The translations under genes and the position numbers were made by a program. From Octopus vulgaris (Eukaryota), in contig OX597827.1 in NCBI GenBank assembly GCA_951406725.2, positions 1,116,001 through 1,180,000 on the forward strand: a stretch of DNA of 64,000 bases, given 5' to 3'. Below, one piece after another: positions 1-64,000 of this stretch. The notes beneath the pieces were generated by a model. The model had not been told where the DNA came from. It did no database searches and worked only from the letters and a program-made list of their open reading frames with translations. Position 1 is the first letter of the stretch, and the number at the start of each line of letters is the position of its first letter.

Positions 1-229
1 GCAAAAGAAATTAACAGAATAAGTACCAAACTGAAAGTATGTAATGCAGTCGATTTGCTCGACTTAAACCCTTCACTTTAGCGCTCCTGAATGGCCGCAG
101 TCCAGAAAAAAAAAGAAAAGAGATATCGATGCTAACCAGAAGACATCTTTATTGCCAAACTACTGCCTCCCATTAAGATTAAAATAAATAAATAAACAAA
201 TATATAAACTCCTTCGCCGGTTGCCGAAC

Positions 230-790
230 GAAATCATACTACAGACACACCCCATTTCACGCTTAACTCAAGTTACGGGATTTTGAGCGAACGAAAATTG
301 TGAAGTATGATCACTGATTTCGGGATACGGTCTGTAATTTTCCTCTTACGGAAAATCGAATAAACTTTAAGAATTTTATAATGTACGCTTTCTTCTAAGC
401 GAAAAGTCCGATTCGAATTTTACAACATGAAAATCAATGAGAAAATTAATTTCATTTTTCGGGATTTTTCCCGTTTCGAAAAGTTTTTTTCAAGAGCACA
501 TTACTTTCGTATTTACCTGAATAACCTAAGGTATGTGTTTTCAAAGGACTCCTGAGGACCTCCTAGGGGTCGGTGAGCAACTACAGGGAATCGATGATAG
601 CCAAGGAGTCGGCGTGCGAAAGACCAGCTCACTCAGCTGAACTGCATGAAATAGTTAGCGCCATGAAACGTGGGAAAACGGGATAAACTTTCGCTGTTGC
701 TAACGTTCGCGGCCGGATGTCGTAAAATGTATCGTAATCGAAGATTGAGGGGTGCGACTGAAGGTATACGGACTGTCAAGTGTTTGCTTA
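230..790. promoter_or_regulatory. CpG-retaining unique segment, possible promoter/first-exon region
   Basis: Non-repetitive and visibly CpG-rich relative to most of the window; donor-like AAG|GTATGT at ~530 (+) and CAG|GTAAAT at ~516 (-). Function is inference only. Confidence 0.25.
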
Positions 791-2289
791 TAGAAATTGC
801 CTGAACTGGGAGGAATGAGGTGATTTGAGACTGAAATTGACCAATGCCTTGATTCAAAATCACCGTGCTCACACCTCATATTGATGCTGTCAATTGCAAT
901 AAAAGATATTACAGCCATATGATGCGATTTTCACATCTTCTAATCATGAAAACAATTTCATAAAAATTGAAAGTTTAATACTGTAAACTTGCACATGTAA
1001 TTTTAGATGTAAAAAGAGAGTCATCTTCAATAGAATTTCTTATGGTAGGGTAGGGTATTAAGATATTTTAAATTAGAGTGGTCGATGCGGAAGGAAAAGT
1101 GACTAAAGGGATCAATAGTCGAAAAGTTTGGTGACCTCCTACCAAACAAAAACTCTCGTAAAGAAAATAGTGCAAGGGAGATAACCTGTAATGTATTCGA
1201 TGTTTTAAAGGGAAATAATTCTTGATTGAAGATATTCAGAAACAATTATTTCTAATAAAAGTAACGAGTTTTTCCTCCCGCTTCCAGAAATCCGGGAACA
1301 TTGTACAATATCAAGTTATATACTGAAGCCTGTATTCACTAAAGAGGTCCCGTTTTTGAAGCTGGTTAAATAAGAGCTTTGTGGTTTACTTCTTTAAGTG
1401 GATTATTAAAGATGCTCTGCTCTAGAAGCGTATTAATTCATACTTGAATCTGTTAAAAAATATCGTGTTTTTAAAGTATTTTTTCTTCATTTAATTATCA
1501 TCCTATATACATTACACTAATACATGTTGCAGTGTAATATATTTTAAGGATTCTAAGTAGATTAACAGATATCAATCGGATCCTGTTTTAAATATGAATG
1601 AATTGCAATCTGTCAAATACAATTTTACTACTTCACAGATCATAGTTTATTTTATATCGCAAGTATATATTTAGACTATTTCCAGAAAACCAGGACGCTT
1701 CCAGTCCCAAGTCACCGAATCCAAACTGTCTTAACATATGCACAGCCAAGCATAGTGTATCATGTACAACTTGACCTACCCTTTCTGACAGACTAAGTGT
1801 TGGTATACTTTTCTCTTAACAAATCTAGAGACAGAGAGAAGAGCTAAAGTGAAGTTTTAGTCATACAGACTTTCTGGACTGTAACGCCATATATGGTAGC
1901 TGGAGCCAACAGGTCAAGGTAACAATTTATCAATGAGAGTTTTATAGCAAGTTGTGTGTTTTCATATTTACAGTCATACGTAAAATAGCTCAAATCTTTG
2001 TATTTTTGTATTGAAATGATTTAGACATAAATTAGACTTTTACTAATTAAAACTTTGATCATAATTGAACAAGAATTTCAGTTCCTGAAAAATAGTATCC
2101 AGTTAAAAGTCAACCGCTACTGTATAAGTATATGGCTTGAAATCAGAGTAAGGTTTAATGTATTAGATAAATGCAAATATGTCAGGTGTAATAACCTCGT
2201 GTGTATTTAGCAAAGTTTAGTTTGTTACAAGAATTCAGGCCAAATTACCATTTTGAAGATATTTTTCTCATATCTTAAAACTGATATCG

Positions 2290-2480
2290 ATAGAGCTGAA
2301 AAGTCCCTGGTTTGGGTAAAAAATACCGGAGAATCAATCAATTATTATTTTATTCAACATATTACCCTCTCAGATTCGCACACTTACTATAATGGTCCTT
2401 CAGTTTTTTCTAAGCCCTGTAAAAAAACTCGGCAAGCTGAGAATTCAATCAGGCTTTTCGCAATACCCTTAAAGCCATGA
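2290..2480. mobile_element. Tc1/mariner-type MITE, degenerate copy
   Basis: Similar to 11992-12193 and 43420-43640 (gctgaaaagtccctgg end, ctcagattcgcacacttactat body). Confidence 0.6.
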
Positions 2481-2831
2481 AAGTTTCAACACTCCATCGG
2501 AAATCTGTGAAATCTTAAACAAGCCTGGCAGGACGAGTGAAGGGAAGAGACTGGAGCAGACACTGATACACGGAACTATTGGCTATTTTCTAATGTCTAA
2601 CCAGGAATTTCTTATATCCAAATATGCAGAAGAATGAGTGATGACCTTCCAAATGTAGTTACTAAACTTGGAATCTTGAAAATAAAACGAATAAAAGCAG
2701 CGACGTTTTAGTTAGTTGGAGAGAAGACAGAATCCATCCTCGTTCAATTTAAGCTTAAAACACTTCAAAAATGCGCGCTAAGAAACATAAATTTGTATTG
2801 CTTCCACGGTATTATTTTTATCATTTATCGT

Positions 2832-3042
2832 TTTATCTTTTACTTGTTTCAGGCATTAAACTGCGGCCATGCTGAGGCACCTTTAGTCGAATGAATCGAC
2901 CCTAGTAATTATTTGTTTTAAAGTCTGATACTTACTTTAACAATCTTTTTTGACGAATTGTTCGATTTTACAAAAAAAAAACGTAAACACACCAACAACC
3001 GTTGTCAAACGGTGGTGAGGGAGAAACACACACACACATACG

Positions 3043-3077
<35 letters not shown>

Positions 3078-3254
3078 GCGCGCGACAGGCTTCTTTCAGT
3101 TTCCGTCAGACGAATCCACCCACAAGGCTTTAGTAGACCCGAGGCTAAAGTAGAAGACTCGAACCTAAAGTACAAGACATACGTCAAGGTGCCATGTACT
3201 GGGATTGAACCCAGAACCATGTGGTTGAGAAGCAAACTTTCTACCACATAGCTA
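2832..3254 (-). mobile_element. tRNA-derived SINE family A (CORE-like, internal CA/TA microsatellite)
   Basis: Reverse complement of the recurring head ggctgtgtggtaag...ggttcagtccca...accttgggcaag seen many times in the window. Confidence 0.85.
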
Positions 3255-3642
3255 TATATTATTTTCTTTTTTGGGGTTTCTTTTTTGGTTCGAGCCCAGA
3301 TCTTATAGGGGCCGGGCACCCCGGCTTACATGTATAAAAGGCCGAAATCGCGGGACTGTTTTGAAAGGGACGCCGGTCCGTTGCAGGGGTTCAAGGTTTG
3401 TAATTTTAAGAGGTGGGGGAACAAGTCGGTACTTGACTTGTATTTTATTTTATGGGATTTGAACTCGAAACGTAAAGGGACCGAACAAATGACGCTACAT
3501 GTTTTGTCCAAGGTGTTAACGCTTCTGCCAGCCTGCCACCACAAGACTTATTTACAGCCAGGTGAGATGAGCTAACGGAAAATAAGAGGCCGGGGATAAG
3601 ATGCGGTCTCCGCGGGTGGACACGAAGTGCCAACCTTTCTAG
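3255..3642 (+). mobile_element. Possible non-autonomous Helitron (CpG-rich)
   Basis: Ends in an imperfect hairpin ggtggacac-gaa-gtgccaacc followed by CTAG|T at 3639-3643; 5' end not defined. Confidence 0.4.
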
Positions 3643-3752
3643 TCAGTGATCATGCTGTCACCTTGTGTGTGTGTGTGTGTGCGCGCACACCAAGTAAATC
3701 CAAGAAAATACACTGTCACCTTGTCTGTATGTGTATTTATGTGTGAGTGTGC

Positions 3753-3800
<48 letters not shown>

Positions 3801-4104
3801 AGAAGCAGAGAGGAAGAGAGAGCGGAAGGAGAGAGGAAGAGAGAGCGGAAGGAGAGAGAGAGAGGAACTAGAGAGAGAGAGAGAAATGAAAGAATAAATT
3901 TCTCGCCTCTCAGTAAATCCAAGAAAGGACAAGAAAATACGTAACGATCTAAGGGAAGCAACTGCTACTAGACAACCCTGTCTTGCAAGGGAATTAACTC
4001 ATTTTTAGCCGGTTTCAACATGATACCGTCACTAATGTTTCCAATGGAGCCAATTTTTATGTTCACTGAATTTTCCAATTAAATGAAATATTAAACATGA
4101 TCTA

Positions 4105-4376
4105 ACTCAGAACGTAGCAGCAGACGAAATACGGCTACGCATTTTGCTCGGTGTACTAACGATTCTTTTCTACTCTAGGCACAAGTCCCGAAATTTCAGG
4201 GTGGGGTGCAGTCGATTAGATCGATCCCAGAACGCAACTGATACTTAATTTATCGACCCCGAAAGGATGAAAGGCAAAGTCGACCTCGGCGGAATTTGAA
4301 CTCATAACATAAAGACAGACGAAATACTGCTAAGCATTTCGCCTGGCATTCTAACGATTCTGCTAGATCGCCGCCT
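4105..4376 (-). mobile_element. tRNA-derived SINE family B (one full copy plus a fragment)
   Basis: Reverse complement of ggcggcga.ct.gcagaatcgttag...gagttcaaattccgccgaggtcgactttgcc; related copies at 4962-5146, 5820-5910, 6716-6944, 10050-10200, 20290-20488, 27685-27895, 32885-33280, 49701-49928, 57526-57709. Confidence 0.85.
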
Positions 4377-5217
4377 TTATATAAAAATAACAGCAATAAT
4401 CTAATTAGAGAGATTTTTCCAAACTGGGCCCCAAGCCAAGAGCTGGCCCATCGCACACGTTCGAGCGAAGGACGCAATGATGAATGTTTAGTAGACCATT
4501 GTGGCTAACGGTGTCGCCTCAAACACTCAACGCTTTTTGACTAGGATTGGCGTACTACACGAAGCATAAAGCGTCAACCTTCAGCTTTGTTGAGTAGAAG
4601 GCCCCATTGACAATTCTCTAATTGGGTCTCGTACTTCCTAGCGCTGGTGCTGTTCTTCACGACCGTTTTCTCTTTATCTCTCAACAAATCATTGGCCTCG
4701 AACAGATACAAGTTACAAGAGCGCTGATTAAGCCGATTGCCTGATTTCTTCCCGAAGATGTTTGAGGTTTCGCACTGTAATTAGGAATGTTGATCATTTT
4801 CAGATCTTTATTAGGTCTCGTCCTCCTTCCTATTTCTTGAAGCAATTTTAGTGTCTTGATCTTCCGCTCGCTGTTCGCAGTACCGTCATGTTCCAGAAGA
4901 TTATGGAAAATGGTACCATAGACCTCTGTGCCGATCGCTGGCTTTTGGACTTCTGATCTTGATGGGAGGGGATAAATCAACGACTTCGACCCCAATGCGT
5001 GACTGGTACCTTACTTTATCGATCCCGAACAGATGGAAGGTAAAGTTGACCCCGGCAGGATTTGAACTCAATACAGAAGGAGCCGGAAGAAATGACGCTA
5101 AGACTTTTGTCCGATATACTAACGATTCTGTCAGCAGCTCGCTGCCTTCTATGCATGTTTGTCTTTACCTAGAATTAGGAGGGATATCATTTCCAAACAC
5201 ACAAATATGTATGTATG

Positions 5218-5442
5218 TACTCTTTTACTCTCTGTACTCTTTTACCGGTTTCAGTCATTTGACTGCGGCCATGCTGGAGCACTGCCTTTAGTCGAGCAAA
5301 TCGACCCTAGGACTTATTTTTTGTAAGCCTTGTACTTATTCTATCGGTCTCTTTTGCCGAACCGCTAAGTTACGGCGACGTAAACACACCAGCATTGGTT
5401 GTCAAGCAATGTTGGGGGGGGGGACAATCACAGACACACAAA

Positions 5443-5531
<89 letters not shown>

Positions 5532-5694
5532 GAAGGGCTTCTTTCAGTTTCCGTCAATCAAATCCACTCACGAGACTTTGGTTGGCTCGATGCTATAGTA
5601 GAAGACACTTGCCCAAGGTTCCACGCAGTGGGAGTGAACCCGGAACCATGTGGTTGGTAAACAAGCTACTTACCATACAGCCACTCCTACGCCT
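5218..5694 (-). mobile_element. SINE family A, near full length
   Basis: Complete head/body/tail with internal (CA)n(TA)n; CpGs largely intact. Confidence 0.9.
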
Positions 5695-5949
5695 ATGTAT
5701 GTATGTATGTATGTATGTATGTATGTATGTATGTATGTATGTATGTATGTATGTATGTGTGTATGTATGTATGTATGTATGTGTGTATGTATGTATGTAT
5801 GACGAGCGTGTGCGTATTTAAGACGGCCGACTGGCAGAGTCGTTAGAATGTCGGATAGAATGTTGTGCGTCTACTCTTTCCAATTCTCTGTATTCTGAGT
5901 TCAAATTCAAAGCTTAAGGCTTGGAAAGGAAATATGGCACCGTACTATG

Positions 5950-6460
5950 AACTGAGACTTCACTTACGGGTCGTAAAGAAATGCCTAACCTTCATTCCGT
6001 GTCACCAGATCGAAAAAGAAAAATCAAATAAAACATCTTCGTCGGTCTCCAATGCTTCTAACATATCAGAGCAGAGTTTTCACTCTCCATTCTTTCAGAT
6101 CGGCTGTCAACTACACAGATGCTCACTTAGCACATAATTTAGGATAACCAAAGCCTTCCACCAGTTTCTGTAAAGTATTACGACACAGTCCAGTTTTGCA
6201 GCAAATTCAGAGATTGTCACTCGTCTGTCCGCGCAAACCAGGTCGTCGAGTCACTGGCGATTTGTGTCAGTTGTCGCAGTTGATGGTTTCCCACTGCGTG
6301 GTTTGTCTGCAATGCTGTTTTCCCCTTCTTTAAAAGCTTCATCCATTTCTGTACACAGCCGTTGTCTTGTCAGTACAGTCATCTCTGCAAATGACATGGC
6401 CTTCAGTGGATGTCAGACTGTCGGCACTTCCTAACTTCATCAAAAACTCAAAAAAGGGTA
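5950..6460 (-). pseudogene. Decayed mariner (Tc1/mariner) transposase, N-terminal half
   Basis: Manual minus-strand translation gives FKEGENSIADKPRSGKPST...DRRVTISEFAAKLDC and GYPKLCAK* (cf. the mariner GYxKxxARWVP motif), with stops and frameshifts. Confidence 0.85.
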
Positions 6461-6715
6461 CCTCGCTTCTACTTAGATCATGTAATGAAAAACAAGAAGA
6501 ATTATTATAAAAGAGACGTTACTCGACCAACATGTACATTTTGAAAGACCTGTGTCAGTTAATAAAAGACTATGCCCACCTTTGCATTACTTCCACAACA
6601 CTGGTATGTATATGAATACGCTTGAGTGTGTGTGTGTGTGTGTGTATACATACACACATACACACATACATACATACATACATACATACATACATACATA
6701 CATACATACATACAT

Positions 6716-6944
6716 TTCTTTACTACCCACAAGGGGCTAAACACAGAGGAGACAAACAAGGACAGACAAACGGATTAAGTCGATTACATCGACCCCAGTG
6801 CGTAACTGGTACTTAATTTATCGACCCCGGAAGGATGAAAGGCATAGTCGACCTCGGCGGAATTTAAACTCGGAACGTAACGGCAGACGAAATACGGCAA
6901 CGCATTTCGTCCGGCGTGCTCAAGTTTCTGCCAGCTCACCGCCT
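6716..6944 (-). mobile_element. SINE family B
   Basis: Matches the other family B copies, with the aagaaat-type tail. Confidence 0.85.
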
Positions 6945-6979
6945 TATATACATATATATATACATACATATATATATGA

Positions 6980-7430
6980 TCGAATCTCTCGCCGAGGACG
7001 ACGTATGAGTGTTCAAGCTTTGCAGAGCGCATGCACAGAGTAGGTCTGTTCACACGGGCCGGCCATCTTCACAACATTCACTCACCTATCAACAAAAGCA
7101 TTGGGGGCAGTACTACCCTCTTTGACTCCTCTTTGTTTTTCAAGTGGAACTTGGAAAAGTCGATGGAGGCTTGGCCGAAGAGGAAAGTATCCATCTTCAG
7201 TTCTTTCAACCTCGTTCGCTATAGCCACCAGACAAAGGAAAAGTGTCTTCCCTTCCCGGCCAAAAGAAGGTAGCGGACCGATCCTCATGATGGACTCGGC
7301 AGATAGTCGGATCCGTTCTACATGTGTCAACTGCTGTTTGACAAAAACTCCTTGTGCTGCACTATAGCTGACTCTCTCTGTTAAATCGATGTCGTTTGAA
7401 CAGGGGCACAGTGTTTCATGCATCAGATGT
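6980..7430 (-). mobile_element. Decayed non-LTR retrotransposon ORF2 C-terminal fragment (L1/Tx1-like, tentative)
   Basis: Coding-like, frameshifted segment (RIRLSAESIMRIGPLPSFGREGKTLFLCLVAIA...RLKELKMDTFLFGQ). Family assignment is from resemblance only; no catalytic motif seen. Confidence 0.4.
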
Positions 7431-7751
7431 GGAAGGGATCGAGAGCAACGTGAAATGAAGAATTCTGCTCAAAAGATCAACGCAACACTCTGTCCAGAGA
7501 TTGAGATGACGATCTGATGATCGTGACTGCAACACCCTAACCAAAAGATGATGTTTCTAACGAGTGCCATTTCAGGTTTTTCCCTATCTCGAATGAGAAA
7601 CAGACTGGACAGGACCTATAATACTGTACAGTGTGTGTGTACGTGCATACGTGCGTGTATGTGTGCATGTATTTCGCTTAAGTACTGGTCGAGAACTCAA
7701 TGTACAATGCTTCAGAACAAAGCAGTAGTCGAGTACAGAGCGGTAAGAAGA

Positions 7752-7933
7752 AAATGAAATGACGAAGGAATAAACGATTATCTTATGAACTTCATTGGCT
7801 TACAGCTGTTTCTGCTATAAAAATGCAGCGGACTCATAGTCCAGTGCCTGTGTAACACTGCATCTGATGGCAGAAATAGCTGTCAGCTAATGAAGTTCAT
7901 AGGATAATTGTTTATTCCTTTGTCATCTAATTT
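7752..7933. repeat. Fold-back element, ~76-bp imperfect inverted arms
   Basis: 7752-7828 is the reverse complement of 7858-7933 with scattered mismatches; arms carry GAAA(C/T)AGCTGT. Confidence 0.9.
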
Positions 7934-7962
7934 CCATGTGTATATGTGTGAAGATATATATA

Positions 7963-8034
<72 letters not shown>

Positions 8035-8222
8035 GTGAAACAGCACAAATGGGACGACAGGAATCAAATAAGATTAGACGGTCAACGTGAGACGTTACAA
8101 GTACAGAAAAATTCGATGGACAAAATTAAAACACACAAGAAAAAAGAAACAAAAAATGAAACGATACCAAGTTGAAGCATGCATGAATCCTTCTGGATAG
8201 AATATAACGTGTGTGTGTGTAG

Positions 8223-8258
<36 letters not shown>

Positions 8259-8425
8259 TTGTTTTTATGTATAGTCATTTATTAAAACACTCACTAATTG
8301 AAGTATCATTCAGTCTATTTATAACCAATTTTATTTTACCATGGAAAATGTTGATAGTCACTTCGAAGTTTCGGCCCTGTCATTTTTGTAAGATAGTTAC
8401 GTGAAAGCAACTGAGCTTAATGTAG

Positions 8426-8472
<47 letters not shown>

Positions 8473-9150
8473 ACACGCGCGTAGGCACGCGCGCAGGCGT
8501 ATCCCAAACTAATTTCTTGTAAGACGTGGATCACTTTTAGTATTTGAATTAAGATGGTGTTTTGTGAGATTCATATTTGTTTAGTTATTCCATAACATCA
8601 CTGATATATATATTATGTATGTTTCCTGGCTAAATAGCTTTCACAGTAGGCCACTATCAGGTTATTTTCACTCGCTCAGTAAGAAAGATAATTTTTGCGG
8701 TGTCTAAAATACATTTGTTTTGTTCCCTTTACACATTCCAGTCTCTTCATGAATTCAAACTTGAAGGCCGACTGCTATACAATCTGTAAAATTCTCAGAA
8801 AGCCTGTGCCTCTCTACACCAGTTAAAGAAGCCAAAAGTTGCAGAAACATTTCACGAGAGGCTCCGGTAAAGAGTATACATGCATATGTAAGTGAAGAAT
8901 GGAGCAGCTGATATTACATCTATTATAGGATTTACAATTGTTTCAACCACGACCGGGTGACAAATAAAACATCACAGACCTGCATGAAGATAATGATATA
9001 TTCATGTGTATTGAGTAATGCTTATTACATAATAGCCTCCGCTCTGCCATTTAATTATAACCGGACGAATGGAGATGATATATAAACCAAACTGACAGTT
9101 TCACTTATATAAGAAAAGTTTTGCAATGGATTCAAGTAGGAGGGGAAAAG

Positions 9151-9223
<73 letters not shown>

Positions 9224-9419
9224 AGGATATGTTCAAAATTCGTTACTTTCATTGAATTATTTCACAAAGACATTGGTTATAACCCCAACAAAATTTCTAT
9301 TTAATTGCAGTGTATGTACCTATATAGGTGAATATGTGTGTCTTTGTATGTATGTGTGTGTCTTTGTGTGTGTGTGCGTGCATGTGTGTGTGTTGTGTGT
9401 GTGTGTGTGTGCGTGTGTG

Positions 9420-9620
9420 GCAAAATGAAAATAACAGGACAAAAGACAAAATAAAAGTTGTGATTAGTTTAAACATCAGAGAAACAGAAATAGCCTCAGC
9501 GTTTCGGATGGAAATCATTCATCAGACAAAAGTATAAAGTGAACGAAAGAAAAAAGACAGAAAGGAAAGGAAAAACAAAGAAGAAGAACATCACACGTGT
9601 AGAAGCACTACAGCGCCATT
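9420..9620 (-). mobile_element. Short element with degenerate minimal hammerhead motif (9497-9530)
   Basis: Minus strand CTGATGA-A-TGAT ttcc ATCC-GAAACG; layout resembles 23510-23690. Confidence 0.5.
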
Positions 9621-10519
9621 TTAAATGAAGTCGACAAGGAAAGAAAAATGTTTAAGGTGTGGGATTTATTTGTGAATGTTTGCATGTGTGTGTATGTATT
9701 TTCATTTTATTTCTCAGTGTGTGATACTAGCATTTTGTGCGAAGTGGTTGTAGTTGTGTGTGTTGTGTGTGTGTGTGTGTGCAAGTGCAGGCTGAACGTT
9801 TGGTTTACAGTTTGTAAATATATGGGTTTGAAGTGAGAAGCTGAACGTACAGCTATCGTTTTTTTTTCTCTCAAATGCTTTAGTATGTTTTTGTGGAAGT
9901 GTTATGGGTGTATGTACGTGTTTGTGTGTATTATGGGTGCGTGTATGCATATGTATGCATGTGTCTGTGTGATGATACGTGAAGTGTTTGAAAAAATAAA
10001 ATTAGTTAAGAATTAAGATCGTGGCGGGGGTGAGGCAATAAGTCACAAAAAGTAACAAAGAAACAAAAGTTGATTTAATTAGACCCCTGGGATGAAAAAT
10101 ACAAAGTCAACGTTGGTGGTATTTGAACTCAGAAACTCAGAAGATTAAATAGAGACGAAACCACAAAGCGAAGGAATACTGCCCGACGCTCTACCAATTC
10201 TAAAGAATTATATAAAAACAAGATTAAGTCAATCAGAGTTAAAATAAACGGCAAACAAAGGGAAGTAACTATGATATCGAAAAACTAAGTCACGGATATT
10301 TACCAGATTTTTTCTTGTCAAAAGCACAGATGGGAGCCTCAGAATCACTTGCTTATGGCGGCTGTCGCTATTGCTTAGTTAAAAATATCTCAGCTGATAA
10401 ATTGGTGCAGTCACACCATCAGAGTTCCTGGTTTTGCTCTGTCAAAAACATATAAGTAATGGCTTGTCAAACAATCAACAGATAGGTCTTAATGGATTAT
10501 GTATGTACACGTACACAAA

Positions 10520-11090
<571 letters not shown>

Positions 11091-11225
11091 CCATATATGT
11101 ATTTATTTGCCGTTATGTCAATGTCTGATCATAGAGAAACCAATGGCTGTACATCTATAAAGGGCCTAGCCCCATGGATGACTCATCAGTCTCTAAAGCT
11201 AAAGACTTTATATTCACACACACAT

Positions 11226-11272
<47 letters not shown>

Positions 11273-11516
11273 CACCTGATCCAGAACTGTGATGACTCTA
11301 GAAACAGCATTCCTATTTTCCTCAGTGAACATCGTACAAGTTGTAAGAATTCAGTGTAATATAAAACCTTATACTTTGTCTTTAACTGTGTTGAGTACCT
11401 TTTTGGGGTTTGCAGACACCTTAGCCAATGACAAAGGACACCTGAACTACTATTTATATAAAATTTATGTATGTGTGTATATACATATATACATGTCTTT
11501 GCATATATATCTAAAC

Positions 11517-11594
<78 letters not shown>

Positions 11595-11991
11595 ACACAC
11601 ACACATTACAATCTAGCAGCTATCAGAAAGAAACCAACAACTAAAACTATGTAAATTTTATAAGAAAAACATGTCAACTTCCATAACTGATATAAGAGAT
11701 TAATTTCTTTAAATTATTTCCCATTCTGATAAAGCATGGCAAAATCTTTGAAAATAAAAATAAAACATGGAAAGTTCCAGAACTGATTTGGAAGATTACT
11801 TCATTTTCCATTCTTTAACAGCATGATCAAATCAACTTTAAAATGATAGAAACCGGTAGCATATTTTGATAAATATGTAAATATTTTCTTTCTTTTGTCC
11901 ATGATAAAGTCCCCAAAGCATTTTCTTTTTTTTTTTTTAAATATAAATTTCTTGTGTGAAACCTTCAACCTTTTCAATGTATGTCTGTGTA

Positions 11992-12193
11992 TACGAAGGG
12001 GTGCTGAAAAGTTCCTGGCTTTGGGTGAAAAAATACAGGAGCATCAGTTAATTATGATTCCATTCAACACATTGCCCTCTCAGATTTATACACTTATTGC
12101 AGCAATCATGCAGTTTTTCTAAGAACTCAGAAGGCTGGGCCCCCAACCAGCACTTTCATGTTACCATTAAAGCCAGAAACAGTGCCCCTTGTA
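11992..12193. mobile_element. Tc1/mariner-type MITE
   Basis: Starts TA-cgaaggggtgctgaaaagttcctggct; degenerate opposite TIR. Confidence 0.7.
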
Positions 12194-13577
12194 CGTGGGT
12201 GGGGGGAGTCATTGCCTATCATTTATGTCCATGTGGGTTAAAGTGGAGGAGAGAGAGAGAATGATACATGTATATGTCTATAGACAAATGGTGCGTGTGT
12301 TTCTATAGACACTTATGTATGCATATGTGTGTGAACACTGCTACACAATTCTTATGCCACAGTGACTTTGACAACTCCAACAGCCAAACCGGAACTGTTC
12401 CTCCCGGTAACAGTGCCACGGTTGCTTTTCCACTATTTGACTCAAGCAGTCTGTTTTCAACATCTCACAGAAATACCTGTCCTTTATCCTCTATCCTCTC
12501 TAGGTCCCATTTTCTCATTTTACAAAACCTGAGATCAAAGGACCCCATTTATCCACTTTCAGGACAAAAGAAGGAAATTCCATGCCTTTGATAAAAACAT
12601 GTGCAATCAGTCGGTAAGCAAATATTTAAGCAATGCCATGCAATATAAGATTGCCCACATCACATCTTGGCAACTGGAAAATATGAATGTCAGTTGAATG
12701 AACATTTCTATCTACAGAGACTTCTCAAATATGTTTAAATAAAATTTCATTTCTTGAACTAGAAGAATTTTTGTTTTTTTACAATATACCATAGTCACTT
12801 GCGTAATAAGTTCCACCCCTAACTTAGTGCAAAATCTTGGTGCCAATTTATTTCCCTTCATATTCAAACTTTGTCCCATTTATAAGTGATATGGAACTTA
12901 TACATTAATAAACTTATACATTAATTAAGACTCACAAACCTGGCCCTATAATTAAAATTATATCTAATCTCTCAAGCATAAAAAGCTCTTGTTATGGAAA
13001 AAAACCCCAAAATCTTGACTCCTGTCCAAAATCCTCAGGTTTGTATCCCATGCCTTTCCCAAACATATCAAAAGCTGTAATGATGTCACTGTATCCTTCA
13101 CTTCATAGTATGTGGGCATCCCAGGTTAGGAACCAGAGTTTTACAAACTCTTGAGTTTGTAAAATACTTTACAAAGGGAGAAAGAGGTGAGAAATAATGA
13201 CATTGATTCCTTTCTCAGTACTTTCAAATTTTCCCCCCAATCTCTCTCGCTCTGTGTACCTATCTACCTACCTACCTATCTTCTATATTTGATGGCATAT
13301 AAATGCACTATTTTTACCAAAAATATACCTTGGTAAATCACCCTAAGTCCAGTATGCACCTTTGGGCTTCCTATCAGTTTTAATGCATTAAAACCTTATC
13401 TTTCTTCTTTTGACCATGTGCTGCTAAAATTATGGTGCATCTAATATGCCAATGCGTCTTTGATGCCATCAAATGCAATACACTGCAACCTACTTACTTA
13501 CCATTTCCGACACCCAGACTTCTTTGAATTTCAATTTCAATTTCAATGCTACAATCAATTTTCAAAAAGTGACCATC

Positions 13578-13962
13578 ATGGCTGTGCAGTAAAAAATTTG
13601 CTTCCCAACCACATGGTTCTGGGTTCAGTCCCACAGTGTGACACCTTGGGCAAGTAGATCGTTGGGCCAGCCAAAACCATGTGAATATATTTGGTATTAG
13701 ACAGAAACTAAAAGAAGCTTGTCTACATATCTATCTATCTATCTGTCTGGCACCTGTGCAGGTGGCACGTAAAAAGCACCCACTACACTCACGGAGTGGT
13801 TGGCGTTAGGAAGGGCATCCAGCCGTAGAAACACTGCCAGATCTGACTGGGCCTGACGAAGCCTTCCAGCTTCACAGACCCCAGTTGACCCGTCCAACCC
13901 ATGCTAGCATGGAAAGCGGGCACTAAATGATGATGATGATATACATACATATATATATATAT

Positions 13963-14018
<56 letters not shown>

Positions 14019-14235
14019 CTGTGTTTGTGTGTGTGTGTTGTTCCCTACCTTGCTTGACAACCGGTGTTGGTGTGTTTCTGTCCCCATAAGTTAGTGGTTT
14101 GGCAAAAGAGACCAATAGAATAAGTATAGGCTTAAAAAAAGTCCTGGGATTGATTTGTTCAAACTAAAACCTTTCAAGGCGGTACCCCAGCATGGCCACA
14201 GTCAAATAATTGAAACAAGTAAAAGATAAAAGATG
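13578..14235 (+). mobile_element. SINE family A interrupted by an RTE 3' tail (13745-13940)
   Basis: SINE head at 13578, then ggtggcacgtaaaaagcacc...(GAT)n insert, then the SINE 3' half. Confidence 0.75.
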
Positions 14236-14869
14236 AAAGAAAATCACAGAGAGTCATTGGCTGTGTTAGCAACTAAAGAGGAGCTGAAGCCCTGCACTCA
14301 ATAACTGGTGCTGCTCTGTGTTGTTGGATATAAAACTGCAGGGAGACAAACAGGTGCCAGTGACACCAGTGCATCACTCTGTACCATTAGTTCACTGATG
14401 CAGGGGGACATCAAACATAACATAGAATATAGGTGGCGCTAGTGATGATAACAACAATGATAATGATGGGAGTTTGTGTTATGGGGATGGAGATACAGTT
14501 GTAATTGTTGATGGTGATTTTGGTAGAGGTAATGACAATGATGATGGTGATGATAATTATGATAATATTGATAATGGTGGTCATGGTAGGGATGGCAGCG
14601 GTGGTAGTGATGGTAGAGTTGATGATAGTGATGATGACAATGATAACGATGATGATGATTTTGTGTGTATGCTTGTGCAAATGTGTGTGTGCATGTCAGT
14701 ATGTGTTTATAAACGTTTTGTTGTTTGTTTTTATTAATGGTAATGTTGTTATGTCTCCAAACTGGAAACCTCAGTTTTGGTGCCAGACAATCAACAAATA
14801 GGTTTGAACTCAAAATCTCTACATGTGTAATCCTGTCTTGTCAAAGATAGAATCTGTGAGAATCCTTTG

Positions 14870-16420
14870 AAAATACTGGATACCAAAAAGTCTCTCAGGT
14901 TCTCAATATGTCAACTGTATGTAGTCCATGTCTGCTACCAGATTCCAAAATGGAAACGCAGATGGCTCTCCTTTCTTGCACACATCTAATTCCTTTTTTA
15001 TCCAGTTTTTCTCTCAACACATTCGGGCTTTGTCGTTCAAACACATTTACATTGCACTTCTTACAGAACATGCTTGCTTCATTTCTTTCTACTTCTCAAG
15101 TCCTCTGCATTTGAGGTCAATATCTCACTGTCTTCTTGTCTTGAGACAGCATTCACCCGGGGTGGGTTGAGCTGGCTTCATTCATCCTCAATGCTGCATC
15201 TCTCACAAATGCCAACCAGGCCTGGCGATTTGAAGCTAACCACTCCCTATTTCTTTGAATTACAGTTACTACTCATTTTTGTCAGCTGAGTGGACTGAAG
15301 CAACATGAAATAAAGTGTCACTGGGAATCGAACTCACGACCTTTCAATCATGAGCTGAATACCCTAACCACTAAGCTATGTGCCTTTATACCTACTCTTT
15401 TCCTGATAATGAGCAAGGTAATTTCACTGAAGATGCCTGAGTCCTGCCTAATTTCTCATTAAAATCTTAGTCTTTGCTTAGTTTACCTTGAGGCCTCTCA
15501 ATTCTTGGTTTAGCTTCCATGTCTGAAATATCTTTATCGATTCAGCTAAGAGCAATAGATCATCATCATGTAGGAGTTCCCATGGACATCTAGCCTTAAC
15601 TCATCTGTAATGGCCTGAGGGACCACAATGAATAGGAGAGGACTGAGCCCTGATGAACTCCTACCTTCACACTAAATTCATCAATAAAATTGTTATTGAT
15701 TCTCACTTTACTCACTGCATCTCTGTGTACATAACTTGTACAGCCATCTCTCTATATATAAACGGCAAAATGTCTGTGTGTGTGTCCTTCATACAAATCC
15801 ACAATTTTTCAGTTAGAGGGCTCGCACTTTCTATGGTCATTCAAAACCGTCCAAGGGTGGTCGTGCACATCTTTACATTTCCCCAGTCACCCCGCAAAGC
15901 CATTAAAAATCAATAGAAGTGACATTTTTGTGAATTTTCTATCCAAAACCCAATCAAGATGCCCGAAACTTGATACGCCAATTGAATGCCAGCTAGCTGT
16001 ATGTGATTGGTCGGAGATTTGGACAGTACTCGTGTATATGTGCGCATGCACGCAGCTGTATATGCATGCACTAGCACTATGACCCAGCAACGCCGGGTCA
16101 TAGTGCTAGTCATAAGATATTCAGCTATACCTAGTTCCCTACTGAATGTGGTACCTTGTCAAATGCCTTCTTCTCAATGAATGTTAGGAACAATGGTTTG
16201 CTCTTAGCCAAGTATTTCTATTGCAGTTGTCTCACTGGGAAGATTCCATTAATAATACCTCCTCCAACCTTGAAATTAAATTGCATTTCATCAAGGTCTG
16301 CTCAGTCATAAATCAATTGCACTTTGACCTTAATTTCTTGATCCAGCAGTTTGATTTCTCTTCATTTTCCTAAACATCACAAGTGACAATCAAGGTAACT
16401 GTTGAATTAACTACCAGCTT
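14870..16420 (-). mobile_element. RTE-clade LINE reverse transcriptase remnant, interrupted by a SINE (~15140-15390) and a Helitron
   Basis: Translated fragments VRQLQ*KYLAKSKPLF..EKKAFDKVP, SKVRINN..EFSVKVGVHQGS..PLLFI, CPWELLHDDDL (decayed YADD) and ERNEASM...LREKL...VQERR. Confidence 0.9.
15747..16109 (+). mobile_element. Non-autonomous Helitron
   Basis: A|TC 5' end (tctctctatatataaacgg), subterminal hairpin atgacccagc-aac-gccgggtcat, CTAG|T 3' end, no TSD; splits the RT coding remnant. Confidence 0.88.
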
Positions 16421-16519
16421 TGCACCTTCAAAGGCTTCTGAAATAAATCAATCCCTTGAAAAACATGTAAGACTTATCAACAGGAAGAGCATTATTACCT
16501 CAGCAATGCATTCGTCTAA

Positions 16520-17130
16520 CCATGTGGTTCTCAACCAGTTTTTTCTTTTTTTTTGTTTTGACTCATGAACCCATTTGATCCCTATTTTATTCAGATGGAC
16601 CCTCATAGCCATTCAATGTTTAAAAAAAATCATATATTTTTTTAATTACATATTAGGATTTTTTACCCTCGTTTCGGCTATGCTGGGGTTACTGCCTTGA
16701 AGGGTTTAAGTCAAATGAATTGACCTCACTGTTCATATTTCAGTAAGGCCTGGTACTTATTCTATCAGTCTCTTTAGCTAAACTGCTATGTTACAGGGGA
16801 AGAAAACACACCAACACTGGTTGTCAAGTGGTGGTAGAGGACAAACGCATACACAAACACACACACCCAAACAATAGGCTTCTTTCAGTTTCCATCTACC
16901 AAATCCACTCATGGGGCTTTTGTTAGCTATAGTAGAAGACCAAGGTGCCATACAGTGGGACTGAACCCAGAACCATGTGTTTGGGAAGCATACTTTTCAC
17001 CACACAGCTACACCTGCACCTACTCTTTAAGAAAGTGTTAAAATACTTTGTGTATTCTAGAAGTATAACTAAATCATTGTACACAAATTTTAACAACAGA
17101 ATCTTATATGGACCCCCATTGACAACATGG
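16520..17130. mobile_element. hAT-like MITE with inserted SINE A (16670-17020)
   Basis: gtggttctcaacc end and tcttatatggacccc body shared with 47565-47887 and 59611-60266. Confidence 0.6.
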
Positions 17131-17175
17131 AAAAATAGATGTAAAAATGAACCATACACACACACACACACACAA

Positions 17176-17244
<69 letters not shown>

Positions 17245-17897
17245 CTCTATTCGTTGAGGTCCTTTTTTACACTTTATTTTTTAAAGAAACGACTGTGACT
17301 TCGAAGTTTCCCTTCACCTGACTTTGAAATAGAAGATTTTGCATAACTTCCATGTTTTGGTCACCATTTAAAGAAAACCAACCCATTTAACTCAACATTA
17401 TGTATTGAGTACTTTATTTAGTATTTTTGTATTTATACATGAATTATTACATATATAAATATGTGTGTGTATGTGTATTCATCCACACAAGTGTCTACAT
17501 ACATATTCATATATAACTATATATATACATATATATATACATACACACACACACACACACACATATACATACATATGCATATGTATATTTAGTATTTTTG
17601 CTTTTATACATGAATTAATGTACATTAATATATATATATATATATATATACATATATGTATATATATACATATATGTATATATATATACATATATGTATA
17701 TATATACATATATGTATAAAGAGAAAGAGAGAGAGAGAGAGGGAGTGTAAATGATAGAGAGAGGCACACATGTACACACATACATACATATGTATATATA
17801 TTTATTTGTATGTTTCATATATATGTGTGTGAATATGTACATATATGTGTCTGTATGAATATATGTGTAAGTAGATACACACACACACAGATGCACG

Positions 17898-17932
<35 letters not shown>

Positions 17933-18236
17933 ACACACACACTCACACACAGAGAGACACATATTTGTTTCAAATTCGATTTGCTCCTATCTCCACCAAT
18001 TTTTCTTTTTATATATTCTTATTTTTATCCGTGAAGAATGAATATATGATAAGAAATATGAAAATCTAATGTAATTTTGCAGAGTTCAATATGATTCCAG
18101 CAAAGAATGTTCGGTGAGTTCACATGGAATCTTGTTTACACCAAAACCTGAAACAACCATCAATTTGATCTGTATTTTTGATGTGTGTGTGCGTACGTGT
18201 CCATGTGTGTGGGTTTTTCGTCATTTTCTATTATCG

Positions 18237-18277
<41 letters not shown>

Positions 18278-18527
18278 TTTTATTTTTTTTTTTTGAAAAT
18301 ATTTGTTTTAAATTTTGACAATTCTTATACATTTCTGTATGAAGAGGTATATTTCACTACAGATACACAAGAAATCTCACCTGTAATGTTGGTGGTGAGT
18401 AAAACATGCAGAAAAGTAAAATAGATATAAGCAAAATGAATTTAAAAATCTATAAATATATACATATATATATATGTGCGTATGTGTGTGTGCCTGTGAC
18501 ATATATATATATATATAAATGATAAAC

Positions 18528-19062
18528 GTTGCCCTTTTCAAGCCTAGCCAGGCTCATGGGCCAGGTTTCCCGGTTTCTGTGGTCTATGTGTTCCCCCCAG
18601 CTGGACGGGACACCAGTCCATTGCAGCGTTACTCAAGAAACAGGAAGAGAGAGTGAGAGAAAGAGTACAACAGGGGTCGCCACTACCCCCTGCCGGAGCC
18701 TCATGCAGCTTTTAGGTGTTTTTGCTCAATAAACACACACAACGCCTGGTCTGGGAATCGAAACCACGATCCTCCAACCGTGAATCCGCTGCCCTAACCA
18801 CTGGGCCATTGCACCTCCTGCGCCCTTTTCAAGCCTAGCCAGGCTCATGGGCCCGGTTTCCCGGTTTCAATGATGTATGTGTTCCTCAGCTGCACGGGAC
18901 ACCAGTCCATTGCAGCGTTACTCATTTTTGCCAGCTGAGTGGACTGGAGCAGCGTGAAATGAAGTGTTTTGCTCAAGAACACAATGCATCACCCGGTCCA
19001 GGAATCGAAACCACAATCTTACGATTATGGTGATGACACCCTAACCACTAAGCCACGTGCCT

Positions 19063-19063
<1 letters not shown>
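18528..19063 (-). mobile_element. Two adjacent tRNA-derived SINEs (family C-type)
   Basis: Reverse-complement heads with tggcccagtggttagg and ggtttcgattcc boxes; shared 3' part gcccttttcaagcctagccaggctcatggg duplicated at 18531 and 18822. Confidence 0.8.
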
Positions 19064-19147
<84 letters not shown>

Positions 19148-21620
19148 TATATAGATGAATAGATAGATGGACAGACAGATGGACACAGACAGACATCTAG
19201 ATAGCTAGATAGACCGATAGATAAGTAGACAGATATCAGCAAGGAATTGAGAAAATGGTACATTGAACAAAATATGAATTATAATGTTTGGTTCTGCTCT
19301 GCTCTCTTCACTTCCAGTACCCACAAAAGTTCGTTTTCTATGTTTTTGTTTTTATGTTTTAGTTTCTCATTGTGTTCAACGTTTTTTTGATGTCCTGCAT
19401 GTATATATACATATATATGTAGGTATGTATATATGCATATATTTATATATTATTTATATTATTATATGATCGAATGCCACGCATCCTTTTCCAAGTATAT
19501 ATATACATTTCCCATCAAAACTTCAGCCAAGTAGAAACATAACAGACCGGACATAGTTATATGAGACAGTAAAGCTATGTATGGTCATAAAGGCTGGCTG
19601 CCCTGCTGGTGCAAAGAGTTCTTCAGAAAACAGAAAGAAGCAGAATATTTATGTTTCAATATCTACAGCTCTTCTATCTTGATTATAAATTCATATTTCA
19701 AACCAATAATCATTAGTGCACTTGGTTATGTTAGTAAATTTTCAATTCCTAACCCTGGGAAAATCAAAGATTTTCGAGAAAGAAATCAGCTAACATGAAT
19801 TATACAGATACGATCAGTAAGTGGGGGAATAAATATATGCAACACTTTCTTAAAGTTTGATATGTAACAATTATTCCTGTTGTTCACCAAATTATAGTGA
19901 TGAAGCTTTTGTCTCTTAGTTAGAAATCAAGAACATCCTTCAAGAAAAAATACTAATGAATAAATAAAAAAAGAAAGAAGGCATACATATAACAGACAGT
20001 CTCTCACACACACACACACACACATGGATATCACCAGCCATTAGATACATAGTCAGATAAGACCTGCAATCCACTTGAGCTCATGTTACTGGTCAACAAT
20101 GGTCTCAACATCAGCAAAAAATGTGACCATAGGTACAAGCATAGCTGTATGGGTAAGAAGCTTGCTTTGCAACCCATGTAGTTTTGGGGTTCAATCCCAC
20201 TGCGAAGCACTTTGCTGAAGTATCATCTACTAAAGCTCAAAAGCTTACCAATGCCTTGTAAGTGAATTTAGTAGTCAGAAAGTGTATACGAGGCAGCGAG
20301 CTGGTCTTTCGTCTTCTGTTACGTTCTGAGTTCAAATTCCGCTGAGGTCGACTTTGCCTTTCATCCTCTTGGGGTCGATAAATTAAGTACCAGTTACGCA
20401 CTGGGGTCGATGTAATCGACTTAATCCCTTTGTCTGTCCTTGTTTGTTCCCTCTATGTTTGGCCCCTTGTGGGCAATAAAGAAATAAGAAACTGTATAGG
20501 AGACTATCACACACACACACTTATTACAGACTTCATTCATTTCTGTCTACCAAATCCACCCAGAAGGCTTTGGTCGGCCCGAGGCTATAGTAGAAAACAC
20601 TTGCCCAAGGTGCCATGCAGTTGGACTGAACCCAGAACCATGTGGTTGGTAAGCAAGCTACTTACCACACAGCCACTCCTGCACTTCATATGAGTGTGTG
20701 TGTGTGTGTAGATATATATATATCTTGATAATTACACAAACACATACATATACATACTAGCACTCACGTTTATACACAAAAACAGGAATCCAGATTCATA
20801 ATTGCAAACAGACACACAGACACAGGTATACATATGTAATACAGTTATAATATAAATATTCATCATAAATGACATATATAGACACACACGTATAGGCATG
20901 AATGTATATATACGCACACACATAAGGAGAAGCACATAGACATATACATACTCATCTAGAAAGACACATATAGAGACACAGACATACCCATATACACATG
21001 ACCATACACACACATACATACAGGCATGCATACACACATATATATAAACACACGTGCAACCATATGTACATAGTCACAAGTACACGTATCAACACACACA
21101 CATATAAACATGTGTATGCACACACATACACACACACACACACATAGACACATGTGCGCATAGACACACACACACTCACACACACATACAGGCACAAGTA
21201 CACAAACCAACACAGACAGACACACACACATAGTCACATGTGCACACACACACACACACATACAGACACATCTGCATGCGCACACACACATACATACTGA
21301 CACATGTGCACACACACACACACACATATAGGCACAAGTACACGTACCAACACACACACACACACACACCCTACATCCACCCCCACTCATACACGCACCT
21401 TCACAATTAACCACAAGGAATGACAATAGTGCCAAAAGTGTCAACGTTACCTGTCAATACAGAGTTGCAGGTGTGTGCATATGTGCACATAATTGCAAGT
21501 CAACGATGCTGCGATGCATTGACAGGAAGCAGTGCTTTATTGTGCACTGTTTTTATGCCAAATGCATTTAGTGCGTTCCACTAAAGAAAATGAAGAATCT
21601 CAAATGAAAGAGTGATGGCA

Positions 21621-21985
21621 GTGGTGGTGGTGGTGGTGGTGGTGGTGGTGGTGGTGGTGGTGGTGGTGGTGGTGGTGGTGGTGGTGGTGGTGGTGGTGGT
21701 GGTGGTGGTGGTGGTGGTGGTGACGGTGGTGGTGGTGGTGGTGGTGGTGGTGGTGGTGGTGGTGGTGGTGGTGGTGGTGACGGTGGTGGTGGTGGTGGTG
21801 ACGGTGGTGGTGGTGGTGGTGGTGGTGGTGGTGGTGGTGACGGTGGTGGTGGTGGTGGTGGTGGTGGTGGTGGTGGTGACGGTGGTGGTGGTGGTGGTGG
21901 TGGTGGTGGTGGTGGTGGTGACGGTGGTGGTGGTGGTGGTGGTGGTGGTGGTGGTGGTGGCGGTGGTGGTGACGGTGGTGGTTGT
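21621..21985. repeat. Long (GGT)n trinucleotide repeat with GAC interruptions
   Basis: Directly visible, ~365 bp. Confidence 0.97.
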
Positions 21986-22380
21986 GGCGTTTTTAAATTA
22001 AGTGTTAGTGGTTGTGTAATAATGGTGGTGAGAGGGGTGTGAGGGTTGGGGTGGTATTGGTTGTTATAAATTAAGTGGTAGTGTTGGTGTATGTGTGGTG
22101 GTGGTGTAGGATGTAGTGGTACTGATGACGGCAGTGATGGTGCTGGTAGTGGTGGTTGTGTGGCAGTGGATGGGATGTATTGGTGGTTGCTAAGTGGTGG
22201 TAGTGGTGGTTTTAAATATGTGGGAAGTGGTAGTAATAGCAGTTGTGAATGTGTAGTAGTTATGGTGGTAGTTGTCATAGTTGCATCAGTGGTTGTTTTA
22301 GTATACTTAGTGATAATAGTGGTTGTGGTTTAGGTGGTAGTTGTAATATTGTTAGTGGTGCTGGTGATTGTAGCAATGGT

Positions 22381-22660
22381 GGTTGTAGTTTTGGTGCTGG
22401 TGTAGTGGTGTTCACAATGCTGGTGATTGTAGTGGTGGTCGTTGTGGTTTTGGTGGTAGTTGTGTTGGTGTTCATGGTGCTGGTGCTTGTAGTGGTAGTG
22501 GTTGTGGTTTTGGTAGTAGTTTTAGTGGTGTTAGTAGTGCTAGTGATTTTAGTGGTGGTGGTTGTGGTTTTGGTAGTAGTTTTAGTGGTGTTTGTGGTGC
22601 TGGTGATCTTAGTGGTGGTGGTTGTAGTTTTGGTAGTAGTTGTGTTGGTATTCACACGGC
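22381..22660. repeat. 60-bp-period minisatellite (~4.5 units)
   Basis: gttgtggttttggt(a/g)gtagtt-like unit starts at 22441, 22501, 22561 and 22621. Confidence 0.85.
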
Positions 22661-22866
22661 TGTAGAAATGAGTTACGATGTCACTGGTGCCAAGCTGTAT
22701 CAGCCTCTTTGCTTTTCCTTTGGGCAACATCAGTTCTAGCATAGAGTGGGGAGACTGGTATGCATAGGTGACGACTGGTCTTCCATAAGCAACTTTGCCT
22801 GGACTTGTACTTCAGGGGGCAACTTTCTAGGTGCAATTCCATGGTGATTGAAGTGGGGTCTTTACC

Positions 22867-22962
<96 letters not shown>

Positions 22963-22971
22963 GGCAAATAA

Positions 22972-23048
22972 ACATCAGCCGGTAAACATTCTAATATGTC
23001 TATTCATTCCAATGGAATAGACATCCTGGAATGCTTACTGGCTGATGT
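22972..23048. repeat. 77-nt hairpin (34-bp stem)
   Basis: acatcagccggtaaacattctaatatgtctattc pairs with gaatagacatcctggaatgcttactggctgatgt. Confidence 0.9.
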
Positions 23049-23289
23049 CTGCTGAATTTGTATCCTCTCCACTTTCTTATTTGCTGTATAAATCAAGGTA
23101 AAACCACTTTTTACCCCCGCCCATATATAACACAAAATTGCAAGCTTGCCAGGTAATAACTAGCACTTGGGTAAGAATAATTGGGTACACTACCAGCAGT
23201 ATATTGGATAGGTACTGTCCCTTAGTTGGTTTCTCATCCTTTAACTTACACAGAAAAATATATATATATATATTCACTATATGACTGCT

Positions 23290-23488
23290 TGTGTATCGTT
23301 GGCAATTTTTTTCCTCCGACTTCCCTTCCTCGGATCTTTCCTTTTCCTATGTTTCTGATGAAGAGTTCCACTCGAAATGTTAAATCCTCCTTCTTTCTTT
23401 CCTTTCCTGACCATCCAATAACACTATACTTGTTCAACGTCCTCGCGTTGTTGTGTTTTCTCTTTGTGTTTTCATTTTTGGATTAACT
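23290..23488 (+). mobile_element. Short repeat carrying a minimal hammerhead motif (23351-23385)
   Basis: gttt-CTGATGA-A-GAG ttcca CTC-GAAA-TG-T-T-aaat; second copy of the element, inverted, at 57314-57480. Confidence 0.75.
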
Positions 23489-23509
23489 ATATACACTTTA
23501 TATATACTT

Positions 23510-23690
23510 TACAAAAAACTAAAGATGAAGACAGGTGAAGGAAGAACAAGCAGGTGTATTAGTTTAACGCTCAAGAAGAACAGTAAAGTCTTTGATGTTT
23601 CGAGTCTATGCTCTTCATTAGAATAGACTGAGAGGGAAAAAAGAAAAAGAAAGAATGGAGAGAGAGTAACATGTGTAGGGATTAATGGTT
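23510..23690 (-). mobile_element. Short repeat carrying a degenerate minimal hammerhead (23587-23629)
   Basis: Minus strand agtctatt-CTAATGA-A-GAG cataga CTC-GAAA-CA-T-C-aaagact. Confidence 0.65.
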
Positions 23691-24240
23691 CAATGTGATG
23701 ACGACAGGCTTTTTAAAGTCTACCAAATCCACTGACAAGGCTTTGGTTGACCAGGGGCTTTAGTAGAAGACACTTGCTCAAGGTGCCACACAGTGGGACC
23801 GAACCTGAGACTACGTGGCTGGGAAGCAAGCCTCTTACCACACAGCCACGTCTGTGCAGGAATCAAAATCAATTCCTCCCTCAACCTGACTGCTTAGCAG
23901 ACTCAACATCTTGTTCAATAACTCTGGCCATGTGATTCTAACAGCAATGGAGACCATGACAACAACGACGATAACAAGAAGAAGAAGAAGAACAACAACA
24001 ACAACAACAACAATAAATATATAAATAAATACATGAAAATGTAAAAGCTTCTTCTATGTTGACATTAAATTTTGGTGTTTCTAAACAAGTAATTTTCACA
24101 GAAATATCTCCAGTCACATTCTGTAAATAATGGTAAAAGTTCTGCTACAATGCCAAATGTCTTACTTATTACATTAACTCAATGCTTTTGCTTTCTGCTT
24201 TTTTTTTATTACTTTAATACTGTATTTTGCTTGTATATAC

Positions 24241-24284
<44 letters not shown>

Positions 24285-24294
24285 ATACACCCAT

Positions 24295-24336
<42 letters not shown>

Positions 24337-24699
24337 CTGTAAGTGTGTGTGTTTGAATGTTTGTATATATATATATGTGTGCGTGCGTGTGTGTGTGTGC
24401 ATGTGTGTTTGAACGTATATATATATATGTATATGTATGTGCGTGTGTGTGTGTATATGCTTATATGTAAGTATATATGTGTACATACATGTTTGTGTGT
24501 TTATGTATGCATATATATATACACACACACATATATATATACTTTTGGATGCATTTGTGTGTGTGCGTGCATATAACATAAATATGTGTATGTGTGCACA
24601 CACACACACACACATATATACATACATATATATATATATATTTGTTCTGTTTGCCATGCCTTCCACCCTCTCACTTCTTATTTTTCTCTTCATCCACTG

Positions 24700-24876
24700 C
24701 CTATTCTTCTTTTTCTTCTTCTTTTTTCCTCCAGTCTTCTTCTTCTTCTTCTCCTCCTTCTTCTTCTTCTTCTTCTTCTTCTTCTTCTTCTTCTTCTTCT
24801 TCTTCTTCTTCCTCCTCCTCCTCCTCCTCCTCCTCCTCCTTCTTCTTCTTCTTCTTCTTCTTCTTCTTCTTCTTCT
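24700..24876. repeat. (CTT)n/(CCT)n polypyrimidine tract
   Basis: Directly visible. Confidence 0.95.
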
Positions 24877-25220
24877 GTCTCAGTCTTCACCTCATTCTGC
24901 CTCGCTCTACTTTCACTTTCGCCTCCACCCCCCCTCCACAAACACCACTACACCCTCTTCCCCCCACTCCTCCTCCTACTTTTGTTCTTTGCTCCTTTGT
25001 TCTTCCGACATTTGCATATTTTCTTGTTAGCTTCTTCTATCTACAGAGATAAATTTTTCCCCAGAACATTTCCTCTGTTTACATACATATACACACATAC
25101 ATATATGTATGTGTGTATATATACATACACACATACATATATATATGAATGAATGCGTGTGTGTGCATATATATATATATATGCATACATGCATATATGT
25201 ACACACATGCATGTGTGTTT

Positions 25221-25261
<41 letters not shown>

Positions 25262-25424
25262 TGTATGTATATATATTTATGTATGTACATGTATAAACAC
25301 AACATCCATTGCAACCTTTACTCTTTATCTTCCTCTCCCTCTCTCCGCTACTCCACCCTCACTCTCTTATCCAACTTTTCTCCACCTACAACAATTTTTA
25401 TGATGATTGAATTTACATCTACCT

Positions 25425-26420
25425 CACGCCACCACCACCATCACCACCGCCACCACCGCCACCACCACCGCCGCCGCCGCCGCCGCCACCACCACCATTG
25501 TTCCCTTGTTTTTATTGTTATTTTTCTCTTTGGATGTTGTCTTTTAGGTTTGTGGGGCTCTGTACATGATGTGGAGAGTAAGTGGGGAGGGGAGGAGGGG
25601 GCAGTGGTGCCATGAACTGGGAATTTTCTTGAGATTAACCACCACTGCTATCAGCGCCGATACCAGCGCCACCACCACCAGCAAGACTATGATGACCACA
25701 AACACTATTGAGACCACTACCATCACCTTCACCATCACCACCACCTTCACCATCACCACCACCTTCACCAAGAACACCATCATGCCACTGCTGATACCAC
25801 TACCACCACCACCATCACCTCCAGGACTGCCACCAAGACCACCACCTCCACCACCACCGCTGCTGCTACGAACACCAGTGTCATTATCATCATCACCAGT
25901 ACTACCACCATCACCACCACCACCACCACCATCAGCACTGGGAACGTCACCACACCACTGCTGCTGCCATTACTATCATCAGCACCACCAGTATCACCAC
26001 CATCATCACCAAGAACACTACCATCCCAACCATCATCATCATCATCATCACCTGTACTACCACCAAGACGACTTCAACGTTGACCACCACCACCACCACC
26101 ATCATCATCACCAATACTACCACCAAGACCACCACAACGATGACCGTTACCAGCACCACCATCATCATCCCCATCCACTTCCACACCACCATCATCATCA
26201 TCATCATCATCATCACCAATACTACCATCAACACCACCACAAAGATGACTACTACCACCACCACCACCACCACCACCAACACTACCATCATCACCAAGAT
26301 CACAACCACCACCACAACCATCATTACCCCCATGCACCCCCACCCCCACCCCCACCACAACCACCATCATCCACCACCATCACCACTACCAAGACCAACC
26401 ACCTCATCCACCAACAGCAA
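25425..26420. repeat. (CAC)n/(CAT)n-rich low-complexity block
   Basis: Directly visible; source of the His/Pro/Thr-rich spurious ORFs. Confidence 0.9.
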
Positions 26421-27110
26421 CAAAAAGGCAAATGAGAAGAAAAACAAAGGAGTTTCTGTGTGTGGGTTGATGGTTGGGTGGAAGAGCACTTGGTTGATAC
26501 GGTATCTGTTTGATTCTACACCCAGGGATTTTTATGAAGTGGTTTTTATCAAAAACGCAAGGTCAGTGCGAGAGGTATTAAACAGCGCCAAGGGACATCA
26601 CTCACTGCTATGTACTTCCCTTAGATCTTTTACAACAACAATTACAACAACAAGGATTTATTGTTTCTAATAAAAGTAATCTTTTATCTTTCGCTTGTTT
26701 CAGTTACTGGACTGTGGCCATGCTGGGGCACCACCTTGAAGGGTTTAGTCCAGGCATGAGCAACTGTTTATGAGAAACGAGCCACGTGAGACATGGCTCT
26801 TACTCAGAACAGCTGCTCTATTAAAAAGATGATTCAAGGTAATAATTTTGTATTGGGCATGTTGTTTGGGGAAGTCCAGCTGGCTGTATGCGGCCCACAA
26901 GCCACAGTGGCTGGTTTAGATGAACAAAATGCCTCCAGTATGTATTCTATTGGTCTCTTTTGCCAAACTGCTACATTATGGGGATGTAAATAAACCAGCA
27001 CTGGTTGTCAAATGGCAGGGTAGGGGTAACAAACACAATATAACACACACACGTACCTGTGTGTGTTTGTGTATGTACACACACACATATATATATATAT
27101 ATATATGTAT

Positions 27111-27307
27111 TATTCCAAACAGTTTGGTTTGGATTCTGTGCTACTTAATGTGGCCTTCCTTGACCAATCACAGCCCATCTACCACTAGCCAACTTGGACT
27201 TCCTGCGCCTCCCCATTCATTCAGATTTCTACTGGCCTGAGGAAAGGCCCTGTTAGGGGCTTTGAAACTTTAAGTAGCACAAAATCTAAATCAAACTGTT
27301 TTGAACA
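27111..27307 (+). mobile_element. Fold-back element with 38-bp terminal inverted repeats and an internal hammerhead-like core
   Basis: 27111-27148 vs 27270-27307 inverted (5 mismatches); CTGAGGA-AAGGCCC tgttag GGGCTTT-GAAAC at 27237-27268. Confidence 0.7.
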
Positions 27308-28267
27308 ATGCATGTAACTCTCAATAAATGTTTTGAGTGCCATTTTTATCATTTGTCTACTGACTTGTATATATATATATATATACCATCAGTGGTGGCT
27401 GTCCATTGTTGGTCAAACTTGTGGACAGTAAGTAGTAAGGCAGTTGGCATCATTCTTCCCATCAGACTGCATCTCTGGGCCTCTACACCATATGCCAGGT
27501 GGTTACAAAGAAAGCAACAAGCATGGTCAACGATGAGGCTGCCCTGCCCAAGCAGCTCATTTGCTTGTTGACGTCCAACTGTTGTCTAATGGAACAGATC
27601 TTCCACTTGTCTGTAATAAACCCCAAGCCACTGATCTAGAACCCCTATCCTGAAAATTTGATATCAGTACTATCAGGGTCTATAAGGTGGTGAAATGGCA
27701 GAATTGTTAGCACACCCAGCAAAATGCTTGGTGGATTTTCAGCTGTTTTTACATTCTGAGTTCTGATTCCATTGAGGTTAACTTTCATCCTTCCAAGTTC
27801 GATAAGATAATTACCAGTTCAGCACTGGGGTCGATGTAATCAATGTACCTTCTCCCCCAAAACTACTGGCTTTGTGCCATGGATTGAAATCAATATTGTC
27901 AGGGCCTATGGATAATTTCCAAAAATTATAGTGATTATTTTGTTTAGTATTTGTGTTTGGATTACAGATCAGCCTCAAATGAATTGTCCAAAAGAATAGC
28001 AACAACAAGGTGGGCCTCTATAGGTTCACTTGATCTGCAAGAAATAGCAACCAAATCTCTACTAAATTAAATACCATTGCCTTGAAAAATCAGGTACCAG
28101 CTGGATGAGGTAGTCCTAGATACACTGTTTGAAAGAGTGACAGCAATAGAACCACCACCACCAATGCAAGAACAATGCCATTGCCAACTTAAACACTTAT
28201 TTTATTAGATGTTACCTGAAATGGTCAAAGATGGGGAGTGGGGAGAGAGGAGGGGAGATGGAGATAG

Positions 28268-28341
<74 letters not shown>

Positions 28342-28594
28342 GCATTTCACAGCTGCAGATTACAAACAAAGAACACACACACACACACATGCATCAAATT
28401 AAGACTGTTTCCCATTCTATTTAGTGGTGAATTCATTACAAGAAAGAAGGAAGAAGTGTCCTAGCAACAGCATTTTATTAATCAAAACCATAACACTTCA
28501 CTACAAACCTCCATTTAACCAACCAAACTCGTCCGTGCAAAGAGAGAACTTTTGTAGCTTATGAGTACTGACATACAAACTTTCCTTATAGACA

Positions 28595-28821
28595 TAACCC
28601 TTTAGCATTTTAACCAGCCATATCTGGCCCAAATATTCTACCTGGTTTATGTTTAAACTAGCCAGATCCTGTCTTTCACGCTTACCCTATAATGTTATTC
28701 TAAAAATAAACAAAACACATTATCGAAATTTCAAAGCAACGAGATAATTCATGATTAATTCAAAATAATGTAAATAAAAGGGTCTTACATTTAACAGAAT
28801 AATCTGAATGCTAAAGGGTTA
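28595..28821. mobile_element. piggyBac-like MITE
   Basis: TIRs taaccctttagcatt / aatgctaaagggtta; related copy 63649-63856 is flanked by TTAA. Confidence 0.8.
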
Positions 28822-28876
28822 GAAAAAACCCACACAAAGAAAAGAAAATCAAAGCTCAAAATGGATTATTACTTAC

Positions 28877-31312
28877 TGGATGTGTCCCCTCTGTTGTAGC
28901 TTGACAGTGTATTCCAGAGGCAGAGACTTTCCTTGATTCCAGACTTGAGTCAAGCCCAGAGTGTGAATCAGCACAAAAGTCTGACATGTGAGCTTTTTCA
29001 TACTTTCCTAGATCTGGTACAGCCACTGGAGTTCCGCTTTGAGAGGTCATCTCGTCTGTGTAAAATTTTAGTTGTCTGCTTTCATCCACAAATTCACTGG
29101 TGTTAGCAAAGTGTGCCGCCCTCTGGTTATTTCTGCGTACTATGCACATGGTAATTGAGACAACAATTGCAATGGACACAATGAGGATGGCCACTAGTAT
29201 TATAATAAACAAATTGATGTGGATTTTTTTGTCTGATTTCGAATAAACAGTAGTCATTAATTTTGTTGTTTTATTGCTCACTGTTAGCATCAAAGACATT
29301 GTAGTCTTGGCAGAAAGCACTGGTGTTCCACTGTCTTTGACAACAAACTGGAGCTCATAGGAGCCGGCATCATTTTGATAAACAGTACGTGAAAATGATA
29401 GAACACCACTGTAAGGATTAACTGTAAAAAGCTGCTTATCGTTGCCACTTAGAATTTCGTATTTGAGAAAGGCATTCTCATAACTATCCCTATCTGATGC
29501 TTTCAGAACTGTGATATCATTCTTGCTTTGTGGATGGTAGTGGACATCTAAACTGAAAGGGTTAACACTAGGAAAGCTGAAATATGGTGCGTTGTCATTC
29601 TCATCCATCACTTCAACAATCACATTAGCTGTGTTGTTAAGGGACGGCGTACCATTGTCTTTTACTAAAACTTTAAATTCATAAACATCCTGTTGTTCTC
29701 GATCTAATGATTCAGTAGTTAGAATAAATCCGAAATCCGAAATTTGGAAAGGAAATAAATGGTTTTTGCTTTGCTCTAGATAAAAACTCAATTGACCTCC
29801 CAAGCCTTCATCTTGGTCTGTTGCATTGATAAAACCAACTGGGAAATTTATTTTCTCATTTTCATAGGTCAGAAATCTAAAAGTGTCCTTCGTAAACTGT
29901 GGTCGTACATCATTGACATCCATCACTTGCACAGAGAAAGAATTTTCTGTGTGTAGGGGAGGGGAGCCTTTATCTCGGCAAGTAATGGTAAAATCAATAG
30001 AATGTTCGCGTTCTCTGTCGACAAGATTTTTTATGACTACTTTGTATTTATTTCTTCCTAAGCTCTGAAGCTGGACTTTATCATGGTAAAGGTCACAGCT
30101 GACCTCACCGTTCTGTCCACTGTCATTATCAGTAACTTTTACATAGGCAATGAAACTGCCAATTTTGATTCCTTCAGAAATGGTAACTGTGTCTCCAGTG
30201 GATTCTGAAAAGAAGTTAACTTCCACCGAGGGAGCATTGTTATGTTGGTTGATGATATTTATCAAAACAATTGCGGTCGAACTGAGCGGTGGACTGCCAT
30301 TATCACTTGCTTCAATAAACAGTTTATATGTCCGTCTTTTTTCCAAACTAAATTTATTGTTTAGAAATATCTCGCCTGTTCTTGGATCGAGCCGAAAATA
30401 AGTCTTTGTCAAATTTGATGTTTTCGAATTAATGTGGAATAAAAATTTACCATTTTTACCAGAATCAAGGTCTGTTGCAGACATAGTAACAAGTGGTGTA
30501 TCAAAGTGATGTGTATTTTCAAGAGAGACATTATAAATATTCTTTGAGAAGACGGGAGGGTTATCATTAAGATCAGCTACGTTTATATGAATATCCAAAA
30601 AACCTTGCCTTGAAGGAGAGCCTCCGTCTCTTGCTTTAACTCTCAAGTTATATTTGTCTTTTACTTCTCTGTCTAGACTTACATCTAAAACAATTCCTAA
30701 TTTGGCAGTGCCATCAACTGTTTTGGTAACAGATAATTTAAATGGATCATCAACATTTCTTTCCAGCATGTATGTAATTTGTGAATTCAGAATGCCGACA
30801 TCTCTGTCAATGGCATTTGGTATAAACTTGACCATTCCCTTCTTATCTCCTTCGTCAAACTGGAGGGTTATGTTTTTAACAGGAAACTCAGGCTGATGGT
30901 CATTAATATCATTTATAATAACTTTCACTTCCAATATCTTAATAAATGAATCCATATTTTGCACAGCAACATCGACGATTCTATAGCATTCACTGTTATA
31001 TTTACATAATGTCTCAGCATCTAGAGTTTGGGCAGTATACAGCTCACCACTCTTAGACACATTAAACATTTCAGTACTCCGACCTTTGCCTTTCTTTAAA
31101 TTACTGAACGTAACCATTTTATAGTCAAGAAGATGTGTGTCAGCTGCAATGTTTCCGATGTAAGTGCCGGGCAGTTTTTGTTCATCCACATGGTAGGTAA
31201 CATCCAAACACTGGGCACCAATAAATATAAAAATTAGCAGCCACAAGTTAACGAGCTTGCTGTTATTATTGCACAGGAACGCCAACAAAGAAATATGCAG
31301 AGAACACTCCAT
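28877..31312 (-). CDS. Protocadherin, large first coding exon (812 codons; 818 aa if read through the donor to TGA at 28856)
   Basis: Hydrophobic signal peptide ending GAQC. Six cadherin repeats with Ca-binding motifs (DINDHQPEF, DLNDNPPVF, DVNDVRPQF, DENDNAPYF; LDRE/VDRE; AxDxG-type motifs). EC1 C-x5-C (LCKYNSEC) typical of protocadherins. TM INLFIIILVAILIVSIAIVVSITMCIV. Acceptor ttttttctttctaatttcag 3 nt before the ATG (exon starts 31315) and donor CCA|GTAAGT at 28877/28876. Confidence 0.96.
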
Positions 31313-31482
31313 TATCTGAAATTAGAAAGAAAAAATATATATATACATCTATATTCATATAAAAATATACACCAACACATACATATGAGTTGGTATATAT
31401 ATATATTCATATAAAAATACACACACACACATGTATATACATATATATTCATTACACACACGTGTTTATAAAACAAGAGTAG

Positions 31483-32048
31483 CTATATGATAAGAAAGTA
31501 GCTTCCCAATCTCATTGTTCAGTATTCAGTTCCACTGCTTGGCACCTTGTCCCCTGCTTGACAACCAGTGTTGGTGTGTTTACATCTCTGCAACTCAGTG
31601 ATTTGGCAAAAGAGACTGAAGGAATAAGTTGTTTGTTCCTTCTCAAGCCATGTTTGGTTCATAAGGGCTGGTTTCCCAGTTTCTTTGGCATATAGGTTCT
31701 CCACCTGGATGAGATACCGGTCCATCGCAGGTGAGCTTCTAGATGCAGAAGGAAAGAGTGAGAGAAAGTCGTGGTGAAAGAGTCAGCAGAGGTTTGCCAT
31801 TACCTTCTGCCGGAGCCACTTGGAGTTTAGGTGTTTTGCTCATAAACACACACATCATCCGGTCTGAGATTCGAACCCACAATCCCTCGACTGCAAGTCT
31901 GCTGCTCTAACCACTAGGCCATGTGCCTCAATGAGAGAATAAGTACTAGGCTAAAAAAAAAAGTACTGAGGTTGATTCCTTCAACTAAAATTCTTCAAGG
32001 TAGTACCTCAGTATGGCTGAAGTCTAATGACTGACACAAATAAAAGAG
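31483..32048 (+). mobile_element. SINE family A (+) interrupted by SINE family C (-, 31629-31929)
   Basis: Head at 31483, nested insert similar to 41018-41320, tail resumes at ~31935. Confidence 0.75.
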
Positions 32049-32159
32049 AATATAATATTACAAAAACTCCATAATGGTTTTTAATTTAGGTAAAAAGCCA
32101 GTATTTTTGAAGGATGGGTTAGCTGACTACAACATCCTCAGTACTCGTCTAGTTATTTT

Positions 32160-32860
32160 AGAATGGAAAGCAAAGTTGCACTCCCAAACAGTTGAAGGAA
32201 TCTGGGGTAGAGGTAGACCCAGGAAGACATGGGGTGAGGTCGTCAAGCATGACCTTCGAATGTTGGGACTCACAGAGGCAATATCAAAAGACCAAGACCT
32301 CTGGAGATATGCTGTGACTGAGAAGACCTGACAAATAAAGTGAGTTCCTGGCTGTGTCCTACACCAGCTTCACATAACCAGCCCCAGCGCCAGCCCATTC
32401 AAAGTACCTTGGATCACAGAGGGGCCTGCTGTGCTTACCTTGGATTGTAGGGCAACCTGCCGTGCTTGAGAAGACCTATTTAGTCAAGGACATCAACATC
32501 AAAATAAAAATCAAATGGAAATTGTAGTTGTGATATCTGTGCCAGTGGCATGTAAAAGGCACCATCCAAATGTGGCCGATGCCAGTGCCGCCTTGAGTGG
32601 CTTCAGTACTGGTGGCACGTAAAAAGCACCAACCAATTGTGGCTGTTGCCAGCCTCCTATAGCCCCTGTGCCGATGGCACGTAAAAAGCACCCACTACAC
32701 TCGCAAGGTGGCTGGCATTAGGAAGGGCATCCAGCTGTAGAAACATTGCCAGATCGGACTGAAGCCTGGTGCAGCCTCCTGGCTTCCCAGACCCCGGTCA
32801 AACCGTCCAACCCATGCCAGCATGGTAAACAGACGTTAAACGATGATGATGATGATGATG
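32160..32860 (+). mobile_element. 5'-truncated RTE LINE (ORF2 end, 3'UTR, (GAT)n tail)
   Basis: VEGIWGRGRPRKTWGEVVKHDLRMLGLTEA...LWRYAV, then repeated tggcacgtaaaaagcacc units and a gatgatgat tail. Confidence 0.88.
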
Positions 32861-33511
32861 AATGTAAAGAGTTAGAATAAATATTGAAGAAGGGTTAGTC
32901 AATTACAACAACTCCAGTACTCAACTGGTACTTATTTCCTTGACCCCCCCCCCCCACTCCAAAGAATGACAGGCAAAGTCAACTTTGACCTCAGAATGTA
33001 AAGATGGATAAAACACGACTAAGCATTTTACCTGACATGCTAACAATTTTGCTAGCTTGTTGCCTTATGTTAGAAGAAATATTGCAAGGCATCTCATTCT
33101 ACCGTTTAACAATTCTGCAAATCCATTGCCATAACAATAATGGTTTCTGATTTAAGCACAAGAGCGGCATTTTTGAGGGGAAGGGGTTAGTTGATTACAT
33201 CAGCCCTAGTATTTGACTGGTACTTTGTTTTATTGAACCCCAACCAAAAGAATGAAAGACAAAGCTGATTTTGGCAGGATTTAGTTAGTTAATTTTTTGG
33301 CTCAAAAAGCAAAAATGCAGAATCTAAACCATCAGAAAAAAAAAAACCCCAGAAATAGGTGCCGGTGTGGCTGTGTGGTAAGAAGCTTGCTTCTCAACCA
33401 TATGGTTTATATATACCCACTGCATGGCACCTTGGACAAGTGTCTTCTGCTATAGCCTTGGGCCAACCAAAGCCTTGTGAGTGGATTTGGTAGACAGACA
33501 CTGAAAGAAGC

Positions 33512-33547
<36 letters not shown>

Positions 33548-33713
33548 CATACATATATACATGTATGTGTATGTGTGTGTCTGTCTGTTGCCTCACCATC
33601 ACTTTACAACTGAAGCTGGTGTGTTTTCCTATGTGAGTCTTGAAATTGCACGAGATTCTTCATCCAGATTTCTTCGTTTCTTTGAGTCCCACAAGCACTT
33701 CTCTTATGAGACA

Positions 33714-34050
33714 TTATTACCTCCGAGGTATTGTTTTCAATTGTGTTTGTTTGTTTGTGGACAAGATATCTCAAGAACTGCTGGATGGATTTGGATGAAA
33801 CATTCAGGGATGTTTGGCCTCATGACTGGCATGAACTGATTAGATTTTGGGATTGATATGGTACCAGACAAGGATTTCAGTTTTTCACTTAATTTTTGAG
33901 AGCGATTGGGTTCATTTTTAGTATTCTTGCTTGTGAGAGCAGTCGAATTTATTTAAGATATTCTCATTTTAAAAATCATTTCTGGATAATCATTAGGAGG
34001 ACGTTGGTTTTGCCTTGGTGGAGGTTTGTGCTCTCTGAGTGCTCTTGTTT
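33714..34050 (+). mobile_element. Helentron-associated element (HINE/DINE-1-like)
   Basis: 5' ttattacctccg subTIR, (tttg)n, 3' tggaggt subTIR followed by short palindrome gtgctctctgagtgc and a T-run. Confidence 0.7.
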
Positions 34051-34422
34051 TAGATACTCTTGTTGGATAAGCCTGCTATTTTGAAAAACAGTTAATATAG
34101 CCAGAGTTTTTAATGTCACAGAAATAAAAAGGAGAGGAAGGGGATATTTCCTAAAGTAGGGCCTGAGTGGTAACGATTTAAAAACTCTAAGCTTGAAAGC
34201 AGAAATTAATATACACTGTTTCTGCATTGCATTAAGTTCGCACACCAAGTTTGGTAAAAGCTTGAGTGGACATTGTGAACCCCACAAGAATTTTGCATGA
34301 TTTGGGTCAAAAATGTTGATCAGTTTCTTCAGTTTTTGGGGGTGATGTTTTTTTTAAAAAACCTTAAAATAAAGATTATTTTTCTTGTTTACTTTCAAAA
34401 AATCAAGAAGTCATAACCTAAT

Positions 34423-34814
34423 ACTCTTTTACACTTTTACTTGTTTCAGTCGTTTGACTGTGGACATGCTGGGGCACCACCTTTAGTCGAGCAAATCGAC
34501 CCCAAGACTTATTCTTTGTAAGCCTAGTACTAATTCTATCGGTCTCTTTTGCCAAACCACTAAGTTACGGGGACATAAACACACCACAAGCGATGTTGGG
34601 GGGACAAACACAGACACACAAACACACACACGTATATATATACTTATATCCGATGGGCTTCTTTCAGTTTCCGTCTACCAAATCCACTCAGAAAGCTTTG
34701 GTTGGCCCGAGGCTATAACAGAAGACACTTGCTCAAGGTGCCACGTAGTGGGACTGAATCCGGAACCATGTGGTTGGTAAGCAAGCTACTTACCACACAG
34801 CCACTCCTGTGCCT
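34423..34814 (-). mobile_element. SINE family A, full length
   Basis: Complete match to the family pattern; inverted relative to the + copy at 33356-33625. Confidence 0.9.
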
Positions 34815-35103
34815 AATATATATCTCTCATACTTTGAATATAAGAATTGTAATGAATTTTCTAATGGTTGATATTTTTAAAAACACAATATTTTTTTGCA
34901 ACAAATTAAATTTTGAAGTCTGAACATGTTTCAAAGTATTCATAAATATTTTTGCTTTGATATTCTTATACTTCTTCCCTGTTTCAATAGGTTGAATAGA
35001 ATGACATAAAATGATACTCAGAGTAACAATCCAAGATGCTTCAACCTCTAACTTATAAATAAAAAATATATACATAAATATATATATATATATACATACA
35101 TAC

Positions 35104-35200
<97 letters not shown>

Positions 35201-35292
35201 CTTATATATATATGCACCCCACCTATTCTTTTATTCTTTTATATGTTTCAGTCCAAAGGCCGTTGCCATGCTGGACCATTGAAGCATTGCCA

Positions 35293-35334
<42 letters not shown>

Positions 35335-36589
35335 TGTATACATACATACGCACACACATACACACATGTACATATGTGTATTTGTGTAATATATATCTTA
35401 TATATATGTACATATATATATGTATATATATATGTGTGTGTGTGTGTGTGTTTGAGTGTAAATATATATAGAACCATATATGTATACGTACACACTCAGA
35501 AACCCCCCACCCACAAACACATATCAATATCCTCTTCATTTTTATTTGTTTCTTTATCACTTCATTCCTTTCATTTCTTCCATTTCGTTTTTTCGTATAA
35601 TTCACAAATTCTTCTAATTTTTTTTTTCTTTGAAAATTTATTTTCATTCTTTCCAAGTTTATCATCTCTGTTCCTCTGTTCTTGATAATTATGTTAGTTT
35701 CTGTGTGTGTGTGTGTGTGTGCATGTAAATTGATATGTATGTGTGTACATGCATTTATATACAGACATACATATATAGTCCAAACATACACCCATTTGTG
35801 ACCATGTGTGTGTGAATACTATTATGTATATGTATGTTGTTAATGGCTATTTGCTTGTGTATTTATTTGAACATGTGTGTCTATGCACATGTATGTGCGT
35901 GAGTGTGTGTGTGTGTGTGGGGGGGCTCAAACATGTTTGCTCTAAGTAAGCGATCCATCGTTGGAGGATGATTGTAAAATGTTCAAACCGCTTGATGAAT
36001 CTGTCATGTCAGATAGCAGCCATGATGAATGTCACAGTGCAACATAGATAAGAAACCTATATTTCATTTGCATACACACACACACACACACATAACAAAT
36101 GCACTCACATACAACACATGATTCAATTTGTGTTGTTCTTGCACATATACTATACATACATATTACATATATATATGTATATATGTGAGTGTATTTGCAT
36201 ATATATATAAAGGTATATATGTAACCATGTATGTATATAAATTCATGACTAATTATATATATATGTGTGTGTGTATATATGTATGTATGCTTCATAAAAA
36301 ATAGAAAATTTTGTCCTATTTTACATATGTATTTTTAAATTTAGGTTTTTTATCGTAACTAATTATTTTTTTATATCTTTTAGCTGTCTTTTTAAATAAA
36401 AGTTGTTTTTTTTAAATTCTATCTCTTTATTTATTTCTATGTTTGGTAATGTTTCTTGGCATGAGGAAATGGAAATTTTTCTTTAGGAGAAATATGCAAA
36501 TGAGCAACAACGTGTTCAGTCGTTGATGGATAGCATGAACAGTAAAAATATATAAACTAAACAAAATAGAATAAAATAAAACCTCGAAC

Positions 36590-36663
<74 letters not shown>

Positions 36664-37753
36664 GTGATAATGATAACAACAACAACAGAATAATATATCG
36701 CAAATAAATAAATGACTTCATAAAAAAAAAACAAAAAAAGAATTACATTTTTCATCTTAAATACATTCTTCTTATTAATTTTATTATCACTGTTATTATT
36801 TTTATCATCATCATGATCACAATCATCATCATCATTGTTGTCACCATCATTCTTACTATCAATTTTATTATTATTATTGCTGTTGCTGTTGTTGTTGTTC
36901 TTTCTTTTCTTTTTGCCCCCCCCCCCCACCATTCCTTCTCTGCCACAATTTTCCAATGATTTTTCATTAATTCTAAGATGGCTGTTGTTGCATACCAAGA
37001 CTGAATAAAAACTCCTCGGTAGCCATATTGCTGGTGCTAAAGCTTAGAATTGGCTACATCAATATTTTACATATATACATCAATGTCTATTGAAACTTTA
37101 CGTGTTACATTATTAAATATTACTTGATTCAACTGGTTTTATTATTACATGGCTGCAAGGCAGGGTGCAATGACTGCGTGGTTAGCAGAGTTAGCTAAGC
37201 AGTCACATGGCTCTAAGTTTGAGTTCCCCATGTGACAGTTTGAGCTGCAAGTGTTTCGTGCCTTACCTTGGGGTTTATCAAAACCTGGTGAGCAGAAATT
37301 AGTACATGAGCTTGTTGAGAATCTTGTCACACACACACACACACTCACGCACATATTCACATACATATAGTGACATTCCTTATGCTAAAAAAATAAAACT
37401 TGTTTTATTTAAGCAAAAAAATTATCAATATTATTTGAAGTCCATTTTTCATGCTGGCATGGGTTCGATGATTCCATAGGAGCTGGTAAGCATGGGGACT
37501 GCACCAAACGCCCAGATCTGCTTTGGCATAGATTTTACTGTTTGATGCCCTTCCAAACACCAATCACTTTACCAAACATATACAAATTTAATGCACTTTC
37601 AACCCTTTCTCAGTATTGTCATATATATAGCCAAAATTGCAAAGATAATCTGGAACTTGACTGAAGAAAGAAAATTCCAAATGACCCTTCCTTATTTTTT
37701 TGGATCATTTGTTTGGATGTTTTGCGTTCTTGTCCCATTTTTTGTATTCCTTT

Positions 37754-37807
<54 letters not shown>

Positions 37808-38012
37808 CATTGCTAGCTTTACATGATACTAACAGACCTATATATCATCTGTGAAATACATAAATCCAAAAGAAGAAGCAATAGATATTAAATATGAAGA
37901 AGGCCAGTTTATGGGATTGCCTAAGGTTTCCCATCTTTCCCCATTTTTAATATGATCTCAGTTAAATTGTCCAACCCATGCTAGCATGGAAAGCGGACGT
38001 TAAACAATGATG

Positions 38013-38047
<35 letters not shown>

Positions 38048-38351
38048 AAGGTGCATGGCTCAGGGGTTAGGGAGTTGCACTCATGTTTGTGAGAGCGTGG
38101 GTTTGATTCCCAGACCAGGCGTTGCATTGTGTTGTTGAGCAAAGCACTTCATTTCATGTTGCTCTGTGATCATTTTGACTTCTGACATGTGGCATCCAGT
38201 TGCACCTGTACAGGTAATGTCAATTTGATGGAGAGAGTGAGCTTATATTTATATAAACTTTTAATCACTATAAACAAATCATCTGTGTGATTGTTCGGTA
38301 AGAAATTGTCAAACCCTCATGTGTTGTCAAATATATATATATATATATATA

Positions 38352-38755
38352 TACTCTTTCTCTTTACTCTTTAACTTGTCATTTGACTGTGGCCATGCTG
38401 GAGCACCACCTTTAGTCGAGCAAATCGACCCCAGGACCTATACTTTGTAAGCCTAGTACTTATTCTATCAGTCTTTTTTGCTGAACTACTAAGTTACGGG
38501 GGCGTAAACACACCAACATCGGTGGTCAAGCGATGTTGGGGAGACAAACACAGATACACAGACATATACACACACATACATATATACATATATATGACAG
38601 GCTTCCTTCAGTTTCCGTCTACCAAATCTACTCACAAGGCTTTGGTCGGCCCAAGGCTATAGTAGAAGACACTTGCCCAAGGTGCCACACAGTGGGACTG
38701 AACCCAGAACCAAGTGGTTCGTAAGAAAGCTACTTATGACACAGCCACTCCTATG

Positions 38756-38794
<39 letters not shown>

Positions 38795-39909
38795 AAATGC
38801 ACAAGTGTATATGTGTTTTTGAGAACAATGTGTATTGGAAAACTGTGTAAAAACCAGCAGAAAATGATTGAGAGCTTGAGTTGGCAGAATCAATAAAAAA
38901 CCAGAGAGAATGTCTTGTAGTTATTTCTCTAGTTATATCTTTATATGTCTTGACTTAAATCCTGCTGGTGATCACTCTGCTTCTAATTCCTCCTGGGGCA
39001 AGAATATATATACTCTTATAAACACACACATTCAGACAAACCAGGTACACCTATGTAGATATATGTATACATTTATTCTTTTATATGTTTCAGTCATTTG
39101 ACTGCAGCCATGCTGGAGCACTACCTTTAGTTGACCAAATCGACACTGGGTTTATTCTTTGTAAGTCTAGTACTTATTGTATGGGACTCTTTTGCCGAAC
39201 CACTAAGTTACAGGAACATAAACACACCAACATCAGTTGTCAAGCGATGGTGGTGGTGGTGGTGGTGGTGGTGGGCAAACACAGATATACAAACATACAC
39301 ACACACACACATATATATATATACTATGGGCTTCTTTCAGCTTCCGTCTACCAAATCCACTCACAAGGCTTTGGTCGGTCCAAGGTGAGAGTAGAAGACA
39401 TTTGCCCTGGAACCATGTGGTTGGGAAGCAAGCTTCTTACCACACACCCACTCCTTCGACTATATATGTATATACATATATGAACATATGTACACTCACT
39501 TCATAGATAAATATTTCTACACTCACAGCCATGCATATCTTTTACTCTCTCTTATTTGTTTCAGTCAGTTGACAGTGGCCATGCTGGAGCACCACTTTTA
39601 GTCGAGCAAATCGATGCCACAACTTATTCTTTGTAAGCCTGGTACTTGTTCTATCGGTCTCTTTTGCCGAACCACTAAGTTATGGAGACATAAGCACACC
39701 ACCATCGGTTGTCAAGTGATGTTGGGGTGACAAACACAGCCACACAAACATATACACATGCATACATATATATTTGTACATATATACAACAGGCTTTGGT
39801 CAGCCCGAGGCTATAGTAGAAGACACTTGCCCATGGTGCCATGCAGTGGGAATGAACCCAGAACCATGTGGTTGGTAAGCAAGCTACTTAACACACAGCC
39901 ACACCTGCG

Positions 39910-39967
<58 letters not shown>

Positions 39968-40504
39968 CACACATGTATATATACATATATATATACATGC
40001 ATAGACAAACACTTTCTTGATTTATTTGGAAGCACAAGATACCCCCATTTATGTATGTGTAGGCAAATGTCCATATATGTCCACACATGCCATCATTATC
40101 AACATTTGATGTCTGCTTGTTCTGCTGGTGTGAATTGGACATTTTTATGTTCTCAGCCAGTTTATTCTTTTTTACATTACAATAATTTCCTACATGGTGT
40201 ACACATGCATGTGTATGTCTGCGTGTCCATGTATGTGTCACTGTGTGCATATGTGTGTCTGTGAGTGTGTGTGCATACATGTATCTTTTATTTTTTATCT
40301 TTCACTTGTTTCAGTCATTAGATTTTGGCCATGCTGGGGCACTCACTTGGATTTTTAGTCAAATGAATCGACCCCAGTAATTTTTTTTAAAGCCTGGTAC
40401 TTATTCTATCAGTCTCTTTTGCCAAACCACTAAGTTAGAGGGATGGAAACATATCAACACCAGTTGTCAAGTGGTGGTGGTGGAGTGGGACAAACCCCCC
40501 ACCA

Positions 40505-40547
<43 letters not shown>

Positions 40548-40751
40548 TATAGATATATATGCACATATATATTCATATATACATATACGACTGATTTCTT
40601 TCAGTTTGCATCTACCAAATCCACTCACAAGGCTTTAGTTGGCCTCAGGCTAGAGCAGAAGACACTTGCCCAAGGTGCTATGCAGTGGGACTCAACCTGG
40701 AACCATGTGGTTGGGAAGCAAGCTTCTTACCGTACAGCCATGCTTGCTCCT
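38352..40751 (-). mobile_element. Cluster of four co-oriented SINE A copies (38352-38758, 39073-39459, 39538-39912, 40285-40751)
   Basis: Each shows the cagtcatttgac...gagcaccac...aaccatgtggttgg pattern. Confidence 0.88.
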
Positions 40752-41574
40752 GTATGTATGTATGAATTATAATTGCGTGCGCTCACACACAAACACACAC
40801 AACCTGGTGCAGGCATGGTTTTGAAACTTGCTTCCCGACCACAAGATTTTTAGCATCAGTGGGTATGCATTTGTCTTCAACTAGAGTCACAGGCTGACCA
40901 AAGCCTTGTGAGTGGATTTGGAAGAGAGAAACTGAAAGAAGCCCATATAAATGTTTGAAAGAAAGAGGGCAGAATGTGTATATATACAAATATACACACA
41001 ATATGTGTGTTTTGCTGTGTTTGTTCCTTCTTGAGCTATGCCTGACTCATAAGGGCCAGTTTTCCGGTTTCTTTGGCATATAGGTTCCCCACCTGGATGG
41101 GATGCTGGTCTGTCGCAGGAGAGCTGCTAGATGCAGGAGGAAAGAGTGAGAGAAAGTTGTGGCGAAAGAATCAGCAGAAGTTCACCATTATCTTCTACTC
41201 GAGCTGCGTAGAGCTTAGGTATTTTTGCTCATAAACACACACATCGCCCGGTCTGAGATTCGAACCTGCGATCCCTCGACCGCGAGTCCGCTGCTCTAAC
41301 CACTAGGCCATGTGCCTCCACATGTGTGTGTGTGTGCATATCAGTGTTTGTGACTACCCTTGTCTTCGCCACATGTGATGATTATAAATGAGCATCACCA
41401 TCATACAAGCAATGTTCTTCATTTCCAGTCTTCCATGGAAAACATTTCTGGCCATGAAGAAATATTACTTTGCTTGGTGACAGGTGACGATTGGTGACAG
41501 GGAGGACATCCAGTCATAGAAAATCTACCACAACAAATTCCATTAAACCAATGCAAGCATGGCAAAAGTTACAA

Positions 41575-41787
41575 TAACCCTTTTGATACGAACACGGCTG
41601 AAACCGGCTCTGGCTCTGTAGTACAAATGCTTTGAATTTAAATCTTCCACCAAACCTTAGTCACAATTTATGTTCCTAACACTGGCTGAATGATAACTAA
41701 GATATTTTACTAAATTCTTTGTTATATTTAAAATAATTAAAAGAAACAATGAGCATCTCAAAATATTTATGTTAATGAAGGGGTTAA
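41575..41787. mobile_element. piggyBac-like MITE (second family)
   Basis: taacccttt ... aaggggttaa termini. Confidence 0.6.
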
Positions 41788-42540
41788 ATGATGAAATGAT
41801 GGGGATGCCATATAAATCTCACTCACACATTCTAGTTTGGCATTGTGTCTATGGCCTGATGCTGTTCCTAGTGCCAACCATTTTACAGAATGTATTACAG
41901 TGACATGTCTTCAGCATAACTTCTTTACATGCATTTCACCATCATCATCATTTTAACATCTACTTTTCCATGGTTACATGGGTTGGAAGTTTTCTGAAGC
42001 AGACTTTCTACTTGCTTGAGGTACCATTTAGTGGTACTTTAATCTGAAACCATGTAGTTGAGAAGCAAACTTTTTACCACATGACTATGCCTGCACCTGA
42101 ATGTGTATAGGAGAAAATAGAAAGAGTGAGGGCAAAGAGAAAAAGTGAGAAAATGTAGGACACAATGTGGGTGTGTTGTATTTCCAGGAAGGACTTTTTG
42201 CAAATGAGTGCATATATGGATGTGCATGTATAATTATACATACCTGAATAAATACAGGGTACGCTTGAATGTATATGTATGTATGTTTGTGTAAGTATAT
42301 TTAGGGATGCAAATGCACGCATGTATATGTGTGTGCCTGTGTATATATGGAAATACGTGTGTATACCTGTGTTCATGCACATGTGTGTGTGTATGTTTAT
42401 ATATATATATTCACATACATGAATACATACCTACATTTAATATATATATATTTAGAAACCAGTCAGTCTCTTATAGATGTATGCATGTGTGTAAATTTCT
42501 ATATATGTACAAAAAAAGACAATGATATCTATCTATCCCT

Positions 42541-42577
<37 letters not shown>

Positions 42578-42592
42578 TATGTATGTATGATT

Positions 42593-42678
<86 letters not shown>

Positions 42679-42700
42679 CATACATGCATGTGTTTTTATA

Positions 42701-42743
<43 letters not shown>

Positions 42744-43419
42744 TACATACATGCATTTCTATATATGTATATTGAGATATACATTGCATATAAATGAGAT
42801 GATATTTTATACTTCATTTTTACAATTCGATCAGTAAAGTCTTCAGACAGAACGGAAACTCTTACAAATGTTTGTGTAAAAGCATAAAATTCTTACACAC
42901 ACACACAGAAAAAAAAAGAATAAAAAATCTCTTAAAGACAGGAACTGTCCCAGACTTAATGCCATCATAAAATTTTGATGTCTAAGCAGCTTATATCATA
43001 TTATATGGTCAAGTAATAAAAACAATGAAGGATGTCATAAAAAAAAAAAGGAAATTTGTAGGATATCATATAAATTGTGATATGACATATGAGGTAGTTG
43101 TCATAAAAATGTAAAATTGTATCCAATAAAAATGTTATGGTGCTTCTGATTGCCATAGTTAACTGATTGATCTGGTCCAGACAAATATGACAAATGGAGA
43201 AAGTTAAAGCTAAAGCTGTGTGGTTATGAACTGTGCACTGCAACCCTCTGGTTTCAGGTTCAGTACTATTGCATGGTAGCCTTAGGCTAGTGTTTTCTGC
43301 AACAGAGGTCCAAGCCCTGGTTGACCGATACCTTTGTGAGTGAATGTGAACTTGGTTGATTGCAACTGGGTAAAGCTTGTTGCATATATAACCACACACA
43401 CACACACAATATATATATA

Positions 43420-43638
43420 TATGAAGGGGTGCTGAAAAGTTCCTGGCTTTAAGGGTATCACAAAAAGCATGGCTGGAGGCCCAACCTTCTGAGTTCTTTT
43501 ACAGGGTTTAGAAAAACTGAAGGACCACTAGTAATAAGTGTGTGAATCTGAGAGGGGACTATGTTGAATAAAATCACAATTAACTGATCCTCCTCTATTT
43601 TCTTTTACCCAAAACCAGGAACATTTCAGCACCCACCG

Positions 43639-43640
<2 letters not shown>
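43420..43640. mobile_element. Tc1/mariner-type MITE, complete
   Basis: TIRs gaaggggtgctgaaaagttcctgg / ccaggaacatttcagcacccaccg, inserted in a TA run. Confidence 0.85.
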
Positions 43641-43706
<66 letters not shown>

Positions 43707-43709
43707 TAT

Positions 43710-43773
<64 letters not shown>

Positions 43774-43789
43774 ATATACACACGCTTGG

Positions 43790-44190
43790 ATGGCAACGAT
43801 CAGACCGTGATTGTTGCCAGAGTGGCTAACTGGTATCCATGCCGGTGGCACGTAAAAAGCACCATTCAAGCATGATTGTTACCAGAGTCGCCTTACTGGC
43901 CTTTGAGCCGGTGTGTAGGTGGCACGTAAAAAAAAAAAAACCATTTGGGCGTGGCCATTGCCAATACCACCTGACTGGTCCTTGTGCTAGTGGCACATAA
44001 AAGCACTCACTACACTTTCAGAGTGGTTGGCGTTAGGAAGGGCATCCAGCTGTAGAAACTCATCCAGATCAAGATTGGAGCCTGGTGCAACCATCTGGTT
44101 CGCCAGACCTCGGTCAAATAGTTCAACTCATGCTAGCATGGAAAGCAGACGTTAAACAATGATGATGAGGAGGATGATGAACGATGATGA
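43790..44190 (+). mobile_element. RTE LINE 3' tail
   Basis: Three tggcac(g/a)taaaa units, conserved ggaagggcatccagctgtagaaac segment, (GAT)n end; shorter copy at 52730-52980. Confidence 0.8.
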
Positions 44191-44706
44191 TACACACACA
44201 TACACATGTCTGTGTTTATGTTTGTTACCCCACCACTTAACAATCAGTGTTGGTTTGTTTATGTCCCCGTAACTTAGCAATTCATCAAAAGAGGCCAAGA
44301 GAATAGGTAAAAAAACTTTTTAAAAAAATATCCTAAATACTGAGGACAAGTGTTTGACTAAACCCTTCAAGGCAGTACTCCAGCATGACCACAGTCCAAT
44401 AACTGAAACAAGTAAAATATAAAAGACATATGTTTCTATATTCCTACATGTGTTGACAGGTAGACAATGCATTGACCACAGCTTGGGCAGTGGTAACATG
44501 TTTATACCCTGCATAAACAATATGTCCTGTTGTTCGTTGGTTCCAGCACATGATGACCAATAGGATAAGAATATCTTCCTTAAACGTAAGCAAAGGTTAG
44601 CAATGGAAATGCTATCAGTCTAAAGAATACTGCCCCAAAAAGATCACATCCAATCCATACTAGTACACCAAAGAAGACATAAAGCAAAAGCGATGATGAT
44701 GATGAC

Positions 44707-44742
<36 letters not shown>

Positions 44743-44785
44743 ATGAAAGTGTATGTTTGTGAATATGTATGTAGATACTATATGT

Positions 44786-44825
<40 letters not shown>

Positions 44826-44827
44826 GT

Positions 44828-44880
<53 letters not shown>

Positions 44881-44988
44881 TATATACAAACATAATATAT
44901 ATACATATATATATACATACATAAATATATATACATAAATATGTATACAGACATAAATATATATACAAACATACATATATATATACAC

Positions 44989-45041
<53 letters not shown>

Positions 45042-45206
45042 TGTATGTAAGCATAGGCAAAGGCTGTACGGATGGAAAATATGAAAAAGACACATCTACA
45101 TAGACATGCACGCAGCATATATGCAGATACAAACATATACATGCACAAAAACATATACACACAGAGAAACATATACATGCATATATACAAACACACATGC
45201 ACACAT

Positions 45207-45253
<47 letters not shown>

Positions 45254-46116
45254 CACACACACACACACACATGCACACACACACACATGCACAAACTATA
45301 AAAAATATATAGAAGTAGACTAACAAGTAGGTAGACAGACATTTAAGTCAGACAGAAATGTGCGTAGATGGACATTTCTATCAAGAAAGATTTTTCAAAG
45401 AAAATTGAACCAGTCAAATGATGGAAGAAAACCAAATTACAGTGAAAGAAGGAAAAAACAAAATTAAATTATTGTGCTTGTTTGCGTATATGTGGATACG
45501 CATGTTAATGGCACACACACTGACACACACACATATGTACACAGGTTTTTGTGAGTGTGGGTTTGTATATGTACATGCATGCACATTATTATGTATGTGT
45601 GAGTATGTGTGTGTGTGCGTATATACATTCATACATACATACATATACAGTTGTTTGTTTAACCTGTTGAATGTATGTACGTATATGAGTATATAGGTAT
45701 TCCTGTATGTAAGAGTTACATATATATAATATATGTATATACTATATATATATACACATATATATGTATGTATATGTAGACATACTATATGCATCAATTG
45801 AATATTCAAACGTATACCTATAAATGTACATAATTAAAGGCTTATGACTATATACACACATATATACATTTATATATACATCCAAGTCTATACACACACA
45901 GACACACAAACAGATGCACGCACACTCACACACACATGTAATCATTAACTTCAAGCTACATTCACTCACACTCTCATACACATACACACATCTATATATG
46001 CCAAGATACTCACAGTCTCACAGGTATAACATACACATCATTACTTGCAAACAGTTATCTATTCCAATAACTTTATACATACCTACCAACACAAATACAT
46101 GCCACAATGCATACAT

Positions 46117-46147
<31 letters not shown>

Positions 46148-46192
46148 CATACACATATATATGTATACATACATACATACACATATATACTT

Positions 46193-46229
<37 letters not shown>

Positions 46230-46270
46230 CACATATATATGTATACATACATACATACACATATACACTT

Positions 46271-46305
<35 letters not shown>

Positions 46306-46364
46306 CATACACATATACACTTATATATATATATATATATATATACATACATACACATATACAC

Positions 46365-46395
<31 letters not shown>

Positions 46396-46427
46396 CATAC
46401 ACACACACACACATATATATATATATG

Positions 46428-46474
<47 letters not shown>

Positions 46475-47564
46475 TTATATATATATATTTATATTTCTTT
46501 CTGCATGTGTGTTTGAGCAGTCGTTGTAAGAAAAAGTGATAATATTTTATCAGTCTCCACAGTGTACATAAAAACGGTAAGCAGGAAATCTTGCAGATAA
46601 CATGGTTAGTTATTAGTGGAACATTGTAGCGATAAAGAAAATGGCAGCGCTAAGCCAGCAGAAATGTTAGTCTGCTGGACTAAATTCATTGCTTCTATTT
46701 AGTTCCAAGTTGAAATTTCATTGAGATTGATTTAAACTCCATTCCTTGTTTGAGGGAGAGAGAGAGGAGGGGGAGTGAGGGAGGAGGATCTAAGACTTAG
46801 TCTTTTATTGTAATTCCATTAACATCTAGAATGCTTTGTAGGAATATTAAATCTATTGCTGTACTTGATTGTTATTTTATTTTATCAACTTTGGAAGAAT
46901 GAGAATCAGAGACATAGTTTCAGTCCCCTATTTATAATTTCAACCACATCTAGCACGTTTTTTTCTGTTTTTAGAAATATTAAGTTTCCCCCAGTATTTG
47001 ACTGGTACTTAACACTGAAGGACCGATATTTTGAAGGATGGAAAGCAAAGTAATCTTTGATAATAATTCTTCCATTCCCAACCATAGATAGAGATGTGGC
47101 TGTGTGACTGAGGAGCTTCTTCCACAAATGAGGGGTCTTGGGTTCAGTCCTGCAGCACGATGTGGAGGGCCATGTGGTTTAGTGGTTAGGGAACTCATCA
47201 TCTTAAGATTGTGGTTTCAATTCCTGAACTGGGAGATGGATTGTGCTCTTGAGCAAAACACTTCATTTCACATTGCTCCCGTCCACTCAGCTGGCAAAAA
47301 CGAGTAACCCTCAAAAATGAGGGACTTGCAACAAGAATGATATGCAGTCAATTACCGTAAGGTATTTTGTCCAAAGTTCTAATGGACTTTAATTACCATT
47401 AATATTCTTTCTTTTAATTATTTTGGTCATTCAACTATGGCCATGCACTACTTTACAGAGTTCTAGTAGAACACACTACTACTTATTTGTTTTGCTTTTT
47501 TTAACATCAGGTACTTATTCTATTGGTCTCTATTGCTGAACCACTAGGTTATGGGGATGTAAAC

Positions 47565-47887
47565 TAGGTGTTCTCAACCATTTTTATCACTGGACCCCTC
47601 TGATTACTATTCCATTCTGGTGCTCCCCCACCCCACCATATTCACTTGATGTTTAAAAACTAGTTTTATAGACATCTCTTTCAAAATCCTTGCTTTGTTT
47701 ACCACGCATTGCCTTGTGTTCACTGAACAATGCAAAACAGGGAAAGAAACCTGGCCGTTTCTTGCAATGAATACTTCTAAAGCAAAACCTTTTCACAGAC
47801 CCATAAAATACTATTGTGGAACCTATATACTCCTTTCTTTGTACGGACCCCAAAATTTCTTATATGGACTCCACTTGAGAACCAGTG
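47565..47887. mobile_element. hAT-type MITE inserted in a SINE A
   Basis: 8-bp TSD atgtaaac at 47557-47564 and 47888-47895; termini taggtgttctcaa / ttgagaaccagtg. Confidence 0.85.
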
Positions 47888-47984
47888 ATGTAAACAAACC
47901 AACACCGAATGTTAAGCAGTGGATAGGGGACAAAACACAGACACAAAGATACACACATTAACATCATTAACATTCTTTTCCTCG

Positions 47985-48408
47985 TTTATTCTTTTACTTA
48001 TTCCCATCATTTGACTGTGGCTATGCTGGAGCACTACATTAAAGGGATTTTAGTCAACGAAATCAACCCCAGGATTTAGTCTCTGTAAGCTTAGTACTTA
48101 TTCTATTGGTCTCTTTTGCTGAACTGCTAAGTTAGAGGGATGTAATCACACCAACATCAGTTACAAGCGGTGGTGGAGGCAAACACAGACAAAAACACAC
48201 ATAAATACACACACACATACACAAATACACACACACACACACACATACACACATACACGACAGGCTTCTTTCAGTTTCTCTCTACCAAATCCACTCACAA
48301 GGCTTTGGTTGGCCTGCATTATAATAAAAAAACACTTGCCCAAGGTGTCACACAGCAGGACTGAACCCAGAACCATGTGGTTGGGAAGCAAGGTTCTTCC
48401 CACGCCTC
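47985..48408 (-). mobile_element. SINE family A
   Basis: Family pattern with most CpGs decayed. Confidence 0.85.
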
Positions 48409-48901
48409 TTCTGATGTCCACTTTTCTATGATTGCAAGGATTAGATAGAAATTTGTTGAGGCAGATTTTCTACAGATGGATGCTCTTCCAATCACCAACC
48501 CTCACCTGCTTCCAACCAAGGTAATATTCCGCAGGACCAGACATGTCTTCCAAGAACCTCTCTTGTATGATGATGATGATGAGGATGATCACTAACAACC
48601 ATCATACAATGTCTAGACAATAGTACACACACATATGAACACATATATAATATATCTTTTATCGTTTGCATGTTTCACTCATTTTAACTGTGACCATGCT
48701 GGGGCACTGCCTTAAAGGGATTTAGTTGAACACATCGATCCCAGAAGTTTTTTTTTTAAAGCTGAGTACTTATTCTATCAGTGTCTTTTTGCTGAACTGT
48801 TAAGTTATGGGGACATAAATGCACCAACACCAGTTGTCAAATAGTGGTAGAGGACAAATACAGACACAAAGACACACACATACATACACACTCACATACA
48901 T

Positions 48902-48932
<31 letters not shown>

Positions 48933-48993
48933 TACATCCTATACATACATACATACATACATACATACATACATACATCCATACATACATACA

Positions 48994-49025
<32 letters not shown>

Positions 49026-49026
<1 letters not shown>

Positions 49027-49690
49027 GAGACAATGACAAGAGACCGAGACCTCTGGAGATATGCTGTAATTGAGAAGACTCAGCAAGTAAAGTGAGATCA
49101 CAGCCATAGCCTACACCAGTGTCGCATAACCACCCCATTTAAAACATACCTTTCAATTGTCAGGTAATATGCCATGCCTGGGAAACCTATTGAGTCAGGT
49201 AAAATCAAAAATCAAAATCAAACTCACAATCAGAATCTTAATCAAATCAAAATCAAAAATGGAAATTGTAGTTGTGGCCGATGTCAGTGCTGCCTGACTG
49301 GCTCCCGAGCTGGTGGCATGCAATAAGCACCATTCATGCGTGGGTAATTGCCAGTATTGTCTGACTGGCTCCCCATGCCGGTGGCACATAAAAAGCACAA
49401 TCCAAATGTGGTTGATGCCAGCCCTGACTGGCTCCTGTGCCAGGAGCACATAAAATGCACCCTCCAAATGTGGCTGATACCAGTGCTGCAAGACTGGCTC
49501 CCATGCTGGTGGCACATAAAAAGCACCCACTACACTCTCGGAGTGGTTGGCATTAGGAAGGGCATCCAGCTGAAGAAACATTGCCAGGTCAGATTGGAAC
49601 CTGATGCAGCCCCCTGGCTTGCCAGTCCCCAGTCAAACCATCCAACCCATGCCAGCATGGAAAACGGATGTTAAACGATGATGGTGATGA
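49026..49690 (+). mobile_element. 5'-truncated RTE LINE
   Basis: MTRDRDLWRYAVIEKT, 3'UTR with four ~65-bp units, (GAT)n tail; paralogous to 32270-32860. Confidence 0.85.
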
Positions 49691-51223
49691 TATATATATA
49701 AGGCGGCAAGCTGGCAGAATCCTTCACATGCCGGCCAGAATGCTTAGTGGTATTTCGGCTGCCATTACATTCTGAGTTCAAATTCCTCTGAGGTCGACTT
49801 TGCCTTTCATCCTTTTGGGGTCGATTAAATAAGTACCAGTTATGCACTGGGGTCGATGTAATTGGCGTAATCACTTTGTCCTTGTTTGTCCTCTCTGTGT
49901 TTAGCCTCATGTGGGCAATAAAGAAATAGATATATATAAGAGGCTTCTTTCAGTTTCCATCTACCAAATCCATTCACAAGGCTTTGGATGGCCCGAGGCT
50001 ATAATAGAAGACGCCCAAAGTGTAACACAGTGGGTCTGAACCCAGAACCATGTGGTTGGGAAGCAAGATTCTTACCATGCAGTCGTGCCTGGATGTATAG
50101 AGTGAAGGTAAAGAGAGCTCTGGGGTTAAACAAAGGACACCAATATGTTCATCCCTAACATAGCCACCACTACCTTAATAAGTACCAGGCTTGAAGAAAG
50201 ATAAGTTCTGGGGTCGATTCATTCAGCTAAAATTCTTCAAGATGCTGCCCAAAGCATGTCCACAGTTTAATCACTGAAACAAGTAAAAGATAAAACGAAA
50301 AACAAAATGAGATCAAATTCAGCAGAGGGCGCTACTGTGATCATTGAAATTGCTAAAAAAAGCAGCCAAATTATTTAAAATCCTACGATTTTGTTTTCAG
50401 AAAGGAAAGAAAAGAAAAGAAAAGGCAAGATCATATTGGATAATAATAGCCCATGGTTGGTATATTATGGTGTAAGAAGTAGGAAAGAGAAAAAACAAAA
50501 CAAGCTGGAATGTCTTTGATTATAGGTCTGCTCAGATAGGGAGGATAAAGGGAGACCTGGGGTTAACCAAAGGGCACCAATATGTCCATCCCCAAAACAA
50601 CCACTACTACCATCATTACCTCAAGAATTCCTCACCGACCACCACCACAGAGCTAAAACGTGGAGAAAAAGAAAGACAAATAAGAAATCCAAAGAGAAAG
50701 ATTGTCACATTAAGAAGAAAAAGATGAAGAGAAAAGGAAGAGGAGGATGAGGAGGAGGGGTAGACCAGAAAACAAGGAAGGAGAAGATGACAAAGGAAAA
50801 AGAACAAGAAGAAGAAGAAGGTGCAGAAGAAGAAAGAGGGGAGGAGGAGGAGGTGAAGAAGAAGAAGAAGAAGGGTGGAGCTGAGATGTGGAGGGATGAG
50901 TGGGAGAAGACAATATGGTGTAAAAGAGAAAAACCATTTCCTTGGAGAAGAAATATGAATTGGGTTCCATTTTCTTAGAAACACATTCTTTGTTCTGTTT
51001 TACACACACCTTTCCAACTTCTTTACAAATTGTTTGTTCATATATAAGTATTTCTTAAAGAAAAAAAATGTCAGTATGTATATGTATACATACACTCACA
51101 CATATATACATGTATAGGATGTATTGATTATATATATATATTGAATACACACACACATGTACATACATACAAGTATATATTCAAATGTCAATACTTATAT
51201 ATGTGCATTCAGAAAGATTAAAA

Positions 51224-51272
<49 letters not shown>

Positions 51273-51328
51273 TATTTGTGTGTCTGTGTATATATGTAGA
51301 AACATATAGATCTATGCGCATGTATGCA

Positions 51329-51367
<39 letters not shown>

Positions 51368-51594
51368 GCAGACACACATGCGCATATATTCAACATTGTT
51401 ATTCATTTTTAAGATAAATGAATATATATATATATATATATATATATTCATTACACACACACATACATGCATCATACACAAATGTATATTGCATCTCAGG
51501 ATGCACACACATATACAAAGTAAAAAGCATACATATATATTGTGTGATTCAGTTTGCACATATACACAGAAACACACACTCATACTCGAAGAAA

Positions 51595-51652
<58 letters not shown>

Positions 51653-52155
51653 TCCCAATCCTATAAAAAGGAAAAAAAAAACGAAATAATAACACATAAC
51701 ATAGAATTCTTGAGTATTTAAAAAAATTATTCATTTTTGTTGAAATCAAATCATTTATTGTATTCAGATTTAAAAAAATATTAGACTTTATGTTTATTCA
51801 TAACCAAAATCTAATAATTCTTACGACATGAATATTTTGCTGTGTTTTAATCATTTTAATAATATTGTCTATGAGATTTTTTTTAACATAATGCAGACTA
51901 ATTTGTACCATTCCTCTTGAATTGCTACAACAACAGATTCCTTGCTTTTAAAAGTCTGTTATATCCAGCTTTTGCTCAATGTTCTGTTATAAAACTTCTT
52001 GTTTAGACTCAGGTCAGCTCTGAGCAGATATATAACAATTAATGACATAGTGGTTCTCAACTGGGGTCCATATAATCTTTGGGCTCCATATAAGATTTCT
52101 GGGGGTCAACACAGAGAAAACAGTAAATTGGGCCCATAGTAGTATTCTATGGGTC

Positions 52156-52445
52156 TGTGGTGTTAGTGGTGTTATGGGCTGTTATGTGGTGTTGGTGGAG
52201 AGGATGACGGATGAGGTGGGCAGAAGTAAGGCTTGCAGGGGCCAGTGGAAGAGTGAAAGGGGCACGCGTGGGCAGGAAGCACGCATGGTCAGCAAGCACG
52301 CGTGGTGAGTTCCAGCAAAGATAGCAGAGCGACAGGACATGTTGAATTCATGAGAGAGACCACTGATTTCGCTAAGGTAAGGCCTTTTGTATTTCTTTCT
52401 CCCGTTGCTTCTTTTTCTGTTGTCCTTTTCCTCCATCACACTACA
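52156..52445. mobile_element. Solo LTR (290 bp) nested in a hAT-like MITE (~52048-52673)
   Basis: TG...CA termini (tgtggtg / cactaca) and perfect 5-bp TSD gggtc at 52151-52155 and 52446-52450. Confidence 0.85.
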
Positions 52446-53224
52446 GGGTCCACAAAAAATGTTTGCTTCAGAAGTAGTTTTTGCAACTGATAGCTAGGTT
52501 TTCAACATTTTACATTATTCTACCGACACAATTTAACGTATCATACACAAGATAGGAATTTTAAAAGAAGTGTCTATAAAACTAGTTTTTAAACATTGAG
52601 TGACTTTTGGGGTCCACTAGAATTGAATGATAATCAAAGGGGTCTATTGATTAAAATTGGTTGAGAAACACTGACCTATGACCATAACTGTTTTACCTGT
52701 GGTCATTCCATCTTTTCTTTTACTTTTAAGTCAAGTGAAATCATAGTTGTATCTGATGCTGGTGACACGTAACAGCATCTGTACCTGTGACAAGGGACCC
52801 ACTACACTCACAGAGTGGTTGGCATGTTAGGAAGGTCATTCAGCTGTAGAAACCATGCTAAAATCAGACTGGAACCTGAACCTGATGCAGCTCTACAGCT
52901 GACCAGTTCCAATCTAACCGTTTAACCCATGGCAGCCTGGAAAGCAGACAGTAAATGATGATGGTGATGATGATGATGAGTTCATCTAGAATTGTTCTCC
53001 TTTTTCTGACAGTAGGCTGTAGGATGTTTGGCTGGTATTTCTAGAAGGTCAACAGGCACAGGTGTGGTTGTGTGGTTAAGAAGCTTACTTTGCAACTGCA
53101 TAGTTTTGGGTTCAGTCCCAATGTACAGCACCCTGGGCAAATGTCTTAACAGCTGCAGCCCCAAACTAACCAACAGGATACAGAGTTTGGTAAACAGAAA
53201 GTATGTGGAAGACCATTATATAAA

Positions 53225-53260
<36 letters not shown>

Positions 53261-53339
53261 TGTATGTATGTATGTATGTATGTATGTATGTATGTATGTA
53301 TGTATGTATGTATGTATGTATGTATGTATGTATGTATGG

Positions 53340-53372
<33 letters not shown>

Positions 53373-53997
53373 TGTATGTATGTATGTATGTATGTATGTA
53401 TGTATTATGTATGTATGTATGTATATATGCATGTATATATATATGTATGTATATAATAGCTGAAGATTAACATCACGCTTTGAAACTTAAAGAACTAAAG
53501 GAATTTGAATCAAACTGTTTTGATCCATGTGTGTGTGTTTCCCTCACACTGCCACCTGGCAACCAGTGTTGGTCTGTTTACATCATAATTTTGCAGTTCA
53601 GTAAAAAAAAGTCCAACGGAGTCAGTACCAGATTTAATAAAACAAATAAGAACTAAGGTTGATTTGTTCAATTAAACTTTTCAAGGTGGTGCCCCAGCAT
53701 GGCCACATTCCAATGACTGAAGCAAAAAAATTATAAAGCAAAACCTCAAAAGCCCACAATATTGAAAACAGAAATAATAAAATAACAAATGTTTATAGGT
53801 AAATCAGAACACAAAGGGCAAAAGTCTTTGATGTTTTCTCTGCAGAGTTTCCAAAAAATGGTCAAAGAATCATAGTAAGAAGATTACGAATTTACCTCAG
53901 ACCTGTCATAAATGCTTGCAATGGAATATATTCTATCTACAAAAGGTACCTAAGGATATGAGGTGATGGAGTTATGAAAACAAATTTAGATTTTTAC

Positions 53998-54370
53998 AGG
54001 GCTGTGTGACAAGAAGCCTGCCTCCCAATCACATGGTTCTGGGTTCAGTCCCACTACATGGTACCTTGGGTTAGTGTCTTCTACTATAGCCTTGGGCTGA
54101 CCAAAGCCTTATGAGTGGATTTGGTAGGCAGAAACTGAAAGAAGCCCATCGTATATGTGTGTGTGTGTGTTTGTACCCTGCCAGTGCTTGACAACCAGTG
54201 TTGGTATATTTACATCTCCATAACTTAGCAGTTTGGCAAAAGACACCAGTACCAGGCTTAAAAACAAAAAAAAAACCCCACTAAATTCAGGGGTCGAGTC
54301 ACTTGACTAAAAATTCTTCAGGGCAATGTCCCAGCATCGATGCAGTCTAATGTCTGAAACATGTAAAAAG
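53998..54370 (+). mobile_element. SINE family A
   Basis: Forward head ggctgtgtgacaagaagc...ggttcagtccca and full body. Confidence 0.85.
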
Positions 54371-54437
54371 CAAGAAAAAACAAAAACAAATTTTATATTA
54401 AATTTTATCAAAACCAACAGCTTTAATGAGAACTGGA

Positions 54438-54519
54438 GTTCTGGAATTTTCTGGCTGATGAGACTCAACATGTTGAAACAACAGCATCGCAGAATGCTGT
54501 GTGCCAATGAGCCAAGAGT
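54438..54519 (+). ncRNA. Type I hammerhead ribozyme-like fold, probably inactivated (G at position 17)
   Basis: tgg-CTGATGA-GAC tcaacat GTT-GAAA-C-a-ACAGCAT cgcaga ATGCTGT-GT-G-cca; all three helices can be drawn. Confidence 0.6.
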
Positions 54520-54588
54520 GTTGGATACACTGTCATCATAAAAATGAGAAGTGATTCTTCTATGACGTGCACTACAGCGACTAGCATA

Positions 54589-54693
54589 CAGTTCTATATT
54601 TAACTGCACACGGGCATATGGTGTAGTGGTTAAGAGCATGGGCTACTAACCCCAAGATTCCAAGTTCGATTCCAGGCAGTGACCTGAATAATA

Positions 54694-54724
<31 letters not shown>

Positions 54725-54871
54725 TATTGAAAAATACCTTAGCAATGAGAACCCAGCTTCGAAATTTCCCCCAAGACACCTGATGAAGGCTGGAGGGTAT
54801 ATCAGCCGAAACATTGTGTTAACAACTGACACGATGAGGACAAATATCCATCAAATGTAAATAATGTAAAT
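54589..54871 (+). mobile_element. tRNA-headed short retroelement with internal (AAT)n and a minimal hammerhead (54775-54820)
   Basis: A box tggtgtagtgg, B box agttcgattcc, gacac-CTGATGA-A-GGCTGG agggtata TCAGCC-GAAA-CA-T-T-gtgtt; 13-bp near-perfect TSD agc(g/a)actagcata at 54576-54588 and 54872-54884. Confidence 0.8.
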
Positions 54872-55049
54872 AGCAACTAGCATATTTTGCATTTGAACCT
54901 GCCTAGACATGTGAAGAATAAATATGCATAGAATTGTTCCAGGTCTCCCTGAATGTGGTGCAAAGAAGAATTTTTTTTATAATGATTTTTTTTAGATTTT
55001 GTATTTGTTTTATCTAAATGTAAACTTTTCTTGTGTATTAAAAAAATAA

Positions 55050-55860
55050 AAACATGATGATGATGATGATGATGATATTAGTAGTGATGATAATGATGAT
55101 GATAACAAAAGTGACGATAATTATGCTGACAACAATGATAATGATGATAACTATGATTATGATGATAATGAATGATGGTGATGATAGTGATGATGGTGAT
55201 AATGATGAGGACAGTGATGTGGGCAATGATAATGATGAGAGTGATGATGATGGGGATAATGAGAATGATGATTATGATGACTACAGTGATAGTTAGTGGT
55301 GGTGATGATGTTGATGATGATAACGAAGATGATTATGATGGTGAAATGATAACGATGACAGTGATGATGATGATGATGATGACAATGATGGTGATGATGA
55401 TGATGACAATAATGATTACAGTGATGATATCTATGATAAATTATTCTTGTAAATTTTGCAATAATTATAGGCCTTCATCACATTCTTCTGTATTTAATGC
55501 AGAAGTTGCAATTGCTGTGTTTCAAGTACAACACTCTAATGAAGAGATGAACACCACAACAAGCACCGAAGCCACCATTACCATCACTACTAGCGCCATC
55601 GTTACCAACACCAAGACTAGCACCTCCTTCAATCATTATCATCACCACCATCAGCACTTTAATCACCAAGACCACCTCCAGCACTACAGCCACCAACACC
55701 ACCACCACCACTACCACTATCACCACCACCGTTTTATACCATCATACCATCATCATCATCATCACTACCACTATCACCACCACCATCACCATCACAATCA
55801 TCAGCAGACACCACCACTATATCAGCATCACCATCATCATCACGACCACCAACACCGTTA
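55050..55860. repeat. (GAT)n-rich block followed by a complementary (CAT/CAC)n-rich block
   Basis: Directly visible. Confidence 0.9.
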
Positions 55861-56374
55861 ACTACTACTACCACATATGTATCCACCCGACCATTACTAA
55901 CACCAATACTGTTCTCCTTGAAGATATTATCCCCCAATAACTAGTGTGGCAGCACCGTTATCAAATTGCTATAAAATCAAAAGACACACAAGATGAAAGG
56001 AAATTACAAGGATCTCCATTGAATGGAGAGTGGAAGCATTGTGGAGCAGTGGTAAAACCTTGGCATGCTGAGGCTGATAGTTGGGGTTCAATCTCAATAG
56101 CATTTCACTAATTTTCCTTTCCTTTATTTTTTTATTCTACTCTATTTCTTTAATGATTTCTTCATTTCCTTTTCTTTTTAATTTTTTTTATTTGTTTCAT
56201 TCATTTGACTGCGGCCATGCTGGAGCACTAACTTTTATCAAACAAATCGACCCCCAGGACTTATTCTTTGTAAACCTAGAACTTATTCTATCGGACTCTT
56301 TTGCTGAACCGCTAAGTTACAGGGACATAAACACACCAGCATCGGTTGCCAAGCGATGGTGGGGGACAAACACT

Positions 56375-56419
<45 letters not shown>

Positions 56420-57268
56420 GCACATGCACGCATATACAATGGGCTACCATTCCCCCCACCCTAACCCTAACCCTAAAACAGATTGAAATGCAATAGATTG
56501 ATACTAGGGTCATAATTATGGGTGACAATTTCATATGACACCTCTAGAAAAAACTACCGAAAAGATTCCCAAGACAAGTAGCTTAACTTGAAAAATTGCG
56601 TAATACGAAAAAGCATTTTAAAAAATTTATTTGCAAATTTCTCTTTTAACAAATGATTTGTACAAACTTTCACATGTATTTTATTTGGGTTTCTACTTCA
56701 GTATCAGTTTTACGTATTTTTTTTTCCTAAATTTAAATCTGTTTACTGAGACAGAAGTAAATTCAGATAAATTGACTGAAGATGAGTTTATTTTTTTGCA
56801 TTTATTTCTTTAAAAAAAACGACAATGTTGACAAAGACTAACTTAAATGACATTAAGATGAGGAACAGGTGTGGCTGTGTGGTAAAAAGTTTGCTTCTCC
56901 ACAACATGGTTCTGAGTTCAGTCCCATTGTGCAGCACCTTGAGCAAGTGTCTTCTACTATAGCCTTGGGTCAACAAAGCCTTCTGAGTGGATTTCGTAGA
57001 ATAAAACAGAAGGAACCCCACCATATATGTATATATATATATGTCTTCAGCAATGTAACTACACACATGCTGTTGGGAATTTCTTTTTTTTTTTCCATCT
57101 TTGGACTTTTCCATTTCCCCTTTCCGATGAAGTGTTATGTTTGAAATATCAAAAACTCTCCCCTTTTATTGAGCATCAAGCTAACACATCCCTTGTACAT
57201 GTTCTCCTGTTATCACTTATTGATAATTTTATTATTCAGCTATTTGAATTGATTGTTCATTTGAATAG

Positions 57269-57313
<45 letters not shown>

Positions 57314-57316
<3 letters not shown>

Positions 57317-57480
57317 TAATCCAAACATGAAAACACAAAGAGAAAACACAACAACGTGAGGACGTGGAACAAATATAGTATTATTGGACGCTCAGGAAAG
57401 AAGGAAAGAAGGAGGGTTTAACATACATACATACATAGGAGAAGAAAAGATCCTGAGATGGGAAGACAGAGGAAAAAAAA
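57314..57480 (-). mobile_element. Copy of the 23290-23488 element lacking the hammerhead core
   Basis: Aligns by eye on both sides of the core; the core is replaced by (catA)n. Confidence 0.75.
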
Positions 57481-57729
57481 AAATATATATATATATATAT
57501 ACATACATACATACATACATACATATGCTCAGTGGTATTTCATCTGCTATTACGTTCTGAGTTCAAATTCCACCAAGGTCGACTTTGCCTTTCATCCTTT
57601 CAGGGTCAATAAGTTAAGTACCAGTTACGCACTGGGGTCGATGTAATCGACTTAATCTCCTTGTTTGTCCCCTCTATATTTAGCCCCCTTGTGGGCAATA
57701 AAGAAATAAGATACTGTGTGGAAGCCTGC

Positions 57730-57818
<89 letters not shown>

Positions 57819-58399
57819 CTTTGTCTTAGCATCAATGATTGTTGTAAATGTCTTTCATTTCCAATGTTCTGGCCATGGAGAAATATAACCTTGCCTAGGA
57901 AGAAGTAAAGGTTGAGAAGAGGAAGAGTATCGTTCAGCCATAGAAAATACAAACAAGGCAAGCATGGAACTGTGGATGTTAAATGAATGATACAAATGCC
58001 AAGGAAACCAATAACTCTTGCCTGGACAGACTTCAGGCTAACTGTTGACAAATAAATATAAGCCTCTTAAGTATGAGATTCTTAATCCCTCATGGCTATT
58101 GAACTTATCAACCTTTCCTATGAGCTAACTATTGCTGACACATCTCATCACCAGGTTTCTTGGGATTCTATATTTAATCTTTATATTGAACATATCACCT
58201 CACTGTCTTGGAGACAAATTGGCTGTATGGCTTGAGTTTTTGTGGGATTACCTTGGTGTATATGTTCTGACGAGCAAAACGCTCCCCATCCCCGTCCAAT
58301 GGATGGTGCTGAGTTGTCAAATATTTAAACCAAATTTTCTTGAAACAACTTGTCCGACTGTCCCATAGGCCTCCCCTTTGAGAAACACTGATTTAATCT

Positions 58400-58688
58400 A
58401 AATTTGAGACACCAGGAAAAAGAAGAAATAAAGATAGACTTTTTTTACAATTCCAACGAAAAAACGATTTTATTCACACAAATATGCAACCGAAGAGTTT
58501 AAAGTACCAGTAATGATAGGGCTGTTGATTTTGGAGAACACAATCAATTTTTGTAATTTTTTCAAGACTTATACACGCCCTGATACCGTCAGTATCTACA
58601 TATCAAATTTGAGTGCAATCGGATGGAGGATGCCCAAGATCTTAGAAGACACACAGACAGACAGACAGAACAGATTTTATATAATAGA
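58400..58688 (-). mobile_element. Helitron-like non-autonomous element, 5' part
   Basis: Minus strand begins A|TCtattatataaaatctgttctgtctgtctg; 3' end not identified. Confidence 0.5.
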
Positions 58689-59610
58689 TATTCTGTGCTC
58701 TGAATTCAAATCCTGCTGAGATCAATGCTTTCATCCTTTTGGAGTCATTCATCATCATCATCATCATCATCACCATTTTAATACCCCCTTTTCCATGCTT
58801 GCAGGAGAGTCAGATGGGGTTTGCTGAGACATATGGCAGATTTTCTACACCCGGATGCTCTTTCTGTCACCAATCCTCATCTGTTTTCAAGCAAAGTAAT
58901 ATTTGTCTGTGCCCAGATATATTTCCACAGAATATTGGAAAGGAATGGCATGGCTGGCAATGACAATGTCGTTCGTTTACAACTCTTGTGCAATGTCAAA
59001 ACAATGAGACATAAATACATCCCCACACACAATGTTTCTGCATACCAAATCCACTCACAAGTCTTTGGTTAACTCAAGACTATTGTAGAAGTCACTTGCC
59101 ACTGGTGCCATGTAGTGGGACTGAACCCACAATCATGGGATCAGGAAGCATGCCTGCACCTATTCAGTTAAAATAAAGTGTCAATCCAGAAGGACAGATT
59201 AATTATTGGAGAAGCAGACAAACCTTGTAATGTCTTTTCCAATGCTTTACTTTCTAACCTTAATAACAGTTTGGAGAAGGGAAATTCATACACATGGACA
59301 ATTGATGGTCATGCATGAATAAAGTTTACCTAAGCATCCAAGTATAATACTTTGGAGAGGAACTTACCAGGTGCAGGTTTATGGTCAGTCATGGCTGACT
59401 AAGTTCCCATCTCATACCTTGCCAAGTTACTAACCATTAACATTTACAGTTTGCTATTGCTAAACTGAAGCTACATAAACCATGACAAAGTAGAGTAATC
59501 TCATATAGGATGTGACTCAGAGTATCAAAATGTGGTATATTTCTAGTGAGAAATCTACACGGAGAGAGAACAAGAACAAACACACTGATCCTGCATATAC
59601 GGATCCAGGC

Positions 59611-60266
59611 CAATGGTTTTCAACTATTTTTGCAGATGAATCCCTTAGATTCCTATTTTACTCAGATGGACCCCTATTGCCATATGATCTTTAAAAAGTC
59701 CTATTGTGTTTTTATAATTGAATACTCTTTACTCTTTTACTTGTTTCAGTCATTTGACTACAGCCATGCTGGAGCACCGCCTTTAGTCGAGCAAATTGAC
59801 CCCATGACTTATTCTTTGTAAGCCTAGTACTTATTGTATTGGTCCCTTTTGCCGGACCGCTAAGTTACAGGGATGTAAACACACCAGCATCGGTTGTCAA
59901 GCAATGTTGGAGGGACAAACACACACACACATATATATATACATATATACAAAGGGCTTCTTTCAGTTTCCGTCTACCAAATCCACTCACAAGGCTTTGG
60001 TCGGCCTGAGGCTATAGTAGAAGACACTTGCCCAAGGTGTCATGCAGTGGGACTGAACCCGGAACCATGTGGTTCATAAGCAAGCTCCTTACCACACAGC
60101 CACTCCAACACCTACTGTATAAATTTTATAATTGAATATTGTATAAAAATAAATTAAGATATTTTGTGTATTGTAGAATTATAAGCAATTTATTGCACAT
60201 AAATTTTAACAACAGAATCTTATATGGACCCCCAAGGGCCATACAGATCCTGGCTGAGAACCACTG
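59611..60266. mobile_element. hAT-like MITE with full SINE A insert (59723-60113, -)
   Basis: caatggttttcaac ... gctgagaaccactg termini; body shared with 16520-17130. Confidence 0.75.
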
Positions 60267-62123
60267 GTTTAGACAAAGATTCAGATTGTCTCTGCACTGA
60301 ATGTATTGTTGGGCATTAGGATTGTTATATGCAAAGGAATAGCTTGCATTTTGATTGAGCTAGGATTAAGTTACAAATGAAGAGGATAAAAGCAAGGTCG
60401 TAAACAGTGAGCTCTGCATTTAAATGGATGGATTAAAGACCAACGTTCTTTTGTATCATCATTTTAACGTCCACCAGGGTCATATTTTCTATGGCTGCAT
60501 ACTCATCCTGTTGTCAGCCCTTACCTGTTTCCAAGCAAGGTAATATTTCTCCAGAATATTAGAAATGAATGATATTTATTTACAACAAACATGTGATGTC
60601 AATACAAAAACACACACACACACACACACATTTGATTAATGAGAGAGAGACAGAAGATGGAAGATATGAGAATCTTTATTGCTCATTACAATTGTTTCAA
60701 CCTATTTAGCACTGAACTCTCATGTGTGGGATACTGAACATCAGGTTTAGGTGTATCCTCAGTGTAGATGTATCTCCTCAGATAATTTCAAGAGGTATTT
60801 CATTAAGATAAATGCATAATACAACTAAAAAAGTATTATACATATATATATAAATATCTATATACTATTAAAAGTGAAGTTCAATCTCGTTTGCAATGTT
60901 ACTCAGCCAAACTGGCACATAGTGAGAAAAGTACTTTGAAAGTAAATGCCCCTGAAATGTGAATACAAATGGAATAAAATAAGTTTCATGTAAATTGGAC
61001 TAGTAGTTATTGAGATATCCGAGATTTTGGGGTATAAATACCCAAAATGTTGCATAATGGGAAAATACTCCAAAAAATAACTTTACCCTGAAAGAGAAGA
61101 AACTCTAACCTTTCCATTAGACACATTACAACAGGCAAAATATTTTAAAATGAAAATGACTTTAAAAATATGGTAAATACTTTGTAAAAGACCAGTTTAT
61201 AACCTTGGTGTGAAATAGTGCTTTTCCATGCATTTCTTTTGTGTGCATTCAATGTATCTCACCCCCAAAGATTTAGCTACTATGTCTAGCACGCCCTGAT
61301 ACTATGTAACAGTTATTTGCAATAAAGGACCCGAAATACCTGCTACGTGGTAGCAAGGCGTGCAAGAAATAGCAGCCAAATCTTTCCTTTTCTGGGAAAA
61401 GGAGCCATTTATGTGTGATTTTGATGTCACATTTGTTGAAAGTATGTTAAATAATATGGAAAAGAAAAAAAAACCCATGAACCAAAACTCCACTGCTGGG
61501 AAACTCAGACTTCAACGGGTCATGAGTAGTCTAATATATATATACACACACATATACATGAGAGGCTTTTACACATCTTCTGTCTATCAAATTCACTCAC
61601 AAACCATTGGTTGGCCCAAAACTATAAAAGAAAACATATGTCCAAGGTGCCACAAAGGGGGACTGAACCCCAAATTCTATGGTTGCAAAGTCAGCTTTTT
61701 AACTCCATAGCCAAACATGATAACATGCCAAGACATTTATACAGTGACAAATATTCACCTACACACACACACACACACAGGCACACACACATGCATGCAC
61801 ACATACATGCAACCACAACAATAGCAAGAGTTGCAACAGCAGCAGCAGCAGCAACAACAACAACAACACTCGTATGCTTTCGTTCACAAAAATCACCATT
61901 CCATTTATAAATAGATATTTATTTATCATTCCGTTCTGAACAACAGAAAGAACAAAACCATAGAAGGGAAAAAAACAAAAAGAAAAGGGACAAAACTTGC
62001 CAAGTTTATTTCCAAATTCCAGTTACTTTCTTCCATTTTATTGAAATAACTACTTATTCTTCTTCCCATGATGTTCATGGTTTTTCCACATTCTTCTTAT
62101 TATTGTCTTATACCTACCACATA

Positions 62124-62158
<35 letters not shown>

Positions 62159-62163
62159 ACACA

Positions 62164-62247
<84 letters not shown>

Positions 62248-62275
62248 GGTATATATATATATATATATATACACA

Positions 62276-62378
<103 letters not shown>

Positions 62379-62807
62379 ACACACATACATACACATATAT
62401 GTATTTGTATATATGCATGTGTGTGTGTATATATACACACACACATGCACAATATTTATATATATATATACACTACATACACATATACACACATTCTCTA
62501 TATTTCTCTTTTACTTCTTATTCAAACTTCTTCCTTATTCTATATTCTTCCATTTTATCTATTTTTCACACTAAATCGTGATTCTTCTTCACTTTATATA
62601 TTATTTTATTCTCTTATACTTTAATTGTCACCAATTCTCAGCAAAGATTTTTTTTTTGTTTTTACATATTATTCGTTTTGTCTTTTTGATGTCGTTTTTC
62701 TTCATGTGAAGGTAAAATGGAGGAAAAAAAACATAAAAGAAATCAAAAAACATTATAGGTTTTCTGCAAATTTTTCTTGAGTCAGTCATTATTTTACTTC
62801 AATTTCA

Positions 62808-62857
<50 letters not shown>

Positions 62858-62946
62858 TCTCTTGTTAATGTGTTTTCTCTCTCTTCACCATTCCTTCAGT
62901 CAGTCTCTCTGTCTCTTTCTCTCTCTGCTCTATTTCTAACTCTTCT

Positions 62947-62989
<43 letters not shown>

Positions 62990-63277
62990 TTGTCCCTCTT
63001 TAATCTATTTCCTCACTTCCTTCCTAGCCTACCCCCACTTGCAACTCTAATGTACATGTAGACACATGCTTACAAACACACACACTTTCTACACACATCT
63101 TTGTCTCTCTCTCTTTCTTTTTGCACACTTCTCTTTACCTTTCTCCCACCTTCTCTCTCTCTCTTTCTCTCTTACACACTTTGCTACTCTCCCTCTCTCT
63201 TAGTCTATATTTCTCCTTATCTCTCTCTCAGCCAGTTAGCTTTCTAACTGTTCTTCTCTTTCAAGTTATATGGCACA

Positions 63278-63318
<41 letters not shown>

Positions 63319-63648
63319 ACACACTCCAGCACGTATGCATTTGAATGGATCCTCCATCAAGTTTTGATGATGAAAATTCCAGTTGTTTGATCAACAAGCC
63401 AGCCTACTCATTAAATTAACATGTACGTCAGTGAGCATCCCACATAAAAGACACTGGTACTCAGCGTAATTCTTAAGAAGAACCAGCTTGACACTGTCAG
63501 TGACAAGACTGGACGCTTTAATTACAGGTAGAGTTCGTATACATGTGTATTTGCACATGGACACACACACATAAGAACAACCTACACGTTGCCATATCTG
63601 ACAGCATAAAAGACACACAGGTTTTTAATGTATTAAAACATGTGGTAT

Positions 63649-63856
63649 TTAATCCTTTAGCATTTAAACTAGCCATCCCTGGCCCAAATATTTCACTTGT
63701 CTTATGTTGGTACCAGCTGGATACAGCCTCTCATACCTACAATGTTGTTTTAAAAATTGAAACCTCAAAGCTATGAAATAATGCATGAATAATTTAAAAC
63801 AAATTGAATAAATAAGCATTACATTAGATAGATAATCTGAATGCCAAAGAGTTAAA
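63649..63856. mobile_element. piggyBac-like MITE
   Basis: TTAA-tcctttagcatt ... aatgccaaagag-TTAA; paralog of 28595-28821. Confidence 0.8.
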
Positions 63857-64000
63857 GCAACCTAGTACTACATTACAAAAGTACCTCATTTTTTATAGCT
63901 GTATGTAATGTGCTTCGAGAACCCTTATTCCAAATGTGAATTATTTCAAGTTCTCTAGAAAGTTTATGAAATTCTTATAAGCCAACAATTATTATTATTA

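Follow-up and report, generated by a model that had tools for sequence, protein, structure and literature searches.

A tRNA-headed hammerhead repeat in Octopus vulgaris is a truncated end of a Penelope-type retrotransposon

The unit and its parts

The window, meaning the whole stretch of 64,000 nucleotides of Octopus vulgaris DNA analyzed here, carries a short repeat in which a tRNA-derived sequence is joined to a predicted hammerhead ribozyme. An earlier note on this DNA had read the unit as a SINE mobilized by the machinery of a Penelope-like element (PLE). All the features that it listed were found where it had placed them when the window sequence was checked, and three more can be added: an inverted stretch of 17 nt, a family 3' end lying some 30 nt further on, and an ORF region upstream. 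The parts of the window copy are as follows.

54576..54588, + strand: left target-site duplication, its last 2 nt common to the element's inverted end
54587..54603, − strand: 5' inverted piece, matching exactly, in reverse complement, the 17 nt with which the family consensus ends
54605..54686, + strand: tRNA-derived head; putative RNA start near 54605-54612, tRNA +1 at 54612, nearest tested tRNAs Arg
54619..54629, + strand: A box, differing by one CpG-type change from the family consensus, which is canonical
54663..54673, + strand: B box of the tRNA-derived head
54687..54726, + strand: (AAT)n tract, differing in length among copies
54745..54871, + strand: 5' part of the RT-GIY-YIG reading frame; first ATG at 54745, truncated here along with the copy
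54775..54820, + strand: minimal type I hammerhead (predicted), with a 5-bp stem I, a 6-bp stem II, and a palindromic stem III
54775-54779 paired with 54816-54820, + strand: hammerhead stem I
54780-54786 plus one extra A, + strand: hammerhead core
54788-54793 paired with 54802-54807, + strand: hammerhead stem II
54808-54811, + strand: hammerhead GAAA; predicted cut after 54815
54821..54871, + strand: 3' part of the pseudo-LTR; of the two 3' ends that the family has, the copy stops at the inner one, without the ~30-nt tail
54872..54884, + strand: right target-site duplication, a direct repeat of the left 13-nt copy

The two 13-nt repeats (54576-54588 and 54872-54884) are identical at 12 of 13 positions. 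When copies are aligned, the true 3' end of the family lies about 30 nt past the point where the window copy stops, and upstream of the head the family extends into an ORF region of 2.4 kb. Rather than a stand-alone SINE, the window unit is a pseudo-LTR copy, truncated at its 5' side, that derives from a Penelope/Poseidon-type retrotransposon. At 54852-54871 there is also a 9-nt tandem repeat whose copy number varies among family members, with the reading frame kept.

How tRNA-like is the head? A profile of nine tRNA genes from the same genome matches only the head within the family consensus (E 3e-8) and recognizes the head of the window copy with an E value of 1.6e-4. In pairwise comparisons, which were limited to Arg, Ala, Thr, Cys, Lys, and variants of these, Arg-TCG and Arg-TCT were the best among the 13 tRNAs tried. 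The A and B boxes are canonical in the family, while the tRNA cloverleaf has decayed; free folding did not recover it (z 0.07), and neither ARAGORN nor Rfam made a tRNA call on the head. Rfam likewise made no hammerhead call.

The ribozyme region is weakly stable on folding (z -1.7). The majority of 29 aligned copies (from 30 loci, one of which gave no row) read ACGT in stem III, which bears out the earlier suggestion that the ACAT of the window copy is that palindrome after CpG decay. The core, which had been proposed from this single copy, is present in the family consensus and is also kept in the read-through peptides of relatives. Parsimony back-translation of the peptides of three relatives, an indirect line of evidence, leaves core and stems in place and would allow for one swap in stem II, from T-A to C-G, although the two sides of this swap are forced in different proteins only. 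Metazoan PLE minimal hammerheads are marked, according to the text of Cervera and de la Pena (2014, PMC4209133), by an extra base between positions 9 and 10.1 and by a palindrome, and the octopus prediction has both.

In the 2.8-Gb assembly searched, the exact 32-nt head pattern has 3,216 matches and the exact 30-nt hammerhead pattern has 4,027, against 0 for the reversed control in each case, so the unit of head plus hammerhead exceeds chance. Since the hammerhead 30-mer is exact in 11 of 57 ORF-picked copies that span the hammerhead, dividing 4,027 by 11/57 gives a rough figure of 21,000 hammerhead-bearing segments in the genome. The family copies are decayed descendants of near-identical sources. 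Contigs from sequencing runs under five organism labels match parts of the element. Do head and ribozyme belong together? The head-anchored sample was drawn from the first 91 head matches listed on contig C1, out of 3,216 in all; it holds 90 of them, and in 74 of these 90 copies an intact hammerhead region follows downstream. The remaining 16 are truncated or interrupted and have no foreign 3' part in common, except for one local duplicate pair. The view that a tRNA head and a minimal type I hammerhead travel together is upheld by these counts. Chance nesting of the two was considered and rejected, the head having no other partner.

The coding element

The first clue to an ORF was a locus (L024) in which an endonuclease-like frame stops just before the tRNA head. 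Judged by eye, the head follows the ORF in 29 of 30 loci picked by the DNA of the ORF end, a set that includes the query locus and three near-duplicates; among loci picked independently by protein, 27 of 30 have an RT + GIY-YIG ORF and the head in one alignment. The head lies about 30 nt after the ORF stop codon. Walking upstream from the ORF end reaches RT motifs. Selection by the ORF's 5' part gave 30 loci, 29 of which have the end of another repeat directly before the ORF start (again by eye). Partial tandems of pseudo-LTR, ORF, and pseudo-LTR occur, for example at L128 and L111, and such a structure is described as typical of PLEs (Craig 2021; Goubert 2022). The rebuilt consensus, which draws on 114 fragments and omits three codons present in single copies, is 2,642 nt long and, as a tandem, holds a single ORF of 832 codons. 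This ORF starts between the AAT tract and the hammerhead and reads through the latter, and the predicted cut would fall inside the ORF as read from its first ATG. A relative (P0047) has the same read-through peptide across the hammerhead.

What kind of element is this? The consensus ORF has a Pfam RVT_1 match (E 5.8e-08), and DKG and RT motifs and a CSC..H..H endonuclease region can be made out by eye. Relatives of the ORF carry PF00078 and PF26215. Pfam gave no GIY-YIG match in the element's own ORF, so the name rests on motifs together with PF26215 in the relatives; on these grounds, we take the C-terminal endonuclease to be of the GIY-YIG type. Among solved structures, the ORF matched only distant RTs, and the searches brought up no named PLE reference. 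Part of the ORF is shared, at 83-88% identity, with three annotated Octopus sinensis proteins. Set against the descriptions in Craig 2021, the endonuclease is C-terminal, unlike that of Naiad and Chlamys, and the RT-EN linker is without the extra Zn-finger of Neptune and Nematis. Because of this C-terminal endonuclease and the lack of a Cys-rich linker, the element is almost certainly of the Penelope/Poseidon type, a clade assignment made by comparing domain layout with published descriptions. The PLE hallmarks present are RT and EN in a single ORF, partial tandems, 5' inversions, two 3' ends, and a minimal hammerhead. Two metagenome scans for the head in DNA of related families found no such DNA. 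In three copies (L170, L194, and L197), the AAT tract of the element is interrupted by pieces of another, LINE-like ORF, which is probably of the R4/Dong type that targets AAT repeats.

Is there, then, a separate SINE that borrows a PLE terminus, as had been proposed? The head lies within the coding element's own pseudo-LTR, and no diagnostic substitution distinguishes 74 short copies from 57 ORF-linked ones, both of which speak against that proposal. A G/A variant at +63 occurs at like frequency in the two groups, and the significant differences between them are gaps and sites fixed by the search pattern. With variants common to short and ORF-linked copies, the short ones need no separate SINE source. 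Whereas a SINE would be a non-coding family sharing only its tail with a partner, here the whole unit is the partner's end. None of 28 short copies reaching the repeat end extends 20 nt into the ORF, so the data do not single out the template from which the short copies were made.

Copy ends, the RNA start, and the polymerase

The ends of the copies carry information on how they were inserted. In the second sample, the first 84 hammerhead matches on contig C1 (of 4,027), 3' ends fall in two clusters, +231..244 (46/84) and +265..270 (29/84) counted from tRNA +1; measured from the first ATG, the distances are 117-130 and 151-156 nt. In the anole, whose Poseidon element is PAc, two internal priming sites are reported to define the PLE tail (Frangieh 2024, PMC11167929), and the octopus clusters are close to these sites; the two 3' ends of PAc are 30-40 nt apart and about 110-160 nt into the ORF, compared with a spacing of ~30 nt here. 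A LINE-type tail was rejected, the 3' end being the PLE's own and without poly(A). Just 2 of the 84 copies end within 3 nt of the predicted cut site, so self-cleavage by the predicted ribozyme is probably no part of insertion. The hammerhead of the anole PLE is described as protein-assisted and dispensable for insertion (Frangieh 2024, PMC11167929).

At the 5' side, 57 of the 90 head-anchored copies have an inverted piece, against 1 of 92 at the same loci for a control, the tRNA-headed SINE family found at 54000-54150 of the window; inverted 5' pieces also occur in 41 of the 84 hammerhead-anchored copies. The contrast with the control SINE supports the earlier proposal of mobilization by PLE rather than LINE machinery. 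Repeats resembling target-site duplications, mostly 11-16 nt long, are present on the two sides of 34 of 85 copies; among shifted controls the count is 4 of 85. Direct short head-to-tail tandems are seen in few of the 90 copies (L169, L172, and L235).

Where do the copies begin? Of the head-anchored copies, 68/90 end at -20..+15, a per-base rate 10.4-fold above that upstream (P 5e-19). In the hammerhead-anchored sample, 35 copies reach +16, and 27 of them have their end at -20..+16, a rate 9.6-fold above that in the downstream unique sequence (P 8e-14). In these P values, inverted partners that belong to a single insertion count separately, and for 26 ends the assignment to the AAT tract is uncertain. 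The pile-up makes it highly probable that the tRNA-derived head sits at the start of the element's RNA. Because most head-bearing copies begin right there, the head is likely to be the element's own promoter. Could the pile-up instead have arisen because the structured, tRNA-like head makes reverse transcriptase stall or jump, or because a longer RNA is trimmed there by RNase P? A small GC hairpin does span -7..+5, with a fold-back palindrome at it in 11 of 90 copies, and 7 copies end exactly at +1, as RNase P would have it. However, 20 copies other than the fold-back ones traverse the hairpin and end at -7..-2, beyond the RNase P site; within the head (+17..+75), stops are few (5 events, 0.002 per nt); and the acceptor stem is degraded. 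So many ends at -7..-2 suit an RNA 5' end more than they suit stalling or RNase P cleavage at +1, and stalling or trimming as the origin of the pile-up strikes us as very improbable.

[quoted passage not shown] The element's protein would bind and prime reverse transcription within the first ~160 nt of the ORF, as has been measured for the anole Poseidon element (Frangieh 2024, PMC11167929). Copying back to the RNA 5' end would then yield the thousands of SINE-like insertions of ~280 nt, while priming at the downstream repeat would give longer, ORF-bearing copies. The hammerhead would be a slow ribozyme, dependent on dimer formation or on protein and dispensable for insertion.

Which polymerase is at work? 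The sense strand of the consensus has no T4 run in its 2,642 nt, compared with a mean of 2.9 in synonymous shuffles (P 0.03; base shuffle, P 0.012). Natural ORF pieces, 39 in number, related and non-independent, hold 29 T4 runs where 51.5 are expected; 25 other ORFs hold 90 against 92.8 expected. A Neptune-like PLE family of the same genome, which has no tRNA match, has 43, as its codons predict. Some other A-rich ORFs also have few T4 runs, and G4 runs are likewise absent from the consensus. Relatives at 64-75% identity are as poor in Phe, so the T-poor strand may be a trait of the clade that predates the head. The T4 deficit is a modest one. A start at the head by Pol III is nonetheless the likely reading of these sequence features. 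Passage of this polymerase through the ORF would be possible, the sense strand being without T4 terminators, and transcription of the whole ORF by Pol III, end to end from a tRNA-derived promoter in the element's own end repeat, is a more tentative proposition that we think doubtful. An uncapped Pol III RNA would need some route to translation; in RNA viruses, a ribozyme is reported to induce translation that is cap-independent (PMC13725137).

Two other accounts keep the same element and differ in what does the transcribing. RNA polymerase II (Pol II) might start at the head, in which case the tRNA part would be a fossil, left from the capture of a tRNA or a SINE head and serving only to mark the place. 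A TATA-like box lies over the stop codon, at -34..-30, a fitting distance for a Pol II start at the same place; known PLE promoters sit in the pseudo-LTR, as do promoter and start in D. virilis Penelope (Craig 2021), and a capped RNA is translatable. The T4 deficit (P 0.03) is modest enough to suit Pol II as well. A head-less hammerhead family in the same genome also seems to begin at a fixed point, in a query-biased sample, so the pile-up alone names no polymerase. Yet the A and B boxes have stayed canonical despite decayed stems, the start coincides with the tRNA 5' end, and the sense strand has zero T4 runs against the 43 of the Neptune-like family, all of which make a Pol II start rather unlikely in our judgment. 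Less probable again is the account in which solo pseudo-LTR copies are Pol III source genes themselves, a SINE born from a PLE repeat and moved in trans by PLE protein. It would explain why 74 of the 90 head-bearing copies are without more than 30 nt of upstream element and why short copies keep the A and B boxes and everything up to both 3' ends, and contig depth (not copy number) drops steeply at the repeat/ORF border in four organisms. Against it, the comparison of 74 short with 57 ORF-linked copies, in which the short ones came from one contig, gave no diagnostic substitutions, and internal priming on a long RNA, as described for the anole element (Frangieh 2024, PMC11167929), predicts the same short product.

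Relation to known systems and other repeats in the genome

How does the element compare with what has been described? Like anole PAc (PMC11167929), it has one ORF with RT and C-terminal GIY-YIG, tandem pseudo-LTRs, and an ORF overlapping the hammerhead. The first octopus ATG lies upstream of the whole hammerhead, whereas that of PAc is at stem II, and the part of the PAc report covered here mentions no tRNA-derived A/B-box head such as the octopus element has. The main text of Cervera and de la Pena 2014 (PMC4209133), on PLE hammerheads, mentions neither tRNA nor octopus. The pairing of tRNA head and hammerhead does have a precedent: the schistosome repeats Sm-alpha and Sj-alpha combine a tRNA-derived sequence and a hammerhead in one short repeat and are reported to be Pol III transcribed (PMC6765202, PMC2770079). 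Those repeats are non-coding, often tandem, and have a canonical hammerhead, whereas the octopus pairing is the terminus of an ORF-bearing element; in the portions of the two schistosome reports covered, they are not described as the end repeat of a coding PLE.

Non-LTR retrozymes, too, are short hammerhead-bearing derivatives of PLE pseudo-LTRs, and they are defined by head-to-tail tandems that give circular RNA (PMC7229834; bioRxiv 10.64898/2026.07.22.740005). Unlike them, the short octopus copies are mostly single or in inverted pairs and have a tRNA head. Cassandra, Helenus, and Ajax (PMC10886601) resemble the octopus element in having small-RNA gene sequence within a retroelement terminal repeat, but they are non-autonomous LTR elements, not an ORF-bearing PLE. 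In the portions of the literature covered, with Repbase, Dfam, and SINEBase outside the comparison, no coding PLE was found to be described as carrying a tRNA-derived head, and the element is not described in the parts covered of the O. vulgaris repeat paper and one supplement. Octopus SINEs named OR1 and OR2, related to tRNA-Arg, were reportedly described by Ohshima and Okada in 1994. The short form may already be catalogued as an octopus SINE of this sort, such as OR1 or OR2, without its ORF.

What does the arrangement mean? A SINE-type internal promoter would lie inside a coding Penelope terminus, so that the "SINE" and its partner are one element. This makes visible one way in which repeats that pair a tRNA part with a hammerhead, schistosome Sm-alpha among them, could come about; it also warns that thousands of tRNA-SINE-like copies in octopus-like genomes are truncated PLEs. 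The hammerhead-bearing segments can be read as a genomic record of the RNA start and of the RT priming sites, and this record agrees with the in-vitro PLE study, so far as the latter was covered (Frangieh 2024, PMC11167929). A Pol III start would be unusual for a protein-coding retrotransposon. If Pol III does read the ORF, the element would offer a natural, and rare, case of a protein-coding unit transcribed by Pol III, as well as a direct system for probing the purpose of PLE hammerheads. Were the whole ORF read, a single RNA would be both message and template for a built-in SINE, and the hammerhead might aid translation of the uncapped RNA.

Several other repeats and genes were met along the way. 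A second, unrelated high-copy repeat of ~230 nt lies at 23270-23500 (+) of the window, with a predicted minimal hammerhead at about 23350-23385 and no tRNA head. It is mostly flanked by (TA)n, has 3,452 first-look candidates, and is likely the end repeat of another PLE; no ORF belonging to it was found. The Neptune-like PLE family (L331:760-1400, − strand, and L354-L383) has an ORF of at least 1,072 codons, in which the N-terminus bears an additional domain and the linker is Cys-rich. Judged by eye from the consensus, the family's 3' repeat seems to contain a hammerhead whose core has U3-A8, a variant described in the PLE hammerhead literature (PMC4209133). An 821-codon open frame at 28859-31321 (−) of the window, with five Cadherin domains and an N-terminal Cadherin_2, is likely a protocadherin ectodomain exon. 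The tRNA profile also marks other tRNA-headed repeats in the window, at 54000-54150, 31865-31925, 15317-15382, 41254-41313, and 18752-18808, among others. Elsewhere, one locus (L139) has seven tRNA-Cys-like genes within 3 kb, two of them with changed anticodons.
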